A stretch of 64,000 nucleotides of DNA from the NCBI GenBank assembly GCA_965602015.1, contig OZ271918.1, positions 2,624,001-2,688,000 of the forward strand. Reading direction: 5' to 3'. The DNA is from Salinispira sp. (GTDB lineage Bacteria > Spirochaetota > Spirochaetia > DSM-27196 > Salinispiraceae). The position numbers and the translations under genes were made by a program. Shown here one piece after another: positions 1-64,000 of this stretch. The notes beneath the pieces were generated by a model. It was not told where the DNA came from and did not search any database. It saw nothing but the letters and a program-made list of their open reading frames with translations. Position 1 is the stretch's first letter, and each line of letters opens with the position of its first letter.

Positions 1-18
1 GAATACTGTAATGTTCAT
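1..18 (-). CDS. 5' end of a divergent gene running off the window (MNITVF..., possibly an NAD(P)-binding oxidoreductase)
   Basis: Minus-strand ATG at 18 preceded by AGGAG; only 6 codons visible; matching divergent promoter at 61-89. Confidence 0.45.
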
Positions 19-40
19 GTCGACTCCTGGGGTACTACTT

Positions 41-148
41 ATTTTTGTTGTGTACGCAATAATATGGTTTGAAATAGGAACCAGGTCAAGCAGATTTGAT
101 TGACCTATAGAACAAAACCACGTATATTATTGCGTACGCAACTATATT
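41..148. promoter_or_regulatory. Back-to-back sigma70-type promoters, each followed by a TTGYGTACGCAA palindromic operator
   Basis: Plus strand TTGACC(100-105)-17-TATATT(123-128); minus strand TTGACC(89-84)-17-CATATT(66-61); palindromes at 48-59 and 130-141. Confidence 0.7.
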
Positions 149-158
149 AGGAGATTGT

Positions 159-1019
159 ATGAATGATAAGTATTTCGTAACCGGGGCAACGGGAAATGTG
201 GGGGCTGAAGTTGTTTATCACCTGACGGCCAAAGGGAAGCATGTCATCGCCGCCAAGCTGGCGCACGAGACCACCACAGATCGGGAAAACCTGGAATACC
301 GCGTTTTTGACTTTACCGATGAAAAAACCTGGGAAGATTGTATGGACGGCGTGAACAAGGTGTTTCTCATGAGACCCCCGCATATCTCGAACATAAAACG
401 GGATATGTACCCCTTTTTGCGTTTTCTGGCTCAACGCGGAGTAAAACAGATAGTATTTCTATCGGTTCAGGGAGTAGAGGGCAACAAGATGGTTCCCCAC
501 TATGATGTGGAGCAGGCATGCCTTGAACTGGCGCTTCCCTACACCTTTGTGCGTCCCAGCTTTTTTATGCAGAATCTTACTACGACCCACCTTGATGAAA
601 TCAGGGATGAAAAGCAACTCATGATCCCCGCCGGCAAAGGGCGAACCAATTTTATTGATGTGAGGGATATCGGAGAAATAATGGCGAAGATGTTTTTTGA
701 CGACAGCCATATTCGCCGAGCCTACACGGTTACCGGGCAAACCAGCTTCAGCTATTCGGAGGTCGCTGCAAAACTGAGTGAAGGCCTGGGAGAAGAAATC
801 AGGTACGCGAATCCCGGGGCGTTGCGCTTTATTGGGTATCATCGTAAAAAAGGAAGAAAACTGGCGATGACCCTGGTGATGCTCGCGCTGTACACCATCG
901 TTAGGCTTGGAAAAGGGGATATCAGCACCGACACGTCAGAGCTTATTCTTGGCCGCAAGCCTCGAACTCTCGATGATTTTATCTCGGACAATAGAAACCT
1001 GCTCTTGGGGCAGGAGTGA
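159..1019 (+). CDS. NmrA-like / atypical SDR NAD(P)H-binding protein
   Basis: N-terminal VTGATGNVG Rossmann motif, RPSFFMQN, IDVRDIG; AGGAG RBS. Confidence 0.88.
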   Translation: MNDKYFVTGATGNVGAEVVYHLTAKGKHVIAAKLAHETTTDRENLEYRVFDFTDEKTWEDCMDGVNKVFLMRPPHISNIKRDMYPFLRFLAQRGVKQIVFLSVQGVEGNKMVPHYDVEQACLELALPYTFVRPSFFMQNLTTTHLDEIRDEKQLMIPAGKGRTNFIDVRDIGEIMAKMFFDDSHIRRAYTVTGQTSFSYSEVAAKLSEGLGEEIRYANPGALRFIGYHRKKGRKLAMTLVMLALYTIVRLGKGDISTDTSELILGRKPRTLDDFISDNRNLLLGQE

Positions 1020-1133
1020 TAGCCGCCTCATTTCCGCAGAGCGTGATTCGCCAGTATGTATTCTCTGTTCGTTCCGGCTGTAAACCAGCGTCCAATCGCC
1101 GTATACTGTGATACGATATAGTGGATAGCATAT

Positions 1134-1607
1134 ATGAGAGAAGAAGAAATCAGTCCGCAAGAAAACCGCATGCCTCTGCCCGGGCTCGACGACGATGACC
1201 CGGGCTTTGGCTTGTGGATTTCCATCATCAACAGAAGCGCCTTGAGCTATTTCCAGTTTTATCTTCGGGACATAAAGGTCGGTCCCGGACAACAGGCCTA
1301 CCTTTTGGCGATCCGACCCGATGAAACCATTAAGCAGGAAGAGCTGGTCAAGCGCCTTCGGGTGGACCGGGCAAACGTTACCCGGGCGCTTCAGAGCCTC
1401 GAAAAAGCCGGTCACATTACTCGCCAAAGCGATCCTGGAGATAAACGGATAAAGAACATCAGTCTGAGTAAAAAAGGCGTACAAGTACGGTCGCAGGTGC
1501 GCGAGGTAGCCAAAGGCTGGATTGAAATCCTGAAATCCAAGGTGAGCCCTGATGAGTGGGATCAGGTTCAACAGATTCTCGGTAAAATCGCCCGTGGACT
1601 GGAATGA
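1134..1607 (+). CDS. MarR family transcriptional regulator
   Basis: wHTH QEELVKRLRVDRANVTRALQSLEKAGHI and DKR wing motif. Confidence 0.9.
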   Translation: MREEEISPQENRMPLPGLDDDDPGFGLWISIINRSALSYFQFYLRDIKVGPGQQAYLLAIRPDETIKQEELVKRLRVDRANVTRALQSLEKAGHITRQSDPGDKRIKNISLSKKGVQVRSQVREVAKGWIEILKSKVSPDEWDQVQQILGKIARGLE

Positions 1608-1679
1608 CCCGGGTAGTTCCGTAAAGATAAGTCAGGCGATCGGTCAGCGAGCCTCAACAAGGGTAGTCAGGACCACAGA

Positions 1680-1703
1680 AAATCAGCTGTTTTGGGGGCA
1701 CTA
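1680..1703. repeat. Single arm of the palindromic MITE-like repeat family
   Basis: AAATCAGCTGTTTTGGGGGCAC+TA matches arms at 45032-45176 and 57482-57525. Confidence 0.8.
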
Positions 1704-1708
1704 ACTGC

Positions 1709-3805
1709 CTATGTGGTTGTGAATGAGTTGAACTGTTCCGCCAGACCCTTTGCCAGACCTTCTAATTCCTTCCCGATTTCCTTGAGCTTTTTCATTTCAT
1801 CGACAAGCACGCTTGCCTGATCATTAATATTCGCCACGCCGGTGGACACTTCCGACGACTGCTCGCGGATGGTGGTCAGGGAGTTGCTGGTCATTTCGAC
1901 GCCTTTTCGGATTTCAGCGGAACCCTGATGCACCTGATTGGTGACGTTGTTTATTTCCTGGGTGGCATCCATGATCTGCTTTCCCCCGAGCGTCAATTCT
2001 GAGACCGACTGCTCAATCTCGTTGAAGGCGTTTACCGTCGATTGAACCTCCGCAGCGATGAGCTCGAACGATGTAATCGAGCCGCTGACGCTCTTGTTTG
2101 TGTTTTCAACGGCTGATGTGACCTCACTGATGAGGTTGGAGATGGCGCTGGAGGAATTCCCCGCTGTTTCGGCGAGCTTCCGTATTTCCTCGGCGACCAC
2201 CGCGAACCCCCGGCCCGAATCCCCCGCATGAGCAGCCTCGATGGCGGCGTTCATGGAGAGCAGGTTCGTCTGGGAGGCGATGTCATTTATCGCCGTTGCC
2301 ATGTCCTGAATGCGCTGCACGTTATCCACCACGATGGAAAACTCTTTAGAGGTTTCTTCGATGCTGTTCTGGCCCTCCTCGGCGGTGGCTTTTAGCTTGA
2401 GGGTGGATTCGTACTTCGTACTGGTGATGGAACCCACATTGGACAGGGAGGCTATCATCTGATTGATGGCCGCGGTGGATTCTTCGACCATGGCCGCCTG
2501 GCTGTTTATGAGGTTGTCGAATGAAACGGTGTTTGATGAGATTTCCTCAACCGCGCTGGCGCTCTCGGATATTCCCGAGTTCATTTTCTTGAGTTGTTCT
2601 TCGATATCGCTGATACTGTCATCGATGTCCTGGGTTGAGTTGACGGCGGTACTGCTGCTTTGAGACAGTTCGCTGCTGGAATCGCCAATGGTGTGTACCG
2701 CACTTTGAATATCGATTATTAACGCCTGCAGCTTTTCGACGAAGGCATTAAAATACCCCGCAACGGTTCCGATTTCATCTTTGGAACTCAGGGATATCCG
2801 TCTGGTAAGGTCCGCATCGCCTGAGGATATTTCCTGGAGGGAATCGCCGAGCTGTCTCAGGGGCCGGATGATCCGTCGGATAATCACGACCAGGCTGGTA
2901 AACAGCACAAAAAGCGAAACCAGGGCGGTCACCAATAGGGACACGACGATGGGAGTCAGCCTGTCAAGGTAAAAGGCGGTGGGGGTGGTGGTGACCACAA
3001 GCCCGACATCGGTCTCGCGGAAACTGGCGAAGAAATCCGTGTCTCCCAGGCTGTATTCCAGGGTCCCGCTTCCCTGCTCGAGTATGTCCTGGGCATATTC
3101 AAGGTCTGAGTAGGACTCGCCCACCAGCGTACCGTCGGAATGATACAAAACCTCGAGACTTTCGGGGTCAACAATGTACGAAAATGCCCCGCCCCGGTAG
3201 GGGTAGTTGGCAATGAGGGTCTGGGGACTGCTGGTTTCTATGAGCTGCTGAAGTTCCTCGGGCCTGACGCCGATCTGAAGCAGGCCGCGCTGATTCTCAA
3301 GGGGGACTCCGATGTACTGAAAGAGCACGCCGTCTACCGCCCGGAATTGGGGTTCCTGGGCAAGCTCGAAATTTTTGTCATCGATCATTCTGAGGAAGGG
3401 CCGGGTTTGATCGTTGGTATTAAAATCAAATCCGTAAAAACCCGAGATTGACCCGGCGTACAGAATTCCGTTTTCATCGATTACGTGTATTTCATCGACC
3501 TGCACCAGTTCGGCGATGCCCTGCATAAATGCCTCATCGGGTTCCTCCGGTGGATTTTCGAAAATAAAGGCGATGCTTCGGGCGATTCTCAAATAATTGG
3601 TATTCAGGGATTGTCGGAGCACTTCTATGTCATCGGCGGATTGATCAAGCCGCGAGGTAATATCGTCGAGAATGCCGTTCATCGCCAGTTCCATCTGGGT
3701 CCGGATTTCCCGGGAAATGTTGGTGTAGGCGATAAGGCTTACCACGAAGAGGGCTGCCAAAAGAAGGATAGACACAGGCACGATTATCTTGTTCGAAATT
3801 TTCAT
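1709..3805 (-). CDS. Methyl-accepting chemotaxis protein (2 TM, periplasmic Cache-like sensor, HAMP, MA domain)
   Basis: [38 protein letters not shown] hairpin signature; HAMP DLTRRI...DEIG. Confidence 0.95.
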
Positions 3806-3897
3806 CGGAAATGCTCCTCATATAAATATAAGGGATGCCCGACAAAAATGCCCAGAAATCAATGAGGAGCCCCGCGGCAAGACAGGCTTCTGTGCAG

Positions 3898-4419
3898 TTA
3901 GCGGCTTCGTTCCAGCCGTATGCCAACCTGACCGGCATAATTGGTTTTTGAACCTTCGATATACACCCGGATCGACTGACCGAGGGCCGAAAAGTTTGCG
4001 GCGGGTGCCCGGCTGCCGTCAGGAGTATAGCCTCCCACCGCGTCGTAGAGCGAGGTATGCTCCGCATAATCATAGTCTACCTGGGCGGGTTCGCTATCCG
4101 GGTCATAGGGCACATTGTCGGCCTGAAGTACCATAAACCAGACTGCTTCTATGGGATTCTCAACACCTGAAGCGCCGTGACGGTCGGCATTATAATCATC
4201 GACCACATACAGGGCGTAGCTGTTTCCCTGGGTAACGGAAAAATCGATGGTTAGGGTTTCTCCGGCTGACAGGTCGACCACCAGCCATTCATTAAGTGCC
4301 AGTTCTTCCTGACGTGAGCCTTGTATTGCCGAATTGATTTCTTCCATTTCGAGGGCGGAAATGCCCAGTGCCAGTATCAAAACTGCAATTAATCCGATTA
4401 CAAATCGCTTATTACTCAT
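3898..4419 (-). CDS. Secreted protein made of one copy of the domain repeated at the C-terminus of the upstream YfcC fusion
   Basis: Start MSNKRF at 4419 with GGAGG RBS; signal peptide; VDDYN, AVWF, YIEGSKTNYAGQVGIRLER motifs align by eye with the repeats in 4536-5800. Confidence 0.8.
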   Translation of the reverse strand: MSNKRFVIGLIAVLILALGISALEMEEINSAIQGSRQEELALNEWLVVDLSAGETLTIDFSVTQGNSYALYVVDDYNADRHGASGVENPIEAVWFMVLQADNVPYDPDSEPAQVDYDYAEHTSLYDAVGGYTPDGSRAPAANFSALGQSIRVYIEGSKTNYAGQVGIRLERSR

Positions 4420-4535
4420 TCTTCCTCCGTGGATACATACCTGTTCTTCCCTAATTACAGAAGGCGGACTGGACGTTAGCCCTACCCGCTCCTCCATAAT
4501 TGCGCTTCTGCCAAAAATAATTCAAGCCCTGATCA

Positions 4536-7382
4536 TCAGGGCAGACGCTCGAGACGCAGGGCAAACTGACCGCTGTATTCCTCCTTGCTTCCCTCGATAT
4601 ACAGCGTCAGGCTCGAGGAGCCGGGGATGACCCGGGCGGAGGGTTCATTATCCGTTGCGCTGTAGCCCCCGTCGGCATCGTATGCGCCTGTGTATTCCGG
4701 CTCAGCATATACATCGGCATCGAGCAGACCGTCCTCATCAAAGAGGGCGAACCACAGGGCCTGAACCGGTGTATTGAGCTCGACGGAGAGCACCTCGGCG
4801 CTGTAGGAATCGGCGACGAACAGTCCGTACTGGACGCCGGGCTCAACGGAAAACCGGTACAGCCGGGCCTGACCGGCTGCAAGTTCCGAGGCGATCCATT
4901 CTCCGGTTCGGGCCTCAACAGGCGCTCCGCCGCGGGAAGCCAGCAGCCCGGCTGCGGATATGCTGACGCCATCTGGCGCTTCGCCTGGCTCATCCCCGAA
5001 AAGCCGATAATCACCTTCAAGGAGCGCATAGGCATAGGAGCCGGCGTAGCCATCGTTGTATCCCCGTATATCAACCACGGTCACCTCGGCGCTGGCAGTA
5101 AATACCGCTGCTGGCGGGGCAATATCAACTTCATTGCCCAGGGGGGCGACCCCGGCCGCCTTGTCTTCATCGTATTGCTGGTACACCGAGCGGGGGTACG
5201 GGGTTTGACCATCGGCCTCATAGATATGGAACTGATACGCCCGCAGCACCTCGCTTTGGGGAATGACATAGGCATTCTGACGGTTATTGTACGAATCGAC
5301 CAAATACAGCCGATACGCCGTACCCGGTTCGGTGCGGAATTCAATGGTCTGCTGTTGACCGGCTTCCAGACGCCCGATGCGGAACTCGAGCGGACTGCCC
5401 TGGGGGAGCGTCGACAGGATCTTCCTGCTGGAAAAGAGGGAGGGGTCGAGGCTCCCCCTGGGTCCGGTTACTACAAGTGCCAGGGCGCCGGCGTAGCTGC
5501 TCTGGTATCCCTCGATTTCCAGGACAATGCGGTCATCTTCGGGGATTATTTGCGCCGCCGCATCGGCGGATTCCGGAGTCACCCCTCCGCCGGCCTCCTG
5601 TACCGCATAGGAATCGGAATACTCCCGGCTGCCGTCGGCGGTGAAAGCCCTGAAGACCAGGGCCCGAATGGCGTCTTCCTCGGGGAGGGTATTCTCATAA
5701 AAGCTCCGGTTATAACTGTCGACCAGAATTATTTCGTGGGGCTGCCCGGTTTCAACCGGAACGCTGATCCGCAGCCGCTCGCCGGCTTCCAGTCGGTACA
5801 CCCCGTCCAGGGAGGCGGCGGACAGTTCGCCGGGTGCCGACAGGCTCGCAGTCCCGCCGGCTTCGGTCCAGTCCGGTCCCAGCACCGCCCCCCCGAGCAC
5901 TGCGAAGACGATGGCCAGCGTGGAAAGCACAAACAGGGCGCTTTGCAGCGCAAGCTGGCTTTTTACCCAGCGCAGCCAATCCAGCCTGGCCACCGCCAGA
6001 ACCCCCATGAGGGCGGCGGATGTGGGTACGATCATATTGGTAAACCCGTCCCCCAGCTGGAAGGCCAGAACGGAAACCTGCCGGGATACTCCGGCGTACT
6101 GGGCGAGGGGCGCCATGAGCGGCATGGTGAGGGCGGCCTTTCCCGAACCCGAGGGCACGAAAAAGTTGAACGCCGCCTGAAAGAGGTACATTACCCAGGC
6201 CGACAGGACCCGGGGCAGCTGTCTGAGGCCGTTGCCCGCCCCGTATAGGATGGTATTGAGCATATTGGGCGCCGTCGGGTCGCCCGGGTCGCCTCCGAGA
6301 GTCAGAATAATCAGTATGCCCTTTGCCATGCCGACGATGAGGGCCGCGCCCAATAGATCCCTGGCGCCGGACACAAATGATTCGGCTATGACCGAAACGC
6401 TCATGCCGTTGAGCTTGAAAATTACCCCGATGACTCCGGCAAGCAATCCCATAATAAAAAACTGGGTGGCGATCTCCGGAATGTAATACTCGGCCAGGGT
6501 GACGCCCAGGGCCACCCAGATTATTCCGGCGAGGACTATCAGCAAAACCAGGGCGTGACCGGTTGTAAAGCCCTGCTCCGCACCGCCCGGGCCGGAACCC
6601 CTGTTTTGGTCGCGGAAATACGCGTCGCTTTCCCAGCTCAGCGAACTCTCGGGATCCTTCGCGATTTTACGGGCGTACCACATGGTGAAGCCCGTCCCGA
6701 GGAGGGTAAACAGGATAAAAAGCAGGACCCGGTACCCGAGACCCGAAAGCACGGGGATTCCGGCGATTCCCTGGGCGATGGCAATGGAGAACGGGTTCAT
6801 CCAGCTTGAGGCGAATCCGATCTGGGTTGCCCCGTAGGTCACCAAGACCCCGGTTATGGCGTCGTAGCCGAGGGCCACCACAATGGGTATGACGATCATG
6901 GCGAAGGGAATGGCTTCCTCCCCCATGCCGAAAGTCGCTCCTGCGAAGGAGAAGATCAAAAAGAGAACAGGGATGAAGGCAATCCGGGCTCCCCTCAGGC
7001 GTTGAATTACCCGGTGCATCGCAGCCTCAATGGCGCCGGTTTTGATGATGATGCCGAACGCGCCCCCGATCACCAAAATAAAAACCACTATTGACGCCGA
7101 GTCCACGATACCCTGAAAGACATAATTGAACAGACCGACGCCATGATACGCGCCAAAAAGGGGCACTCCCCGGGTCTGCGGTCGGCCCCCGGCGCCGGAG
7201 AGAAACTCGAAGCTGTCGGGGTCGATGCTCACCCTCTCGTCCAGCTCCATGCGCTGAGGGTCCCACACATAGTTTTCTAGGACGTCGAATTTGCCCACCG
7301 GCACGATGTAGGTGAGAATCCACGCGGCAAGCACGACGAAAAAAATAACCACAAAGGTGTTCAGTGTTTTAGCCTGTTTCAT
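4536..7382 (-). CDS. yfcC: YfcC/DcuC(ArcD)-family transporter fused to three tandem extracytoplasmic domains
   Basis: N-terminal ~500 aa polytopic with GATFGMGEEAIPF, GFASSWMNPF, FFVPSGSGKAALTMP, AFQLGDGFTN motifs; hydrophilic repeated C-terminal ~440 aa in the same frame. Confidence 0.88.
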   Translation of the reverse strand: MKQAKTLNTFVVIFFVVLAAWILTYIVPVGKFDVLENYVWDPQRMELDERVSIDPDSFEFLSGAGGRPQTRGVPLFGAYHGVGLFNYVFQGIVDSASIVVFILVIGGAFGIIIKTGAIEAAMHRVIQRLRGARIAFIPVLFLIFSFAGATFGMGEEAIPFAMIVIPIVVALGYDAITGVLVTYGATQIGFASSWMNPFSIAIAQGIAGIPVLSGLGYRVLLFILFTLLGTGFTMWYARKIAKDPESSLSWESDAYFRDQNRGSGPGGAEQGFTTGHALVLLIVLAGIIWVALGVTLAEYYIPEIATQFFIMGLLAGVIGVIFKLNGMSVSVIAESFVSGARDLLGAALIVGMAKGILIILTLGGDPGDPTAPNMLNTILYGAGNGLRQLPRVLSAWVMYLFQAAFNFFVPSGSGKAALTMPLMAPLAQYAGVSRQVSVLAFQLGDGFTNMIVPTSAALMGVLAVARLDWLRWVKSQLALQSALFVLSTLAIVFAVLGGAVLGPDWTEAGGTASLSAPGELSAASLDGVYRLEAGERLRISVPVETGQPHEIILVDSYNRSFYENTLPEEDAIRALVFRAFTADGSREYSDSYAVQEAGGGVTPESADAAAQIIPEDDRIVLEIEGYQSSYAGALALVVTGPRGSLDPSLFSSRKILSTLPQGSPLEFRIGRLEAGQQQTIEFRTEPGTAYRLYLVDSYNNRQNAYVIPQSEVLRAYQFHIYEADGQTPYPRSVYQQYDEDKAAGVAPLGNEVDIAPPAAVFTASAEVTVVDIRGYNDGYAGSYAYALLEGDYRLFGDEPGEAPDGVSISAAGLLASRGGAPVEARTGEWIASELAAGQARLYRFSVEPGVQYGLFVADSYSAEVLSVELNTPVQALWFALFDEDGLLDADVYAEPEYTGAYDADGGYSATDNEPSARVIPGSSSLTLYIEGSKEEYSGQFALRLERLP

Positions 7383-7383
7383 C

Positions 7384-8871
7384 TCAATCCTCCGAAGCCA
7401 CGCTGACGTTCACCGGCTCGATATCCAGATACACATGAAAGGCGGAGAAATGAGCCCGTCCGGAAAAAACCTTGCGGCCCCAAAAGCCGTTGCTGTCAGG
7501 GCCCTTATAGAATCTCAGCATAACTCCGTCTCCCGGCTCGACGCCCCTCAGGAGATTGCGGTCGTCGAATGCGAAACCGAAGTTTTCATCGGCTTCGTTG
7601 TCCAATAAATCCTGAATCATGTGGTACGTCAGGGCATCAGGAGCGAAAACATTACCATTGACCGGTGGCTCGAGGGCGGAGAACTCGTCTCCCCGAAGGG
7701 AATTCTCTTTGTAGTCCGCAAAATAGAACTGGTATTCCCGGTAATCGAAGCGGTCTTTCTCCTCGATATACGAAAGGCGGATTCCCGTGGCCCGCATGGG
7801 CGCCAGTTGTTCGAATTGGGCGGCGCGCAAATCGATAATGACCGCCCCGCGCTCACCGACCACTTCAACGCTGCCGTCTTTGACGATGAGGGCGGTGTTT
7901 TCGTCAATGCCGACCCCGAGCTCTATGCCCCTGTCGGCCATTGCGGCAATTAAGCGGCCGAAACGCCCCCGCTTCAAAAAATGCTGGTCGGCCATAACCT
8001 CCGGCCAAAAGCCCAGCCCCTTGGTGAGAAACACCCGGTCATCCCGGTCATCGTAGTAGGGGTCGTCATCGGTGGCGCCCTGCAGCAGGGCTCCAAGGCT
8101 CGATCCGCCGTCGATCATGGGGTCGGACATGATCGCCGCGCCGGCGCTGGTTCCGCCGATGACTGCTCCGTCACGGTAAAGCCGGCGGATCTCTTCCAGT
8201 ACCGGGCCGTCGCTCCAGCTCCCCGAATCATCCTGAACCATCAACAGGTCGCGGATTCGGCCCTGCCACCCCCCGGTGAACCAGATGCCGGTCACCCCCC
8301 GAAGGGCGGAGATGATTTCATCGGAACCCATGACCCCCTGCTCGCGCTTCAGAGCTCTGGCGGCCCGAACGAGCTCCCGCTCCCGTGCTTCGCCTCCGCC
8401 GCTCTTGGAAAGTTCCTCCGTGAGTATGCTGAGCACTTCGTCGGAGGCACTCTTTCCCCCGTAGCGCCAGTAGGATTCGTCGAGTTCAAGGGTTTGAATG
8501 TCATCCCGGTCGGCAATAGGAAGAACGATGATCCTCTGCTCAGGTACGCCGTAACGGGAGAAAATCCCCCGGTAGTACGAAGCCGACTGAGCAGGGGTTC
8601 CGCTGGCTCCGGGGAATATCGCGATTCGGGCGTGAACCGGCCCTCCGGCCAGCTCTATGAATTCGGTAAACAACGCCGAGTTGTCCGCCTCTACCGCCCC
8701 GCCGGCGATTACCAGACTTCCCAAAGGTGACCCGTCAACCGGAGCATGCCGGGGCCCGGAACAGGCGGGCAGTATAATAGAAGCCAGAACAACAGAAGCC
8801 AGAACAAACACTATTGCAGGGGAAAGCGGGCCGGTTCTCTGCCGCAGCGGGTTAGCTGGATTGGCAAACAT
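7384..8871 (-). CDS. Cyanophycinase (peptidase S51), predicted lipoprotein / exported CphE-like
   Basis: LVIAGGA, FTGG.Q, nucleophile GTSAGA, DQHF..RGRFGRL, GIDENTA; hydrophobic signal ending LPAC. Confidence 0.9.
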   Translation of the reverse strand: MFANPANPLRQRTGPLSPAIVFVLASVVLASIILPACSGPRHAPVDGSPLGSLVIAGGAVEADNSALFTEFIELAGGPVHARIAIFPGASGTPAQSASYYRGIFSRYGVPEQRIIVLPIADRDDIQTLELDESYWRYGGKSASDEVLSILTEELSKSGGGEARERELVRAARALKREQGVMGSDEIISALRGVTGIWFTGGWQGRIRDLLMVQDDSGSWSDGPVLEEIRRLYRDGAVIGGTSAGAAIMSDPMIDGGSSLGALLQGATDDDPYYDDRDDRVFLTKGLGFWPEVMADQHFLKRGRFGRLIAAMADRGIELGVGIDENTALIVKDGSVEVVGERGAVIIDLRAAQFEQLAPMRATGIRLSYIEEKDRFDYREYQFYFADYKENSLRGDEFSALEPPVNGNVFAPDALTYHMIQDLLDNEADENFGFAFDDRNLLRGVEPGDGVMLRFYKGPDSNGFWGRKVFSGRAHFSAFHVYLDIEPVNVSVASED

Positions 8872-9150
8872 GTAACACCTCCGGATTTTTCTCTGTAGTA
8901 TACACGCGCGGGGCTGCTAGCCCGCAATTATTACGACTATAGTAGTAGTAACCATAATATCCTGACGACCGCCCAGGGGCAAGGGCGGGTGACAGGGTGA
9001 AATTCACTCTATTTCCGAGACCCGGGGTATTGCCCGATTTCATGTATTATAGTAATCCTATGCACCGGCATTGTTCGACAGCGATTGCACTCCAAAGCCG
9101 GTAAATCTTTACAAAGGGGTCAATTACCATTTTGCCCCGCGAGGTGTCCT

Positions 9151-9690
9151 GTGGAACCAGCGATCATCGTCGTCCTCACCATTATCCTGGTGCTTTCCGT
9201 TAAAACCGGCATGGACGTTCTCTTCCTTGCGAAAATCGACGCATTCAACCGGGGTAATCGACTCTATTACATAATGGTCAGTTTTGTAGAAACCGCATTC
9301 GGTATCTTCGGCCTGTCCCTGGTCCTTCAAAAAGTCAGCAGCAATTACCTGTACATTTTTGCCTATGCCTTCGGCGCAGTTGCCGGCGGACTGATCAGCT
9401 CCAAAATAAAGGCCAAGCTCGATGACCGGCTTGATGGTCAGCGGAAGTTCTTTGCCAGAATAACCCTCGAGGAACACATCGATGAGGAAGATCTGGTGGA
9501 AAAGCTCAGAGAAGGTAATTTTGATTTTGTGGTGAAAAAGGAGCATTACCTCACCGGTCAGACCCGAACGGTTATCCAGGGGAGCCTGGATGACAGAAAG
9601 CGGATGTGGCAGTTGAAGGATATTCTGCGCGGCCGACCGGGCAAGCATCTGGTAATCCTGCGCGCCGAGGACATTTACTTCCTGCACTAA
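9151..9690 (+). CDS. DUF5698/DUF2179 (YebE-like) membrane protein
   Basis: GTG start after GAGG; three hydrophobic segments with SFVE and AYAFG motifs, then a small soluble domain. Confidence 0.65.
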   Translation: MEPAIIVVLTIILVLSVKTGMDVLFLAKIDAFNRGNRLYYIMVSFVETAFGIFGLSLVLQKVSSNYLYIFAYAFGAVAGGLISSKIKAKLDDRLDGQRKFFARITLEEHIDEEDLVEKLREGNFDFVVKKEHYLTGQTRTVIQGSLDDRKRMWQLKDILRGRPGKHLVILRAEDIYFLH

Positions 9691-9833
9691 ATCTGCGGGC
9701 AGCATTCCCGGGGCGATTAGCCCGACGGCGGCCGTTCGCGCCCGGGGACGAGGACTTCTTTTGTACCTCGCTTTGCCGTCGGGGTTTATGTCTTCCCGAT
9801 GTGAACCGATAAGGAGTGCAAGAGGTGCGCATT

Positions 9834-9998
9834 ATGGAAACCACGGCCCCGATAGACGCCGAGGGCAATTGCCCGTTCACAAAAGATGAGGATGCCATTC
9901 CGTTTCTCGAAGCGGTAGAGGAGCGGCCCGCTGAACCTGAGGATACCCTCCTGGCCATCATACAGGGCTTCCTCGAACCGACGGGTTATCGGCAGTAA
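9834..9998 (+). CDS. Small acidic hypothetical protein (54 aa)
   Basis: ATG at 9834 preceded by AAGGAG/GAGG; fills an otherwise empty intergenic space. Confidence 0.4.
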   Translation: METTAPIDAEGNCPFTKDEDAIPFLEAVEERPAEPEDTLLAIIQGFLEPTGYRQ

Positions 9999-10105
9999 AA
10001 CACGGGGCAATTATGTCCTGACAATCCGTCAGGGTATTCGCCTCGCCAATGGGCAGGACATATCACGCGAACGCAGAGCCGGTGATTCGGGCTGCGGGCC
10101 AGGGC

Positions 10106-10966
10106 CTATTGATCCATACTGTCCACAAAGCGCTTATACTTTTTGTCTTCTTCCAGGATGTGTTTCACCGTCCAGTCCCTGAGAAATACTATGATTTCAT
10201 CGGTCAGGTTGATTTTTCCCGTTTTTAACTTCTGAGCGAAACCAGAAACTTCTCCAACGAAGTATTTATGCAGTTCCTGGTGATCGTGCAGGAGAGGATA
10301 GGCGTTTTTGGCCATATGCTCCTCTTCATAGGAAAAGTGATACTGGGTGTAATACAGAAGCTTTTTGATAATGATCGGCAGGAACAGCTGTTTCCTGGCT
10401 TCGCTGGTATGCTGCAGGTCGTTGGTTTGCTGAAGGATGGCGATGAGCTGCTTGTGCTGATCATCTATCGCCTTGATTTCCAAGCCGAGCTTTTTCTGCT
10501 GCCACAGATTGAGCACTTCGCTTCGGGAACTCTGGGCGGGAGAAAAATGCAGCTCCGGTACGATGTTGTTGGCTGCGAAATATCCGGCGTACTCCCGGTC
10601 ATCCCCATGTATATGCTTGAGAATCCATTCGACCAGGAAATCCTGCAGGTGCTCAAGGGGCATGTTGGGCTTCTCGCGATATTCGTCCAGGTATTGTTTT
10701 ATCTCTTTTCTGAAATTTTCGTGCAGCTCGAGATGTTCTTCCACATCCGGATATCCGTATTCCCGAAACAGTCCCTCTTCGCTGACGAAGTGAAAACCGG
10801 TGTAGGCATACAGGCGCTTGAGCACCTTGATTATCATCTCGCTATCCCTGCTTTCCGACTCAATCTCGTCGTGAAGCTGATTTGTGAGAATGAACAGTTC
10901 CCGATGCTGGCTGTCGATTACTTCAATATCGATGCCGTGCTGTTTCTGATCCCATTGAACGAACAT
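10106..10966 (-). CDS. Bacteriohemerythrin with two hemerythrin domains
   Basis: Two copies of ID.QH..L, HF..EE, H...H, W...HI...D; start at MFVQW (10966), the longer ORF-track extension is tandem-repeat DNA. Confidence 0.92.
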   Translation of the reverse strand: MFVQWDQKQHGIDIEVIDSQHRELFILTNQLHDEIESESRDSEMIIKVLKRLYAYTGFHFVSEEGLFREYGYPDVEEHLELHENFRKEIKQYLDEYREKPNMPLEHLQDFLVEWILKHIHGDDREYAGYFAANNIVPELHFSPAQSSRSEVLNLWQQKKLGLEIKAIDDQHKQLIAILQQTNDLQHTSEARKQLFLPIIIKKLLYYTQYHFSYEEEHMAKNAYPLLHDHQELHKYFVGEVSGFAQKLKTGKINLTDEIIVFLRDWTVKHILEEDKKYKRFVDSMDQ

Positions 10967-10994
10967 GCTTACAGTATCGCCCAGCGCAGCCCGC

Positions 10995-11064
10995 GCTGCA
11001 AACCATACGCTGCAAACCATACGCTGCAAACCATACGCTGCAAACCATACGCTGCAAACCATAC
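10995..11064. repeat. Perfect tandem repeat, 5 x 14 bp (GCTGCAAACCATAC)
   Basis: Five identical adjacent units, no spacers. Confidence 0.97.
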
Positions 11065-11125
11065 AGTGCAAGCATTGCGGGAAACCTCCAGGCATACTAC
11101 TGTAGTAGCGAGAACGGAGGTCCAC

Positions 11126-11845
11126 ATGAATGTACAGAGTACCGTGTTAGCCTTGGCAGCCGACAGCATAGCCGCAGTTGAGCGGGCAGAGGCGGCCCTC
11201 CCCTCCTCCGCGTTGGACAGTCCCAGCAGCTGGGAAACCTGGAACGCCGCCGACGCCCTGACTCATTGCGCCGAGTGGCTGTCAAAAGACCAATCCCGAC
11301 TGGGAAACCCCGGAGAACTTATTCCCATAATCGGTAGTCAGGAGCTCGAAGAGATGAACCGGGAGTACTATGAGAAACATCGGGGAAGCGATTGGAAGAC
11401 CGCAAGGTCGTATTTTACACACAAGGTCGAAGGGATCAGACAGATAATAGAGGCCGACGAAGATCCGGATTTGAGCCGTTTGCTGCATTACAGCGACGGG
11501 AGGACTCGCCCGCTGTGGTGGGGCGTCTCCGGACACCTGGGACTCCATGTTGGATGGCATTTGGGAATCATCCTCCGCCGCCATGAATTGGCAAGCCTGT
11601 CGGTTGAGTTGGTACAGGATTTTGTTAGCCGATCGCTCAGTTTGAGCGACGATCCTACATGGCGCTCGGCAAACCACTACGATTTGGCCGTAGCCTATGC
11701 CCAGGCCTCGCGACCTGAAGAAGCGGTTGAAGAGTTAAAAAAAAGTTTCTCCCTGTTCCCGCCCAATCGGGATATTGCACCGGAAGACGATGATCTGACC
11801 CCCCTTTGGAACCGGGCTGATTTTGTCGCGATTACAAGGGATTGA
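11126..11845 (+). CDS. DinB/ClbS-DfsB-like four-helix-bundle protein with a C-terminal TPR-like domain
   Basis: ATG at 11126 after GGAGG; WNAADALTHCAEW and H..WH; C-terminal YDLAVAYAQ...A..DDDL.PL. Confidence 0.65.
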   Translation: MNVQSTVLALAADSIAAVERAEAALPSSALDSPSSWETWNAADALTHCAEWLSKDQSRLGNPGELIPIIGSQELEEMNREYYEKHRGSDWKTARSYFTHKVEGIRQIIEADEDPDLSRLLHYSDGRTRPLWWGVSGHLGLHVGWHLGIILRRHELASLSVELVQDFVSRSLSLSDDPTWRSANHYDLAVAYAQASRPEEAVEELKKSFSLFPPNRDIAPEDDDLTPLWNRADFVAITRD

Positions 11846-11854
11846 TAAGTATCC

Positions 11855-12433
11855 ATGGCTATGAGAACCCAAAACGCAAAAATACTTGAGAGCATCTACG
11901 AACGGGAAGGTCCCGGCGGCGCTTTTATCATCACCACCAGGGTGGATGATTATAGCGAGCTGTTTAACTACCTGGACCCTGCACCGTTCAGACGCCGGGA
12001 CCTGGACCAGGACTTTCTCAATTATGTAAACCAGTGCTCCGAGGAGATTCCCCTTGAATACCAGGTCTCGCTTCAGATTCAGCTGCCGGGCGACAAGCGG
12101 GATGAAGAGAAGGAAGAGCGGGTGCGCCGGGGCATTAAAAGCTACTATGTCCATTGGGACCTGGCTGAACAGAGAAAAATACACCGTTCCCACCAATACA
12201 GCCTGGTTTATGCGGTCATCGGGTTGCTGTTCATCCTTTCGGTCAACTTCATTGTCCCGGACATGGAATATCTTTCCACCCTGATCTATGAGGGACTGCA
12301 CGTCGGGGGCTGGGTGTTCCTCTGGGAGGCCTTTGCCGAGCTGGCGTTCAAGTCCAGGGATATCAGCCAAAATAAACGGCGCATACGCCGAGCCGCCGAC
12401 GCACCGATACGTTTTATTTCAGTAGACGCTTGA
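11855..12433 (+). CDS. Hypothetical membrane protein (2 C-terminal TM segments)
   Basis: LFNYLDPAPFRRRDLD and GGWVFLWEA motifs; 9 bp after the previous stop. Confidence 0.7.
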   Translation: MAMRTQNAKILESIYEREGPGGAFIITTRVDDYSELFNYLDPAPFRRRDLDQDFLNYVNQCSEEIPLEYQVSLQIQLPGDKRDEEKEERVRRGIKSYYVHWDLAEQRKIHRSHQYSLVYAVIGLLFILSVNFIVPDMEYLSTLIYEGLHVGGWVFLWEAFAELAFKSRDISQNKRRIRRAADAPIRFISVDA

Positions 12434-12488
12434 AAAGCCAAACCCCCAGGATATATTATTTATTCCGTAATATTTAAGGGGGATCTCC

Positions 12489-13361
12489 ATGAGAAGAAAA
12501 ACCATTATGGCCGGAGGATTGGCTCTCCTGCTCCTTCTGACCTTTTCATCCTGCAATGTATTTGACGCGCTTTTCGGGCCGCCGCCGGTTGATGGTCAGG
12601 ACGGAATTTCCATACGCTGGAGGGGAAGCCTTCCTTCCGCACCGTCCGATCCCCAACTCAACGACGCATACTATAATACCAGTGACGGAACCAGTTACAT
12701 TTGGAACGGATCGGTATGGGATGTTCTTGCCATGGACGGTCTTGACGGCGCCGATGGTCAGGACGGGGAAAACCCTTATGACAACCTGCCGTTCGCTAAA
12801 GTGGAGGGGACCTTCAGTTTTTACGACGACGGAGTGTTTGTTGAAAATGCCATGCTGCGCCGTTATTACGTCCTCCTCGATGACGACACCAACCCGGCAA
12901 ACGGAGCTGTAGCCGTCAGCACCGGCACTACTCCGGACTTTATCGGGCTCTATGAGTTCTTCACCCCGTCCGATCGGGTCTATTTGTATTATGAGTTTTT
13001 TAACGTTCCCCCCGGGGAATACTTCGTCTATGCCTATATAGATGATTCCAGCGACTCCCTGCCTCAGGTTGGGCAGGACGCACCCGGTCCGCCGATTGAC
13101 GGAGGCGGACTCCCGCTGAGCGATTTGGCCAGCACCGGATTAGCTGATACCGTGGTTAGTGATGCGGGATTCGCCGGTGAATATATCGGGTTCTTCGGAA
13201 CCTTCAGCGAGGCCGATCTCGAGAACATTTTCTTTGGCCCGCGGGATCCAAACAGCGAGCTGATTGCCCCGGCTGGAGCCAACATCACCGTCAGTGGTCC
13301 GGGCCTTACGGTACTCGAAGATTTCAAGCTCATCAGCAACTTCACTCTGCCTCAGAACTGA
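12489..13361 (+). CDS. Lipoprotein with short collagen-like (G-x-D) segments
   Basis: Signal peptide ending FSSC; DGQDG...DGLDGADGQDG flanking a YYNT.DG.SYIW module. Confidence 0.75.
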   Translation: MRRKTIMAGGLALLLLLTFSSCNVFDALFGPPPVDGQDGISIRWRGSLPSAPSDPQLNDAYYNTSDGTSYIWNGSVWDVLAMDGLDGADGQDGENPYDNLPFAKVEGTFSFYDDGVFVENAMLRRYYVLLDDDTNPANGAVAVSTGTTPDFIGLYEFFTPSDRVYLYYEFFNVPPGEYFVYAYIDDSSDSLPQVGQDAPGPPIDGGGLPLSDLASTGLADTVVSDAGFAGEYIGFFGTFSEADLENIFFGPRDPNSELIAPAGANITVSGPGLTVLEDFKLISNFTLPQN

Positions 13362-13378
13362 GCATGTGCAAATCCAGT

Positions 13379-13406
13379 ACGGCAGCCATACGGCTGCCGT
13401 TTTTTT
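13379..13406 (+). terminator. Rho-independent terminator
   Basis: ACGGCAGCC-ATAC-GGCTGCCGT followed by a T run, between convergent genes. Confidence 0.85.
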
Positions 13407-13421
13407 GTGTCGTGATTGCAT

Positions 13422-13739
13422 TTAAAAGCGATCCTGACGCCATACCTCTACGTCTTCCAGGTATACGATTCCCGGGTAGCGGCTAAAAACCTGGTTTACC
13501 ACGGCTTCGGCAATGGTTTCCGCCGTAGCCCGCTCCCGGACGATGACTTCGATTTTCACATTGGAAAAATCATCAACAACTGAGGCCCGGGAATCTATGG
13601 AGTGGTAATGGTGAAGTCCCCGGCCTCCTGCGGCCACCAGAGTATAGCCCTTGGCTCCCGATGCGCTGATGATTTTCTGAATTTCCCGCTCTACGAATTT
13701 TTCAGTGACTATGATTACCTTTAAGGCTTTATGAAACAT
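13422..13739 (-). CDS. P-II family regulator, SbtB-like
   Basis: KVIIVTE, GAKGYT...GGRG, NVKIEVIV, GIVY..DVEV; ATG 13739 with GAGG; directly downstream of the SbtA-like gene. Confidence 0.85.
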   Translation of the reverse strand: MFHKALKVIIVTEKFVEREIQKIISASGAKGYTLVAAGGRGLHHYHSIDSRASVVDDFSNVKIEVIVRERATAETIAEAVVNQVFSRYPGIVYLEDVEVWRQDRF

Positions 13740-13775
13740 GATTTCCTCCTGTTCGCACAAGGATACGCCGGGCTA

Positions 13776-14780
13776 TCACGGAAACACCGTGACTGCAAGC
13801 GAGTAAAACAGCGGAATCCCCACGGCAACCGCCATAGGGGTACCCAGACTGGTAGACGCTCCAATGTAGGCGGACGGATTTGCCCCGGGGATGCCTGCCC
13901 GAAGGGTCGGAGGGCCGGAGATATCCGAACTCGAAGCGGCAATCACCGAAAGTAAGACTACACCGCCGGGGCTGAAGCCCACCAGCCGGTTAGCAATGTA
14001 TCCAAGGCCGAACCCGATGAATCCGTGAACCAGCGGAGCCAACAGGGCATAGAGGGCAAACCAATGGGCCACATCCTTAAGTTCCCTCAGACGCGAATAG
14101 GCCTCCATTCCCAAAATAAGCATGAGGATTGACAGGAACCCTCTGAACAGCGGATCGTAAAAACTCTCCACCACCGAGTCGGGCCGGGCGAACAGTCCCA
14201 GGACAAGCCCCAATAGCATGGCCGACAGGGCTGATCCCCGGAGGCTGTCGAGGATGATCGTTCGGGCCTTTACCCGATGCTCCGCGCTATCTCCCTTCCG
14301 CTTTCCGTGCATATTCGCCATAACGATGGCCAAAATCAGCGCGGGAATGTCCATAAACGGATAGAGGGCCGGAACCCAGGCCTCGAAGTACATCGCCTGC
14401 TCCTCAAGAAGAACAATACCCGCCGCCATAGTCGATGCGCTCACCGCCCCGAAAAGTCCCGCGGTGGCCAACCCGTCTTGGGTATCTATTCCCGGCAAAA
14501 GGGCGAAGAACACCTTTCCAAGTACCACGATGAGAACGGCGCCCAGCATTGAAAGTAGGGCGGGCAGCAGCATGCTCCCGATATCAGCCTGTCGAATTTC
14601 AATGCCCCCGTCCATGCCGATCTTCATCAGAAGAACGAAAACGATAAACTGGTAAATGGACCCCGGAATACTGAGCTTGCTGCCCATGGCAGCCAACAGA
14701 GCGCCTCCGATTAAAAACGCCAGGGTCGGCGATTGCAATTGGGATAAGAAACGGCTCAAAAAATCCATCAAGGCTGGCAT
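13776..14780 (-). CDS. Sodium-dependent bicarbonate transport family permease (SbtA-like)
   Basis: About 10 TM; LLMKIG..GG, GLFGAVSAST, SSSDISGPPTLRAGIPGANPS.Y. Confidence 0.88.
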   Translation of the reverse strand: MPALMDFLSRFLSQLQSPTLAFLIGGALLAAMGSKLSIPGSIYQFIVFVLLMKIGMDGGIEIRQADIGSMLLPALLSMLGAVLIVVLGKVFFALLPGIDTQDGLATAGLFGAVSASTMAAGIVLLEEQAMYFEAWVPALYPFMDIPALILAIVMANMHGKRKGDSAEHRVKARTIILDSLRGSALSAMLLGLVLGLFARPDSVVESFYDPLFRGFLSILMLILGMEAYSRLRELKDVAHWFALYALLAPLVHGFIGFGLGYIANRLVGFSPGGVVLLSVIAASSSDISGPPTLRAGIPGANPSAYIGASTSLGTPMAVAVGIPLFYSLAVTVFP

Positions 14781-14901
14781 GTATCATCTCCTTCTGCAAA
14801 TCCTTAGTAGATAGCGTGCACTCACCATACCTTACTTATTTTATCATCTTTATAAAAATTGATTATTGCAATCAAACCGTTCTATAAAATAGAATGATAG
14901 T

Positions 14902-15795
14902 ATGCGGATTAACTACAACCACCTGCGGTATTTCTACTTCGTGGCCCATGAGGGACACCTGACCCGGGCTGCAGGCAAACTCCACATTTCCCAGTCTGCC
15001 CTTTCGGTCCAGATCAAGACCCTGGAAAATGACCTGGGTCACCAGCTTTTCACCCGTCAGGGACGGAGCCTGCAGCTCACCGAGGTCGGCAGGCTGGTGC
15101 TGGAGCACGCGGACGGAATTTTTCGAAGCGGAGAAGAGCTGCTGTATCAATTGGCCCACCATCGGGAGCTGAGCCGAAGGCTCTTCCGGGTCGCGGCTGT
15201 TACCACTCTTTCGCGCAATTTCCAGATTGAGTTTCTCGGTCCGCTTCTATCCAGACCGGACACCGAGCTGGTGGTCAGCTCGGCGTCCCTTGCAGATCTT
15301 CTCGCGCAGCTGGAGTCCCACCGAATCGACGCGGCACTGACCAATACCGCCCCTACCCGCGAAGCCGGCACCCCCTGGGTATCGCACCTGATCTCGAAAC
15401 AGCCCGTGGGGCTCATCGGCCCGGCGGATTTTAAGGATGATGGTCGCCCCCTGAAAGACCTGTTGAGCCGGGAGCCGCTGTTCATCCCGAGTCCAGACAG
15501 CAACATACGGCTGGCATTCGACGCCCTCATTGAGCGTATGGGCATAGCGGTGGACATAAAGGCTGAAGTGAATGACATGACCATGCTCAGGCTTTTCGCT
15601 CGGGAGGCAAAGGGACTGGCGATAGTCCCTCCCATTGTGGTCCGCGATGAACTGGAACAGGGAATACTGCGGGAGATCAGGGAATTCCCGGAAATTCAGG
15701 AGAGCTTTTATGCAGTCGTCTTAAAGCGCCGCTTCCCCAATCCGCTCCTCGATGTGCTTCTAAAAAAGGACGGGAAGAAGAAGGACGGGAAATAG
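14902..15795 (+). CDS. LysR family transcriptional regulator (NhaR-like), divergent from the sbtAB-like genes
   Basis: NYNHLRYFYFVAHEG.LTRAA..LHISQSALSVQIK HTH. Confidence 0.93.
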   Translation: MRINYNHLRYFYFVAHEGHLTRAAGKLHISQSALSVQIKTLENDLGHQLFTRQGRSLQLTEVGRLVLEHADGIFRSGEELLYQLAHHRELSRRLFRVAAVTTLSRNFQIEFLGPLLSRPDTELVVSSASLADLLAQLESHRIDAALTNTAPTREAGTPWVSHLISKQPVGLIGPADFKDDGRPLKDLLSREPLFIPSPDSNIRLAFDALIERMGIAVDIKAEVNDMTMLRLFAREAKGLAIVPPIVVRDELEQGILREIREFPEIQESFYAVVLKRRFPNPLLDVLLKKDGKKKDGK

Positions 15796-15809
15796 GGCCG
15801 CGGGTCTGC

Positions 15810-16049
15810 TTAGGTTTTGAACTTTCCGAAGTTCTCCCGCAATTCATGCACCACACCGTCGAGATCCTTGCTGAGATCAAGCATTGAAGACATTGCCGCC
15901 ACGATTTCCGCTGAAGCCTCGCGGATGCTGACACTCGATTCATTGAGCAGCGAGCTCGACTCGAGAATCTGGGTAATTTCCTCGATGGCGCTCACATTTT
16001 CGTTGATGTTTGCGTCAAGGGAATCGGCCTGCCCACGAATGGATACCAT
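15810..16049 (-). pseudogene. C-terminal remnant of a methyl-accepting chemotaxis protein (79 aa)
   Basis: Heptad helix ending LDGVVHELRENFGKFKT resembles the end of the MCP at 1709; no hairpin tip, TM or sensor. Confidence 0.55.
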
Positions 16050-16051
16050 GT

Positions 16052-17242
16052 TTAGCGGATCCGAGTTTTGTTCTCCCTCAATACCATTCGCAGCTTCCCC
16101 GCAGGATCCTCAAACAGCGAGGTGAACAGCATGGCGGCGATGACGTAGGGCTTGTACCCCGCCTGCCGGTAGAGCGGCACCCGGAACTTTTCAAACACCG
16201 CTGCCGAAACTTCTCCCCGGGCGCAGCTCACGCCGGAAATATCCGCAGGGAGGCAGTGCAGGTACAGGGCGTCATTGCTCAAGGCCATTTTTTCCTCGTC
16301 GCATTCCCAGTCAATAAACGCGCGGTTTTGCTCAAGCAGCCGGCCCTCCAGGGCTTTGATGCCCTCCATATTGCCGTTTCCATAGAGGGTGGTGCGCTCC
16401 TCCATGGCGGCGAAGGGGGCCCAGCTTTTCGGGTAGACCACATGAGCTCCTTCAAAGGCCTCCTCCATGGAGTTGACAATGGTAAAACTCCCGCCGGAAG
16501 CCTTTGCCTGGTTTGCCGCAATCTCGGCGACCTCAGGCATGATTTCATAGCCCGGAGGATGCGCCAGGACCACATCCATGCCGAAGCGGGTCATCAGGCC
16601 GGCGACTCCCTGGGGCACCGAGAGGGGCTTGCCGTAGGAGGGGCTGTAGGCCCAGGTCATGGCGATCTTTTTCCCCTTCAAATCGCCGAGCTCATGACGC
16701 AGATGCAGGGCGTCGGACATGGTCTGGGTGGGATGGTCGATGTCGCACTGCAGGTTCACGATTGCCGGCCGCCCGGGCAGAACGCCGTCGGCGAATCCAT
16801 CGTCGAGGGCCCTGGCAACCTCCCGCATGTATGCGTTTCCCCGGCCGATGTACATGTCGTCCCGGATGCCGATGGCGTCGGCCAGGAAGGAGATCATATT
16901 CGCGGTTTCCCTGACGGTTTCGCCGTGGGCAATCTGGCTTTTTCCCTCATCCAGATCCTGGACTTCCAGGCCCAGCAGGTTGGCGGCGGAAGCATAGCTG
17001 AAGCGGGTACGGGTACTGTTGTCCCGGAACTGGCTGATGGCCAGGCCCGAATCAAAGACCCGGCTGCTGATATTTGCATCACGCAGGGCCTTGAGGGCGT
17101 CGGCGCATAAAAAGAGGGCCTCCAGATCGGCCGGTGATTTGTCCCAGGTGAGCAGGAAATCTTGCCGGAAAAGGCCTTCAGCTCCGGTTTCTTCCAGGCG
17201 TTTGATAATTGCTTCGATTGATGTGTGTTCTCTGCTGTTCAT
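16052..17242 (-). CDS. ygeW: Knotted carbamoyltransferase YgeW
   Basis: FRDNSTRTRFSY, NLQCDIDHPTQ, WAYSPSYGKPLSVPQG, HCLPADI; start MNSREH with AGGAG. Confidence 0.95.
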   Translation of the reverse strand: MNSREHTSIEAIIKRLEETGAEGLFRQDFLLTWDKSPADLEALFLCADALKALRDANISSRVFDSGLAISQFRDNSTRTRFSYASAANLLGLEVQDLDEGKSQIAHGETVRETANMISFLADAIGIRDDMYIGRGNAYMREVARALDDGFADGVLPGRPAIVNLQCDIDHPTQTMSDALHLRHELGDLKGKKIAMTWAYSPSYGKPLSVPQGVAGLMTRFGMDVVLAHPPGYEIMPEVAEIAANQAKASGGSFTIVNSMEEAFEGAHVVYPKSWAPFAAMEERTTLYGNGNMEGIKALEGRLLEQNRAFIDWECDEEKMALSNDALYLHCLPADISGVSCARGEVSAAVFEKFRVPLYRQAGYKPYVIAAMLFTSLFEDPAGKLRMVLRENKTRIR

Positions 17243-17260
17243 TCTGGCTGCTCCTGTGTC

Positions 17261-17343
17261 GCCCATTGGGCTTCTTTGCCCATTGGGCTTTTTTGCCCAC
17301 TGGGCTTTTTTGCCCGCTGGGCTTTTTTGCCCGCTGGGCTTCT
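17261..17343. repeat. Tandem repeat, 5 x 17 bp (GCCC-NNN-GGGC-TTTTTT), filling the xdhD-ygeW spacer
   Basis: Units at 17261, 17278, 17295, 17312, 17329 with stepwise substitutions. Confidence 0.95.
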
Positions 17344-20218
17344 ATGCCGGAATTGTGCCCAGGGCCTTGAGTATCTTCTCCGGGCTGAAAGGCCAGCTCC
17401 GCATCCAGACGCCGACGGCGTCGTATATCGCATTGGCTATTGCCGGGGCGGCCCCGTTCACCGAAATCTCCGCGATGGACTTGGCGCCGAAGGGGCCGTA
17501 AGGATCGTCAGTCTGTACCAGAATGGCCCGGAAATCCTTCGGGATATCGCCGATCATAGGCACTCCGTAACTTCTCAGATCGGTAGTCAGGCAGCGCCCG
17601 TTTTTATCGAACTTCATTTCTTCGTACAGGGCGTGCCCCATCGATTTGACCACCCCGCCGTACATCTGACCGAGGGCGTATTCGGGATTCACGGGCATCC
17701 CGGCATCCTGCAGAGCGTAGTACTTTTGAACCTCAACCCGCCCGGTCCGGGTATTCACCGCTACCTGCACAAAGTGAGCGCCGTAGGGAAACGAGAAGTC
17801 TCCGGTGGTAAAGCTGGCGGTGGCCACCAACTGGCCCCGGCCTTCTCCGCTCTGGCTGTCCCGGGCGATATCGTGAAAACTGAGCTCGCCTCCGGGTCCC
17901 CGGACCCGTGAGCCGCCGAGATATTCGATCTCTTCCGGCGTATCTCCCAGAATGGCCGCCGCCTCGGCGATGATCATTTCCTTCATTTTAATGGCGGCGT
18001 TACGGGCGGCGCCGCCGGAAAAGTAGGTTCCCGAAGAGGCGTAGGCTCCCGTATCGAACGGCGCGGCGTCGGTATCTCCCGACTGGACGGTGACCAGATT
18101 CAGGTCGACCTTAAGCACCTCGGCGGTCATTTTGGCCGATACCAGGTCCAGACCCGTACCGATATCCGCTCCGCCGGACTGAACAACGAAGGTTCCGTCC
18201 CCCAGCATTTTCACGGTGGCATGGGCCGAGTCGAGACCGGGCAAGCCGGATCCCTGCTGGATGGTGGCAAAGCCCTTGCCGATTTTAATGTCTGGATCGT
18301 CGCTATTTTCCGGTTTGCCCCAGCTGATAAGCTCGGAGCCCTGCTCGAGGGCGGGGCCGAGCCCGCAGCTGGCTGCCGGAGCCGGTTTTCCTTCCCGGCC
18401 CTCCCCCAGGCAGCGGAGAATCTCAAGCATTGCGCCTTCGCGGACCCGGTTTTTTTCCACCAGGTCCATGTGATCCATGCCCAGTTCAACCGCCAACTCC
18501 CTAATGGCAACCTGAAGGGCGTAGTTTGCCTTTGGAGCGCCGTATCCCTGGTAGGCACCGGTCGGCGGTCGGTTGCTGTAGTATGCCGTGACATCGAACC
18601 CCGCATTCTCGCAGAGGAAGAGCGGCAGGCTCTTGGACACTCCATTCATGGGAACAGTCAGGGCGTGGGCCCCATAGGCCCCCTGATTTGATTCGACGTT
18701 CATGTACATTGCGGTGAATGTGCCGTCTTTCTTCGCCCCAAGCTTCACGCGGATGCGCATGGGTTTGCGCGTGGAGCAGCCGATAAACTCCTCCTGGCGG
18801 GAATAACTCTGGTACACCTCCCGTCCGGTCTTGTAGGCGGCGAAGCCCACAAGGTCATCCAGAAGGATGTCCTGCTTGGAGCCGTAGCCCCCTCCGACCC
18901 GTTCCTTAACGACCCGCACCCGGTTTTCCGGCAAATCCAGAAGGGTGGCTACAATGCGCCGGAGATGATAGGGGACCTGGGTAGATGCGTGGATGATCAA
19001 CCGGTCGCCCTCCATCCGCGCCAGGCTGGTGTGGGTCTCAAGCGGGGTGCACTGAATCTGGGTGGTCTCGTAGCTTCTTTCAATAATTACATCGGCCTGA
19101 GCGAAGCCCTTCTCCAGATCGCCGATGCCGCCGGATACGCTGGCGGCGATGTTCCTGGAGGGCCGCCCGCCGATGGGAAACTGGTACAGCACCTCTTCCT
19201 CCGCGGCATCGGCTCCCCGGTTTTGCTTATCCAGGTCGCCGGGGGCCCCGTCGATATATCGCGCCGTGCCTCCGTGGATAAGCGCCGCGCCGGGCGACTG
19301 CACATCATCCAGTTCCAGCATCACCGGCAGCTCCCGGTAGGTCACGTCGATGAGGGTCAGGGCCCGGGCTGCGATCTCCTCGGTTTCCGCCACCACTGCC
19401 GCCACCCGGTCACCGACGTGGCGCACCTTGCGGGAGAGCAGCATCCGGTCATACGGCGAGGGCTCGGGAAAACCCTGCCCCGCCTGGGAGTAGGTTTTCT
19501 GGGGAACATGCTCGTGGGTAAACACCGCCACAACTCCATCGAGGGCCAGGGCTTTGGAGGCGTCGATGTGTTCGATCCAGGCGTGGGCCAGGGGGCTGCG
19601 GAGAACTTTTAAAATGCAGGTGTTGGGGCTCCGGCGGTCCTCCACAAATACCGGTTCGCCGGCCACCATGCGGACCGCATCGGGCTTGATTCCCGGCTTT
19701 CCCACATGGCTCAGTTCAGGACCGAAACTGGGGATTTCCGGCGGCAGGTATGACGGATCCCGCAGTCGGCCGGCGGCAAGTTCGACGGCGTCGAAGAACT
19801 GCCGGTACCCGTTCGAGCGGTTGAACATGCCGGAAAGGGCGTCGGCAATGGCCTCACGGTCGGGCGCCGGGTTTCGCTGCAACAGCTCATAGATGAGCAG
19901 GGCGGCTGCCGGTGAGTTGTATCCCGACTGGACGCAGCCCGCATCGAGCATGGACTGCTGTATGACATGAAGGCTCCGGCCGGTTTTAAGGAATTCCACG
20001 GTTTTAACGTCCCTGCCTTCGAGCTGGGGGGCCAGCAGGATATTCGCCCCTACGGGGCGGCCGTCCAGGAGCACGGTATCCGAGCCGGCGAAGCCGAAGC
20101 TGTCGTCGCTGTTGCGCACGGACCAGATTCCCAGGCGCTGCAGGTATGCCTGGGCGCTTTCACCGGGGCCCGCCGGTGCGCTGATTGATTTTCCGTTAAG
20201 GGTGAAACTCACGTTCAT
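17342..20218 (-). CDS. xdhD: Molybdopterin oxidoreductase, fused Fe-S-like plus Mo-binding subunit (XdhD)
   Basis: VRNSDDSFGFAGSD, VQSGYNSPA, VGGGYGSKQ, AYQGYG, GAYASSGT, GAKSIAE. Confidence 0.92.
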   Translation of the reverse strand: MNVSFTLNGKSISAPAGPGESAQAYLQRLGIWSVRNSDDSFGFAGSDTVLLDGRPVGANILLAPQLEGRDVKTVEFLKTGRSLHVIQQSMLDAGCVQSGYNSPAAALLIYELLQRNPAPDREAIADALSGMFNRSNGYRQFFDAVELAAGRLRDPSYLPPEIPSFGPELSHVGKPGIKPDAVRMVAGEPVFVEDRRSPNTCILKVLRSPLAHAWIEHIDASKALALDGVVAVFTHEHVPQKTYSQAGQGFPEPSPYDRMLLSRKVRHVGDRVAAVVAETEEIAARALTLIDVTYRELPVMLELDDVQSPGAALIHGGTARYIDGAPGDLDKQNRGADAAEEEVLYQFPIGGRPSRNIAASVSGGIGDLEKGFAQADVIIERSYETTQIQCTPLETHTSLARMEGDRLIIHASTQVPYHLRRIVATLLDLPENRVRVVKERVGGGYGSKQDILLDDLVGFAAYKTGREVYQSYSRQEEFIGCSTRKPMRIRVKLGAKKDGTFTAMYMNVESNQGAYGAHALTVPMNGVSKSLPLFLCENAGFDVTAYYSNRPPTGAYQGYGAPKANYALQVAIRELAVELGMDHMDLVEKNRVREGAMLEILRCLGEGREGKPAPAASCGLGPALEQGSELISWGKPENSDDPDIKIGKGFATIQQGSGLPGLDSAHATVKMLGDGTFVVQSGGADIGTGLDLVSAKMTAEVLKVDLNLVTVQSGDTDAAPFDTGAYASSGTYFSGGAARNAAIKMKEMIIAEAAAILGDTPEEIEYLGGSRVRGPGGELSFHDIARDSQSGEGRGQLVATASFTTGDFSFPYGAHFVQVAVNTRTGRVEVQKYYALQDAGMPVNPEYALGQMYGGVVKSMGHALYEEMKFDKNGRCLTTDLRSYGVPMIGDIPKDFRAILVQTDDPYGPFGAKSIAEISVNGAAPAIANAIYDAVGVWMRSWPFSPEKILKALGTIPA

Positions 20219-21081
20219 GCCCTGCCTCCCCTGCCGCCCGGCGCAGAATGGTCTGCGGCGTTGAGTACTTCGAACACCGCATCGGCGATACGGGTGGCAT
20301 TTATATAGCGCTTGTATTCCGCCGATCCGAGAATGTCTGCCCTGGGCGAAATCGAATCGGCAATCGCCGACTCTATAACGTCCCGTTTAGGTCTGGCGCC
20401 GGAGCCGGCGTTTTTATTAAGCAGGTCCTCCACCGCCGGGAGCCGAATGCTGCGTTGGGCCACGCAGCCGGCGGCCACGATGAAGCGGCGAATGCCGTCT
20501 GTCTCTCGTATGCCCACCGCCGCGGAAACCACCGGGAGGGCAAGTTGGGACCGGGACTCCTTCACTGCGACGCAGGGAGCCGAAGGGTTGGGAACCAAAA
20601 TTTCACGAATAAGAAAACCAGCGGGGTCTTCGAGGTACTCCTCAAGCGACCTGTCCGCCGGCGATCCGTCGGGAGCAATGCCATGTAGTCGGGCGGCCAG
20701 CGCCAAGAGTGCGGGAATTATGTAGGAGTCGCTGCGCCGGGCCGCAACATTTCCGCCGATGGTAGCCTGATTTCTCACATTTCGCGTGGGAATGAAGCCT
20801 GCGGCAATCCGCAGCGCCGGCGGAATATCCTCATGGTCCGCCAGATCCTGAAGGCTGGCCATGGCGCCGATCCGGAGGGCGCCGGATGTATCGCCGGTAA
20901 TGTGCGCCAGATCGAGGTTTTGCAGACTGACCAGCCGCTGTTCCTCATCGAACCAGCGGGGATCAGCGGCGATGCGGGCTCCGTTGTTGATCTGGGTTCC
21001 TCCGGCCAGGATTATGTAACCCTTGTTCATCAGTTCCCGCGCCTGGGCGAGATCCTCGGCAATCACGAATTCGGCAATCAT
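20215..21081 (-). CDS. ygfM: FAD-binding subunit of molybdopterin oxidoreductase (YgfM-like)
   Basis: LAGGTQIN, RNQATIGGN, DILGSAEYKRY; overlaps the xdhD start. Confidence 0.8.
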   Translation of the reverse strand: MIAEFVIAEDLAQARELMNKGYIILAGGTQINNGARIAADPRWFDEEQRLVSLQNLDLAHITGDTSGALRIGAMASLQDLADHEDIPPALRIAAGFIPTRNVRNQATIGGNVAARRSDSYIIPALLALAARLHGIAPDGSPADRSLEEYLEDPAGFLIREILVPNPSAPCVAVKESRSQLALPVVSAAVGIRETDGIRRFIVAAGCVAQRSIRLPAVEDLLNKNAGSGARPKRDVIESAIADSISPRADILGSAEYKRYINATRIADAVFEVLNAADHSAPGGRGGRA

Positions 21082-22640
21082 AAGACACCTGCCTTTTTAT
21101 ACATACGCTGGGCAGCCTCGCCGGCCCGGCGGCGGATTTCTTCCTCGTCCACGGCCTGCCTTTGTCCCGACGCTCCGGGGCCGCAGAGTCGGCCGTCCTT
21201 CACCACGCACACTCCGTTCACCACGCTGTGTTTTACCTCGTGGTTGTATCCTGAAAAGATGATGGCGGCCAGAGGATCAGAGAGGGCGCCGGCGTACTCC
21301 ATTTTATCAATTGAAAACATGGCGATATCCGCCGCCCATCCGGCTTCAATCCTTCCAACTCTATTATATCCCAGCAGTGAGGCTCCCTTCATGGTTCCCA
21401 TATCCAGAACCTCCTCCAGGGTCAGGGCCGACGCGCCCTTGGTAACCCGCTGCAGCATGAGGGCATTTCTCAGCTCGCCGAGCATGTCCGACGAATCATT
21501 GGATGCCGAGCCGTCGACTCCCAGGGCCACGGGTATTTCCATGCGTCGCATTTCCCGCACCCGGCAGATTCCCGAGCCGAGGCGCATGTTCGACGTGGGA
21601 CAGTGGGTAATCTTGGTACCGGTTTCCCGAAGCTCCTCGAGCTCCCGGTCGGAAAAATGAATTCCATGGGCGAACCACACGTCGGGCCCGAGAAAATCGT
21701 CCCGGGCCATCATTTCGAGGGGCCGCACCCCGTATTCCCGAAGACAGTAGTTGTTTTCGTCTTCGGTCTCGGCGAGATGGGTGTGCAGCAGCACCCCGTG
21801 GTTGCGGGCCAGGGCTGCCGAGGCTGACATGAGCTCTTCGGAAACGGAAAAAGGACTGCAGGGAGCCAGAACCACCTTCCTCATGGAGATAGGGGAGTCG
21901 TCGTGAAATTCGTTGATGACCCGCTCGCTGTCGTCCATGATTTCCTGCTCGGTCTGTACCACCGAGTCCGGGGGCAATCCGCCGTCCTTCTTCGAACGGC
22001 TCATGGACCCCCGGGTCGGCGAAAAACGAATGCCGGTGGCCCCGGCGGCCTGGAACTGAAGAGCCATAATGTCATCGTCAACCGAGCGGGGGTAGAGGTA
22101 GTGATGGTCGGTGGTGAGGGTGCAGCCGGTTTTTAACAGTTCAGCGGTCGCCAAGGCGGTCGACCAGTAAATGGCGTCCCGGTCCAGGTGCTTCCACACG
22201 TCGTACAGGTAGACAAGCCAGGTGAAAAGCTTTGCGTTCTGGACCGCCGGCAGGTTTCGGGTAAGGGTCTGATAAAAATGATGGTGGGTATTCACCAGCC
22301 CGGGGATAACCACGCAGTCCCCCGCATCGATCTCCACCGAGCCCGCCGGGGCCGACAGATTCCTGCCCACCGCGCGTATCACCGGCCCCTCGATGAGGAT
22401 ATCCGCTCCCCGCATGACCCCGGGCCGCAGTCCGGCTTCTTTGCCGGCAGCGGGACCGGAGGCGGCGGCGGAACTGGTGCCGGTGGCGGAACCGGAGGCC
22501 GCACCAATGCCTGAGCCCGGCTTATTATCTCCGCCGGCGCCTGTCCCGTCGATAGCAGTCCCGTCGGCCGGGCTCCCCTGCCAGAGATAGTAGCAGTTGC
22601 GGATTATTATGCTGCTCTGAGCTGTCATGGTACCTCCCAT
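21078..22640 (-). CDS. 8-oxoguanine deaminase-like amidohydrolase
   Basis: NTHHHFYQTLTR, DHHY, PCSPF, HTHLAET, HCPTSNMRLGSG, LGVDGSASND. Confidence 0.85.
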   Translation of the reverse strand: MGGTMTAQSSIIIRNCYYLWQGSPADGTAIDGTGAGGDNKPGSGIGAASGSATGTSSAAASGPAAGKEAGLRPGVMRGADILIEGPVIRAVGRNLSAPAGSVEIDAGDCVVIPGLVNTHHHFYQTLTRNLPAVQNAKLFTWLVYLYDVWKHLDRDAIYWSTALATAELLKTGCTLTTDHHYLYPRSVDDDIMALQFQAAGATGIRFSPTRGSMSRSKKDGGLPPDSVVQTEQEIMDDSERVINEFHDDSPISMRKVVLAPCSPFSVSEELMSASAALARNHGVLLHTHLAETEDENNYCLREYGVRPLEMMARDDFLGPDVWFAHGIHFSDRELEELRETGTKITHCPTSNMRLGSGICRVREMRRMEIPVALGVDGSASNDSSDMLGELRNALMLQRVTKGASALTLEEVLDMGTMKGASLLGYNRVGRIEAGWAADIAMFSIDKMEYAGALSDPLAAIIFSGYNHEVKHSVVNGVCVVKDGRLCGPGASGQRQAVDEEEIRRRAGEAAQRMYKKAGVL

Positions 22641-22657
22641 GGCCTTGTCATCAGCCC

Positions 22658-24133
22658 TTACGAATAGCTCGCGATGCGATTATTGAAGTCGATAATGAGC
22701 CGGTCAATGCGGGAAGCGCTGTCGTAGATATCCTGCCAATAGCTGCGTTCATACCACTGGCGGTTGAGGTCGGCCATATCCTTTCCCTGCTGCTCGACCC
22801 AGGTGTAGTACTTCAGGTTATGCACCCGCTTCCTCTCCGGATAGGTCAACTCCTGCATCCAGTCCACTCCCACGTCCTGCAGCAGCTGGTAGTCCGCAAG
22901 GGCGTCATCGCGCCGGTAGGAACCCCGTTCCCCGCGAAGTTCCGCGAGGCGGGAGGTATACATCTGCTCCGAGTCGGTAAAAACCGTCATAAGCACATCG
23001 TTCTCATCCATTTCATAATACTTGGCCATTTTGATTACCGTCAGAAGATTGCAAATTCCGCTGATACCCAGGAGCCACAACTGCTCCAGAACTTCGGATT
23101 TTACGCCCCGTTCGCCGAGGTACTTCTGCCCCTCATCCTCGTTAAAAAGCCTCAGCAGCCTCATGCTGGCCTCATCATCCACCGCCACAACCATGTCGGT
23201 ATTTCGAACATTGTGTATCCAGGGCACATGCTTGTCGCCGATTCCCTCGATCCGGTGACCGCCGAACCCGTTGTTCAACAGGGTGGGGCATTGTTGGGCC
23301 TCGCTGACCGCCAGAACCGAGCCGGGAAAGCGGCTTTTCATGTACTCCCCAGATGCGGTGGTCCCCGCCGATCCCGAGCTGATGCCCGCGCCGGCGAAGC
23401 GCTGCCCCGGCTCCGCCAGTCTCAGAAACAGCTTCTCCATTGCCGGTCCGGTGACTTCGTGATGCCACAGGTGATTTCCCAGCTGTTCAAACTGATTAAA
23501 AATAAAGATGGACTCGCCGCGCTGGGCATCGAGTTCATGGCATTTGTCGAAAATTTCCTTCACATTGCTTTCGCAGCCCGGGGTCGCGATGGTCTCGTCA
23601 GCCATGGTTTTAAGCCAGGTGAAGCGCTCGGCCGACATTTCCTCCGGAAGGATGGCGATTGATTTGCAGCCCAAGAGCCGGGAAATATAGGCTCCCCCTC
23701 GGCAGTAATTGCCGGTGGACGGCCAGACCGCCATATTGCGCTCCGGGTCGAACTGACCGGTTATCAGGGTGGGCGCCAGACAGCTGTATGCCGCACCGAC
23801 CTTGTGGGCTCCGGTGGGAAACCAACGTCCCACCAGCGCGATAATCCGTGCCTTGACCCCGCTTATTTCCGGCGGTATTTCTATGTAATTCGGTCCAGCG
23901 TATTCACCGGCTCGCAGGTTCTTGCCCGGGTCCGGGGCGTTTTCCCAGGTGATGCGGAACAGATTCCGGGAATGAACCTCGTCGCGGCCGATTCGGGAAA
24001 GCTGGGAAACGATGTCGCCGGGTATGCTGGAGGGGTCGCGCATCTGAGCGAAGGTGGGGAGTATGATGTTCCGCTCTGCGCATCGCCTGGCATTGCGCTC
24101 AATTTGCTTCTCGTGAAGGCTGAGGTCGATCAT
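22658..24133 (-). CDS. Fold-type II PLP-dependent enzyme (cysteine synthase-like, function unknown)
   Basis: PTGAHKVGA (PLP Lys), PSTGNYCRGG, GSAGT, HRIEGIG. Confidence 0.85.
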   Translation of the reverse strand: MIDLSLHEKQIERNARRCAERNIILPTFAQMRDPSSIPGDIVSQLSRIGRDEVHSRNLFRITWENAPDPGKNLRAGEYAGPNYIEIPPEISGVKARIIALVGRWFPTGAHKVGAAYSCLAPTLITGQFDPERNMAVWPSTGNYCRGGAYISRLLGCKSIAILPEEMSAERFTWLKTMADETIATPGCESNVKEIFDKCHELDAQRGESIFIFNQFEQLGNHLWHHEVTGPAMEKLFLRLAEPGQRFAGAGISSGSAGTTASGEYMKSRFPGSVLAVSEAQQCPTLLNNGFGGHRIEGIGDKHVPWIHNVRNTDMVVAVDDEASMRLLRLFNEDEGQKYLGERGVKSEVLEQLWLLGISGICNLLTVIKMAKYYEMDENDVLMTVFTDSEQMYTSRLAELRGERGSYRRDDALADYQLLQDVGVDWMQELTYPERKRVHNLKYYTWVEQQGKDMADLNRQWYERSYWQDIYDSASRIDRLIIDFNNRIASYS

Positions 24134-25098
24134 TCTTTGACTCCTAACATTCTCAGGAATTCCTCGAGGCCGTTCAGAGCGACGGCTTTCCGATATGCCG
24201 CGGTGGACCGCTGATCATCAATTGGTCTGATATGGGCTTCGGCAATCCGGCGGGCCGCTCGAATCCCCGCGCCGGCAGCCACCGCTTCCTCGAGCTCAGC
24301 GATGCGTATAACCCGGGGCGCCACCGCGCCGAAGGCGAAGCGGAAATTATCTATCCGGCCGTCGGGTTTCGCACCCCCCGCACGGTTCTGCTCCGCGTCG
24401 GAAAATCCCTCTCGCTGGTCCTTCGAGGGTACTGCCAATCCCGCCAACGCCACCCTGCTCAATGCGTTAGCCCGGCGTGTGCCGGCCTTCCGGTAATAGC
24501 TGTATGGGGCAGGGCCGGCGGGTTCACGGTTCTTTATGGAAGCCTCTTTGGGTACTCCGCCTGTTACGGGCTGCGGCGGGAGGTGAAACAGGGGTATGCG
24601 GATATGTGAGATGATCTCGTCATCGGCCAGCACCGTTCTCCCCGGTCCGGTGGCGAAATCCGTCACAGAAACCGACCGGCTTCCTCCGGGCTTGAGCAGG
24701 GTGAGGGCCGCATCCAGGACTGCCAGGGGGGGAACACTGTCGGCAGCCGGGGAGGCGTTGGCGATATTGCCGCCCAGGGTCGCCCGGTTCCGTATTGCCC
24801 AGGCGGCGTGAAGCTCCAGGGCCTCCAGCAGGGGTGACGGACAATCGGGGTGGCCGATAATGTCGTTGAGGGGTAGCGCTGCTCCGATGACCAGCTCATC
24901 GGCTTCCCGGCGGATGCCGCAGAGTTCGCTAACCCTGTCCAGAAAGAGTATCTCCCCGGGTATACGGTGCCCGGTTCCGGTGTATCCCCGATGTCGCACC
25001 ATCAGATCGGTACCCCCGGCGAAGGGCCGGGCCCCCCGGCCGGCGCGGATTTCCAGGGCCTCGTCGAGGGACCGGGGCCGGTAATACACCTGACTCAT
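24130..25098 (-). CDS. Xanthine dehydrogenase family FAD-binding subunit (XdhB/CoxM-like)
   Basis: [37 protein letters not shown]; start MSQVYY at 25098. Confidence 0.9.
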
Positions 25099-25604
25099 AG
25101 CCTGACCTCCGTTCCCTCTTCCCGGATAATTCGGGCCGCAAGCTGTATGCCGTCGACTATCATGTCGTATCCCGTACACCGGCAGATATTGCCGGCAATG
25201 GCGGTCCGAATTTCCTCTTCGCTTGGGTCGGAATTGAGGGTAAGCAGATCCGCGGCGGCCATCATCATCCCCGGAGTGCAAAAGCCGCACTGAGCCGCGT
25301 GGGTCTCGGCAAACGCCCTGCTCAGAATCTTGCCCGCGGGCAGTTCCCTGACACCTTCAATGGTAATAATGCTCGCGCCGTCAGCCAACACTGCGGGAAT
25401 CAGGCAGGAGTTCACCAGCCGGCCGTCGTAAAATACCGAACAGGCCCCACACTCGCCTTCACCGCAGCCCTCCTTGCTTCCCGGGAGCACGGCAATATCC
25501 CTCAATAGATCGAGGAGCCGCAGGCTGGGAGCACAGCTGATTTCCCGGTCCTCCCCGTTTATGCGAACATGCAGGTCTATTTTTTTCCTGACATTCCCGT
25601 TCAT
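25095..25604 (-). CDS. Xanthine dehydrogenase family 2Fe-2S subunit (XdhC/CoxS-like)
   Basis: [10 protein letters not shown]...[19 protein letters not shown]. Confidence 0.95.
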
Positions 25605-27913
25605 GAAGCTCCTCCGTTTCCCCCGATGCTTCCCCCGATTTTTCCGCCGGGATGTACCCCGGGATGTACCCCGGGATGTACCCCGGTATTAGCGTCAGAA
25701 GGTCCGCCGGCGGCCAGCTCCATTATCTTCTCGGGACTGAGTGGGATGGCGTGGCAGCTGCGGCCGATGGCCTGCTCGACTGCGGCGGCAAAGGCCGCAT
25801 GACCGCCGTCATGGACTATTTCGCCCATCCCCTTGGCGCCGAAGGGTCCGAACTGATAGGGATTGTCGATGGTTTCGCTGACCGTTCGGGGAAAATCCAG
25901 GCTGGTGGGCACAATGTAGTCCGCCATGCTTACCTGTCGAAAAACCCCCGTTTCATCGGTGTCGAGTTTTTCCAGGTAGGCGTATCCCAGGGCCTGGCTC
26001 ATGCCCCCCTGGATCTGCCCGTGTACCACCCGCTCGTCTATGGGTACTCCCACATCGTACAAGGCCCAGATGCCCGTGGTTTCCACCTCGTAGCTCACCG
26101 GGTCCACCTCTACTTCGACCACATTCACCCCCCAGCCGAAGGCCCCGTAGGCATCTCCGGACAGCAGATTCTGATCCCATTTAAGTCCCGGCGGCATTGA
26201 ATACCGGGCCTCGGTTTCCTGGACCTCGCCGTCCTTCCAGCTGTCCCTCAGTTTCTCCGCCGCCTGCTGGACCAAAAAGCCTACCACCATGATAGTTCTG
26301 CTGGCCACCGTGGGACCGGAATCGGGAACCAGGTCGGTATCCGGATTATCGAAGCGGATGTTTTCCGGTTCGATTCCCAGGATGATGCCGGCGATTTTCC
26401 GGAATGTGGTCTTCGGTCCCTGGCCCATATCAATTGATGCCACCAGGATGGATACCTCTCCCTTGGCGCTCTTGCGGATTTTCACCCGGCCCTTGATGAT
26501 GGCCTGTTCGCCGTCGCCGGTGAATCCGCAGCCGTGGACGAACATGGACATTCCGATGCCCTTCATTTTGCCCCCGCTGCCCGCCGGGGCGTCGGCGACG
26601 GAATCCCGGAGCATACGCCGGGAGTTTTGATACTGCGCCCGTTTGACGTCGTAATCCGAAAGCTGGCGGATGCGGTCAATAAGCTGGTCGAGGATTATTT
26701 CATCGCGCATCATGCCTCCGGTGACCGTGGGGTCTCCCTGTCTGAGAAACAGCGGACGGCGAAGGGCCAGGGGCTCGACGCCGAGCCGGGAGGCGATGTA
26801 ATCCATGTGGCGCTCAAGGGCGAAAATCGCCTGGGGCGCCCCGAAACCCCGGAAGGCTCCCGACGGAACCGTGCTGGTAGCCACGCCCCTGCCGTGGATG
26901 CGCACCGCGGGGAAATTATACACCCCGGTGCAGGTGAACATGGCCCTTTGAAGTACGATGAGGGTATAGCTCTCGTAGGCCCCTCCGTCCAGCAGGATTT
27001 CATAATCCATGGCGAGGATGCGGCCCTGGCCGTCGACGGCGCTGCGGATTTTGATTCGGGAAGGATGGCGCTTGCTGGTATACAGCAGATCTTCGCTGCG
27101 GTCGAAGACGCAGTGCAGCGCCCTCCCCTGCGCAAGGGCAGCCACCGCCAGGGGAGCTCCCATAATTTCCGGATAATCTTCCTTCCCCCCGAAGCCCCCG
27201 CCGGTTGTCGCCTGAACTGCCTGCACCTCGTACGCTTCACCCAGAACGTGCTGTACAGCATGCTTCACATAAAAAGGGCACTGCATGGACCCGTGCACCT
27301 TCACCTTGGAACAGTTGTCCAGCGGGGTGACCACCAGTCCCTGGGGTTCCATGTACATCTGCTCTTGAAATCCCGTCTCGTAGCTTCCCTCGATAATGCG
27401 GTCAGCTTTTGCAAAGGCGGCTTCGACGTCGCCCTTTTTCACCGTCAGGTCTGCGTAGATATTGTCTTCCCCGTGGATAGGACCGCCCACGCAATCCAGT
27501 CCCGCGTCCAGACCGATGGCCGTCGGTAATTCGTCGCAGACCAGTTCAAAACGGGTTAACAGTTCGTCGAGAATCACCGGATCCGGACCCGCCAGCACAC
27601 CGATTATCTGGCCGCGATAACGGACTTCGTCCTCGGCGAATGCCGGCCAGTCGCTTTTGATCAAGGCGATGCGGTTGGTCCCGGTCACCGCCGATCGGTC
27701 GGTATACTCGTATCCCTCGGGCAGCTCGGGTATGCGGATTTCCCGTATCTTCCCCCGACTCACCGGGGACCGGAAAAATCGGGCATGCACCAGCCCTTCC
27801 CGGGAGAAATCGTCGATGTAGGGCTCCCGGCCTTCGGCCTTGTCAACCGCATCAATGCGGGGGATGCTCCTGGATATCTGCGCCCGCTGTTTCACGGGAT
27901 CAGGTTTTGTCAT
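25601..27913 (-). CDS. Xanthine dehydrogenase family molybdopterin-binding subunit (XdhA-like)
   Basis: GGGFGGK, AFRGFGAPQ, GPTVASR, GQIQGG, GAKGMGE. Confidence 0.93.
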   Translation of the reverse strand: MTKPDPVKQRAQISRSIPRIDAVDKAEGREPYIDDFSREGLVHARFFRSPVSRGKIREIRIPELPEGYEYTDRSAVTGTNRIALIKSDWPAFAEDEVRYRGQIIGVLAGPDPVILDELLTRFELVCDELPTAIGLDAGLDCVGGPIHGEDNIYADLTVKKGDVEAAFAKADRIIEGSYETGFQEQMYMEPQGLVVTPLDNCSKVKVHGSMQCPFYVKHAVQHVLGEAYEVQAVQATTGGGFGGKEDYPEIMGAPLAVAALAQGRALHCVFDRSEDLLYTSKRHPSRIKIRSAVDGQGRILAMDYEILLDGGAYESYTLIVLQRAMFTCTGVYNFPAVRIHGRGVATSTVPSGAFRGFGAPQAIFALERHMDYIASRLGVEPLALRRPLFLRQGDPTVTGGMMRDEIILDQLIDRIRQLSDYDVKRAQYQNSRRMLRDSVADAPAGSGGKMKGIGMSMFVHGCGFTGDGEQAIIKGRVKIRKSAKGEVSILVASIDMGQGPKTTFRKIAGIILGIEPENIRFDNPDTDLVPDSGPTVASRTIMVVGFLVQQAAEKLRDSWKDGEVQETEARYSMPPGLKWDQNLLSGDAYGAFGWGVNVVEVEVDPVSYEVETTGIWALYDVGVPIDERVVHGQIQGGMSQALGYAYLEKLDTDETGVFRQVSMADYIVPTSLDFPRTVSETIDNPYQFGPFGAKGMGEIVHDGGHAAFAAAVEQAIGRSCHAIPLSPEKIMELAAGGPSDANTGVHPGVHPGVHPGGKIGGSIGGNGGAS
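25647..25686. repeat. In-frame tandem repeat, ~3.3 x 12 bp (CCGGGATGTACC), encoding GVHP-GVHP-GVHP
   Basis: Directly visible at the 3' end of the Mo subunit gene. Confidence 0.9.
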
Positions 27914-29073
27914 AGTTCAAGCCCCTTCGCAGCGGAATCGATATCTTTCAGACCGCTGCCGGTAATCAAGATGACTACCCGTTCACTTTTACCTAGTTCT
28001 TCCCTCATGGACAGGTATCCCGCCCAGGCCGCCGCCGCCGACGGCTCGGCAAATGCTCCGGCGAGAGAAGCCAGCTCCCGCTGGGCCGAGAGAATTTCCC
28101 CGTCGCTGACGGTGAGCATTCGGCCCCGGTGCTTGCGAAGTTTGGCAAGGGCAAGGCAGCCCGCCTGGGGGAGCTCCACGGAAATCGAATCCGCCAGGGT
28201 GGTACAGGCCCGGCGCTGGGTAAAATCTCCGTCCTGCCACGCCCTGGTGATAGCCGACGAGCCCTCGGCCTGGACGCCGACTATCCGGGGCACCCGGTCG
28301 GAAAGACCGAGGACCATCAGGTCTTCAAAACCTTTGTACAGCCCTGAAAGTATCACCCCGTCCCCCACGGGTAAGAAAACCGTGTCTGGAATGCCGATTT
28401 GGGCGGCGAGTTCGAAACTGACGGTTTTTTTCCCTTCTGTGGTAAGGGGATTGTAGCCAGTGTTCCTGGAGAGAGCTCCGCTGCTTTGGATATACTCGAG
28501 GGACCGGGCAAACGCATCGTCATATGTCCCCTCAACCAGCTGGAGGCGGGCGCCGTATTGGGCTGCCTGGACGATTTTTCCCTTCGGGGCCGAGGCCGGG
28601 AGAAAGAGGGTAACTTCAAGACCTGCGGCCGCGCCGATGCAGGCCATGGATGACCCGGCGTTGCCCGTTGATGCCAGGGCAATTTCACCGATACCGTGAT
28701 ACGCCGCCTGGGCGGCTACCAGATAGCTGGCCCGGTCTTTCAGCGAACCGGAAGGCATGGACGCCTCGTACTTTATCCACAAATCAGCCTGGGAGTAGCG
28801 GCTGCGAAGCCGCTTCGCCGGCCAGACCGGAGTATCCGGCAGGGGAATATCCGGAAAAAAACCCGAGGGCACCGGCAGACAGCCGTTGGCACGCCAGTCG
28901 GATCCGGCGGGTAAGGTATCTGCGGGCTCTGGAATCATTTCCACTTCCAGAATGCCCTTCGGGGGCCGGCCTGCTTCCAGGCCTGCGTCGGGGGAACAAT
29001 GCCCGCAGAGCATCACCAGGGAGTCGACGGGCCAGCTGGCCCCGCAATTGTTGCAGCGCAGGCGAAAATTCAT
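27910..29073 (-). CDS. Threonine synthase-like PLP enzyme
   Basis: N-terminal CxxC...CxxC, PSGSLKDRA, ASTGNAG, EGKKT, PVGDG, EPSAA, ITGSGLK. Confidence 0.85.
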   Translation of the reverse strand: MNFRLRCNNCGASWPVDSLVMLCGHCSPDAGLEAGRPPKGILEVEMIPEPADTLPAGSDWRANGCLPVPSGFFPDIPLPDTPVWPAKRLRSRYSQADLWIKYEASMPSGSLKDRASYLVAAQAAYHGIGEIALASTGNAGSSMACIGAAAGLEVTLFLPASAPKGKIVQAAQYGARLQLVEGTYDDAFARSLEYIQSSGALSRNTGYNPLTTEGKKTVSFELAAQIGIPDTVFLPVGDGVILSGLYKGFEDLMVLGLSDRVPRIVGVQAEGSSAITRAWQDGDFTQRRACTTLADSISVELPQAGCLALAKLRKHRGRMLTVSDGEILSAQRELASLAGAFAEPSAAAAWAGYLSMREELGKSERVVILITGSGLKDIDSAAKGLEL

Positions 29074-29076
29074 TTG

Positions 29077-30306
29077 TCAGCCGACCTCCAATGCCAAAGG
29101 CAGGGCGGCGTAGAACGCAGAGCAAATTTCCAGGTCAGCCACTCGGTTGATTTCATTAGGCGCGTGGGCCTGATTCTCGTCTCCGGGTCCGAAACCCACA
29201 GCCGGTATTCCGTGGCGTCCGGTGGTGGCTACCAGATTCGTCGAGAAGGTCCACTTGTCCACAACCGGTTCGTCGTCAAAGAGGCTGCGGTAAGCGGAAA
29301 CCGCAGAGCGGACAATCTGATGATCCTCGTCGATTTTCCAGGTGGGAAAGTACAACTCCTGGCCGTAGTCCGCGTCCTTCCAGCCCCGTTTTTCGTACCT
29401 CGGCATGCGCACGTCGATATCCGCCGGGTCGTCGTCGGTGGCATCGGCCACCCGACTTCGCACCTGTGAGATCGCGGATTCGGCCGTCTCGCCCCAGGTG
29501 AGGCGGCGGTCGAGGTAGAGCATGGCGGTATCGGGCACAGCGCACTGGCTGGGACCGGCGACCTTCATCTGGGAAACCACGATGCTGCCCTTTCCGAGGA
29601 AATTCTCATCATCGGGCTGGAGTTCTTCATTCAGTTTTTCCAGAGCCAGGGCCGCTCGGGAGGCCTTGTATGCCGCGCTCACTCCCCGTTCGGGAGCCGA
29701 ACCGTGGGCCGAAAGCCCCTTTAGCCGCAGCTCCATCTCCATCCGCCCACGGTGACCGCGGTAGATCCGGCAACTGGTCGGTTCGGTGGAGACCACAAAG
29801 TCGGGCTTCAGCCCCTCTTCCTCAATGAGGTACTTCCAGCACATGCCGTCGCAATCTTCTTCCATGACCGTAAAGGTGAAATAGACCGCAAAGGGCCCGC
29901 GGTAACCCGACTCGCTTAGCATCCGGGCTGCGGTAATCATGGCTGCCGCGCCTCCCTTCTGATCGCTGGTTCCCCGGCCGTGCACCAACCCGTCCGCCAC
30001 ATGCCCGGAGAAGGGATCAAAGTCCCACTGGCTAACATCGCCGGTTTCCACCGTGTCGATATGCGCGTCAAAGGCGATGCTTTTATCCCCGTCCCCGACT
30101 TTTAAAATCAGGCTGCCCAATCCGTCTATCCGGTAGTCGTTCAGCTTGTTTTCATCCAGGATGGCTGCGATTTCCCGGATCACCGCCTCTTCCTGTCCGG
30201 AGTAACTCTTCACCTTCACGATGCGGCTGAGAACGTCTGCGCTGAAATCCCGGTAGGCCGCGGCCTGCTTTTTGAACTCCCCTATTCGCATCTCATGTTG
30301 TTCCAT
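29077..30306 (-). CDS. ygeY: YgeY-family M20 metallohydrolase
   Basis: DAHIDTV, GRGTSDQKGG, VMEEDCDG, GHRGRME, KWTFSTN, GFGPG.E..AHAPNE. Confidence 0.9.
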   Translation of the reverse strand: MEQHEMRIGEFKKQAAAYRDFSADVLSRIVKVKSYSGQEEAVIREIAAILDENKLNDYRIDGLGSLILKVGDGDKSIAFDAHIDTVETGDVSQWDFDPFSGHVADGLVHGRGTSDQKGGAAAMITAARMLSESGYRGPFAVYFTFTVMEEDCDGMCWKYLIEEEGLKPDFVVSTEPTSCRIYRGHRGRMEMELRLKGLSAHGSAPERGVSAAYKASRAALALEKLNEELQPDDENFLGKGSIVVSQMKVAGPSQCAVPDTAMLYLDRRLTWGETAESAISQVRSRVADATDDDPADIDVRMPRYEKRGWKDADYGQELYFPTWKIDEDHQIVRSAVSAYRSLFDDEPVVDKWTFSTNLVATTGRHGIPAVGFGPGDENQAHAPNEINRVADLEICSAFYAALPLALEVG

Positions 30307-30340
30307 TCCTCAGTTCTCCTTGTGTAGTTCAATGGGCTTC

Positions 30341-31822
30341 TTACGGCCTGATGCCGTTGATTTTTTTCCAGACTTCCCCGGCGCGTTCTGCGGCCTCTGC
30401 GTAGACCGCCTTCTCATCAAAGGGGAAATGCCGCCCCTCCATGACCAGGACGCCGTTGATAATGACACTGTCCACGCTGGAGGATCCCATTCCAAAAGCC
30501 AGGTGACCGGCAAAATTTCCCGCATCAAGAGGCGCCGGACTGGCGTAATCCAGTATGGCGATGTCCGCCGCATATCCCGGAGCGATGCGACCGAATTTCC
30601 CGCCGAAAATCCTCTCGAGAATCTCGTTTCCCCCGCCGAGCATGGAGATCATGTCTCCGGGAAACCACGGACCCCCGGCGTCCCGGTGCTTAAACGCGGC
30701 GAATTTGAATTCCTCGAACATATCTGCCCCGATGCCGTCGGTCCCGAGTCCGAGATTGCGGAATTTCGGCAGTTTGGCGTTGTAACCCACGGAGTTATTC
30801 ATGTTGGATCGGGGATTATGAGCCAGGAAGGTATCGCTGTCGTTAATCAAATCGATTTCATGATCTTCAAGAAACAGTCCGTGAACCAGAATGCTTTTTG
30901 GACCCAGCAGCCCGAAATCCCCCAGGCGGGGGATAAGATCTTTGCGGTGAACCGCGTGGGAATGGGCCGGGTCATAGCGGTCTTCGGCCACATGGCAGTG
31001 AAATCCGCTGCCGCTGGCCTGGCAGAGATCGCCCAAACGGCGCAGGGCCTCATCCGGCAGGGTGAACGGCGCGTGACCTCCGATGTGGCTGCGGACCGCC
31101 GGTCCCCGCCGTCCCGCTGCGGCAAATGAGGCGGTTTTTTCAGCGAATCGGGCGTTTTCCTCAATGCCCAGTTCCATTCCCTCAACGCCGTTCCGGTCGC
31201 TGACCTCGTAGCAGCTGGCCCCTCTCAAGCCGGTGGTAATAAAGCCGTCGGCGATGGCGTCCAGGCTTCCCATGATAAAATTCGGCGACGAATGATGGTC
31301 GATCACCGCGGTGGTGCCCGCGCGGATGGCGTCCATCGAGCAAATCAGGGATGAAAGCCTGATATCCTCTTCATCGAGGGCCCGATCCATGCGCCACCAC
31401 AGCTGAGCGAGAATGGACGGGAAGTCGGGGGTCGCACCGATATCCGCCACGATTCCCCGGGCAAGCCCCGAGTAGTAATGGTGATGGCTGCAGACCATGC
31501 CGGGAATCACCAGTTTCCCGGCGGCGTCGATTATTCTGACCTCCGGGTTTGAAGCCCCTTTCGCGGAGGATGGGTTCGCGCCAGGGCCCAGCGCGGTGAC
31601 CGCTGCCCGGCCCGGCGGTGAACCCGCCGCTGTTTCAGCCGCATCGCCGGCTGATGAACCCGGCGCCGTACCCGATGGATTGCCCTGCTGACCGGCGTCC
31701 AGGGGGACCTCGCCCGCCGGGGCCACCGATTCGATTTCACCGCCGTTGATAATTATGTCGTAATGCTCAAGGGCTTCGCCGTGAAAGGGGTTGAGTATCC
31801 GCGCATTGTGAATTCTGATCAT
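30341..31822 (-). CDS. ssnA: Amidohydrolase SsnA
   Basis: CSHHHYYSGLARG, LWWRMDRALD, DHHSSP, HAPFT, HNPRSNMNN.VG, LGTDGIGADM. Confidence 0.93.
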   Translation of the reverse strand: MIRIHNARILNPFHGEALEHYDIIINGGEIESVAPAGEVPLDAGQQGNPSGTAPGSSAGDAAETAAGSPPGRAAVTALGPGANPSSAKGASNPEVRIIDAAGKLVIPGMVCSHHHYYSGLARGIVADIGATPDFPSILAQLWWRMDRALDEEDIRLSSLICSMDAIRAGTTAVIDHHSSPNFIMGSLDAIADGFITTGLRGASCYEVSDRNGVEGMELGIEENARFAEKTASFAAAGRRGPAVRSHIGGHAPFTLPDEALRRLGDLCQASGSGFHCHVAEDRYDPAHSHAVHRKDLIPRLGDFGLLGPKSILVHGLFLEDHEIDLINDSDTFLAHNPRSNMNNSVGYNAKLPKFRNLGLGTDGIGADMFEEFKFAAFKHRDAGGPWFPGDMISMLGGGNEILERIFGGKFGRIAPGYAADIAILDYASPAPLDAGNFAGHLAFGMGSSSVDSVIINGVLVMEGRHFPFDEKAVYAEAAERAGEVWKKINGIRP

Positions 31823-34800
31823 GGCAATACCTCCCCGCTGGCTTTGCCGTAGGAAAACAGTTCGGGTCTGGTCGCCCTGAGCCGGGTAAAAATCATGTCA
31901 AACTGACGGCGCTCAGTGCTGATTCCGCTCCCCGCTGCATATGATTCGCTCACCTCGGGGCTTTCCGGCGGACGGCGGCGGGAAACACCCCCAAAACGCT
32001 CGAGGATACCATCCCGGTCGACGTACCAGCCGGGGTTTGAGCTGGCCTCAAAGGCTTCCGGTGAAGAAAAAATCGTGGGTTTGTCCAGGTATGGGTTGCC
32101 GTCCCATGGACAGAACTGTCCGCAGTTGCCGCATTCGTTGCACAGTCCGTCTAAATGGACGATCTGCTGCTCATTGGCAAAGCCATTTCCCGGCACAGTG
32201 ACGGCAATGTTCGCCCGATTGGGACAGACGTCCACGCATTTATTGCACACCACGTTGCACTCCAGGCAGCGTTCAAGTTCCAGGGCTGCGAAGGCTTCGG
32301 CGTCATATGGCTTTCGGGGGTCCGGCTTGGGAATCGACCGGCCCCGTTTGGCAGCAATCTGGGCGCTCTGGGCCCCGGTGGGCACAAGAGCTGCGCTTCG
32401 GCCCATGCGCAGAGGGAAGGATGTCAGCGCAGCGGCGGCCCGGCGGCCCTCGGCTATGCAGTTGACAATTGAACTGCCTCCGGTCCGGCTGTCCCCGATT
32501 AGATACAGTCCGTCGCTGGCGGTGCTGCCGTCTTCTCCCGCAGCTACCCGCCCTTTTTCATCGAGGAGTCCCAGGTTTTCCAGCACCTCGTATTCCGGAT
32601 CGTCCCCGACCGCCGAGACGCAGAAGTCCGCCTCTATAATGCTTGTTTTGCCGGTTGGCAGGGGACGCCGGCGGCCCGAGGAATCGGGCATTCCCAGTTC
32701 CATTTCTTCAATTACCAGGGTGCCCGATTCCTGGGAGAACTTTGGCGAGTGAAGCCAGAAAAACTCCACCCCGTCCTCCATGGCCAGCTCGTACTCTTCC
32801 CTGCTTGCGGGCATCTGGTCGCGGCTGCGCCGGTAGAGCACCGTCGAGCTTGTAACACCGGGAATCCTCAGCGCCGACCGGGCGCAGTCCATCGCCGTAT
32901 CCCCTGCCCCGATAATCACCGCCCGTCCCTCGGCATGTTCCATGACTTCCCCGCGGTTGAATCGGCCGAGGAAATCGTATGCGCCGAAAACCGGCATGCC
33001 GCTTCCCAGATCCATATCCCGATCCTGCCAGGTACCCAGGGCCAGGATTACATTGGCAAAGCCCCGGGCCTTAATGGCATCGATATCGATATCATCGCTC
33101 CAGTTAAAATGAAAAATAACGCCGAGGTCCCGTATGCGATCGATGTCCCGGGTAATCGCATCCCGGGATATGCGGAATTTGGGAACGATGTAGCTGATAA
33201 CCCCGCCGGCTCCCGGGGCCCGGTCGAAGACCTCAACGGGAAATCCCTCTCGGGCGAGAAAATAGGCCGCCGACAGGCCCGCGGGTCCGGCGCCGATTAC
33301 CGCGGTGCGCGGCCCGTTGGCCCCTGCACTGCTGCGCCCGGGCACCGGGGTAGCGCCGGATTTCTCATCTATTATGTGCTTCACCTCACGGATATTGAGG
33401 CAACCCTCATAATCCAGCCGTGTGCAGTGCAGCTGACATGCGTGGTCGCAAATTGCCCCGGTGATTCCCGGCAGGGCGTTGTCTTCAAGAATGACCGACA
33501 TGGCTTCGTCCCATCTGCCCTCCCCGGCAAGCCGGAGGTATTCGGGCACCTGCTGCGCGATGGGGCAGGCGCTGACGCAGGGGGCCACATAGCAGTCGCT
33601 CAGAGGCAGGGGGCCCGGGTTATGCACCTTATCGTCACTGCGGAAATCCTTCCGGTACTCCCGGGCCGAACGGGCTTCATCGGCTAAGGTTCTGATTGCC
33701 TCGGGATTCGGTCTGTCCATGCTCCATGCCTCGGGTTTTGTCTGTTCATCGAGGACGGCCAGGAGCTCCAGCTGCCGAAAATACCCCCCGGGCTTTAGCA
33801 GGTCGGTGGCAAGGGTCACCGGCCTGATGCCCGCGGCAAAGACCTGGGCCACATTCCATGCGGCAATACCGCCGGAGTAACTGATGGGCAGCCCGCCCTC
33901 GAAGGCTTCGGCTATGCGCGCCGCCAATTCGATTGTTACGGGATACAGGGCCCGTCCGGAGAGGTAGCGCTCCTCCCCCGGCAGGGCTTTGCCGTCGTTG
34001 TGATTCGCCAGAGTATTGCTGAGCTTGACGCCGAAGCGCCGGTTCTCCTGTTTGGCCAGGTCCATGAGGCGGCGGAGCATCGGGAGGGCCTGCTGCCAGC
34101 TCAGATCTTTTGCAAAGCCCTCGGGATCAAGCTCAACATAGTTGTAGCCCGTATCATCGAGGATCTGCCGCACATCGTCGTGACCAAGGAGGGTAGGATT
34201 AAGTTTGACGTAGCAATCGAGGCCGACGGCACTGAGCATATGGGACGCGATTGCCTCGATTTCCGCCGGCGGACAGCCGTGCATGGTGGACAGGGTCACC
34301 GAACTGCAAATTTCCCCGGAAATCCCATCCAGCGCAGCCTCCGCTGCTGGCAATGCCTCCTCCAGCCCGGCGGTCTGCAGCAGTCCGGGAAGAATGTCCC
34401 GAGCTTCGTCGATCCAGCGCTGAAAAAGGGGCTCGGCTGAAGAATCGATCATTCTTTGTATGTACTGCTGCATTTTTTCGGTCTTTATTCCCTTCAGGTC
34501 ATAGCCCACCGAAAGATTGAAGGTGAAGGAACGGGGCAAATCGCTGCCTTTGAGGCCAAAAATCGCCTCGATGAGATGAAGAAGCAGCCAACCCTTGGCG
34601 TACTCCTGCCAGGCAGTCTCCAGCGACAGCTCGGTGGACCATTCGGTGTTGTATCCCTCGTCGGCTACATCGATGCAGGGCTTTGCAATTTCCAGCGATT
34701 CGAGAATCTGGGTGGTCTTGAGTTCGATAAACCGGCTTCCGGTCAGATATGAAGCCACAATGTTTACCGCGAGCTGGGTATGAGGTCCGGCCGCCGGGCC

Positions 34801-34965
34801 AAGGGGATTCTCCAACTCCCGGCCGAAAACCTCTATCGTACGGCCCGCAGGCCCGCGGTACCAGGCTGAGCGGGGAATTGAACAAATCCCTCCTTCCGCG
34901 GCGTATTCGGAGAAAATCCGCCGCAGTACATCGGCAAAGGGGTAAATCGCCATCAGATCAGTCAT
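31819..34965 (-). CDS. ygfK: Flavin/Fe-S oxidoreductase YgfK (often annotated putative selenate reductase subunit)
   Basis: GPAAGPHTQL, EGYNTEWSTEL, STMHGCPP.EIE, KLNPTLLG, GAGPAG, C-terminal ferredoxin Cys motifs; ATG 34965 with AGGAGG. Confidence 0.93.
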   Translation of the reverse strand: MTDLMAIYPFADVLRRIFSEYAAEGGICSIPRSAWYRGPAGRTIEVFGRELENPLGPAAGPHTQLAVNIVASYLTGSRFIELKTTQILESLEIAKPCIDVADEGYNTEWSTELSLETAWQEYAKGWLLLHLIEAIFGLKGSDLPRSFTFNLSVGYDLKGIKTEKMQQYIQRMIDSSAEPLFQRWIDEARDILPGLLQTAGLEEALPAAEAALDGISGEICSSVTLSTMHGCPPAEIEAIASHMLSAVGLDCYVKLNPTLLGHDDVRQILDDTGYNYVELDPEGFAKDLSWQQALPMLRRLMDLAKQENRRFGVKLSNTLANHNDGKALPGEERYLSGRALYPVTIELAARIAEAFEGGLPISYSGGIAAWNVAQVFAAGIRPVTLATDLLKPGGYFRQLELLAVLDEQTKPEAWSMDRPNPEAIRTLADEARSAREYRKDFRSDDKVHNPGPLPLSDCYVAPCVSACPIAQQVPEYLRLAGEGRWDEAMSVILEDNALPGITGAICDHACQLHCTRLDYEGCLNIREVKHIIDEKSGATPVPGRSSAGANGPRTAVIGAGPAGLSAAYFLAREGFPVEVFDRAPGAGGVISYIVPKFRISRDAITRDIDRIRDLGVIFHFNWSDDIDIDAIKARGFANVILALGTWQDRDMDLGSGMPVFGAYDFLGRFNRGEVMEHAEGRAVIIGAGDTAMDCARSALRIPGVTSSTVLYRRSRDQMPASREEYELAMEDGVEFFWLHSPKFSQESGTLVIEEMELGMPDSSGRRRPLPTGKTSIIEADFCVSAVGDDPEYEVLENLGLLDEKGRVAAGEDGSTASDGLYLIGDSRTGGSSIVNCIAEGRRAAAALTSFPLRMGRSAALVPTGAQSAQIAAKRGRSIPKPDPRKPYDAEAFAALELERCLECNVVCNKCVDVCPNRANIAVTVPGNGFANEQQIVHLDGLCNECGNCGQFCPWDGNPYLDKPTIFSSPEAFEASSNPGWYVDRDGILERFGGVSRRRPPESPEVSESYAAGSGISTERRQFDMIFTRLRATRPELFSYGKASGEVLP

Positions 34966-35312
34966 GGTAACCTCCTGCGGACAGCATAAAGCTTCGATTC
35001 GCGCCGGCTTCGCTGTGCCCCGGCTTCGGTTTTGCGCTGTAAAGGAAGGGATGTATTGCTGATGCTGATGCAGAAATAAGGACGAGGTGTTTGAGATACA
35101 TGTTGTGTATGCGCTGCGCTTCTGGCATTCCCAATGAGCAAACCTGACCCCCTGAGGGCGCAAAATAGGAGCCAGGAGTTCTGAATAGCGGAACTCGCTG
35201 AGTCCTGCTATTCTTTTTGGGTTTAGCCTGAAAAAAAGAATATGAAAAATCAGACCGGCCTGACGGCCTCCCGATGTATGCTCGCATCTGTAGGGTAAGA
35301 CGGTACGTCAAA

Positions 35313-35341
35313 ATGTTAAATCCTGCTTAACTGCCTGTCAA
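35313..35341 (-). promoter_or_regulatory. Sigma70-type promoter of the purine catabolism operon
   Basis: Minus strand TTGACA(35341-35336)-17 bp-TAACAT(35318-35313). Confidence 0.65.
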
Positions 35342-35445
35342 GCGCAAAACATTCCATTGGGCGAAATAAGCCCCTCCGGCCTCCACGGGGAAGCCCGCTT
35401 GCACCGGATATTTCCAGGGACTAATATGAAAGTGAGGGGGATCGC

Positions 35446-37206
35446 ATGATCACATCCCGGAACCAGGCAAACTTCTCAGCGTTTATCGACGCTGCGGCCG
35501 GACGACGACGGAGCGACCTGCTTTTAAAAAACTGCCGCATCGTCAATGTATTTACCTCCGTCATCACCGACGGATCAATTCTCATCCACGATGGTAAAAT
35601 TGCCGCCTGCGGACCCCAGGCCGATGATCCGGCATACTCGGCCCGCAAAGAAATTGACCTGGACGGCGCCTACGTCCTCCCGGGACTCATCGACAGCCAT
35701 GTGCATATCGAATCATCGATGCTCATCCCCTCCCAGTTCGCCCGGGCGGTAATGCCCCGGGGAACCACATCGGTTATCGCCGATCCCCATGAAATCGCCA
35801 ATGTGGCCGGAGAAGAGGGCATGCGATACATGATCGCCGACGCCCAGCGCACACCGCTGAACTGCTTTTTTATGGTACCCAGCTGCGTCCCCGCCACACC
35901 ATTCGAGCACGCCGGCGCAGTGCTCGACGCCGGCGCGGTTTCCCTTCTCCTGGAAATTCCCGGAACCCTGGGCCTCGGGGAAGTAATGGATTATCCGGCG
36001 GTCACCGGGGGCGACAGCGAGGTCCTGGCAAAAATCAGCGCAGCGGTAAACCGGAACATGCCCATTGACGGTCACGGGCCCATGATCAGCGGCAGGGATT
36101 TAATGGCCTACCTGGCCGCAGGAATCCAGACTGACCACGAGTGCAGCACCCCCGAGGAAGCCTCGGCTCGCCTGGCTGCAGGCATGAGAATCCTCATCAG
36201 GGAGGGAAGCGCCGCTCAAAATCTCGAGGCCCTGCTGCCGGCGGTTAACTCGGGAAATGCCCGGCGATGCAGCTTTTGCACCGACGACCGCAGTAGCGAG
36301 GACATCCTCAAAGAAGGGCACATGGATCACATTCTCAGACGGGCGGTTTCCCGGGGAATGGATGCCATCCGCGCCGTGCAGATGGCGACCCTGAACGCCG
36401 CAGAAGCCTACGGCCTGAGGGGAAAGGGGGGCATAGCCCCGGGCTGGGACGCCGACCTGACGGTGGTGGAGGACCTAAAGGACTTCAAGGTTCTGCAGAC
36501 CTGGGCCGCCGGAAAGCTGGCCGCCCAGGACGGTGAAGCCCGGTTCAGGAATAGCGGACCCTCGGTGAGCTATGACCGCCCGAGTATGAATACCGCCCCG
36601 CTTTCCATTGAGAGCTTCGCCCTTCCGATACAATCCGAACATGCCACGGTGATTCACATTCATCCCGGAAGCCTCATAACCGAAAAAGCGCTTCGCCGCA
36701 TTCACCGAGATAACAACGGAAATTTTCTGACCGAAGAACTGCTGGATATCTGCAAGCTTGCGGTAATCGAGCGGCACCACGCCACGGGCAACAAAGGCAT
36801 CGGCCTGGTGGAGGGTTACGGCATCAAGGCCGGAGCGGTGGCCATCACCATCGCCCATGACTCCCACAATCTGCTGGTGATCGGCCGGAATGACAGGGAC
36901 ATGCTGGCGGCGGCCCGGGCCCTGGTGGAATGCGGAGGAGGTATTGCCCTGGTAAAAGATAACAGCCTGCTGGGAAGTCTGCCCCTTCCGGTTGGAGGCC
37001 TCATGAGCGATAAAACTGCCGATGAGGTTAGCCGGAAGCTCGCTGCCCTGACAGAGCTGGCGAGACGGGAACTGGGTGTCAGTGAACAGATCGATCCGTT
37101 TATGACCCTCTCATTTCTCGCGCTACCGGTTATTCCCTCCATCAAGCTCACGGACCAGGGGCTGTTTGATGTCGATCGCTTCGAGCATATACCCATCGAG
37201 GGGTGA
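35446..37206 (+). CDS. ade: Adenine deaminase
   Basis: DSHVHIESS, ADPHEIANV, DGHGP, TDHEC, REGSAA, CTDDR, IAHDSHN, LALPVIP. Confidence 0.95.
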   Translation: MITSRNQANFSAFIDAAAGRRRSDLLLKNCRIVNVFTSVITDGSILIHDGKIAACGPQADDPAYSARKEIDLDGAYVLPGLIDSHVHIESSMLIPSQFARAVMPRGTTSVIADPHEIANVAGEEGMRYMIADAQRTPLNCFFMVPSCVPATPFEHAGAVLDAGAVSLLLEIPGTLGLGEVMDYPAVTGGDSEVLAKISAAVNRNMPIDGHGPMISGRDLMAYLAAGIQTDHECSTPEEASARLAAGMRILIREGSAAQNLEALLPAVNSGNARRCSFCTDDRSSEDILKEGHMDHILRRAVSRGMDAIRAVQMATLNAAEAYGLRGKGGIAPGWDADLTVVEDLKDFKVLQTWAAGKLAAQDGEARFRNSGPSVSYDRPSMNTAPLSIESFALPIQSEHATVIHIHPGSLITEKALRRIHRDNNGNFLTEELLDICKLAVIERHHATGNKGIGLVEGYGIKAGAVAITIAHDSHNLLVIGRNDRDMLAAARALVECGGGIALVKDNSLLGSLPLPVGGLMSDKTADEVSRKLAALTELARRELGVSEQIDPFMTLSFLALPVIPSIKLTDQGLFDVDRFEHIPIEG

Positions 37207-37220
37207 ACCCTCGACATTTA

Positions 37221-38000
37221 TTACTCCTTCAGGCCCCGGTAATCCGGCAGGGGATAACGCCTCCGGGCGGAGTTTATCTCCCGATAGGGAATACCATACA
37301 ACTGCCCGAGGGTTTCCGCCGTGAGCACCTCCGCCGGCAGACCGCTGGTTACTATGCTCCCCCTATGAAGACAGCTCACCTGGTCGGCGTATTCGCTGAC
37401 CAGAAGCGGATTATGGCTGGTCAGCACGACGGTAATCCCGTCGGAGGCCAGGTCGGCGAGAATGCGGTGCAGCCTCATATCCCTGGCAGGGTCCAGATGG
37501 CTTTCTGGTTCATCGAGAATGAGCACGCTGGGTTCGGCGCAGAGGCTCCTGGCGATGCTCACCATTTGCTGTTCTCCGCCGGACAGGCTTCGCAGCAGAC
37601 GGCGCGCGAGATGGGATATTTCCAGGCGGGAAAGTACCGATTCGGCTGCCAGTTCATCCTCCCTTCGGGGTATGAACCAGCCCGGTCGACCGGCTGCCCG
37701 CCCCATAAGGACCGCGTCGATTACCGAGTAATTATATGAATGGTCATCCCCCTGGGGGACGTATGCCATAAGCCGGGAGCGCTCCAGACTGTCCAGTTCG
37801 CCGATCGGTCGCCCTGAAAAATATATCTCGCCGGAATCCGGTTCCACATACCCCAAAATCAGCTTGAGAAGGGTGGTTTTGCCGCTGCCGTTCGGTCCGA
37901 GAATACAGTGAACCTCTCCTGAATTTATTTCCAAGGACAGCTGACCAATGACCGGGCTTCCGCTGTCGTAACTAAAGCACAATTTCGAGCAGCGTATCAT
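37221..38000 (-). CDS. ABC transporter ATP-binding protein (FepC/FecE type)
   Basis: GPNGSGKTT, LSGGEQQ, LILDEP; ATG 38000 overlaps the permease stop. Confidence 0.92.
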   Translation of the reverse strand: MIRCSKLCFSYDSGSPVIGQLSLEINSGEVHCILGPNGSGKTTLLKLILGYVEPDSGEIYFSGRPIGELDSLERSRLMAYVPQGDDHSYNYSVIDAVLMGRAAGRPGWFIPRREDELAAESVLSRLEISHLARRLLRSLSGGEQQMVSIARSLCAEPSVLILDEPESHLDPARDMRLHRILADLASDGITVVLTSHNPLLVSEYADQVSCLHRGSIVTSGLPAEVLTAETLGQLYGIPYREINSARRRYPLPDYRGLKE

Positions 38001-38962
38001 GACAGGGAAGCCCCCCGCCTGGTGAGGATGAGGATGAACAACCCGGCGCCCCACAATGAGGTAATGATACCCAGAGGTATTTCGCTCACCAGAAGGCTGC
38101 GCGCCAGGGTATCGGAGGCGATAACCAAGGCGCCTCCAAGAAAGGCGGAGACCGGCAGAAGAGTTCTTCCGTCGGCTCCGGCTATCCTTCTGGCCAGATG
38201 GGGCACCAGAAGTCCCACCCAGGAAATAATTCCGGCGATACTGGTCATTGCCGCGACTCCCAGGGAGGCCAGCAGCAAAAATACCATTCGCTCCGCGGAC
38301 GGCCGGGCTCCGAGGGAAAATCCGCTCAGATCATCGAGGCTGAGGATATTCATCCTCCAGCGGAAAATGAGAATTATCGTCATGCTGACCAGCGACAGGG
38401 CAGCCGGGAGGGGCAGGCGTTCCCACAGGGCGTCGCCCAATCCGCCGAGCATCCAGAAGGTCAGTTCCTGGAGCTGGGAATCCGGATCGGCCAGATACTT
38501 TGCCAGCCCGATTCCCGCGGTCATCAGGGCGGAGACCGCCAAACCGGATATGACCAATCGGATTATCCACCCGCCGAAGCGAATTGCCCGCGCCAGGTAG
38601 AAGCTCAAAAGCAGGCCGGCGGCGGCGAATACCAAAGGTAGTACATGGATGCCCCATCCGGGGGCAAACAGGATAGCGACTGCGGCTCCCAGGGCGGCGC
38701 CCTGACTGACTCCGAGAAACCCCGGTTCGACCAGGGGATTGCGGAGAAGCATCTGAAAAAGAGCGCCGGACAGTCCCAGATTCATTCCCAGCAGCAGCGA
38801 TGCGACAATCCGGGGCGCCCGGAGATTTATCAGAATCCGGGCGCCAAGGCTTCCCGGAGCCAGGTCGGCGGGGTTGGTGAACCCCGGCTGGGGAAACCGG
38901 CCGATGAACAGGGACAGCGCTGCGGCCCCGAGCATCAGGAGACACAGCATCCCGACCCGCAT
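37997..38962 (-). CDS. FecCD-family ABC permease (start uncertain, 38962 or TTG 38992)
   Basis: LRAPRI, QMLLRNPLVEP..LGVS.GA, GIISWVGLLVPH.AR, EIPLGI.T. Confidence 0.9.
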   Translation of the reverse strand: MRVGMLCLLMLGAAALSLFIGRFPQPGFTNPADLAPGSLGARILINLRAPRIVASLLLGMNLGLSGALFQMLLRNPLVEPGFLGVSQGAALGAAVAILFAPGWGIHVLPLVFAAAGLLLSFYLARAIRFGGWIIRLVISGLAVSALMTAGIGLAKYLADPDSQLQELTFWMLGGLGDALWERLPLPAALSLVSMTIILIFRWRMNILSLDDLSGFSLGARPSAERMVFLLLASLGVAAMTSIAGIISWVGLLVPHLARRIAGADGRTLLPVSAFLGGALVIASDTLARSLLVSEIPLGIITSLWGAGLFILILTRRGASLS

Positions 38963-38981
38963 CGTCAACGGGGTTCGAACC

Positions 38982-40085
38982 CTATCGCCCAAAGAGATCT
39001 CCGCTGATACGGGGGCGTATATGCTCGTCGAAGGCGCGTTCGTCGAGATCGTACAGATCGGCGAAAAACATTCTGGCGGATTGCTCCATGTCGGATCCAA
39101 ACCCGGCGTTCTGCAAGGCTCCTGGGTGGAGTATCCGGGCAAACCACTCGGCGCCGAGGATCCAGCGGGTGTCCGCCTGTATCCAGGAGTAAAAGTCCGC
39201 GGGAGCCGCGTAGAGGCGCTGATTTTCCACTGCCTGAAGCTGGCCCCATAATGGCTCAGTCTCCAGAGCCTCACGGTACGCCTCGGCGCTGCTGCGGTAT
39301 GACACCAGAAATATGTACTCCGGATTCCAGGCAGCGATCTGTTCAAACGTGACCTCCGCCCAGCCGTCGGAACCGGCGGCTTCTTCCCCCACCGGCTGAG
39401 CGCCGGCGAGCTGCAGCTGGGTATTCTGGATCCAGTTGCCCGGAGCCACGGCGAGTCTGGGCTCATCGGGGGAACCGCTCACCTGGAGGATCAGGGCCCG
39501 GGGCGAATTTTCCGCAGGACGGGGAACAGAAGATTCGATAATTTCGACCCGTCGGTCGAACCAGGATACGAGCTCCTCGGCACGCTCACCCTGTTGCAAC
39601 AGTGCGCCGACGCGCCGGATATCCATGGCAAAATCAGCGGGGGTTTCAAGATCGAGATAGAGTACCGGAATTCCCAGGGCTTCCAGGGGCTCGCCAAGGC
39701 CGTCGGCCAGATAGCTGCGCAACAGAACGTAATCGGGACTGGTTGCCGCAATCTCCTCCGGGCCGGGGGATCTGCCAAGGCGCTGACGAAGTCGGTGATT
39801 CCCGTCGATGACTTGATAAAAGTCTCCCATGCCCTGGTCGGTGACTCCCAGCGCAACCAGCGAATCGACGGCGCCGGGAAACAGCCCGAGCACGTCAATA
39901 ATCTGAATAAGTCCCCGCCCGGCTGCGGCGATTCTTTCGGGGATCTCCGGTGCGCTTCCGACCTCCGCCGCAGCGCTCTGGCCACCGGTCTCCCGGGAGG
40001 GAGCCGCAGCTATAACGCCGGAAATGACGACCAGCACAATAAAAAATATAAACGCCCCACGCATGGGTCGCGAAGAAGTGCTCAT
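38982..40085 (-). CDS. Type II ABC transporter substrate-binding protein (Fe-siderophore/B12/molybdate class)
   Basis: Signal peptide; EEIAA..PD, LGIPV, EQIAAWNPE, LQAVEN.R.Y. Confidence 0.85.
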   Translation of the reverse strand: MSTSSRPMRGAFIFFIVLVVISGVIAAAPSRETGGQSAAAEVGSAPEIPERIAAAGRGLIQIIDVLGLFPGAVDSLVALGVTDQGMGDFYQVIDGNHRLRQRLGRSPGPEEIAATSPDYVLLRSYLADGLGEPLEALGIPVLYLDLETPADFAMDIRRVGALLQQGERAEELVSWFDRRVEIIESSVPRPAENSPRALILQVSGSPDEPRLAVAPGNWIQNTQLQLAGAQPVGEEAAGSDGWAEVTFEQIAAWNPEYIFLVSYRSSAEAYREALETEPLWGQLQAVENQRLYAAPADFYSWIQADTRWILGAEWFARILHPGALQNAGFGSDMEQSARMFFADLYDLDERAFDEHIRPRISGDLFGR

Positions 40086-40178
40086 ACATGCTCCTGCGGC
40101 CGGACTCTCCAGGAAATTTCCCGGTTAGAGCTTCTGGGGCTGGCCCCCCCGGCCTTTGGTGAATAGTATTATACGGCC

Positions 40179-40811
40179 ATGTCCGAATCAGCGAAAGATC
40201 AATATACCGGCGATAGCAGGCCGGAAAACAGCGTATGCATTATCCTGGCGGCGGGCAGTTCGAAGAGAATGGGCCGGGCGAAGCAGCTCATGGATGCCGG
40301 CGGCATGCCTCTGGTCATGCGGAGCGTGCAGACCGCGCTCAGCCGGTTTTCCCGTGCGGTGGTTGTTCAGGGGGCCGTTGATCTGCGGGCAGCCCTCGAG
40401 CCGGTGATGCGTAGAATTATTTTGGTGGACAATCCGATTTGGGCAGATGGGCAGATGGGTTCTCTCCAGACCGGACTTCGGGCAGCGGAGCAAGCTCAGC
40501 GGTATATGGTGGTTTTGGCGGATCTGCCCTTCATTCGGGCCCGGACCCTGGACCGGCTTCTCGAGCTGGATATTTCCGTGCCTGCGGCCTATCCGGTTCA
40601 CCGAGGCCGACGTGGCCATCCGGTTCTCTTTGGCCGGGAGGCGGCCCGGCTCATTCTGGAGGGCGGGCCCGAAGAACGGGCCATGAAAATCATCATGCCA
40701 TTGCACCCCGCCGAGGTAGAGGTCGATGATCCGGGCATCTACCGCGACATTGATACCCTTGAGGACTATCACAAGAATTTCGGCGGAGAGGTCCCGTGGC
40801 CCGGCAATTAA
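40179..40811 (+). CDS. mocA: Molybdenum cofactor cytidylyltransferase (MocA/YgfJ-like)
   Basis: IILAAGSSKRMG..K.L, GQMGSL..GL, LADLP, GHPVLF, DIDT.EDY. Confidence 0.8.
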   Translation: MSESAKDQYTGDSRPENSVCIILAAGSSKRMGRAKQLMDAGGMPLVMRSVQTALSRFSRAVVVQGAVDLRAALEPVMRRIILVDNPIWADGQMGSLQTGLRAAEQAQRYMVVLADLPFIRARTLDRLLELDISVPAAYPVHRGRRGHPVLFGREAARLILEGGPEERAMKIIMPLHPAEVEVDDPGIYRDIDTLEDYHKNFGGEVPWPGN

Positions 40812-41362
40812 ATTTCTGTTCGTGAAATAACGGCTTGAGAGGGAAGCATCTCACTGCAGAGCCGGTCGGCCAGGGACGGGCGAACCGAAAGTACCAGGTC
40901 TGCGTAAACCCGGCCGTCAGACCCTCCGGCAGATCTACGGGCAAGTGAGATATTCAAAGCGGAAACCAGGGCGGAAAAGCCCCTGCCCTCAAACTCGAGG
41001 GGCCCGATCTCGTCGATGATCACCGGGGGCGACCAGGCGGAATGGAGCTCCATGCAGCGGGAAAACACACGGGAACTGAACAGAAACCGGCGGTAGGCAA
41101 ACCAGGAGCTTTCCGTCGAGCCCGGTGGGCTGGCAAAACCACTGCCGGCCTCCCGGAGAAACGGATGCGACTCGCCGGGCTGGCCGCCCCGGAGAATTAC
41201 GGCGTCATAACCGAGAAACCGACGGTCCTCAAAGCGCTTGACGCTCAGGATGCCGTCGGCTCCATGTTTTTCGGCGAACTTTTTTATGAAGGCGGTCTTT
41301 CCGCTATCCATGTCACCGACGACGAGCTCGATCCTCACCCAAAACCTCCCGATCCGAAGCAA
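40808..41362 (-). CDS. P-loop NTPase, THEP1/DUF2478-like (start possibly GTG near 41337)
   Basis: GDMDSGKT Walker A; VIIDEIGPLE Walker B. Confidence 0.7.
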   Translation of the reverse strand: MLRIGRFWVRIELVVGDMDSGKTAFIKKFAEKHGADGILSVKRFEDRRFLGYDAVILRGGQPGESHPFLREAGSGFASPPGSTESSWFAYRRFLFSSRVFSRCMELHSAWSPPVIIDEIGPLEFEGRGFSALVSALNISLARRSAGGSDGRVYADLVLSVRPSLADRLCSEMLPSQAVISRTEI

Positions 41363-41424
41363 CGGAGGAGGACCGGTGAGGACCGGCTCCCGCGCGACCG
41401 AGTCGCGCCGTGATTCGGAGTGAC

Positions 41425-43008
41425 CTAAAAATCGACGTATTCTATCACTGCGGGATCCCGATATTCCAGGAAGTATACCCGCTCGCCGACCGCGAGATCT
41501 CTGACCGCCAGACGTCCGGCACCTAAGCCTTCCCGCTGGGAAATCAGATTAAGGGCAGCATCAAACTTGTAGATTCCTCCGTCGGATCCTATGACAAAGA
41601 GGTTTCCGTCGCTGTCCACCGCCAGATCGCTGTTCCAGCCAACCTGAAAATCAATGCTGAGGTTATCGCCGGCGGTCGAGAAGCGGTACAAGGTGTCGGC
41701 GCTCGGGGATGCCAGGTATATAAAATCCGCACCGCTTGCGTTGTCCACCGCTACGATATGGGCATCTTCATCAAAATCAAAGCCCTGAACCGAGGCATCT
41801 CGGAATACCGACCAGCTGGTTCCGTCATATTGGATAATGTCGGTAAAGCTCGAACCGCCGTGAAAGTTGCCGGTGGTGAAATAGAGGCTTGATCCGATGA
41901 CTGCGGTATCAATTACTTCACTCAGACTGTCGGCCGGTGCCGCGAGGGTGGTAGCCGAATACGTGGCAGCGGCTGCGGCCAGGGTCCCGTCGGGGTTTAT
42001 GGGATGGACTGCGACCTGGCTGTCGTATGTTCTGTTGACGTACAGGGTATCGCCGTAAAGGTCCACGCCCCCGTACATCACCTGGCCGCCGGTGTAGGTC
42101 AGTTCGGTGGTGGGACTGAGGGTATCGAGATCGAGCCTTCGAACGACTGGAGTTCCCACGTTCTCGCCGTCATAAAACAGGGAATTAGACGCCTCATGAT
42201 ACACCAGCCCCCAGGTATCGCCGTCCATAAATGCCGAATCGTCATACACCTGGCCGTACTCAAATGTGGTAAAGCTGTGGATGATTTCCTCGCTGATGTT
42301 ATCCCCTGCGGCATTCCGGATTCCCGTGGCGAAGCGCACGGTATACTGCTCATTTCCGTACAGTTTGTTATCCGCAGTTCTTTGGTTCGCGGGAACTAGG
42401 AAGCCGATGGCCTGCAGATTCGGATCATTCCCCGTGGCCGTCGCGATATACTCGGTGGTATCTCCTTCCCGGCTGATAAAAACCTGGTTTTCGAAGGATG
42501 ACCATGTCATATTCTCCGAGAAATAAAATATCAACGTGCCGCTAACCGAGGCATCGGTAGCGCCTTCAGGGTGGCTCGAGTCGGTGATGCTGACCAGATT
42601 GCTGCTTGTGCCTTCGACCACGGTGATTCTCACGCTATCGGTAACCGTGTCGAACCGATCAGACACCAAAAGCCTGACGTCATAAATACCCACAACATCC
42701 GGGGAGAAACTGGCCCGGACATTTGCCTGACCAGTAATACTGTCGGACCTCAGGGCTGAGGCCGTGGGAAAAGAAACCAGTTCCCAGAGATACTCAATGT
42801 TGTCGCCGTCGGCATCGCTGCTGTTTCCCCCGTCGAGTTCGACGATGAGCCCGAGCTCAACAGTCTGATCTTCTCCGGCGTCGGCCACCGGTGAAATATT
42901 GGCGCCGACCAGAGTCGTCAGGAAATCACATGACGACAGCAGAGTGATCATCGCAACGGACAGAATGATTGTTGTAATACGAAGGTTTTTACGGGTTTTA
43001 CGGTTCAT
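41425..43008 (-). CDS. Surface lipoprotein: PKD/K319-like Ig domain, Big_5-like domain, beta-propeller-like C-terminus
   Basis: Lipobox LSSC; PVADAGEDQ...LDG..SSDADG...Y.W; FSE.M...L.GN..YTV. Confidence 0.8.
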   Translation of the reverse strand: MNRKTRKNLRITTIILSVAMITLLSSCDFLTTLVGANISPVADAGEDQTVELGLIVELDGGNSSDADGDNIEYLWELVSFPTASALRSDSITGQANVRASFSPDVVGIYDVRLLVSDRFDTVTDSVRITVVEGTSSNLVSITDSSHPEGATDASVSGTLIFYFSENMTWSSFENQVFISREGDTTEYIATATGNDPNLQAIGFLVPANQRTADNKLYGNEQYTVRFATGIRNAAGDNISEEIIHSFTTFEYGQVYDDSAFMDGDTWGLVYHEASNSLFYDGENVGTPVVRRLDLDTLSPTTELTYTGGQVMYGGVDLYGDTLYVNRTYDSQVAVHPINPDGTLAAAAATYSATTLAAPADSLSEVIDTAVIGSSLYFTTGNFHGGSSFTDIIQYDGTSWSVFRDASVQGFDFDEDAHIVAVDNASGADFIYLASPSADTLYRFSTAGDNLSIDFQVGWNSDLAVDSDGNLFVIGSDGGIYKFDAALNLISQREGLGAGRLAVRDLAVGERVYFLEYRDPAVIEYVDF

Positions 43009-43110
43009 ATTTCCCCCAGGTTCTCATCTCCAAACAGGAGTGCAAATTTATTACTATTCCAATCATATATCTCTCAAATAGCAATTTCCAGTGAGATTCG
43101 AAGGAGAAAT

Positions 43111-43136
43111 AAAAAAAAGCGGGAGATTTTCCCGCT
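43111..43136 (-). terminator. Rho-independent terminator of the DEAD-box helicase gene
   Basis: Minus strand AGCGGGA-AAATC-TCCCGCT followed by a T run. Confidence 0.85.
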
Positions 43137-43169
43137 CTGGTGCATTGATAGACTGTTAACCTGTGGACA

Positions 43170-44915
43170 TTATGGTCGCCGGCCCTTGAAGTCGCCGCGA
43201 TGTTTTTTCCTGCCCTGGCGCTTACTGCCTCCACCTTGAGGAACGTACTTCGACGTTTTTCCCCCGCCGCGCCGGTCCGGCTCGGCCTGTACCGGTCGTC
43301 CACGAAAGTGAAACTCGTTAATCTTGGCCAGAACCAGGTCGGCATAATTCCGGTCGATCATAACCAGGGAAAAGCGCTCCTCGATGGTGATTTTTCCGAT
43401 TTCAATGTCACGCATCCGGGTGCTTTCGTTTATTAGAGCGATTATCTGGGGGGGATTGATGCGGTCCCGGCGGCCGAGACTGATTTTAATGGTGAGAAAG
43501 GAATCGTTGCCTTTTCGGCCCCGCCCCTTGAAATCCGGTGATGAACCGTGAAGCCGCCGCTCCTGACCGCCGGAATCCCGATGCTCCGGGGAGGGATTGA
43601 TGTCCGCGGCATTCTGGTAGTAGGAAAGAAAGCGGTTAAACTCCAGGGACACAAAGTGCTTCAGCAGTTCTTCCCTGTCGAAAGCCGCGAGCTTTTCTTC
43701 GATGAGCGCCATGTGCGGCCCGATGCGCTGTTCATCGACCTTCACCTCGTGAACCCGGTCTATGAGGTGAATAAGCTGCTGGCGGCAGATCTGCTCGCCG
43801 GTGGGCACCGGAACCTTGACCACCGAACCCTTCATCATGCGCTCGATGCGCTTGAGCTTACCCTGCTCCTTCATGTGAATAATGGCGACGGAAATTCCTG
43901 TGCGCCCCGCCCGGCCGGTGCGGCCGCTGCGGTGAACGTAATTCTCCGGCTCGTCGGGCAGGTCGTAATGGATCACATGGGTAATGGCATCGACGTCGAT
44001 CCCCCGGGCGGCCACGTCGGTGGCAACCAGTATCTGGATTGTTCGCTCGCGGAAGGATGCCATCACCTGATCGCGCTGGGCCTGGCTGAGATCGCCGTGG
44101 AGGGCAGCGCTGTTGTACCCGTCGCCGGCGAGCTGCTCTGCGGTGCGCTGGGTTGCGGCCTTGGTGCGGCAGAATACGATGCCATAGATGTTGGGACTGT
44201 AATCCAGGAAGCGTTTGAGGGCCTGGTATTTATCTTTGCTGTGCACCATGGCGTAGCGGTGTTCAATGGTGCCCGTGCTGCTGTTGGCCTTCCCGACAGT
44301 AACCTGCCGGGGTTCGCTCATATAGGTTTCAGCAATCCGGGCAACTTCAGGAGGCATGGTGGCGGAAAGCAGTATGACCTGCTTGTCCTCCGGGGTGGAT
44401 TCGAGAATCTGATCGAGCTCCTCTTTGAAGCCCATGTTGAGCATGATATCAGCCTCATCCAGAACCAGCTGATTCAGCGACGTCAGGTCAACGGCGCCCC
44501 GGCGTATCATGTCCGCCAGCCGGCCCGGAGTGGCCACCACCACCTGGCTGCCCCGCCGCAGCGAGCTGATCTGCGAGCGGATATCCGCGCCGCCGTACAC
44601 CGCAGTCACCCGGATTCCCGGAATATTCGCGGAAAAACGCTCCAGCTCGCCGCTGATCTGCAGGCAGAGCTCACGGGTCGGGCTGAGGATGAGGGCTGCG
44701 GGGGCTCCGGCAGCTGAGGGTGCCTTATGGATGATAGGAAGGCCGAACGCCGCGGTCTTTCCCGTGCCCGTCTGGGCAAGGCCGATAAAATCCCGCTTTC
44801 CGTCTTCCAAGAGCATGGGCAGGGCTTTTTCCTGGATTTCCGTTGCTTCCTGGAATCCCATGTCCTGTATTGCCTCGAGGATGGCGGGTTTGAGGGAAAA
44901 TTCGTTAAATTTCAT
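43170..44915 (-). CDS. deaD: DEAD-box RNA helicase with DbpA-type RNA-binding domain (DeaD/CsdA-like)
   Basis: Q motif, AQTGTGKT, PTREL, DEAD, SAT, ARGID, HRSGRTGRAG, basic tail. Confidence 0.93.
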   Translation of the reverse strand: MKFNEFSLKPAILEAIQDMGFQEATEIQEKALPMLLEDGKRDFIGLAQTGTGKTAAFGLPIIHKAPSAAGAPAALILSPTRELCLQISGELERFSANIPGIRVTAVYGGADIRSQISSLRRGSQVVVATPGRLADMIRRGAVDLTSLNQLVLDEADIMLNMGFKEELDQILESTPEDKQVILLSATMPPEVARIAETYMSEPRQVTVGKANSSTGTIEHRYAMVHSKDKYQALKRFLDYSPNIYGIVFCRTKAATQRTAEQLAGDGYNSAALHGDLSQAQRDQVMASFRERTIQILVATDVAARGIDVDAITHVIHYDLPDEPENYVHRSGRTGRAGRTGISVAIIHMKEQGKLKRIERMMKGSVVKVPVPTGEQICRQQLIHLIDRVHEVKVDEQRIGPHMALIEEKLAAFDREELLKHFVSLEFNRFLSYYQNAADINPSPEHRDSGGQERRLHGSSPDFKGRGRKGNDSFLTIKISLGRRDRINPPQIIALINESTRMRDIEIGKITIEERFSLVMIDRNYADLVLAKINEFHFRGRPVQAEPDRRGGGKTSKYVPQGGGSKRQGRKKHRGDFKGRRP

Positions 44916-45029
44916 GATTGCGTCCTTTCAATACACCTGATGCATACGGGTCCGGTTCGTTCCGGCTGCCAGGCTCTGCTGCATCGATGTCCGAAGGGTA
45001 CGCATTGAGTTAGTGTGGTTATTTTTTTG

Positions 45030-45178
45030 TACTGCCCCGAAAACAGCTGATTTAAATCATCTTATCCGTTTGTGGAAGAGGATTTACCCCTGTTTCAATG
45101 CAAGCATCGCCCACGTTCAATCTAGTCGTTCTCACATAATGGTTTATTGCAGTAAAATCAGCTGTTTTCGGGGCAGTA
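45030..45178. mobile_element. MITE-like element, 145 bp, 22-bp perfect terminal inverted repeats, TA on both sides
   Basis: TA-CTGCCCCGAAAACAGCTGATTT ... AAATCAGCTGTTTTCGGGGCAG-TA; no coding capacity; relatives at 1680 and 57482. Confidence 0.7.
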
Positions 45179-45256
45179 CGTAATTTTTTAACTCACAGAG
45201 AGTTAGTGCCGGATGTATACCCCTTCTGCACCGGAAGGTCAAGCGCCCGACCGGCG

Positions 45257-46684
45257 TCAGGGATTGATGATGATATCGATTTCCGCAAAGGCCTGTACGC
45301 CGTTATTATCGGTGACGGTGAGCCGGACAGTCCGGGTTCCAGCAGCAACGTAGGTGTGCTGCACAGAAGCGCCGGTCAGGGCAGGCGAACCGTCTCCGAA
45401 ACTCCACTGCCATTGATCGATGCTACCGTCCGAATCATCAGACGACGAGCCGTCGAACATCACCGGGACTCCGACAGTGCCCGTGTGCCCGTCGGCCGGC
45501 GAGGAAATTATGGCCGTCGGGGGGAAGTTTATATTAATCGATATATCCGCCTGGTCCTGAACGCCGTAGGCGTCCAGCACCGTCAGGACGACGGTGTAGC
45601 TGCCGCCTGCGGAATACCCGTGGGTTACCTGCTCTCCGCTTTTGACAATGCCGTCACCGAAATTCCATTCCCATAATATGATGCCGTCGTCGGGATCAGA
45701 AGACCCGGCGGCGTCGAAGGTGATCGGCGTCGCAATGTTTCCAAAGAAACCGTCGGCAGGCGAGGAAATGACGGCGGTGGGAGGAAGATTTATCCGCGGA
45801 GCCTGAATAAGCACGGTAATGCTGTCAGACGCGATATTTCCCTCGTTGTCCAGAACGCTCAAAACCACCGTATAGCTGCCCGGCTCGTCATAGCTGTGGG
45901 TCGCTGTCTCGCCGAATGCCATGTTCCCGTCAGCAAAATCCCAGATATACTCGCTGATTTCTCCGTCGCTGTCTGCGGATGCCGAACCGATAAAGGTGAT
46001 TTCCCGGCCGACCAGGGTAATTACATCGCTGCCCGCATCGGCTGCCGGGGGGGTCCCAGCGGGGGCCTGTATGGCTATGGTCCGGGATGTGCTGTGTTCG
46101 GCGCCGTCGTCATCGCGCACCGTGAGAATCACTTCATAATTGCCGGAAACTTCGAAGCGATGGCTTGCCGTACGGCCCAGGGCCTGGGAACCGTCTCCGA
46201 AGTCCCAGCGGTAGCTGACAATATCCCCGTCGGCATCCGAGGACGCGCCCCCGTCAAAACTGACCGGAAGGTTGACATAGCTGCTGGCTAGGGCGGTGAA
46301 TTGGGCGTTTGGATGTTCGTTTTCCATGAGCGCCGGAGAAACCGACAGGTAAAGAATGGCGCTTGACTGGGCTCCCTCATTGTCGGTAACCGTTAAGGTG
46401 ACTGTAAATGAACCGGTTTCGGGAAACCGGTAGGTCACGGTTTCTTCAGTCCGCTCGTCGCCGTTGCCGAAATCCCACAAATACCCTTCGATTGTCCCGT
46501 CGGGATCATTGCTTTCTTCGGCGGAAAAGATAAGCTCATCACCAAGGGTGATTGATATTTCATCAGAAGTGAACCCCGTTACCGCAGCCGAAGCGTTGGG
46601 CTTTTGATTGCCGAGGAGATCGCAACTGATCAGGGTAGCGGCGCAGATGATGCACAACGCTGTGTTTCGTACTATTTTTACCAT
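45257..46684 (-). CDS. Lipoprotein with five tandem PKD domains
   Basis: Lipobox LISC; five copies of S.D.DG.I..(Y/W).W.FGDG...G.(Y/F).V.LTV.D. Confidence 0.92.
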   Translation of the reverse strand: MVKIVRNTALCIICAATLISCDLLGNQKPNASAAVTGFTSDEISITLGDELIFSAEESNDPDGTIEGYLWDFGNGDERTEETVTYRFPETGSFTVTLTVTDNEGAQSSAILYLSVSPALMENEHPNAQFTALASSYVNLPVSFDGGASSDADGDIVSYRWDFGDGSQALGRTASHRFEVSGNYEVILTVRDDDGAEHSTSRTIAIQAPAGTPPAADAGSDVITLVGREITFIGSASADSDGEISEYIWDFADGNMAFGETATHSYDEPGSYTVVLSVLDNEGNIASDSITVLIQAPRINLPPTAVISSPADGFFGNIATPITFDAAGSSDPDDGIILWEWNFGDGIVKSGEQVTHGYSAGGSYTVVLTVLDAYGVQDQADISININFPPTAIISSPADGHTGTVGVPVMFDGSSSDDSDGSIDQWQWSFGDGSPALTGASVQHTYVAAGTRTVRLTVTDNNGVQAFAEIDIIINP

Positions 46685-46832
46685 GTGAGCTCCGGACCCC
46701 GTGTTGAGGAGATCTTTTTAAATATAGCCTGAAATGTTCGTAAATTCAGTAACAGATAACCAGGCTCCGACTGTTATACTACGAGACAACAGTCGATTCC
46801 AAGCTTTTTACCATAGACATTCGGAGGTCCTT

Positions 46833-47522
46833 ATGAAGAGCCCAGTTACCCGCCTTTCCGTTGCCGCCGCCGCACTGATTTTTCTCAGCTCATGCGTGAC
46901 GGTAAACCGCCTGGATGAATTTACCCTCAGCGGCAGCAGCATGGCGCCCAGAATATACACCCCCCCATTCGCCGAGGTGAATTTACAGCGGGGCACTATT
47001 CCCGGATCCGAAAACAGCACTCTTCTGGCAATCGTTGAAATTGGGGCAAATGTGGCAGTCGGTGTGCAGGAGCAAAAGCTCGAAGAACGGCTCAACAGCA
47101 TCCTCAGGGGCGAGGACCTGGAAGTGGCGCTGGAGACCGAGTTCGTACCGGAAACCGCCGTCACCCTGGACGCCATGACGATTAGCTCGACCTCGAGAGC
47201 CGATTATTTACTCGATGTTGAAGTGCGGGAATACGGAATTTATACTTCCGGCGGGGTGTATCTCAATATCAGTCTGGAGGCCCGGATCATTCACAACGCT
47301 TCGGGAGAAATCGTCTGGAGGCGCCGGCTCTCGGTTGATGAGGCCGCCAGCCCCTCGCTTTTTGGTATTAATGAATACGTTGGCACGGCAATCAACGTCG
47401 CCACCCTCGATGCCATGAGCGATGAGGAGTTGCGGGATGGTTTTCGCAGGCTCAGCGAACGGGCTGCATTCAATCTTTCAGAGCGTTTCCGGCGGGATTA
47501 CTACAAGGCCCTCAGGGGGTAG
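46833..47522 (+). CDS. Hypothetical lipoprotein
   Basis: ATG 46833 after GGAGG; lipobox LSSC. Confidence 0.75.
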   Translation: MKSPVTRLSVAAAALIFLSSCVTVNRLDEFTLSGSSMAPRIYTPPFAEVNLQRGTIPGSENSTLLAIVEIGANVAVGVQEQKLEERLNSILRGEDLEVALETEFVPETAVTLDAMTISSTSRADYLLDVEVREYGIYTSGGVYLNISLEARIIHNASGEIVWRRRLSVDEAASPSLFGINEYVGTAINVATLDAMSDEELRDGFRRLSERAAFNLSERFRRDYYKALRG

Positions 47523-47579
47523 AGAAATCCCGGCGGGGAATGCACAATATACAGGCACAACGAATAGCAAGGAGCACAT

Positions 47580-47750
47580 ATGTCTGAAAACAATAACAGC
47601 ATTTTTCTGGTGATCGCGGCGATTATTTTGCCGCCCCTGGCCGTGGGGATAAAGCGGGGAGTCAGCGGAGCCCTGCTGCTCAACATAATCCTGACCCTGC
47701 TTGGCTTCATTCCCGGTCTGGTACACGCGCTTATCGTCATTTTTAAGTAA
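47580..47750 (+). CDS. YqaE/Pmp3 family small membrane protein (56 aa, absent from the ORF track)
   Basis: AAGGAG RBS; MSENNNSIFLVIAAIILPPLAVGIKRGVSGALLLNIILTLLGFIPGLVHALIVIFK. Confidence 0.92.
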   Translation: MSENNNSIFLVIAAIILPPLAVGIKRGVSGALLLNIILTLLGFIPGLVHALIVIFK

Positions 47751-47835
47751 AAATCCAAATACCGGCGGGAGAAAATAAACCCTCCTTCCGGTACATAGCA
47801 GACCTCTCCAGCTCCTTCGATTATACTGTTGAACT

Positions 47836-48597
47836 ATGGACATATTTTGGACAGATAACCCAATCGAAGACGGCGGGAGGCTGCAAAAACAGTCTGAGAA
47901 TCTCAACATCATCATCAGCAGGCACGGTGACGAGCTAATGCTCGCCGGCTTGGGCCCGGAGGATCAGGATCTGGACGACGACGATATTCCCTGGCAGCGA
48001 TTCGTAACCGGCAGCGAGGAAATCGTAATCCGCTTTACTCCCCTTACCCCCGACAAACCTGTGGTGGTAAACCCCGAGTATCCCGTGCAGATTCTTCCGG
48101 GGCAAAGCGCCCGCTTTTTTATCCTGCTTCCCGCCTGGATCGAAGTGTCGGTGCAAAAGTCCAGTCCAGTGGTGCTCAGCGAAATCCCGTCGGCACTCCT
48201 GTCCGCCACCTGGTTCGGCGGACCGCTGGACGGAATCTTGAGCTACAGTCTTAACTCACCGGCCATTCGCCGCAGCGAAAGCTCCTCGCTTCCCACTCCG
48301 GGGGAACTGCAGATCATCACCCCTCTGTCCCTTCGAAACCGCTCCCAGGAACTATTGTCCCTTCAGGACCTAAACATCCACTGCGAACATTTGCGGGTAT
48401 ACCGGGGCGAAACCAGAAACTGGACCAACGAAATCCAAATTAGCTACTTCGGGGGCGAACAGCCCAGCAAGGTTTTATACGTGGAGAAACGGCCGACCTT
48501 CGAAGAAACAAGCAGGGAACACAGCGGTCCACGGATCAAAATCAGGCAGGATCCCCTGTCCAAGAGCTACAGCTTTTTGAAGAACTTCACCGCCTAA
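47836..48597 (+). CDS. DUF432-like hypothetical protein
   Basis: PDKPVVV.P, TWFG.P..G.L.Y; upstream of MscS. Confidence 0.6.
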   Translation: MDIFWTDNPIEDGGRLQKQSENLNIIISRHGDELMLAGLGPEDQDLDDDDIPWQRFVTGSEEIVIRFTPLTPDKPVVVNPEYPVQILPGQSARFFILLPAWIEVSVQKSSPVVLSEIPSALLSATWFGGPLDGILSYSLNSPAIRRSESSSLPTPGELQIITPLSLRNRSQELLSLQDLNIHCEHLRVYRGETRNWTNEIQISYFGGEQPSKVLYVEKRPTFEETSREHSGPRIKIRQDPLSKSYSFLKNFTA

Positions 48598-48617
48598 GCG
48601 GTCATGAGGAACGAACT

Positions 48618-49520
48618 ATGCAAGCCTTAAATCTTGAAGGAATGATGACGACTCTCAGAGAGGACGTGTTTACTCCTGATTTCCTGGAAAAATTACTCGG
48701 CGTCGCGGTCATCCTGGTCATCGGATTCGCCATTCTCAACATCATCAAGGTCATCGTCATCCGAAACATCCGCCAGCGGCTCAGCGCTCAGACGGTCATG
48801 CTGACCCGAAAAATAATCATATACACCGGCGGTTTTTTCGTAATCTTCATCGCCCTTCGGGAGGCCGGTCTTGATCTCAACATCCTGCTGGGTACCGCGG
48901 GGGTCGCGGGTATCGCCATCGGTTTCGCCAGTCAGACAAGCATCGCAAACATCATCAGCAGCCTCTTTCTCATTTCTGAAAAACCCTTCGAGGTGAACGA
49001 CGTCATTAAAGTGGGTCAAACCAGCGGTATCGTCCTGTCAATCGACCTGCTGTCGGTGAAAATCCGCACCTTCAGCAACCAATTTATCAGGATCCCCAAC
49101 GAAACCATAATCAACTCCGAGGTGACGAACATAACCCGCTTTCCCATACGCCGGCTGGATATCGACCTCAAGGTTGGTTTTGACGAGGATGTCGGTCGGG
49201 TTCAGGAGCTGCTCATGGAAATCAGCTCCACCAATCCCAACTGTCTAGATAATCCCGCGCCGCTGTTTATCTTCAAAGGCTTCGGTGAAAGCGCGATTGA
49301 ACTGTTTTTCGGCGTGTGGTTTGAGAAGGCCAGCTATCTGGCTACGAAAAACAGCATCATGGTGGAAATTCAAAACCGCTTTCGGGAAGAAGGCATAGCC
49401 ATCCCCTACCCCGGAATCCGTGTGGTATCGGGCCACGAAGCGCCGGTGAACGATGGGTCGGTACTCGATGGGTCGGTGCATGATGCGTCGGCGGAAGTAC
49501 CTCAGCAGGAAAACCGATAA
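48618..49520 (+). CDS. Small-conductance mechanosensitive channel (MscS family)
   Basis: GIAIGFASQ...NIIS, KPFEVND.I, IPNE, F..FG.S, F...GI.IP.P. Confidence 0.92.
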   Translation: MQALNLEGMMTTLREDVFTPDFLEKLLGVAVILVIGFAILNIIKVIVIRNIRQRLSAQTVMLTRKIIIYTGGFFVIFIALREAGLDLNILLGTAGVAGIAIGFASQTSIANIISSLFLISEKPFEVNDVIKVGQTSGIVLSIDLLSVKIRTFSNQFIRIPNETIINSEVTNITRFPIRRLDIDLKVGFDEDVGRVQELLMEISSTNPNCLDNPAPLFIFKGFGESAIELFFGVWFEKASYLATKNSIMVEIQNRFREEGIAIPYPGIRVVSGHEAPVNDGSVLDGSVHDASAEVPQQENR

Positions 49521-49538
49521 TAAGGGTATACTGTTCGC

Positions 49539-50906
49539 ATGGAAAAGCCAAAACCATGCACAGAACGGGAATACCGGGCATACCTCGATCAGCTTATTGA
49601 ATTCATCGCCATACCGTCGGTGTCCCGAGACCCTGAGCGCAGCGAAGATTGTGCCCGGGCCGCCCGCTGGCTCGCCGATGCCGTCGGCGCTTCCGGCAGA
49701 AATATCGAGCTCATCCCCCACGATCCCCACCCGGTGGTCTACGGCGAAATGGGCTCCATGGACCCCGATGCCCCGGCCGTTCTGGTCTACGGCCATTACG
49801 ATGTGGTATCCGAAGGAGCAACCTCGCAGTGGCACAGCCCCGCCTTCCGGGCCGATAAACGGAACGGCTTTCTCTACGGCAGGGGAGCCGCTGATATGAA
49901 GGGACCGCTGCTGGCCAGCCTATTCGCCGCAATCAGGGCCGTCGAAGCCGCCGGAGATGAATATCCATGGAAAATTATTCTGCTGTTCGAAGGCGCCGAA
50001 GAAGGGGGCTCGTGGAGCATCAGGAAAATCATCGAACAACACCCCGAGCGCATGAAGGCGAATTTCGCCTTCTCCGCCGACGCAGGCATGTATTCCTATA
50101 ATCAGCCTTCCCTGACGTTAAGCGTGAAGGCCCTCTGCGCCGTCAACTTCCGAATAACGGGCATGGAACGGGATCAGCATTCGGGAACCTTCGGCGGCGC
50201 CATAGACAACCCGAACCGCGTCATGGCCGGCATTATTGCCGGGCTGCACAACAAAGACGGCAGCATAACGGTGGAGGGGATGTACAACGATGTTCCGGAA
50301 ATTACCGATGAGCAGCGCCGGGATCTTGAGATACTCGGTATGGACGAGGAACACTTTTGCTCGGGAGCCGGGGTAAAAAGCCTGTGGGGTGAGGCGGGAT
50401 ACAGTCCCGCCGAGCGAGTCTTCCACAGACCGTCGCTGACGGTCACCTACATGGAGGGCGGACAGCCGATGAACATCATTCCGGCGAAGGCCTCGGCCAT
50501 GGTTTCGGTCAGGCTGGTTCCCGGGCAGGATGAGAAGCGGGCGCTGGCAGCCCTGGAGGCTCATCTTATGAAGGCTTGTCCGCCGCATATGACCCTCGAA
50601 ATAACCGGAAGCGGGTCCTACCCCGGCGCCTGGATAGACCGGAGCCACTTTGGGGTACAGGCCTTGTCCGGGGCCATGGAACGGCATTTTTCCAGGCGGC
50701 CCCTCATGGTTCCCGGGGGCGGTGGAATACCGGTAATTGCCTATATGCAGCAAATTCTCGGTATTCCCTCGGTGCTCACCGGAATCGCGGCGGTTGAGGA
50801 CAATATCCACGGAGCCGACGAACGGATTCATCTCGAAAACTGGCGCAGGAGCATAGACTCCTATGCGGATTTTTTCTCCATGCTCCCCGAAGCAGAGCCG
50901 GCCTAA
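49539..50906 (+). CDS. M20/M25/M40 family metallo-dipeptidase
   Basis: YGHYDV, GRGAADMKG, EGAEE.GS, DQHSG.FGG, GGGIP, HGADE. Confidence 0.9.
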   Translation: MEKPKPCTEREYRAYLDQLIEFIAIPSVSRDPERSEDCARAARWLADAVGASGRNIELIPHDPHPVVYGEMGSMDPDAPAVLVYGHYDVVSEGATSQWHSPAFRADKRNGFLYGRGAADMKGPLLASLFAAIRAVEAAGDEYPWKIILLFEGAEEGGSWSIRKIIEQHPERMKANFAFSADAGMYSYNQPSLTLSVKALCAVNFRITGMERDQHSGTFGGAIDNPNRVMAGIIAGLHNKDGSITVEGMYNDVPEITDEQRRDLEILGMDEEHFCSGAGVKSLWGEAGYSPAERVFHRPSLTVTYMEGGQPMNIIPAKASAMVSVRLVPGQDEKRALAALEAHLMKACPPHMTLEITGSGSYPGAWIDRSHFGVQALSGAMERHFSRRPLMVPGGGGIPVIAYMQQILGIPSVLTGIAAVEDNIHGADERIHLENWRRSIDSYADFFSMLPEAEPA

Positions 50907-50924
50907 AAGCCGGCCCCATTCCCG

Positions 50925-52967
50925 TCATACCCGGGCCATCATGTCATGAAGGCCGCCGCCGTTTTCCACATTTTCATAGCCTGACTGGGCCAGTATGCGC
51001 TGGGCATACGACGATCGGGCTCCCGATGCGCAGTAGACGATGATCTCCCTGCCCTTGTCGCCGATTTCGCCGATCCTGTCGGGCAGCTCGTCCAGGGGAA
51101 TATTCACCGCTTCGGGAAACCCGCCGCCGGCGAACTCTCCGGGGGTCCGCACGTCGATAACCAGGGGACCGTTGCCTGTGACTCCCGAATCTCCCGCGGT
51201 CTCCCGGTCAGTCTCGTCCGGGGTGTTGCCGCCGGCTTCCAGGTCTTCTATGCTTTTGCGCTCAACAGGGAACAGACCCACCGAAAGCTTCTCAAGCGGA
51301 TAGGCCCGGGCAAAACGCTCCAGGGACAGATAACCACCGCTGAGGTTCCAGACCTGGTCAAAGCCCGCGGACTTGAGCATTCTCAAGGCCACATGTCCCT
51401 TTTGCCCGTCATGGCTGATCAGCAGGATTGCATGGTCTTTCGGCAGCTGACTGAGATTGTCCCTGAGTATGTTCTGGCTGACATTGCTGCTGCCGTATAA
51501 ATTCGCCTTTTTAAAGCTGATGGGATCCCGCAGGTCCAGGGCGATGGGCTGCTTCTCGGCGGCGAAATCTTCCAGATCCGCTGCGAGGATAGAGGGACTG
51601 AAACCGCTTTTGTGGTTGACGGCGGTAAATGCCGCCATGTTTACCGGTCCGTTGGGGCTGTTGAACGGCGGAGCATAGGCCAAATCGAGCTCTTCGAGAT
51701 CGGATATGGTCAACCCGCCGGCGATGGCCGCTGCGATAACATCGAGCCGCTTGTCAACGCCGACCCGCCCCGCAGCCTGGGCGCCGAGAACAGCCCCGCT
51801 AGTTCGGTCGAACACCAGCATCAGACTGACCTTTTCTGAGCCGGGGTAGTATGCGGTGTGGCTCGCCTTGTGTACCACCACGGCGTCGGCATCATAGCCC
51901 GCTTCCCGGGCGGCCTTGAGACTCATGCCGGCGGAACCGGCGACGGCGCTGAAGACTTTGACAATGCTCGTTCCGCTGGAACCCCTGTAAGCCTTGGTTC
52001 CCCCCAGGGCGTTTTCCGCCGCCATACGGCCCTGGCGGTTCGCCGGGCCCGCCAGGGGAATGCGGACCTTTTTGCCGTTAATGCTGTGTCGGATCTCGCA
52101 CATATCACCGGCGGCGTAAATGGCCTCGTCGCTGGTCATGAGTCGCTCGTCGACCAGCAGCCCGCCAGCTTCACCCATTTCCAAGCCCGCTTCCTCCGCC
52201 AGCTTGAGACTGGGACGGACGCCTACGGACAACAGCAGCATGTCGGTCTCGATAACGCTGCCGTCATTGATGCTCAGGCGATTCCCCGAAATACCGGTCA
52301 TCGATTTGCCGAGGTGGAGTTCGACGCCGAAATCAAGGAGCTCCCTGGTGAGAAAGCCCGCAAACTCCCCTTCGAGATTGGGCATGATCTGAGGGGCCAT
52401 TTCAACCAGGCTCACCTTCATACCCCGCTTCGCCAGGGCTTCGACCATTTCCAGGCCGATAAACCCGCCGCCAACCACCGCCGCGCTTTTTGGCTCATGT
52501 TCTTCAATGTGACGATTGATCGCATCCATGTCGTCAAGGGTCCAGAGCTGGAAAACATTTTCCTGCTCTACTCCCGGCAGCGGGGGCACAATTGGCTTGC
52601 CGCCCTGGGCCAAAATCAGCCGGTCGTATTCGAAGGACATCTCTTCGCGATCCGCCCCCTTCACCGCGGTAACCCGCCGGCTCTCCCGGTCTATCGAGAG
52701 GGCTTCGGTGCCGGTATGCACCGTGACCTGGTATTGGTCCCGGAAGGTCTGTGGGCTTGCGAGAATGAGGTCCGAACGGTTCGCGATGTCCCCGCCTATG
52801 TAATACGGCAGACCGCAGTTGGCGAAGGACACGTCATCGCCGGCCTCGAGTATGGTTATCTCCGCATTTCCGTCCAGGCGGCGCGCCCGGGCGGCCGCGG
52901 TGGCTCCGGCGGCAACGCCGCCGATTATCAGTATCTTCTTTTGTTCGTTACTGGATCCGGTTTTCAT
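50925..52967 (-). CDS. CoA-disulfide/persulfide reductase-type flavoprotein with two rhodanese domains
   Basis: GGVAAG, SFANCGLPY, GGGFIGLE, DLAYAPPF; rhodanese 1 has SHDGQKG, rhodanese 2 has CASGARS. Confidence 0.9.
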   Translation of the reverse strand: MKTGSSNEQKKILIIGGVAAGATAAARARRLDGNAEITILEAGDDVSFANCGLPYYIGGDIANRSDLILASPQTFRDQYQVTVHTGTEALSIDRESRRVTAVKGADREEMSFEYDRLILAQGGKPIVPPLPGVEQENVFQLWTLDDMDAINRHIEEHEPKSAAVVGGGFIGLEMVEALAKRGMKVSLVEMAPQIMPNLEGEFAGFLTRELLDFGVELHLGKSMTGISGNRLSINDGSVIETDMLLLSVGVRPSLKLAEEAGLEMGEAGGLLVDERLMTSDEAIYAAGDMCEIRHSINGKKVRIPLAGPANRQGRMAAENALGGTKAYRGSSGTSIVKVFSAVAGSAGMSLKAAREAGYDADAVVVHKASHTAYYPGSEKVSLMLVFDRTSGAVLGAQAAGRVGVDKRLDVIAAAIAGGLTISDLEELDLAYAPPFNSPNGPVNMAAFTAVNHKSGFSPSILAADLEDFAAEKQPIALDLRDPISFKKANLYGSSNVSQNILRDNLSQLPKDHAILLISHDGQKGHVALRMLKSAGFDQVWNLSGGYLSLERFARAYPLEKLSVGLFPVERKSIEDLEAGGNTPDETDRETAGDSGVTGNGPLVIDVRTPGEFAGGGFPEAVNIPLDELPDRIGEIGDKGREIIVYCASGARSSYAQRILAQSGYENVENGGGLHDMMARV

Positions 52968-52980
52968 TACAACTCCTTAA

Positions 52981-53035
52981 TATATACTTTGTTATATATA
53001 AAAAAGTATATACTAAGAGATAAAAAAAAGGTCAA
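52981..53035 (-). promoter_or_regulatory. Promoter with overlapping inverted-repeat operator
   Basis: Minus strand TTGACC(53035-53030)-17-TATATA(53012-53007); TATATACTTT (52981-90) / AAAGTATATA (53003-12). Confidence 0.6.
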
Positions 53036-53104
53036 GTGCTCAAGGCTTTCTGGAGTTCATCGTTGGAGTGGCAGCTGCGCTGATGCGCATAGATGCACAG
53101 TGCT

Positions 53105-54490
53105 CTAGGCGATAGGCGGAAAATCGATGCGGTAGCGGACACCCTGCCCGAGGGAACTCTCGGCCCTGATGTGCGCGCCGATCTTCAGCAAAATATTGTG
53201 AACTATGCTCATCCCCAATCCCGTGCCGCCCTGCCCCCGCCTGGTGGTGAAAAACGGTTCCAGATGCTGCTTGAGTGTCTGCTCATCCATCCCCCGCCCG
53301 TCATCCTCATATTCGACGTACAGGGCCCGGCCGCGGATGCCGTAGCTCAGCCGGATTGTGCCCGGCTGCTCGGAAAGGCCGTGAGTCAGGCTATTGTTGA
53401 TGAGATTGGTGAGCACATGCCAAAGCACGCCGGGATACATGGGAAGACTGATGTCCTTATCGCCGAGGATGACCACTTCAACGCCGTCGGCTTTTTTAAA
53501 GATGCTTTGCATGCTGCCCACAATCATATCCATCTCTTCACGGATATTTTGCTCAACCGGCATGTCATAGTGCAGCTCGGCGGCGATTTTTTTAAAGCTG
53601 GTGACCAGGCTGGCCGCAATATCCAGATTCCGCTCGGCGGCGGTGACTGCCTCCATCCCGACCTCAAGAAAATCAGTCATTCTGCTTTTTGACAGGCTGC
53701 CCTCGTCCAGCCGCCGGGTAACGTCCTCGAACTCCCGGTGGAGATGGGAGATAATGGTTACGCTGTTGCCGACCGGGGTATTAATTTCATGGCTGATTCC
53801 TCCCACCATGGAACCGAGGGCCGCCAGCTTCTCCGATTCAACAAGCGCATCGGTACGTTCGGTGACTGTCTGCTCAAGGCTGACGTTGATGCGTTCCAGA
53901 TCGCCGAACAGCCGGTTTATCTGATAATTAATGTAGGCCGCAATAAAGGTGGAAATAATAATTACGAAATTGACTGCGACATAGTCGTGAATATAGAAAG
54001 TCAGGGGCAGTTGTTCCGACGGGAATATCTCGAAAAAGAAGTAATGGAAGGTCAGCAGCACCGATACGGCGCCGAGAACAATGCTGTCCCATTTGCGCTG
54101 ACTGATCAGCCCTGCAAGAAGCAGGACGAATACCTGAAAAAACCCCAGGTTATAGAGGGACATATGACTGCGGTTGCCCGCCAAATATACGGTGGAAGAG
54201 AGCATGGCGATGGCGACGAGCAGGGCGGTCAGCACTCCGGTGCTGAATGCCCCCTGGCGGATTATCAGCAAATTAATGCAGAGCAGGATGCTGAGAATAA
54301 TAACTGCTACGACGTTGGTGGTGAATCCCTGGACAAAGGCCATGCTGACTACAAACAACAGGGAAAACAGCAGAAATAGCAGATGTACATAGAGCAGGGC
54401 CCCCGCGCGGCGGAAAGTGAGGGCCGAGCTCCCCATGTACTTTTTTAGAAAATTCCGTTTCATTCGCTGGATCATAGGTCCTGGGACCAC
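53105..54490 (-). CDS. Membrane sensor histidine kinase (start uncertain)
   Basis: About 6 TM; EKLAALG..VGGISHEINTP H-box; NLINNS..HG, DDGRG, FFTT, GTGLG. Confidence 0.92.
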   Translation of the reverse strand: MVPGPMIQRMKRNFLKKYMGSSALTFRRAGALLYVHLLFLLFSLLFVVSMAFVQGFTTNVVAVIILSILLCINLLIIRQGAFSTGVLTALLVAIAMLSSTVYLAGNRSHMSLYNLGFFQVFVLLLAGLISQRKWDSIVLGAVSVLLTFHYFFFEIFPSEQLPLTFYIHDYVAVNFVIIISTFIAAYINYQINRLFGDLERINVSLEQTVTERTDALVESEKLAALGSMVGGISHEINTPVGNSVTIISHLHREFEDVTRRLDEGSLSKSRMTDFLEVGMEAVTAAERNLDIAASLVTSFKKIAAELHYDMPVEQNIREEMDMIVGSMQSIFKKADGVEVVILGDKDISLPMYPGVLWHVLTNLINNSLTHGLSEQPGTIRLSYGIRGRALYVEYEDDGRGMDEQTLKQHLEPFFTTRRGQGGTGLGMSIVHNILLKIGAHIRAESSLGQGVRYRIDFPPIA

Positions 54491-54527
54491 TATATAATCT
54501 CCGGCGACAAGTATAAATAGCCGGATG

Positions 54528-55892
54528 CTACTTCAGATAATCGAGCCAGGGTCTCTGGGCATCGACCATATGGTCCATCAACGCATCAAGTTCCTTGACC
54601 GCGGAGGTAGACGGCATGGCCAACAGTGCCTGAATCGCAAGGTTCCGGTTTTTGTGCAGCACCGCCTCGGCAATCAGATCATAGACTCCGGTATAATTTC
54701 TCAGCAAGGCGGCGAAACCCCGGGGATAATCGGCGAAGCCCACGCCCTTCACCCCTTCGGCGGAAATATGGCCGGGAACCTCCACGGCAACATCGCCGGG
54801 AAGCGACGGAATCAGGCCGTTGTTCATGATGTTTACCGCCATCTCTTCGTAGGCCGGAGCCAGACCGGACAGAGCCTCAATCATGGGCACCACCCGCTCA
54901 TGAAGGCTGGAGGTATCGATTTCCGCCCGGTCGGCGGAGGCCAGGGCCCTCCGGTAAAACTCGTAAAAATCCCGGATTCCCTGATGGTCGGCCACATCCC
55001 GGGCCCAGGGTATGTACTCTCCGATGTGGCTGTCGACGGTTATGGGCAGGAGGGAGTAGCGCTCTAGTATTTCCCTGAAAACCCCCCGGTCAGACCATGC
55101 CCGGCTGGGCTCATCCCGGTCAATGATCGGCTGTCTTGTGGCTCCCTCGGTTTCCGGTGCGTGACCGGTGCGCTGCGCGTAATCCCAAATATCACTGTAA
55201 CCCATGGCCCGGGAAAAATAATCCGGGGCCTTGGAAAGGATGTCCGGATATGCATCGCTTCCGTCGCGGTAGCGGGCCTCGACCAGAACGGAGAAATGGT
55301 TCAATCCGCCGGCCTTGAGCTCCAGCTCATCGAAATTCTTTCCGAGGATGGTTGGCAGGTAGCGCTGGAGCGAGGCGATTTCATGGCACATTCCGATAAA
55401 CTTCATGTTTGGATATTTGCGCAGCACCGCCGTGGTGATGGCGGTCATGGGATTCGAATAGCAGAACACCGTGGCGCCCGGCGCGTGGGCGTCGATATCC
55501 CCGCAGATATCCAGGATGGGGGGTATAATTCTCAGTGAGTGAAACAGTCCACCGGGCCCGCCGTTCTCACCGTATATCTGATTCAGGCCGTACTGAAGCG
55601 GGTAATTCCAGTCCTGATCCCAGAGTTCGAAGCGGTCTCCCACTTCAATCGAAATGATGACGTGGTCAGCCCCCTTCAGGGCCTGTTCCCTGTCGGTGGT
55701 GGCGCTGAGTCGGTAGTTGAGCCCCCGGTCTTCGATAAACTTTTTCCCGATCTCCTCCACCTTCTTGAGGCTTTTTGTGTTTATATCCATGAGGCATATT
55801 TCCGCCCCTTCGAGGGCGGCGCTCTGAAAAATATCGCCCATGGTCCCAAAACCGAACTGGGCGCTTCCCGCGCCGATTAAAACGATCTTCAT
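54528..55892 (-). CDS. Glycoside hydrolase family 4 (NAD-dependent alpha-galactosidase/glucosidase)
   Basis: IGAGSAQF, GENGGPGG, YSNPM, GMCHE, GLNHF. Confidence 0.9.
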   Translation of the reverse strand: MKIVLIGAGSAQFGFGTMGDIFQSAALEGAEICLMDINTKSLKKVEEIGKKFIEDRGLNYRLSATTDREQALKGADHVIISIEVGDRFELWDQDWNYPLQYGLNQIYGENGGPGGLFHSLRIIPPILDICGDIDAHAPGATVFCYSNPMTAITTAVLRKYPNMKFIGMCHEIASLQRYLPTILGKNFDELELKAGGLNHFSVLVEARYRDGSDAYPDILSKAPDYFSRAMGYSDIWDYAQRTGHAPETEGATRQPIIDRDEPSRAWSDRGVFREILERYSLLPITVDSHIGEYIPWARDVADHQGIRDFYEFYRRALASADRAEIDTSSLHERVVPMIEALSGLAPAYEEMAVNIMNNGLIPSLPGDVAVEVPGHISAEGVKGVGFADYPRGFAALLRNYTGVYDLIAEAVLHKNRNLAIQALLAMPSTSAVKELDALMDHMVDAQRPWLDYLK

Positions 55893-56001
55893 CTGTCACT
55901 CCTGTTTTATGTTATGGATGGGATAGTACTGTCGAACCGCCGGGTTTTCCAGCACATTGACATTGTATCTTCCGGGATTTCTTGCACTTTTCTTAGATCG
56001 G

Positions 56002-56940
56002 ATGTATACCATGGTCATGGGCGGAGCGCAGCATCGCGACAACGGAGAGTTTCTGAGGCGGATAATCGACGAGAGCATTGACTCGGTACGCAGTTCCAGT
56101 GAGCTCCGCTGCAGCATTCCCCGGCGCCGGGGATTGAAAAAAATCATTCCCGGAATGGTGTTTCACGAATACCACGAGCTGTTTATACAGTATGAGGGGG
56201 TGAACCGTTTTTCCCTTCCACAGGAGAGCATAGACCTGACCCCCGGCGGCATGCTTATTATCGCTCCGGAGCTTCCCCATGGAGAGCGGGCCATACCGGA
56301 TACCGCCGGGGAATTCGGCCATCTGGTCATTACCCCGGGAGAGCGCTTCCTCCAATGCCACCTTTCGAAAGCCGGTTACTTGGGCGACCGGAAGGGAATG
56401 GTGCCGCTGATCAGCTACTACGAGCGCAAGGAAGGCCCCCCGCCGGCGGAAATTCAACGGCTTTTTATTTCTCTCGTGGAGGCCGGCGAGTATAATGATG
56501 AGCACCGGGAGGGCATCGTTTCGGGCATTCTCCTGGCGCTATTGGGCTGCGTGCGCCGGGCCCTCGAGTCGGCTCCCGAACGGCCGCTGGTGAACCCGGT
56601 GGTCGAAGATACCCGGAGGCTTGTTCTTTCTGGTTATCAGAGCAGCGAATTAAGCGTCAAATCCCTGGCCGGGCAGCTGCAGCTCTCTCCCGATTACCTG
56701 TCCTGGCTTTTCCACCATCACAGCGGAGTTAACCTGAGCCGCTACATAGCAGAGGTGCGTATGGAAAGGGCGATGGATATGCTCCGGGGCACAGACTACC
56801 GGATTTCGGAAATAGCCTGGAACTGCGGCTATGCATCTCCGGCATACTTTTCCCGGGCATTTTCGTTGAATTGCGGTCTTTCTCCCCGGGATTTTCGGAA
56901 CCGCGCCCGGGGGAATGCAGCGGCGCATAAGGAGCGGTGA
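56002..56940 (+). CDS. AraC family transcriptional regulator, divergent from GH4 (start uncertain, 56002-56017)
   Basis: Cupin HEYHEL...PHGE; LS.DYLS..F and ISEIAW.CGY.S..YFSRAF HTHs. Confidence 0.9.
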   Translation: MYTMVMGGAQHRDNGEFLRRIIDESIDSVRSSSELRCSIPRRRGLKKIIPGMVFHEYHELFIQYEGVNRFSLPQESIDLTPGGMLIIAPELPHGERAIPDTAGEFGHLVITPGERFLQCHLSKAGYLGDRKGMVPLISYYERKEGPPPAEIQRLFISLVEAGEYNDEHREGIVSGILLALLGCVRRALESAPERPLVNPVVEDTRRLVLSGYQSSELSVKSLAGQLQLSPDYLSWLFHHHSGVNLSRYIAEVRMERAMDMLRGTDYRISEIAWNCGYASPAYFSRAFSLNCGLSPRDFRNRARGNAAAHKER

Positions 56941-56950
56941 TGAACCGCAA

Positions 56951-57403
56951 TCAGCGGGTGATAAGTATTATGCTCACATAGCCTGCGGCAAAACTCGCGG
57001 TGGCGGCCACGCCGGATAAGCGATGTTCCAGGGATCCTTTTTCCAGGATGAACGCGTTGGCAACCATTGCGCCAATTCCCACTGCGCTGAAAAGCATGTG
57101 GGGCCAAACCTCATCAATGCGGTCAAGGTAGGCGATGCTTCCGGCCAGGGAGCTGGTGAAGGCGCTGCCCAGAGCGGCATAGCCGATTATGGAATGATAC
57201 TCAAAACCGAGCAGCCCGCTGACGCCGGTGGCGGCTACCAGGCCGAGACTTACATAGCCGCCGATTTGATGGAGATCATTCCGGCGGATTACCTGGCCGA
57301 GACCAGCGGCTCCCCGCTCTCCGTCACCGGATTCGCCTCCCTCAGCGGCCAGGGGAGAGAGGGCAATTGTGAGCATCAGGGCAATGAGCAGTAGCTTTTT
57401 CAT
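56951..57403 (-). CDS. Hypothetical membrane protein with signal peptide and His-containing TM helices
   Basis: ATG 57403 after GAGG; four short hydrophobic helices, each preceded by His. Confidence 0.65.
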   Translation of the reverse strand: MKKLLLIALMLTIALSPLAAEGGESGDGERGAAGLGQVIRRNDLHQIGGYVSLGLVAATGVSGLLGFEYHSIIGYAALGSAFTSSLAGSIAYLDRIDEVWPHMLFSAVGIGAMVANAFILEKGSLEHRLSGVAATASFAAGYVSIILITR

Positions 57404-57479
57404 GAAGACCTCGCTTTTACGGTGGTTTTTGAAACCTATTGCCCGGGGTTTCAAAAGGCAAGATGTTTAAATACATATG

Positions 57480-57527
57480 TAGTGCCCCCAAAACAGCTGA
57501 TTTAAATCAGCTGTTTTGGGGGCAGTA
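57480..57527. repeat. 44-bp palindrome, collapsed member of the MITE-like family, TA-flanked
   Basis: TA-GTGCCCCCAAAACAGCTGATTT/AAATCAGCTGTTTTGGGGGCAG-TA. Confidence 0.9.
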
Positions 57528-57531
57528 GGAA

Positions 57532-58659
57532 ATGCAAATGGAAGACGGAAAACTGTTCAGGGAAGCCTTCAACTCAGAGGTCATCGCATATATTGCAGAT
57601 GGCCTCGTCCGGGCCGATCCGAGTATCGATTCACGGCTGTTTATTGGCATGGCCAACGAAGGGCTTGAAGACTTGAGCTTTGGCGACCGTGGGGAAAACA
57701 TCTACCGCGCCTTAAAAGCGGTCCTGCCTTCGGATTTTCTGCGGGCGGCTGAAATTCTGGTGAACAGCCTGGGGCCCGAACCAATAAGCGACCGGCTTGA
57801 GGGGTTTGACGGGTTTTACACCATACCCCTGTCCACATATATTTACCGGCACGGACTGGACTATCCGGATACCTCGCTAGGTGCCTTGTATGAAATAACC
57901 AAGCGGTTCAGCGCGGAGTTCGCCGTCCGGCCGTTTATCGAACAGCATTATGGAAAGACCATGAAGTTTCTTCACGTGATCTGTGAGGACCCGAGCCCGT
58001 TCGCCAGGCGCTTGGCGAGCGAAGGCACCAGGCCGCGGCTGCCCCTTGCCTCAAGGCTCAAGGCTTTCCAGCAGAATCCCCGGCCGGTAATCGAGCTCCT
58101 GGACAGACTCTTTTTGGACGAAAATCTCATGGTGCGCCGGTCAGTGGCGAATAATATCAACGATATCAGCAAGGATAATCCCGACGCCGCCGTCGAAGCC
58201 CTGAGCCGCTGGAGAAAAACCGGGCCGGGAAAGGAGACCGAATGGATTATCCGCCACGGCCTCCGAAGCCTGGTCAAAAGCGGCCACCCGGAAGCGCTGT
58301 CCCTCCTGGGTTATTCCCCGGGCGGCATCGATCTGGTTTCTTCGCATTGCAGCGCTCCGGCGGTGGAGCTGGGCGGGTCCCTGCTCTTTCGCTGGCGCAT
58401 TGCCAATGCCGCACCGGAGAAGCAAAAGCTGCTTATCAATTACATCATTCACTTCGTTAAGGCAAACGGGAAGCGCTCCAAAAAAATCTTCCGCCTGGCG
58501 GAGAAGACAATTCCCGCCGGCGGAGAACTAACAGTGGAAAAACTGCATAAATTCCGTGCATTCAAAAACCAGCGATTTTACCCCGGAACCCATTTCGTCG
58601 AAATAAGCGTAAACGCCCGATACATGGGCCGGCTTGAGTTCGAACTGCAGATCGGGTAA
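57532..58659 (+). CDS. DNA alkylation repair protein (HEAT-repeat, YhaZ/AlkC-like)
   Basis: TKRFSAEFAVRPF, RRLASEGTRPRLP, VRRSVANNINDISK, C-terminal Ig-like domain. Confidence 0.85.
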   Translation: MQMEDGKLFREAFNSEVIAYIADGLVRADPSIDSRLFIGMANEGLEDLSFGDRGENIYRALKAVLPSDFLRAAEILVNSLGPEPISDRLEGFDGFYTIPLSTYIYRHGLDYPDTSLGALYEITKRFSAEFAVRPFIEQHYGKTMKFLHVICEDPSPFARRLASEGTRPRLPLASRLKAFQQNPRPVIELLDRLFLDENLMVRRSVANNINDISKDNPDAAVEALSRWRKTGPGKETEWIIRHGLRSLVKSGHPEALSLLGYSPGGIDLVSSHCSAPAVELGGSLLFRWRIANAAPEKQKLLINYIIHFVKANGKRSKKIFRLAEKTIPAGGELTVEKLHKFRAFKNQRFYPGTHFVEISVNARYMGRLEFELQIG

Positions 58660-58708
58660 TGTGCCGGCAGCGTAACCGCGTCGAATCCGCCGGGTATTGC
58701 GGCCGGCA

Positions 58709-59656
58709 TCAGCGGCCTGTGCCCGGCGTATCTCTGTCTGCAGCCCGGGGCCTGAGAATGACCGCGTCGCCCTCGCGCTCCAGCTTCAAGGAGCGGGCAT
58801 CGCCGATTTCTTTTATGTAATCCTCGGGCAGCTGCAGCCGTCCGGCCCTGTCGAGCATCACCAGTTCCTCGTGGCTTTCCTGCTGCATGAGTTCATCGGA
58901 GCTGATCTGCTGAAGTTCGCGTAAAAAGGCCGCCTTCGGCACGAATTCGCTGCTGGCCTTCCCGTCGCGGATGGCCACCACCCGGTCGACCAGGCGGGTA
59001 AGCATCATATCATGTGTGACGATGAGGATGCTTAAGCCCAGTTCCCGGTTTACCGTCCTGAACAGTTCCATTATCCGTTCCATAGTGGGACGGTCCACCG
59101 ACCCCGTGGGCTCGTCGGCCAGGAGGATTCTCGGCCGGTTTGCCAGTGCGATGGCGATGGCCACCCGCTGCTGCTCTCCGCCGGATAGTTCGGTCAGGCG
59201 GTTTTCCGCCCGGTGGGAGAGTCCCACGGTTTCAAGCAGCCAGTCGCCCCACTCCCGGGCCTCCTGTTTGCCCATGGCGCCTTGTGCCAGGACGCCGATG
59301 TCCATCACCAGCGACAGGTTAGCCCGGGCGCTCAAATAAGGCAGGAGATTCCTCGCATTGTTCTGCCAGACAAATCCCACGCTGTCCCGGCGGTATTCCA
59401 CCAGCTCCCGGGCGCTCAGGGTGAAAACTTCCCGGCCGTCAACCGTCAGAGACCCCGCCGACGGCTGATCGAGTCCTCCAATCATGTTGAGGAGCGTGCT
59501 CTTCCCGCTGCCGCTGTTTCCGATTACAGCGCAAATCTCGCCTTCGGGAATATCCAGATCGAGCCCCTGCAGGGCCATGACCTCGCTCTCTCCGCTGCGG
59601 TAGATTTTTACAATATTCCGGCAACTGATAATGTTTTTCCGCAGCTGCTCAGCCAT
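58709..59656 (-). CDS. ABC transporter ATP-binding protein (LolD/MacB type) with AbrB-like C-terminal extension
   Basis: GNSGSGKS, LSGGEQQR, LADEPTG; LDRAGRLQLP tail. Confidence 0.9.
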   Translation of the reverse strand: MAEQLRKNIISCRNIVKIYRSGESEVMALQGLDLDIPEGEICAVIGNSGSGKSTLLNMIGGLDQPSAGSLTVDGREVFTLSARELVEYRRDSVGFVWQNNARNLLPYLSARANLSLVMDIGVLAQGAMGKQEAREWGDWLLETVGLSHRAENRLTELSGGEQQRVAIAIALANRPRILLADEPTGSVDRPTMERIMELFRTVNRELGLSILIVTHDMMLTRLVDRVVAIRDGKASSEFVPKAAFLRELQQISSDELMQQESHEELVMLDRAGRLQLPEDYIKEIGDARSLKLEREGDAVILRPRAADRDTPGTGR

Positions 59657-60311
59657 GGTTGCCTCCGGTCAGATCGATGAGGTTTTGGGCCACGTCGGTC
59701 ATGCGGGGATCGTGGGTGGCCATGATTACCGTATGGCCTTCCTTTTCAACAAGGTCGCTGAATAGCCTGATTATCTGAAGCCCCGTATGGGAATCCAGTT
59801 CAGCGGTCGGCTCGTCGGCGATAATAATATCGGGATGATGGGCGACCGCCCGGGCTATGCCGGTGCGCTGCTGTTCGCCTCCGGACATGTGCGCAGGGAA
59901 GTGATCCATGCGCTCGGCGAGTCCCACCATTGTCAGGTAATCCCGCGCCCGCTTCCGGGCCTCCTTCCAGGGAATCCCGGCGATCCGCAGGGCAAACTCG
60001 ACATTTTCCCGTGCAGTCATTCCGGGCAGCAGGGCTACCGACTGGAACACGAATCCGATTCGCCGGCGCCTAAGGTCATCGCGATTTGCATCGCTCATGG
60101 CGGCGATGTCGTCGTCTTTGAGGAGAATCTTACCGCTGTCCGGCCTGTCGAGGGCTCCCAGCAGGTTGATAAGCGTAGTTTTTCCCGAACCGCTGGGCCC
60201 CTCCAGTACGCAGAGCTCTCCTTCTGAAATACTGAAGGAGAGATTGCTGATCACCGTCGTTCGGCGGGATCCGCTGACATAACTCCTGGAGATATTCTCC
60301 GCCCGTATCAT
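59649..60311 (-). CDS. ABC transporter ATP-binding protein (LolD/MacB type)
   Basis: GPSGSGKTT, MSGGEQQR, IADEPTAELD. Confidence 0.92.
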   Translation of the reverse strand: MIRAENISRSYVSGSRRTTVISNLSFSISEGELCVLEGPSGSGKTTLINLLGALDRPDSGKILLKDDDIAAMSDANRDDLRRRRIGFVFQSVALLPGMTARENVEFALRIAGIPWKEARKRARDYLTMVGLAERMDHFPAHMSGGEQQRTGIARAVAHHPDIIIADEPTAELDSHTGLQIIRLFSDLVEKEGHTVIMATHDPRMTDVAQNLIDLTGGNHG

Positions 60312-63101
60312 CTAACCCTCACCAAGTTTCAGCGCGGCGCTGACGTTTAATCTGCGGATCAGAATCTGAAGAAGCACCGATCCTCCCACGGCCAATACAA
60401 CTCCCAGCAGGTAAATGCGCAGGTAATCCCGTGAGTCCGCCAGCACCCGGAAGGGAAGAACCGGGTTGCCAGCCAGGATTTCCATGAGGGGGCCGAACAG
60501 CAGGGTGGTAAGGGCGCCAATGAAAACCCCGGTAACCAGGGAACTGCCGACCAGGGAGAGCATTTCGATGGCCGGCACCCGGCTGAGCTCGGCGGGTCCC
60601 AGGCCCATGGCGCGCACCACGCCGAACTGAAGCCGCCTGTCCCGCAGGGAAAGCAGCAAATAAAGAATAAAGCCCGCCGAGCAGATAAGCATGGTCACCA
60701 GGAAGCTCAACGTGAGGGCGCCATTGATGCCCTGAACCAGGGCGTCGTTCTTCAGCCTCACCAGCTCCTGGGAACTGTTCTCCATCCTGGTAATGCCGAT
60801 CTCCCGGTTTTCGATTGCCTCGTAGAGGTCCCGATCGGACGGGGCCTCTTCCCTGCTGAGCCAGAATTCATAGGGCGTCAATCCGGCGCTGTTCTGAAGA
60901 TATTCCAGATTTGCCACCACGATTGACGATTCTCCGGGGTCCCAGCCCGGCCAGTGTTCAACGAAGGCGTACACCGTCCCTGCGGCTTCCTGCCCGTCGC
61001 CGAAGCGGAAAACCAGGGACTGTCCTGCTTGCAGCTGAGATGACAGATCCGAGGAAACAAGCAGGGCATCGGGGCTGGCGCTCAGTAAATTCAGGTAATG
61101 GAACCAATGCCAGGGCAGCAGGTCGTCCCGAAACCAGGCGATCCGCCCGAATTCGCTGGGCCGCAGCCCCATGACCTGCACATCCTGCCGCCATTGATTG
61201 TCGATGCTGGCCTGGCCGCCGGAATCGAGATACACCGGGGTCATTTCCCTGATGCCCGGCAAAGTTCGGAACTGGTCTCTGGGCGGTTCCTCCCACCGGG
61301 GACGGGTAAGCACGTCGAGCTGGCTCGCCCAAGGATTGTCGCCCACATCGTGGTGATCGACCCACTCGGGCATTATTCGCAGGTCCGCGCCGATGCGGTA
61401 ACGGATGTCCTCCTCAAGATTCGCATTGAGGATGCGGGCGGCATTGGCGTTAAACATGCCCACCGCAATGGAGAACAGGACGAAAAGCATAAGGAACTGC
61501 ATCCTCCCGTCCATTCTGCTGAGATTTAGCAGGGCCATATAGGAAGCGGGCTTCCAACGGGCCCGGCCCAGACGGAAAACCAGACTGATAACCCGGGGGA
61601 AAAAGCGGAGAAAGAGTAATCCCGCACCGAGAATAAACACCGTAGTGAGCAGGAACAGCAGGGGATCGAGATTCTCAAGCAGCACGTCGGCGCTGTTGCT
61701 TCGAAGAAGCTCAATCTGGGCCCGGTAGCGGTACAGGCCGTATGCCGAAGCTCCCAAAGCACCCAGGTCGACGAACCAGCGCTGCCACCCCGGGCGCCCC
61801 AAACCACCGGGAGTGCGGCTTTTTAATTCCACGATGCTGGTGCGGGCCGCCCGGTAGGTCGGAACGCTTACCAGCAGCACCAGAAGGAGGCCAGCGCCGG
61901 CGCTGAACAGGAAGGCGCTGGCGCCCAGCCGGAAATCCATCATGCTGCGGCTGACGAACTCCATAAAACCCGAGCTCGAGCCCAGCAGCCGGCAGAAGGC
62001 CAGGCCGAGGAAGGGCCCGATGAGGACGGCGACGGCGGCGAGAATCCCGTACTCGAGCAGGTAACGGCGAAGGATGAGTGCCGGACCGGCTCCCCTGCCC
62101 TGCAGCATGGCGATTTCATTGCGTTCCCGCTCGATAATCAGCCGGGACAGCATGAGGATGTAAAACGCCAGCAGAATCAGTACCGGTAGGATGAGCATCG
62201 CCAGGAACAGGTTGAAACGTCCCCTCCGGTTGATGTACTGCTCGAGCTGAGGTGAGGCGGCGAACTCCAGCTCCATGGCTCCCTGGAAGTCGGAAAGCAG
62301 GCGGCGATGGGCGTCCAAGGTACCCATGAGTGGAGCTACCATGGAGGTGTCCATGACGCGGTAATCATAGGCGTAGGCCCAGTAGGCCCGGGACAGCAGC
62401 TCGCCCTGGCCTCCCAAAAACAGGGTTTCAAAGCTTCCGGGGCTGACCACCAGCTTGCGGCCGAGATGATCCATTCCCCGGAACCAGTAGGGATCCCGGG
62501 GATCCGAAGCGCCGAACACCCCGACGACCCGGGCGGGAATCGGCGCCGCTTCGCCGGGCAGATGAACTTCGTATGTCAGGCCTGCGACCAGCTCCGCCTC
62601 CAGCAGCGCCCGTTCGCTGACCATCAGTTCGAGGACGCCGCCGACCGCATAGTCCTCAGCGGCCCGGCCGTAAATCATCTCAACATGTGACTGGGAATCG
62701 CTGAGACTCGCCAACTGGAACCAGCGGTCGGCCGACTCTCCCAGGTCGGGCCGTCCAAGGCGCAGCTCCCTGGTGTTCACTTCCCGGGCCATGGACAGCA
62801 GGGGCAGGGGAATATCCCCGGACAGGCGCTCCCCTATGCTCTGGTCGATAATATCAAAAACCCGCAGGCGCTGATCATCGTCCAGGCCGAAGCGCAAATC
62901 CACATCGAGCACATAATTACCGGGAAAGCGGTTTTCCTCGATCTGAAGAGTTTCCATATCGCGGACCAGAAGCTCCATGAGGCTCCCCGCGGAGTACAGG
63001 GGAATGCTGGCAGCCAGGGCTGCGGTCAGGATGAAACCAATCAGCAGGGGAAGGGAACTCTCGGGATTGTGAAGGATTTTCCGGATTACAGATTTAACCA
63101 C
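60312..63101 (-). CDS. FtsX-like ABC permease (duplicated MacB architecture)
   Basis: ERNEIAMLQGRGA and RRLQFGVVRAMG FtsX motifs; two large periplasmic loops. Confidence 0.88.
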   Translation of the reverse strand: MVKSVIRKILHNPESSLPLLIGFILTAALAASIPLYSAGSLMELLVRDMETLQIEENRFPGNYVLDVDLRFGLDDDQRLRVFDIIDQSIGERLSGDIPLPLLSMAREVNTRELRLGRPDLGESADRWFQLASLSDSQSHVEMIYGRAAEDYAVGGVLELMVSERALLEAELVAGLTYEVHLPGEAAPIPARVVGVFGASDPRDPYWFRGMDHLGRKLVVSPGSFETLFLGGQGELLSRAYWAYAYDYRVMDTSMVAPLMGTLDAHRRLLSDFQGAMELEFAASPQLEQYINRRGRFNLFLAMLILPVLILLAFYILMLSRLIIERERNEIAMLQGRGAGPALILRRYLLEYGILAAVAVLIGPFLGLAFCRLLGSSSGFMEFVSRSMMDFRLGASAFLFSAGAGLLLVLLVSVPTYRAARTSIVELKSRTPGGLGRPGWQRWFVDLGALGASAYGLYRYRAQIELLRSNSADVLLENLDPLLFLLTTVFILGAGLLFLRFFPRVISLVFRLGRARWKPASYMALLNLSRMDGRMQFLMLFVLFSIAVGMFNANAARILNANLEEDIRYRIGADLRIMPEWVDHHDVGDNPWASQLDVLTRPRWEEPPRDQFRTLPGIREMTPVYLDSGGQASIDNQWRQDVQVMGLRPSEFGRIAWFRDDLLPWHWFHYLNLLSASPDALLVSSDLSSQLQAGQSLVFRFGDGQEAAGTVYAFVEHWPGWDPGESSIVVANLEYLQNSAGLTPYEFWLSREEAPSDRDLYEAIENREIGITRMENSSQELVRLKNDALVQGINGALTLSFLVTMLICSAGFILYLLLSLRDRRLQFGVVRAMGLGPAELSRVPAIEMLSLVGSSLVTGVFIGALTTLLFGPLMEILAGNPVLPFRVLADSRDYLRIYLLGVVLAVGGSVLLQILIRRLNVSAALKLGEG

Positions 63102-63110
63102 AGCTTCACT

Positions 63111-64000
63111 CTAATACAGCACAGTCCAGCCCTCTTCCAGGCCGTCGCGAATTTCGAAGAAGCGGTCGGATTCGAGCCCTAGGCTGACATCCTGCTCCCT
63201 GATTACCCCGTCCTCCAGCAGCCGTACGAATCTGCGGGTCTGGAATCGCTGAATTGCCGATTTGGGAAGAAGCAGTACCCCTTCCCTCCTGGCGATCACC
63301 GCGAAAATATCCGCAGCGCTTCCCTCTCCGATATCAGCCGGCAGCCCGTCTACCCTGAATTGAACACTCTCCCGATAGGCCTGGTACTGATCCGTCGGCA
63401 CGTCCCGGGGGGTGCTCACCACCTGTCCCCGGTAATCCTCGCCGAGAACGCTGACTTCTACTTCCATTCCCCTGCTGAACGACTGATGCTCTCTGCCGGT
63501 GTATTGGACAATGAGGCTTTCGGGGCTTGAAATCCGGATAAACGGCTGGCGGGCCTGGATATACCGGCCTTCTTCCGAGGTATCGAGAAAAACCACCAGG
63601 CCGCCGATGGGTGCGTAAAGCCGGGAAGAAACAAGCTGCCGGCGGTATTCTTCCAGTCGTATCCGGCTCAGCTGGAGTGAATGGGAGGTGTTCATGCGGT
63701 TTCTCATGTGCCCTGCCACGCTCAAATCCCGGCGGATTTTCTGCTTTTCCACCGCTCGCTGCATGGCTTCCAGTTCCCTGCGCGGCCTGTCGCCCAGCTG
63801 CTGGGCCAGATCGTGCTCCTGTTCCAGCTCCGCAAGGGTGAGGTCCTCAAGGGCGATCTCCAGCTCCGCGCTGACCGTCAGATTCTCAAGCTGATCCTCG
63901 TAGAGGGCGATGTTTAACTCTTCCTGGCTTATCATGCTCTCGAGCTCGTTGGTGTCCAGCTCGGCCAACAACTGACCGGGCCTCACCTGATCGCCGACCC
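63111..64000 (-). CDS. Efflux periplasmic adaptor subunit (HlyD/MacA-like), 5' end outside the window
   Basis: GDQVRPGQLLAELD, coiled coil, LYAPIGG.V, LPKSAI, EIRDGLEEG. Confidence 0.88.
   Translation of the reverse strand, partial: VGDQVRPGQLLAELDTNELESMISQEELNIALYEDQLENLTVSAELEIALEDLTLAELEQEHDLAQQLGDRPRRELEAMQRAVEKQKIRRDLSVAGHMRNRMNTSHSLQLSRIRLEEYRRQLVSSRLYAPIGGLVVFLDTSEEGRYIQARQPFIRISSPESLIVQYTGREHQSFSRGMEVEVSVLGEDYRGQVVSTPRDVPTDQYQAYRESVQFRVDGLPADIGEGSAADIFAVIARREGVLLLPKSAIQRFQTRRFVRLLEDGVIREQDVSLGLESDRFFEIRDGLEEGWTVLY

Follow-up and report, generated by a model that had tools for sequence, protein, structure and literature searches.

A candidate cyanophycin-scavenging locus of Salinispira in which a YfcC-family carrier bears predicted PPC-like domains

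The window, by which we mean the whole 64,000-nucleotide stretch of Salinispira DNA analysed here, carries on its minus strand three ORFs (8871-7384, 495 aa; 7382-4536, 948 aa; 4419-3898, 173 aa) for a cyanophycinase, a YfcC-family carrier with a long C-terminal tail, and a free copy of the domain that is repeated in this tail (Table 1). The ORF coordinates confirm an earlier sequence-only reading of the same DNA, which had described three closely spaced minus-strand genes with a first gap of 1 bp: a single base (7383) separates the cyanophycinase gene from yfcC, and 116 bp lie between yfcC and the free-copy gene. The latter likely begins at 4419 rather than at an upstream ATG at 4497, since a GGAGG motif stands just upstream of 4419 and the homolog P0005 has the same length of 173 aa. 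A scan of the locus for promoters and terminators returned 4 sites where 3.7 are expected, which is chance level. Membership of the downstream MCP gene in the unit was considered and set aside, as relatives give no support; an MCP gene is absent after the free copy in genome G097 and after the unit in genome G107.

Table 1. Features at and around the locus (positions counted from the first letter of the window).
Feature	Position	Strand	Basis
Cyanophycinase (peptidase S51), lipoprotein-type long form, 495 aa	7384..8871	-	TIGR02069, PF03575, alignment to 3en0/7uqw/7uqv
YfcC-family carrier core (aa 1-500 of the 948-aa protein), predicted IT-superfamily fold	5883..7382	-	NF008611, PF03606, model
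Tethered domain R1 (aa 523-641), PPC/CBD-like beta-sandwich (predicted)	5460..5816	-	Profile match; all-beta in model
Tethered domain R2 (aa 655-789)	5016..5420	-	Profile match; model
Tethered domain R3 (aa 815-946), nearest to the free copy	4545..4940	-	BLAST, profile, tree 97/89
Free copy, one domain behind an N-terminal hydrophobic signal, 173 aa	3898..4419	-	BLAST, AlphaFold, fold searches
Weak sigma70-like site 5′ of the cyanophycinase gene, 9/12	8954..8982	-	No better than chance
Methyl-accepting chemotaxis protein (MCP) gene, 92 bp downstream, same strand	1709..3805	-	SpiroCoCo match

Five spirochaete genomes encode a YfcC that bears the domain. An assembly artefact as the source of the fusion is ruled out by its recurrence in G097, G094, G107 and G525 and in members of a metagenome cluster; the fused form (967-969 aa) is found in 9 of the 15 listed members of this 17-member cluster. 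The three-gene stretch itself is present, gap-free and identical, in one contig each of two out of three public runs, which are possibly the window's own source.

The product of the first gene scores 172.2 bits against the cyanophycinase model TIGR02069 (cut-off 126.6), has a PF03575 match, and aligns with three solved enzymes (3en0, 7uqw, 7uqv) at GTSAG, DQHF, RxRxxR and IDE, the aligned serine being the residue mutated to alanine in 7uqw. Profile score and aligned residues thus bear out the intact S51 motifs that had been read from the sequence. Across an alignment of 51 sequences, composed of the window enzyme and 50 of 119 listed homologs, S242, H297, E324, Q203, Q296, R303 and R306 are invariant, D295 is present in 49 and R301 in 47. 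We take S242, H297 and E324 to be the catalytic triad, and Q203, DQH and RxRxxR to be substrate contacts (roles reportedly given by Law et al. 2009). Full-length homologs named cyanophycinase come from Bacillus/Priestia, clostridia and spirochaetes. The nearest cyanophycinase record in the genome collection is 74% identical.

Like extracellular CphE and other S51 enzymes, the window enzyme combines the catalytic and substrate motifs with an export signal (here a putative one), but it differs from them as a predicted lipoprotein with an insertion of about 60 aa ahead of the GGxQ motif and with tryptophan in place of the aspartate of GGDQ. This position is Asp in 35 of the 51 aligned sequences and Trp in 6, the window enzyme included. 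Specificity may accordingly differ; the accessible part of PMC12661447 held nothing further on the active site. At the N-terminus there is a hydrophobic stretch (aa 12-40) and then Cys37 in a non-canonical lipobox (ILPAC). A cysteine occupies the same position in seven other lipoprotein-type homologs (P0023-27, P0081, P0082), and the enzyme is likely lipidated at Cys37.

The second gene matches the YfcC family model NF008611 with 626.7 bits (cut-off 500) over aa 8-496, corresponding to model positions 3-488 of 492. Its core additionally matches PF03606 (DcuC), and the predicted structure of this core resembles YdaH, MtrF and DASS carriers. The carrier shares a core of about 500 aa with YfcC proteins at large (NF008611, IT superfamily; nearest solved folds YdaH, MtrF and INDY), but unlike them it continues into a 445-aa tail of three repeats of about 125 aa each, and the fused forms branch apart. 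In the full-length model (pLDDT 71.7, pTM 0.49) the helical core is followed by a low-confidence linker (502-525) and three beta domains. When the membrane cores alone were placed in a tree (13 rows; L046-L048, P0010 and P0014 left out), the four intact fused carriers joined in one branch with support of 94/99, below the tool's top support mark, separate from the plain YfcC paralogs of G094 and G107.

The charges that flank the last helix allowed us to predict on which side the tail lies. Among 12 aligned carriers, the segment before this helix has a mean of 3.2 Lys+Arg and 0.9 Asp+Glu, and the segment after it, present in 6 of the 12 rows, has a mean of 0.5 Lys+Arg and 3.5 Asp+Glu. By the positive-inside rule these values point to a tail outside the cytoplasm, and for a cell with two membranes the tail is predicted to lie in the periplasm; the free copy is predicted, from its N-terminal signal, to be outside the cytoplasm as well. 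Capture at the cell surface, which the sequence-only reading had proposed, is unlikely for the tethered repeats, because a periplasmic tail on an inner-membrane carrier would hardly reach surface granules.

Each of the repeats R1-R3 shares 29-35% of its residues with the free copy (BLAST E 1e-9 to 3e-23), and it is through the free copy and a profile that they become visible, having diverged too far for a BLAST of the tail against itself. The earlier statement that the carrier runs into repeats stands as to three domains, but no mutual matches were found by BLAST within the tail. Word-index searches gave family-level relatives only and missed domain copies that were later found in genomes. In a tree of the domains, R1, R2 and R3 pair by position across genera; the window's free copy groups with R3, and the free copy of G107 falls outside that pair.

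Searches of NCBIfam, Pfam and PDB sequences assigned the free domain to no family. The PPC model PF04151 matched 0 of 33 domain members at E<=0.1 and none of the window proteins at E<=1, and matches to V-ATPase d (E 0.02-0.06) were rejected as chance. An AlphaFold model of the free copy from a 10-row alignment is an all-beta sandwich with pLDDT of 85.1 and pTM of 0.84. The top Foldseek match of this model is the PPC domain of collagenase (5sv5, E 1.8e-5), and the VIA fold comparison gave the inhibitor PliG (Z 10.0), the collagenase CBD (Z 9.6) and the collagenase PPC domain (Z 9.4), all tied, with fold matches at Z 9.1-10.0 and rmsd of 2.3-2.8 Å over 97-103 residues at 6-15% identity. By ESM features the domain comes closest to clusters of unnamed phage proteins, at 0.87 and, with the G107 copy as query, 0.95; for this G107 copy the PPC cluster (0.91) ranks 28 of 30, after 27 unnamed clusters; tblastn of phage genomes did not find the domain.

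We therefore predict, from the model, an unnamed family with a PPC-like fold, which carries motifs of its own (D-S-Y-N and G-G-x-T-P) in extra loops. The likeness to PPC (PF04151), the collagenase CBD and PliG comprises the predicted beta-sandwich, the likewise predicted extracytoplasmic location, the tandem placement, and a remote form on S51 proteins. The differences are the lack of a sequence match and the attachment to a transporter instead of a protease. A PPC-like fold is also found in non-binding proteins, such as the PliG inhibitor and GOLD, and the fold alone proves no function. We rejected the idea that the acidity of the window's domains signals arginine binding, since it is not kept in G107, where the domains hold 17-19 Asp+Glu and 21-22 Lys+Arg.

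The window's genome (G000; 3.87 Mb, 99.67% complete) also encodes iadA (471.5 bits against a cut-off of 331), at 807 kb, an iaaA-family gene (341.7 bits), at 2,326 kb, and arginine deiminase (arcA, 392 bits). The locus lies at 2,628-2,633 kb, about 1.8 Mb from iadA. A second cyanophycinase, 33% identical to the first and without a visible signal, shares one 35-kb region with iadA and arcA; by eye we recognised in this region what we take to be genes for ornithine carbamoyltransferase, carbamate kinase and ornithine fermentation. No cphA over the cut-off was found in the genome (best 66 bits against 850), nor in G107 or the incomplete G097 and G094. The presence of iadA, iaaA and arginine deiminase together with the absence of a cyanophycin synthetase argues for scavenging rather than storage, which upholds at the level of a nearly complete genome what had been proposed from the window.

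Searching related genomes allowed us to ask how closely the three parts travel together. The window's order has the domain in 3 of 99 genomes, the same three that have YfcC over the cut-off, and cyanophycinase over the cut-off in four, including those three. An even sample of 401 genomes across the phylum yielded the domain in 11, cyanophycinase in 6 and YfcC over the cut-off in 4; of 13 raw domain matches, two were discarded ahead of the count, in G110 (E 5e-4) and in G415 (E 1e-4, interrupted by stops), and weak matches in G157 (E 2e-3), G130:C40 and G217:C1 were likewise left out of the counts. All four genomes of this sample with true YfcC have cyanophycinase and the domain, the co-occurrence of S51, YfcC and domain that had been suggested as a check on the sequence-only reading. 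Leaving out G000, the association has a Fisher p of 1e-5 by genome and 3e-4 by genus, uncorrected for kinship.

The relatives differ in how the parts are arranged. All four domain copies of the window's genome sit in this one locus. In G097 the cyanophycinase is 76% identical, with iadA directly 5′ of its gene, and its 3′ end runs into the 5′ end of the fused yfcC, which lies on the next contig; the free copy is elsewhere, behind an oligopeptide ABC ATPase gene. G094 (57% complete) shows no free copy after the fused gene, and the cyanophycinase found there is of the second type, the lipoprotein ortholog not being found. G107, from another class, has a divergently transcribed free copy, then a 40%-identical lipoprotein cyanophycinase and a YfcC with one domain, all adjacent, so that the three-part architecture is conserved across classes; it has a second, plain YfcC beside iadA and no arginine deiminase match. 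A class-wide search found the domain in 2 of 301 genomes and added G525, where a heavily diverged YfcC-like membrane part (NF008611, 40.5 bits) bears two domains and the fused gene lies behind that for an exported alpha/beta hydrolase, in a genome 97% complete and without cyanophycinase. The proposed coupling of an exported cyanophycinase to YfcC is supported. YfcC genes often adjoin iadA or an M20 peptidase gene, as beside iadA in G107 and L084, and a metagenome scan gave three YfcC loci without the domain, one of them (L086) readable in broken frames only.

The domain is not exclusive to cyanophycin systems, given its presence on sensor kinases and repeat proteins and in genomes lacking the enzyme. 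Cyanophycinase is over the cut-off in 6 of the 14 genomes with strong domain matches (4 of 6 genera) and absent at that level from the other 8, namely seven of one genus and G525, and the condition set against the sequence-only reading, a domain found mainly apart from cyanophycinase or YfcC, holds in part. The seven genomes have a secreted triple-repeat protein, no cyanophycinase and no true YfcC; in the six with upstream DNA available, this protein always follows a two-component system. Strong copies in G217 and G130 include free proteins and N-terminal parts of hybrid sensor kinases, and in G217 some lie C-terminally on BspA-LRR and ankyrin proteins. Both genomes have four cyanophycinases over the cut-off each, an unfused YfcC, and strong domain copies away from YfcC. 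A remote form of the domain stands at the N-terminus of exported S51 proteins in the same two genomes (hhalign 95.4%, E 1.8e-8); its score is 13-25 bits, and none of 1000 shuffles exceeded 6.9. All 8 genomes of the class of G107 have the domain, whose role within that class may be a general one in the envelope.

Cyanophycin is widespread as a nitrogen reserve, and to our knowledge little is known of how non-producers capture it and import beta-Asp-Arg. The sequence-only reading knew of no described system with this architecture. The scavenging locus as such has been described: the accessible part of PMC10206079 cites, for the scavenger strain L21-Spi-D4 (Ben Hania et al. 2017), a "cyanophycin utilization locus" that joins iadA with genes for a transporter and a cyanophycinase. 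Among 52 genomes that encode cyanophycinase and dipeptidase and lack cphA1, the same source finds such a cluster in 45. The window's locus resembles the published one in clustering cyanophycinase with a transporter, 1 bp apart, in a genome without cphA1. It differs in that the dipeptidase gene is unclustered (a split form; clustered in G097) and in the three extra beta-sandwich domains of the carrier and their free copy. In Pseudomonas aeruginosa, a non-producer, AotJQMP and AotO/CphZ provide ABC import and cleavage of beta-Asp-Arg, according to the portion of PMC9974463 available; of the beta-Asp-Arg importers in the literature consulted, AotJQMP was the only one found with genetic evidence (same portion of PMC9974463). 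The ABC importer and dedicated hydrolase of that system contrast with the secondary carrier proposed here. Literature searches returned no paper linking YfcC with cyanophycin or isoaspartyl dipeptidase, none linking Salinispira with cyanophycin, and no transport assay for any YfcC. Titles and abstract openings held no description of a fusion between the domain and a carrier. The pathway and the scavenging locus are thus already known, and what is new is the conserved fusion of a PPC-like domain to the carrier, with its free copy.

We consider it probable, on balance, that the locus is a cyanophycin-scavenging unit with polymer-gripping periplasmic domains. The pathway itself (cyanophycinase, YfcC, dipeptidase, deiminase) is more probable still, its steps being read from family membership and context. 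The three genes, presumably co-transcribed, would supply an exported, membrane-anchored cyanophycinase that cuts cyanophycin from other, lysed cells to beta-Asp-Arg, and a YfcC carrier that would import this dipeptide. IadA or IaaA would then split it in the cytoplasm and the arginine would enter the arginine deiminase pathway. The three tethered and one free PPC-like domains may grip the polymer or an oligomer near enzyme and carrier, in the periplasm. Given the pathway, this role by analogy is our tentative preference, favored because the domain occurs in fusions with S51 proteins as well as with YfcC, and because of the PPC analogy: according to the accessible part of PMC6168687, a segment that includes a PPC domain attaches to collagen and promotes its breakdown.

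There are possible alternatives within the same pathway, to each of which we give little credence. One is that the domains dock to or regulate the cyanophycinase, the tethered ones holding the enzyme for product hand-over and the free copy competing or inhibiting. It draws on the tied top VIA match being an enzyme inhibitor, on the fusion of the remote form to S51 proteins, and on fused YfcC adjoining an exported hydrolase in all four genomes with upstream DNA available, a cyanophycinase in G000, G097 and G107 and the alpha/beta hydrolase in G525. A complex prediction for cyanophycinase and the free domain scored 0.11 against a mark of 0.32 and was given no weight on either side. The retention of the domain in the eight genomes without cyanophycinase and on sensor kinases argues against docking, as do G217 and G130, which have exported cyanophycinases and YfcC but no fusion. 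A second alternative, improbable to the same degree, is a generic spirochaete envelope module for wall, membrane surface or ion, with no cyanophycin specificity. The unrelated exported proteins that bear it (sensor kinases, LRR, ankyrin and triple-repeat proteins, free copies), its presence throughout one class and its retention in G525 despite a strongly diverged carrier part would all fit such a module. It accords poorly with the window's order, where the three genomes with the domain are exactly those with YfcC over the cut-off, with the confinement of all copies of G000 to one locus, and with the free copies that adjoin the unit in G000 and in G107.

Least probable of all, in our estimate, is that another isoaspartyl or arginine-rich peptide is the substrate, or that the carrier is a plain arginine/ornithine antiporter, with cyanophycin not the main target: the NCBI family name "putative basic amino acid antiporter", the long-form enzyme with its insertions and GGWQ, and the promiscuity of IadA and IaaA (stated in the accessible part of PMC10206079) lean that way, but the cyanophycin-contact motifs DQH and RxRxxR are all kept (roles as given above), YfcC stands beside iadA in G107 and L084, and an obligatory ornithine exchange fits poorly with G107, which has the unit and no arginine deiminase match.

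For the reading of the locus as a scavenging unit with gripping domains, a bolder version can be put forward, which we regard as doubtful. The domain would be the first cyanophycin-binding module, moved from proteases onto an elevator-type carrier to form a periplasmic "grip, cut and import" assembly that holds insoluble polymer, lipoprotein enzyme and entry site together, and kinase-borne copies would sense the polymer. More generally, the locus offers YfcC a concrete candidate substrate. A further outcome is an unnamed family of small, soluble domains; its partners (carrier, S51 proteins and sensor kinases) suggest that the members have a single ligand or surface in common. If the domain binds cyanophycin, it would be the first binding module for this polymer and usable as a probe or affinity tag, and the locus would, if the proposal is true, be a rare example of a secondary transporter that bears domains for gripping a polymer.

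The Salinispira genome to which the window belongs encodes a second cyanophycinase, followed by a gene for a hybrid two-component sensor, and this gene pair is conserved in three genomes (the Salinispira genome itself and its relatives G097 and G094). In the Salinispira genome, the sensor gene appears to be broken into two ORFs. A TrmB-like regulator, a carbamate kinase and an oligopeptide ABC operon, all labelled by eye, lie near the second cyanophycinase.

S51-family matches number 14 and 11 in the spirochaetes G217 and G130, respectively. Their loci include exported cyanophycinases in tandem and a cphB gene, after which comes a cphA-like gene of reduced length (about 640 aa). Also encoded are S51 proteins carrying a PPC-like domain at the N-terminus; one of these lacks the usual catalytic motifs.

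The unnamed domain of the main locus also recurs in genomes where no cyanophycinase was found. As a secreted triple-repeat protein it is conserved across seven such genomes of one genus; upstream of that protein, in the six loci reaching that far, lies a two-component system adjoining tldD/pmbA genes. Genome G525, likewise without a cyanophycinase, encodes a heavily diverged YfcC-like protein bearing two copies of the domain, preceded by an exported alpha/beta hydrolase, and here the fusion may have been re-used for another substrate. Two plain YfcC genes are located on unrelated metagenome contigs.

Features in the window, the Salinispira genome and other genomes
Feature	Location	Remarks
Methyl-accepting chemotaxis protein	window 1709-3805 (-)	
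Two hemerythrin-like repeats	window 10106-11125 (-)	by eye
P-II-like gene, SbtA-like bicarbonate transporter, divergent LysR regulator	window 13422-15795	labels by eye
Large purine/pyrimidine-catabolism-like cluster	window 16052-37206	labels by eye
Second cyanophycinase	Salinispira genome 770,743-776,012 (L016)	no visible signal
Counterparts of L016	G097:C119, G094:C303	
Arginine deiminase and iadA cluster	Salinispira genome 780,000-808,500	
S51-related loci	L184, L185, L187, L188, L139, L146	spirochaetes G217 and G130
Secreted triple-repeat protein of the domain	L127, L128, L131-L135	7 genomes, one genus
Heavily diverged YfcC-like protein	L183:4389-7478 (G525:C65)	two strong domain copies
Plain YfcC gene	L085:8331-11476	metagenome contig; adjoins M20-type peptidase
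Plain YfcC gene	L084:5637-8396	metagenome contig; adjoins iadA

Within the window, the chemotaxis protein gene starts 92 bp past the free-domain gene, and its periplasmic part had no match in Pfam. The strand opposite the hemerythrin-like gene carries a long overlapping spurious ORF. The catabolic cluster, in which some ORFs are apparently split, includes molybdo/seleno oxidoreductase subunits, a carbamoyltransferase and an adenine deaminase (labels by eye).

The arginine deiminase and iadA cluster additionally holds arcB-, arcC-, ornithine dehydrogenase/aminomutase/racemase- and alanine dehydrogenase-like genes, and likely constitutes a full fermentation route for both halves of beta-Asp-Arg.
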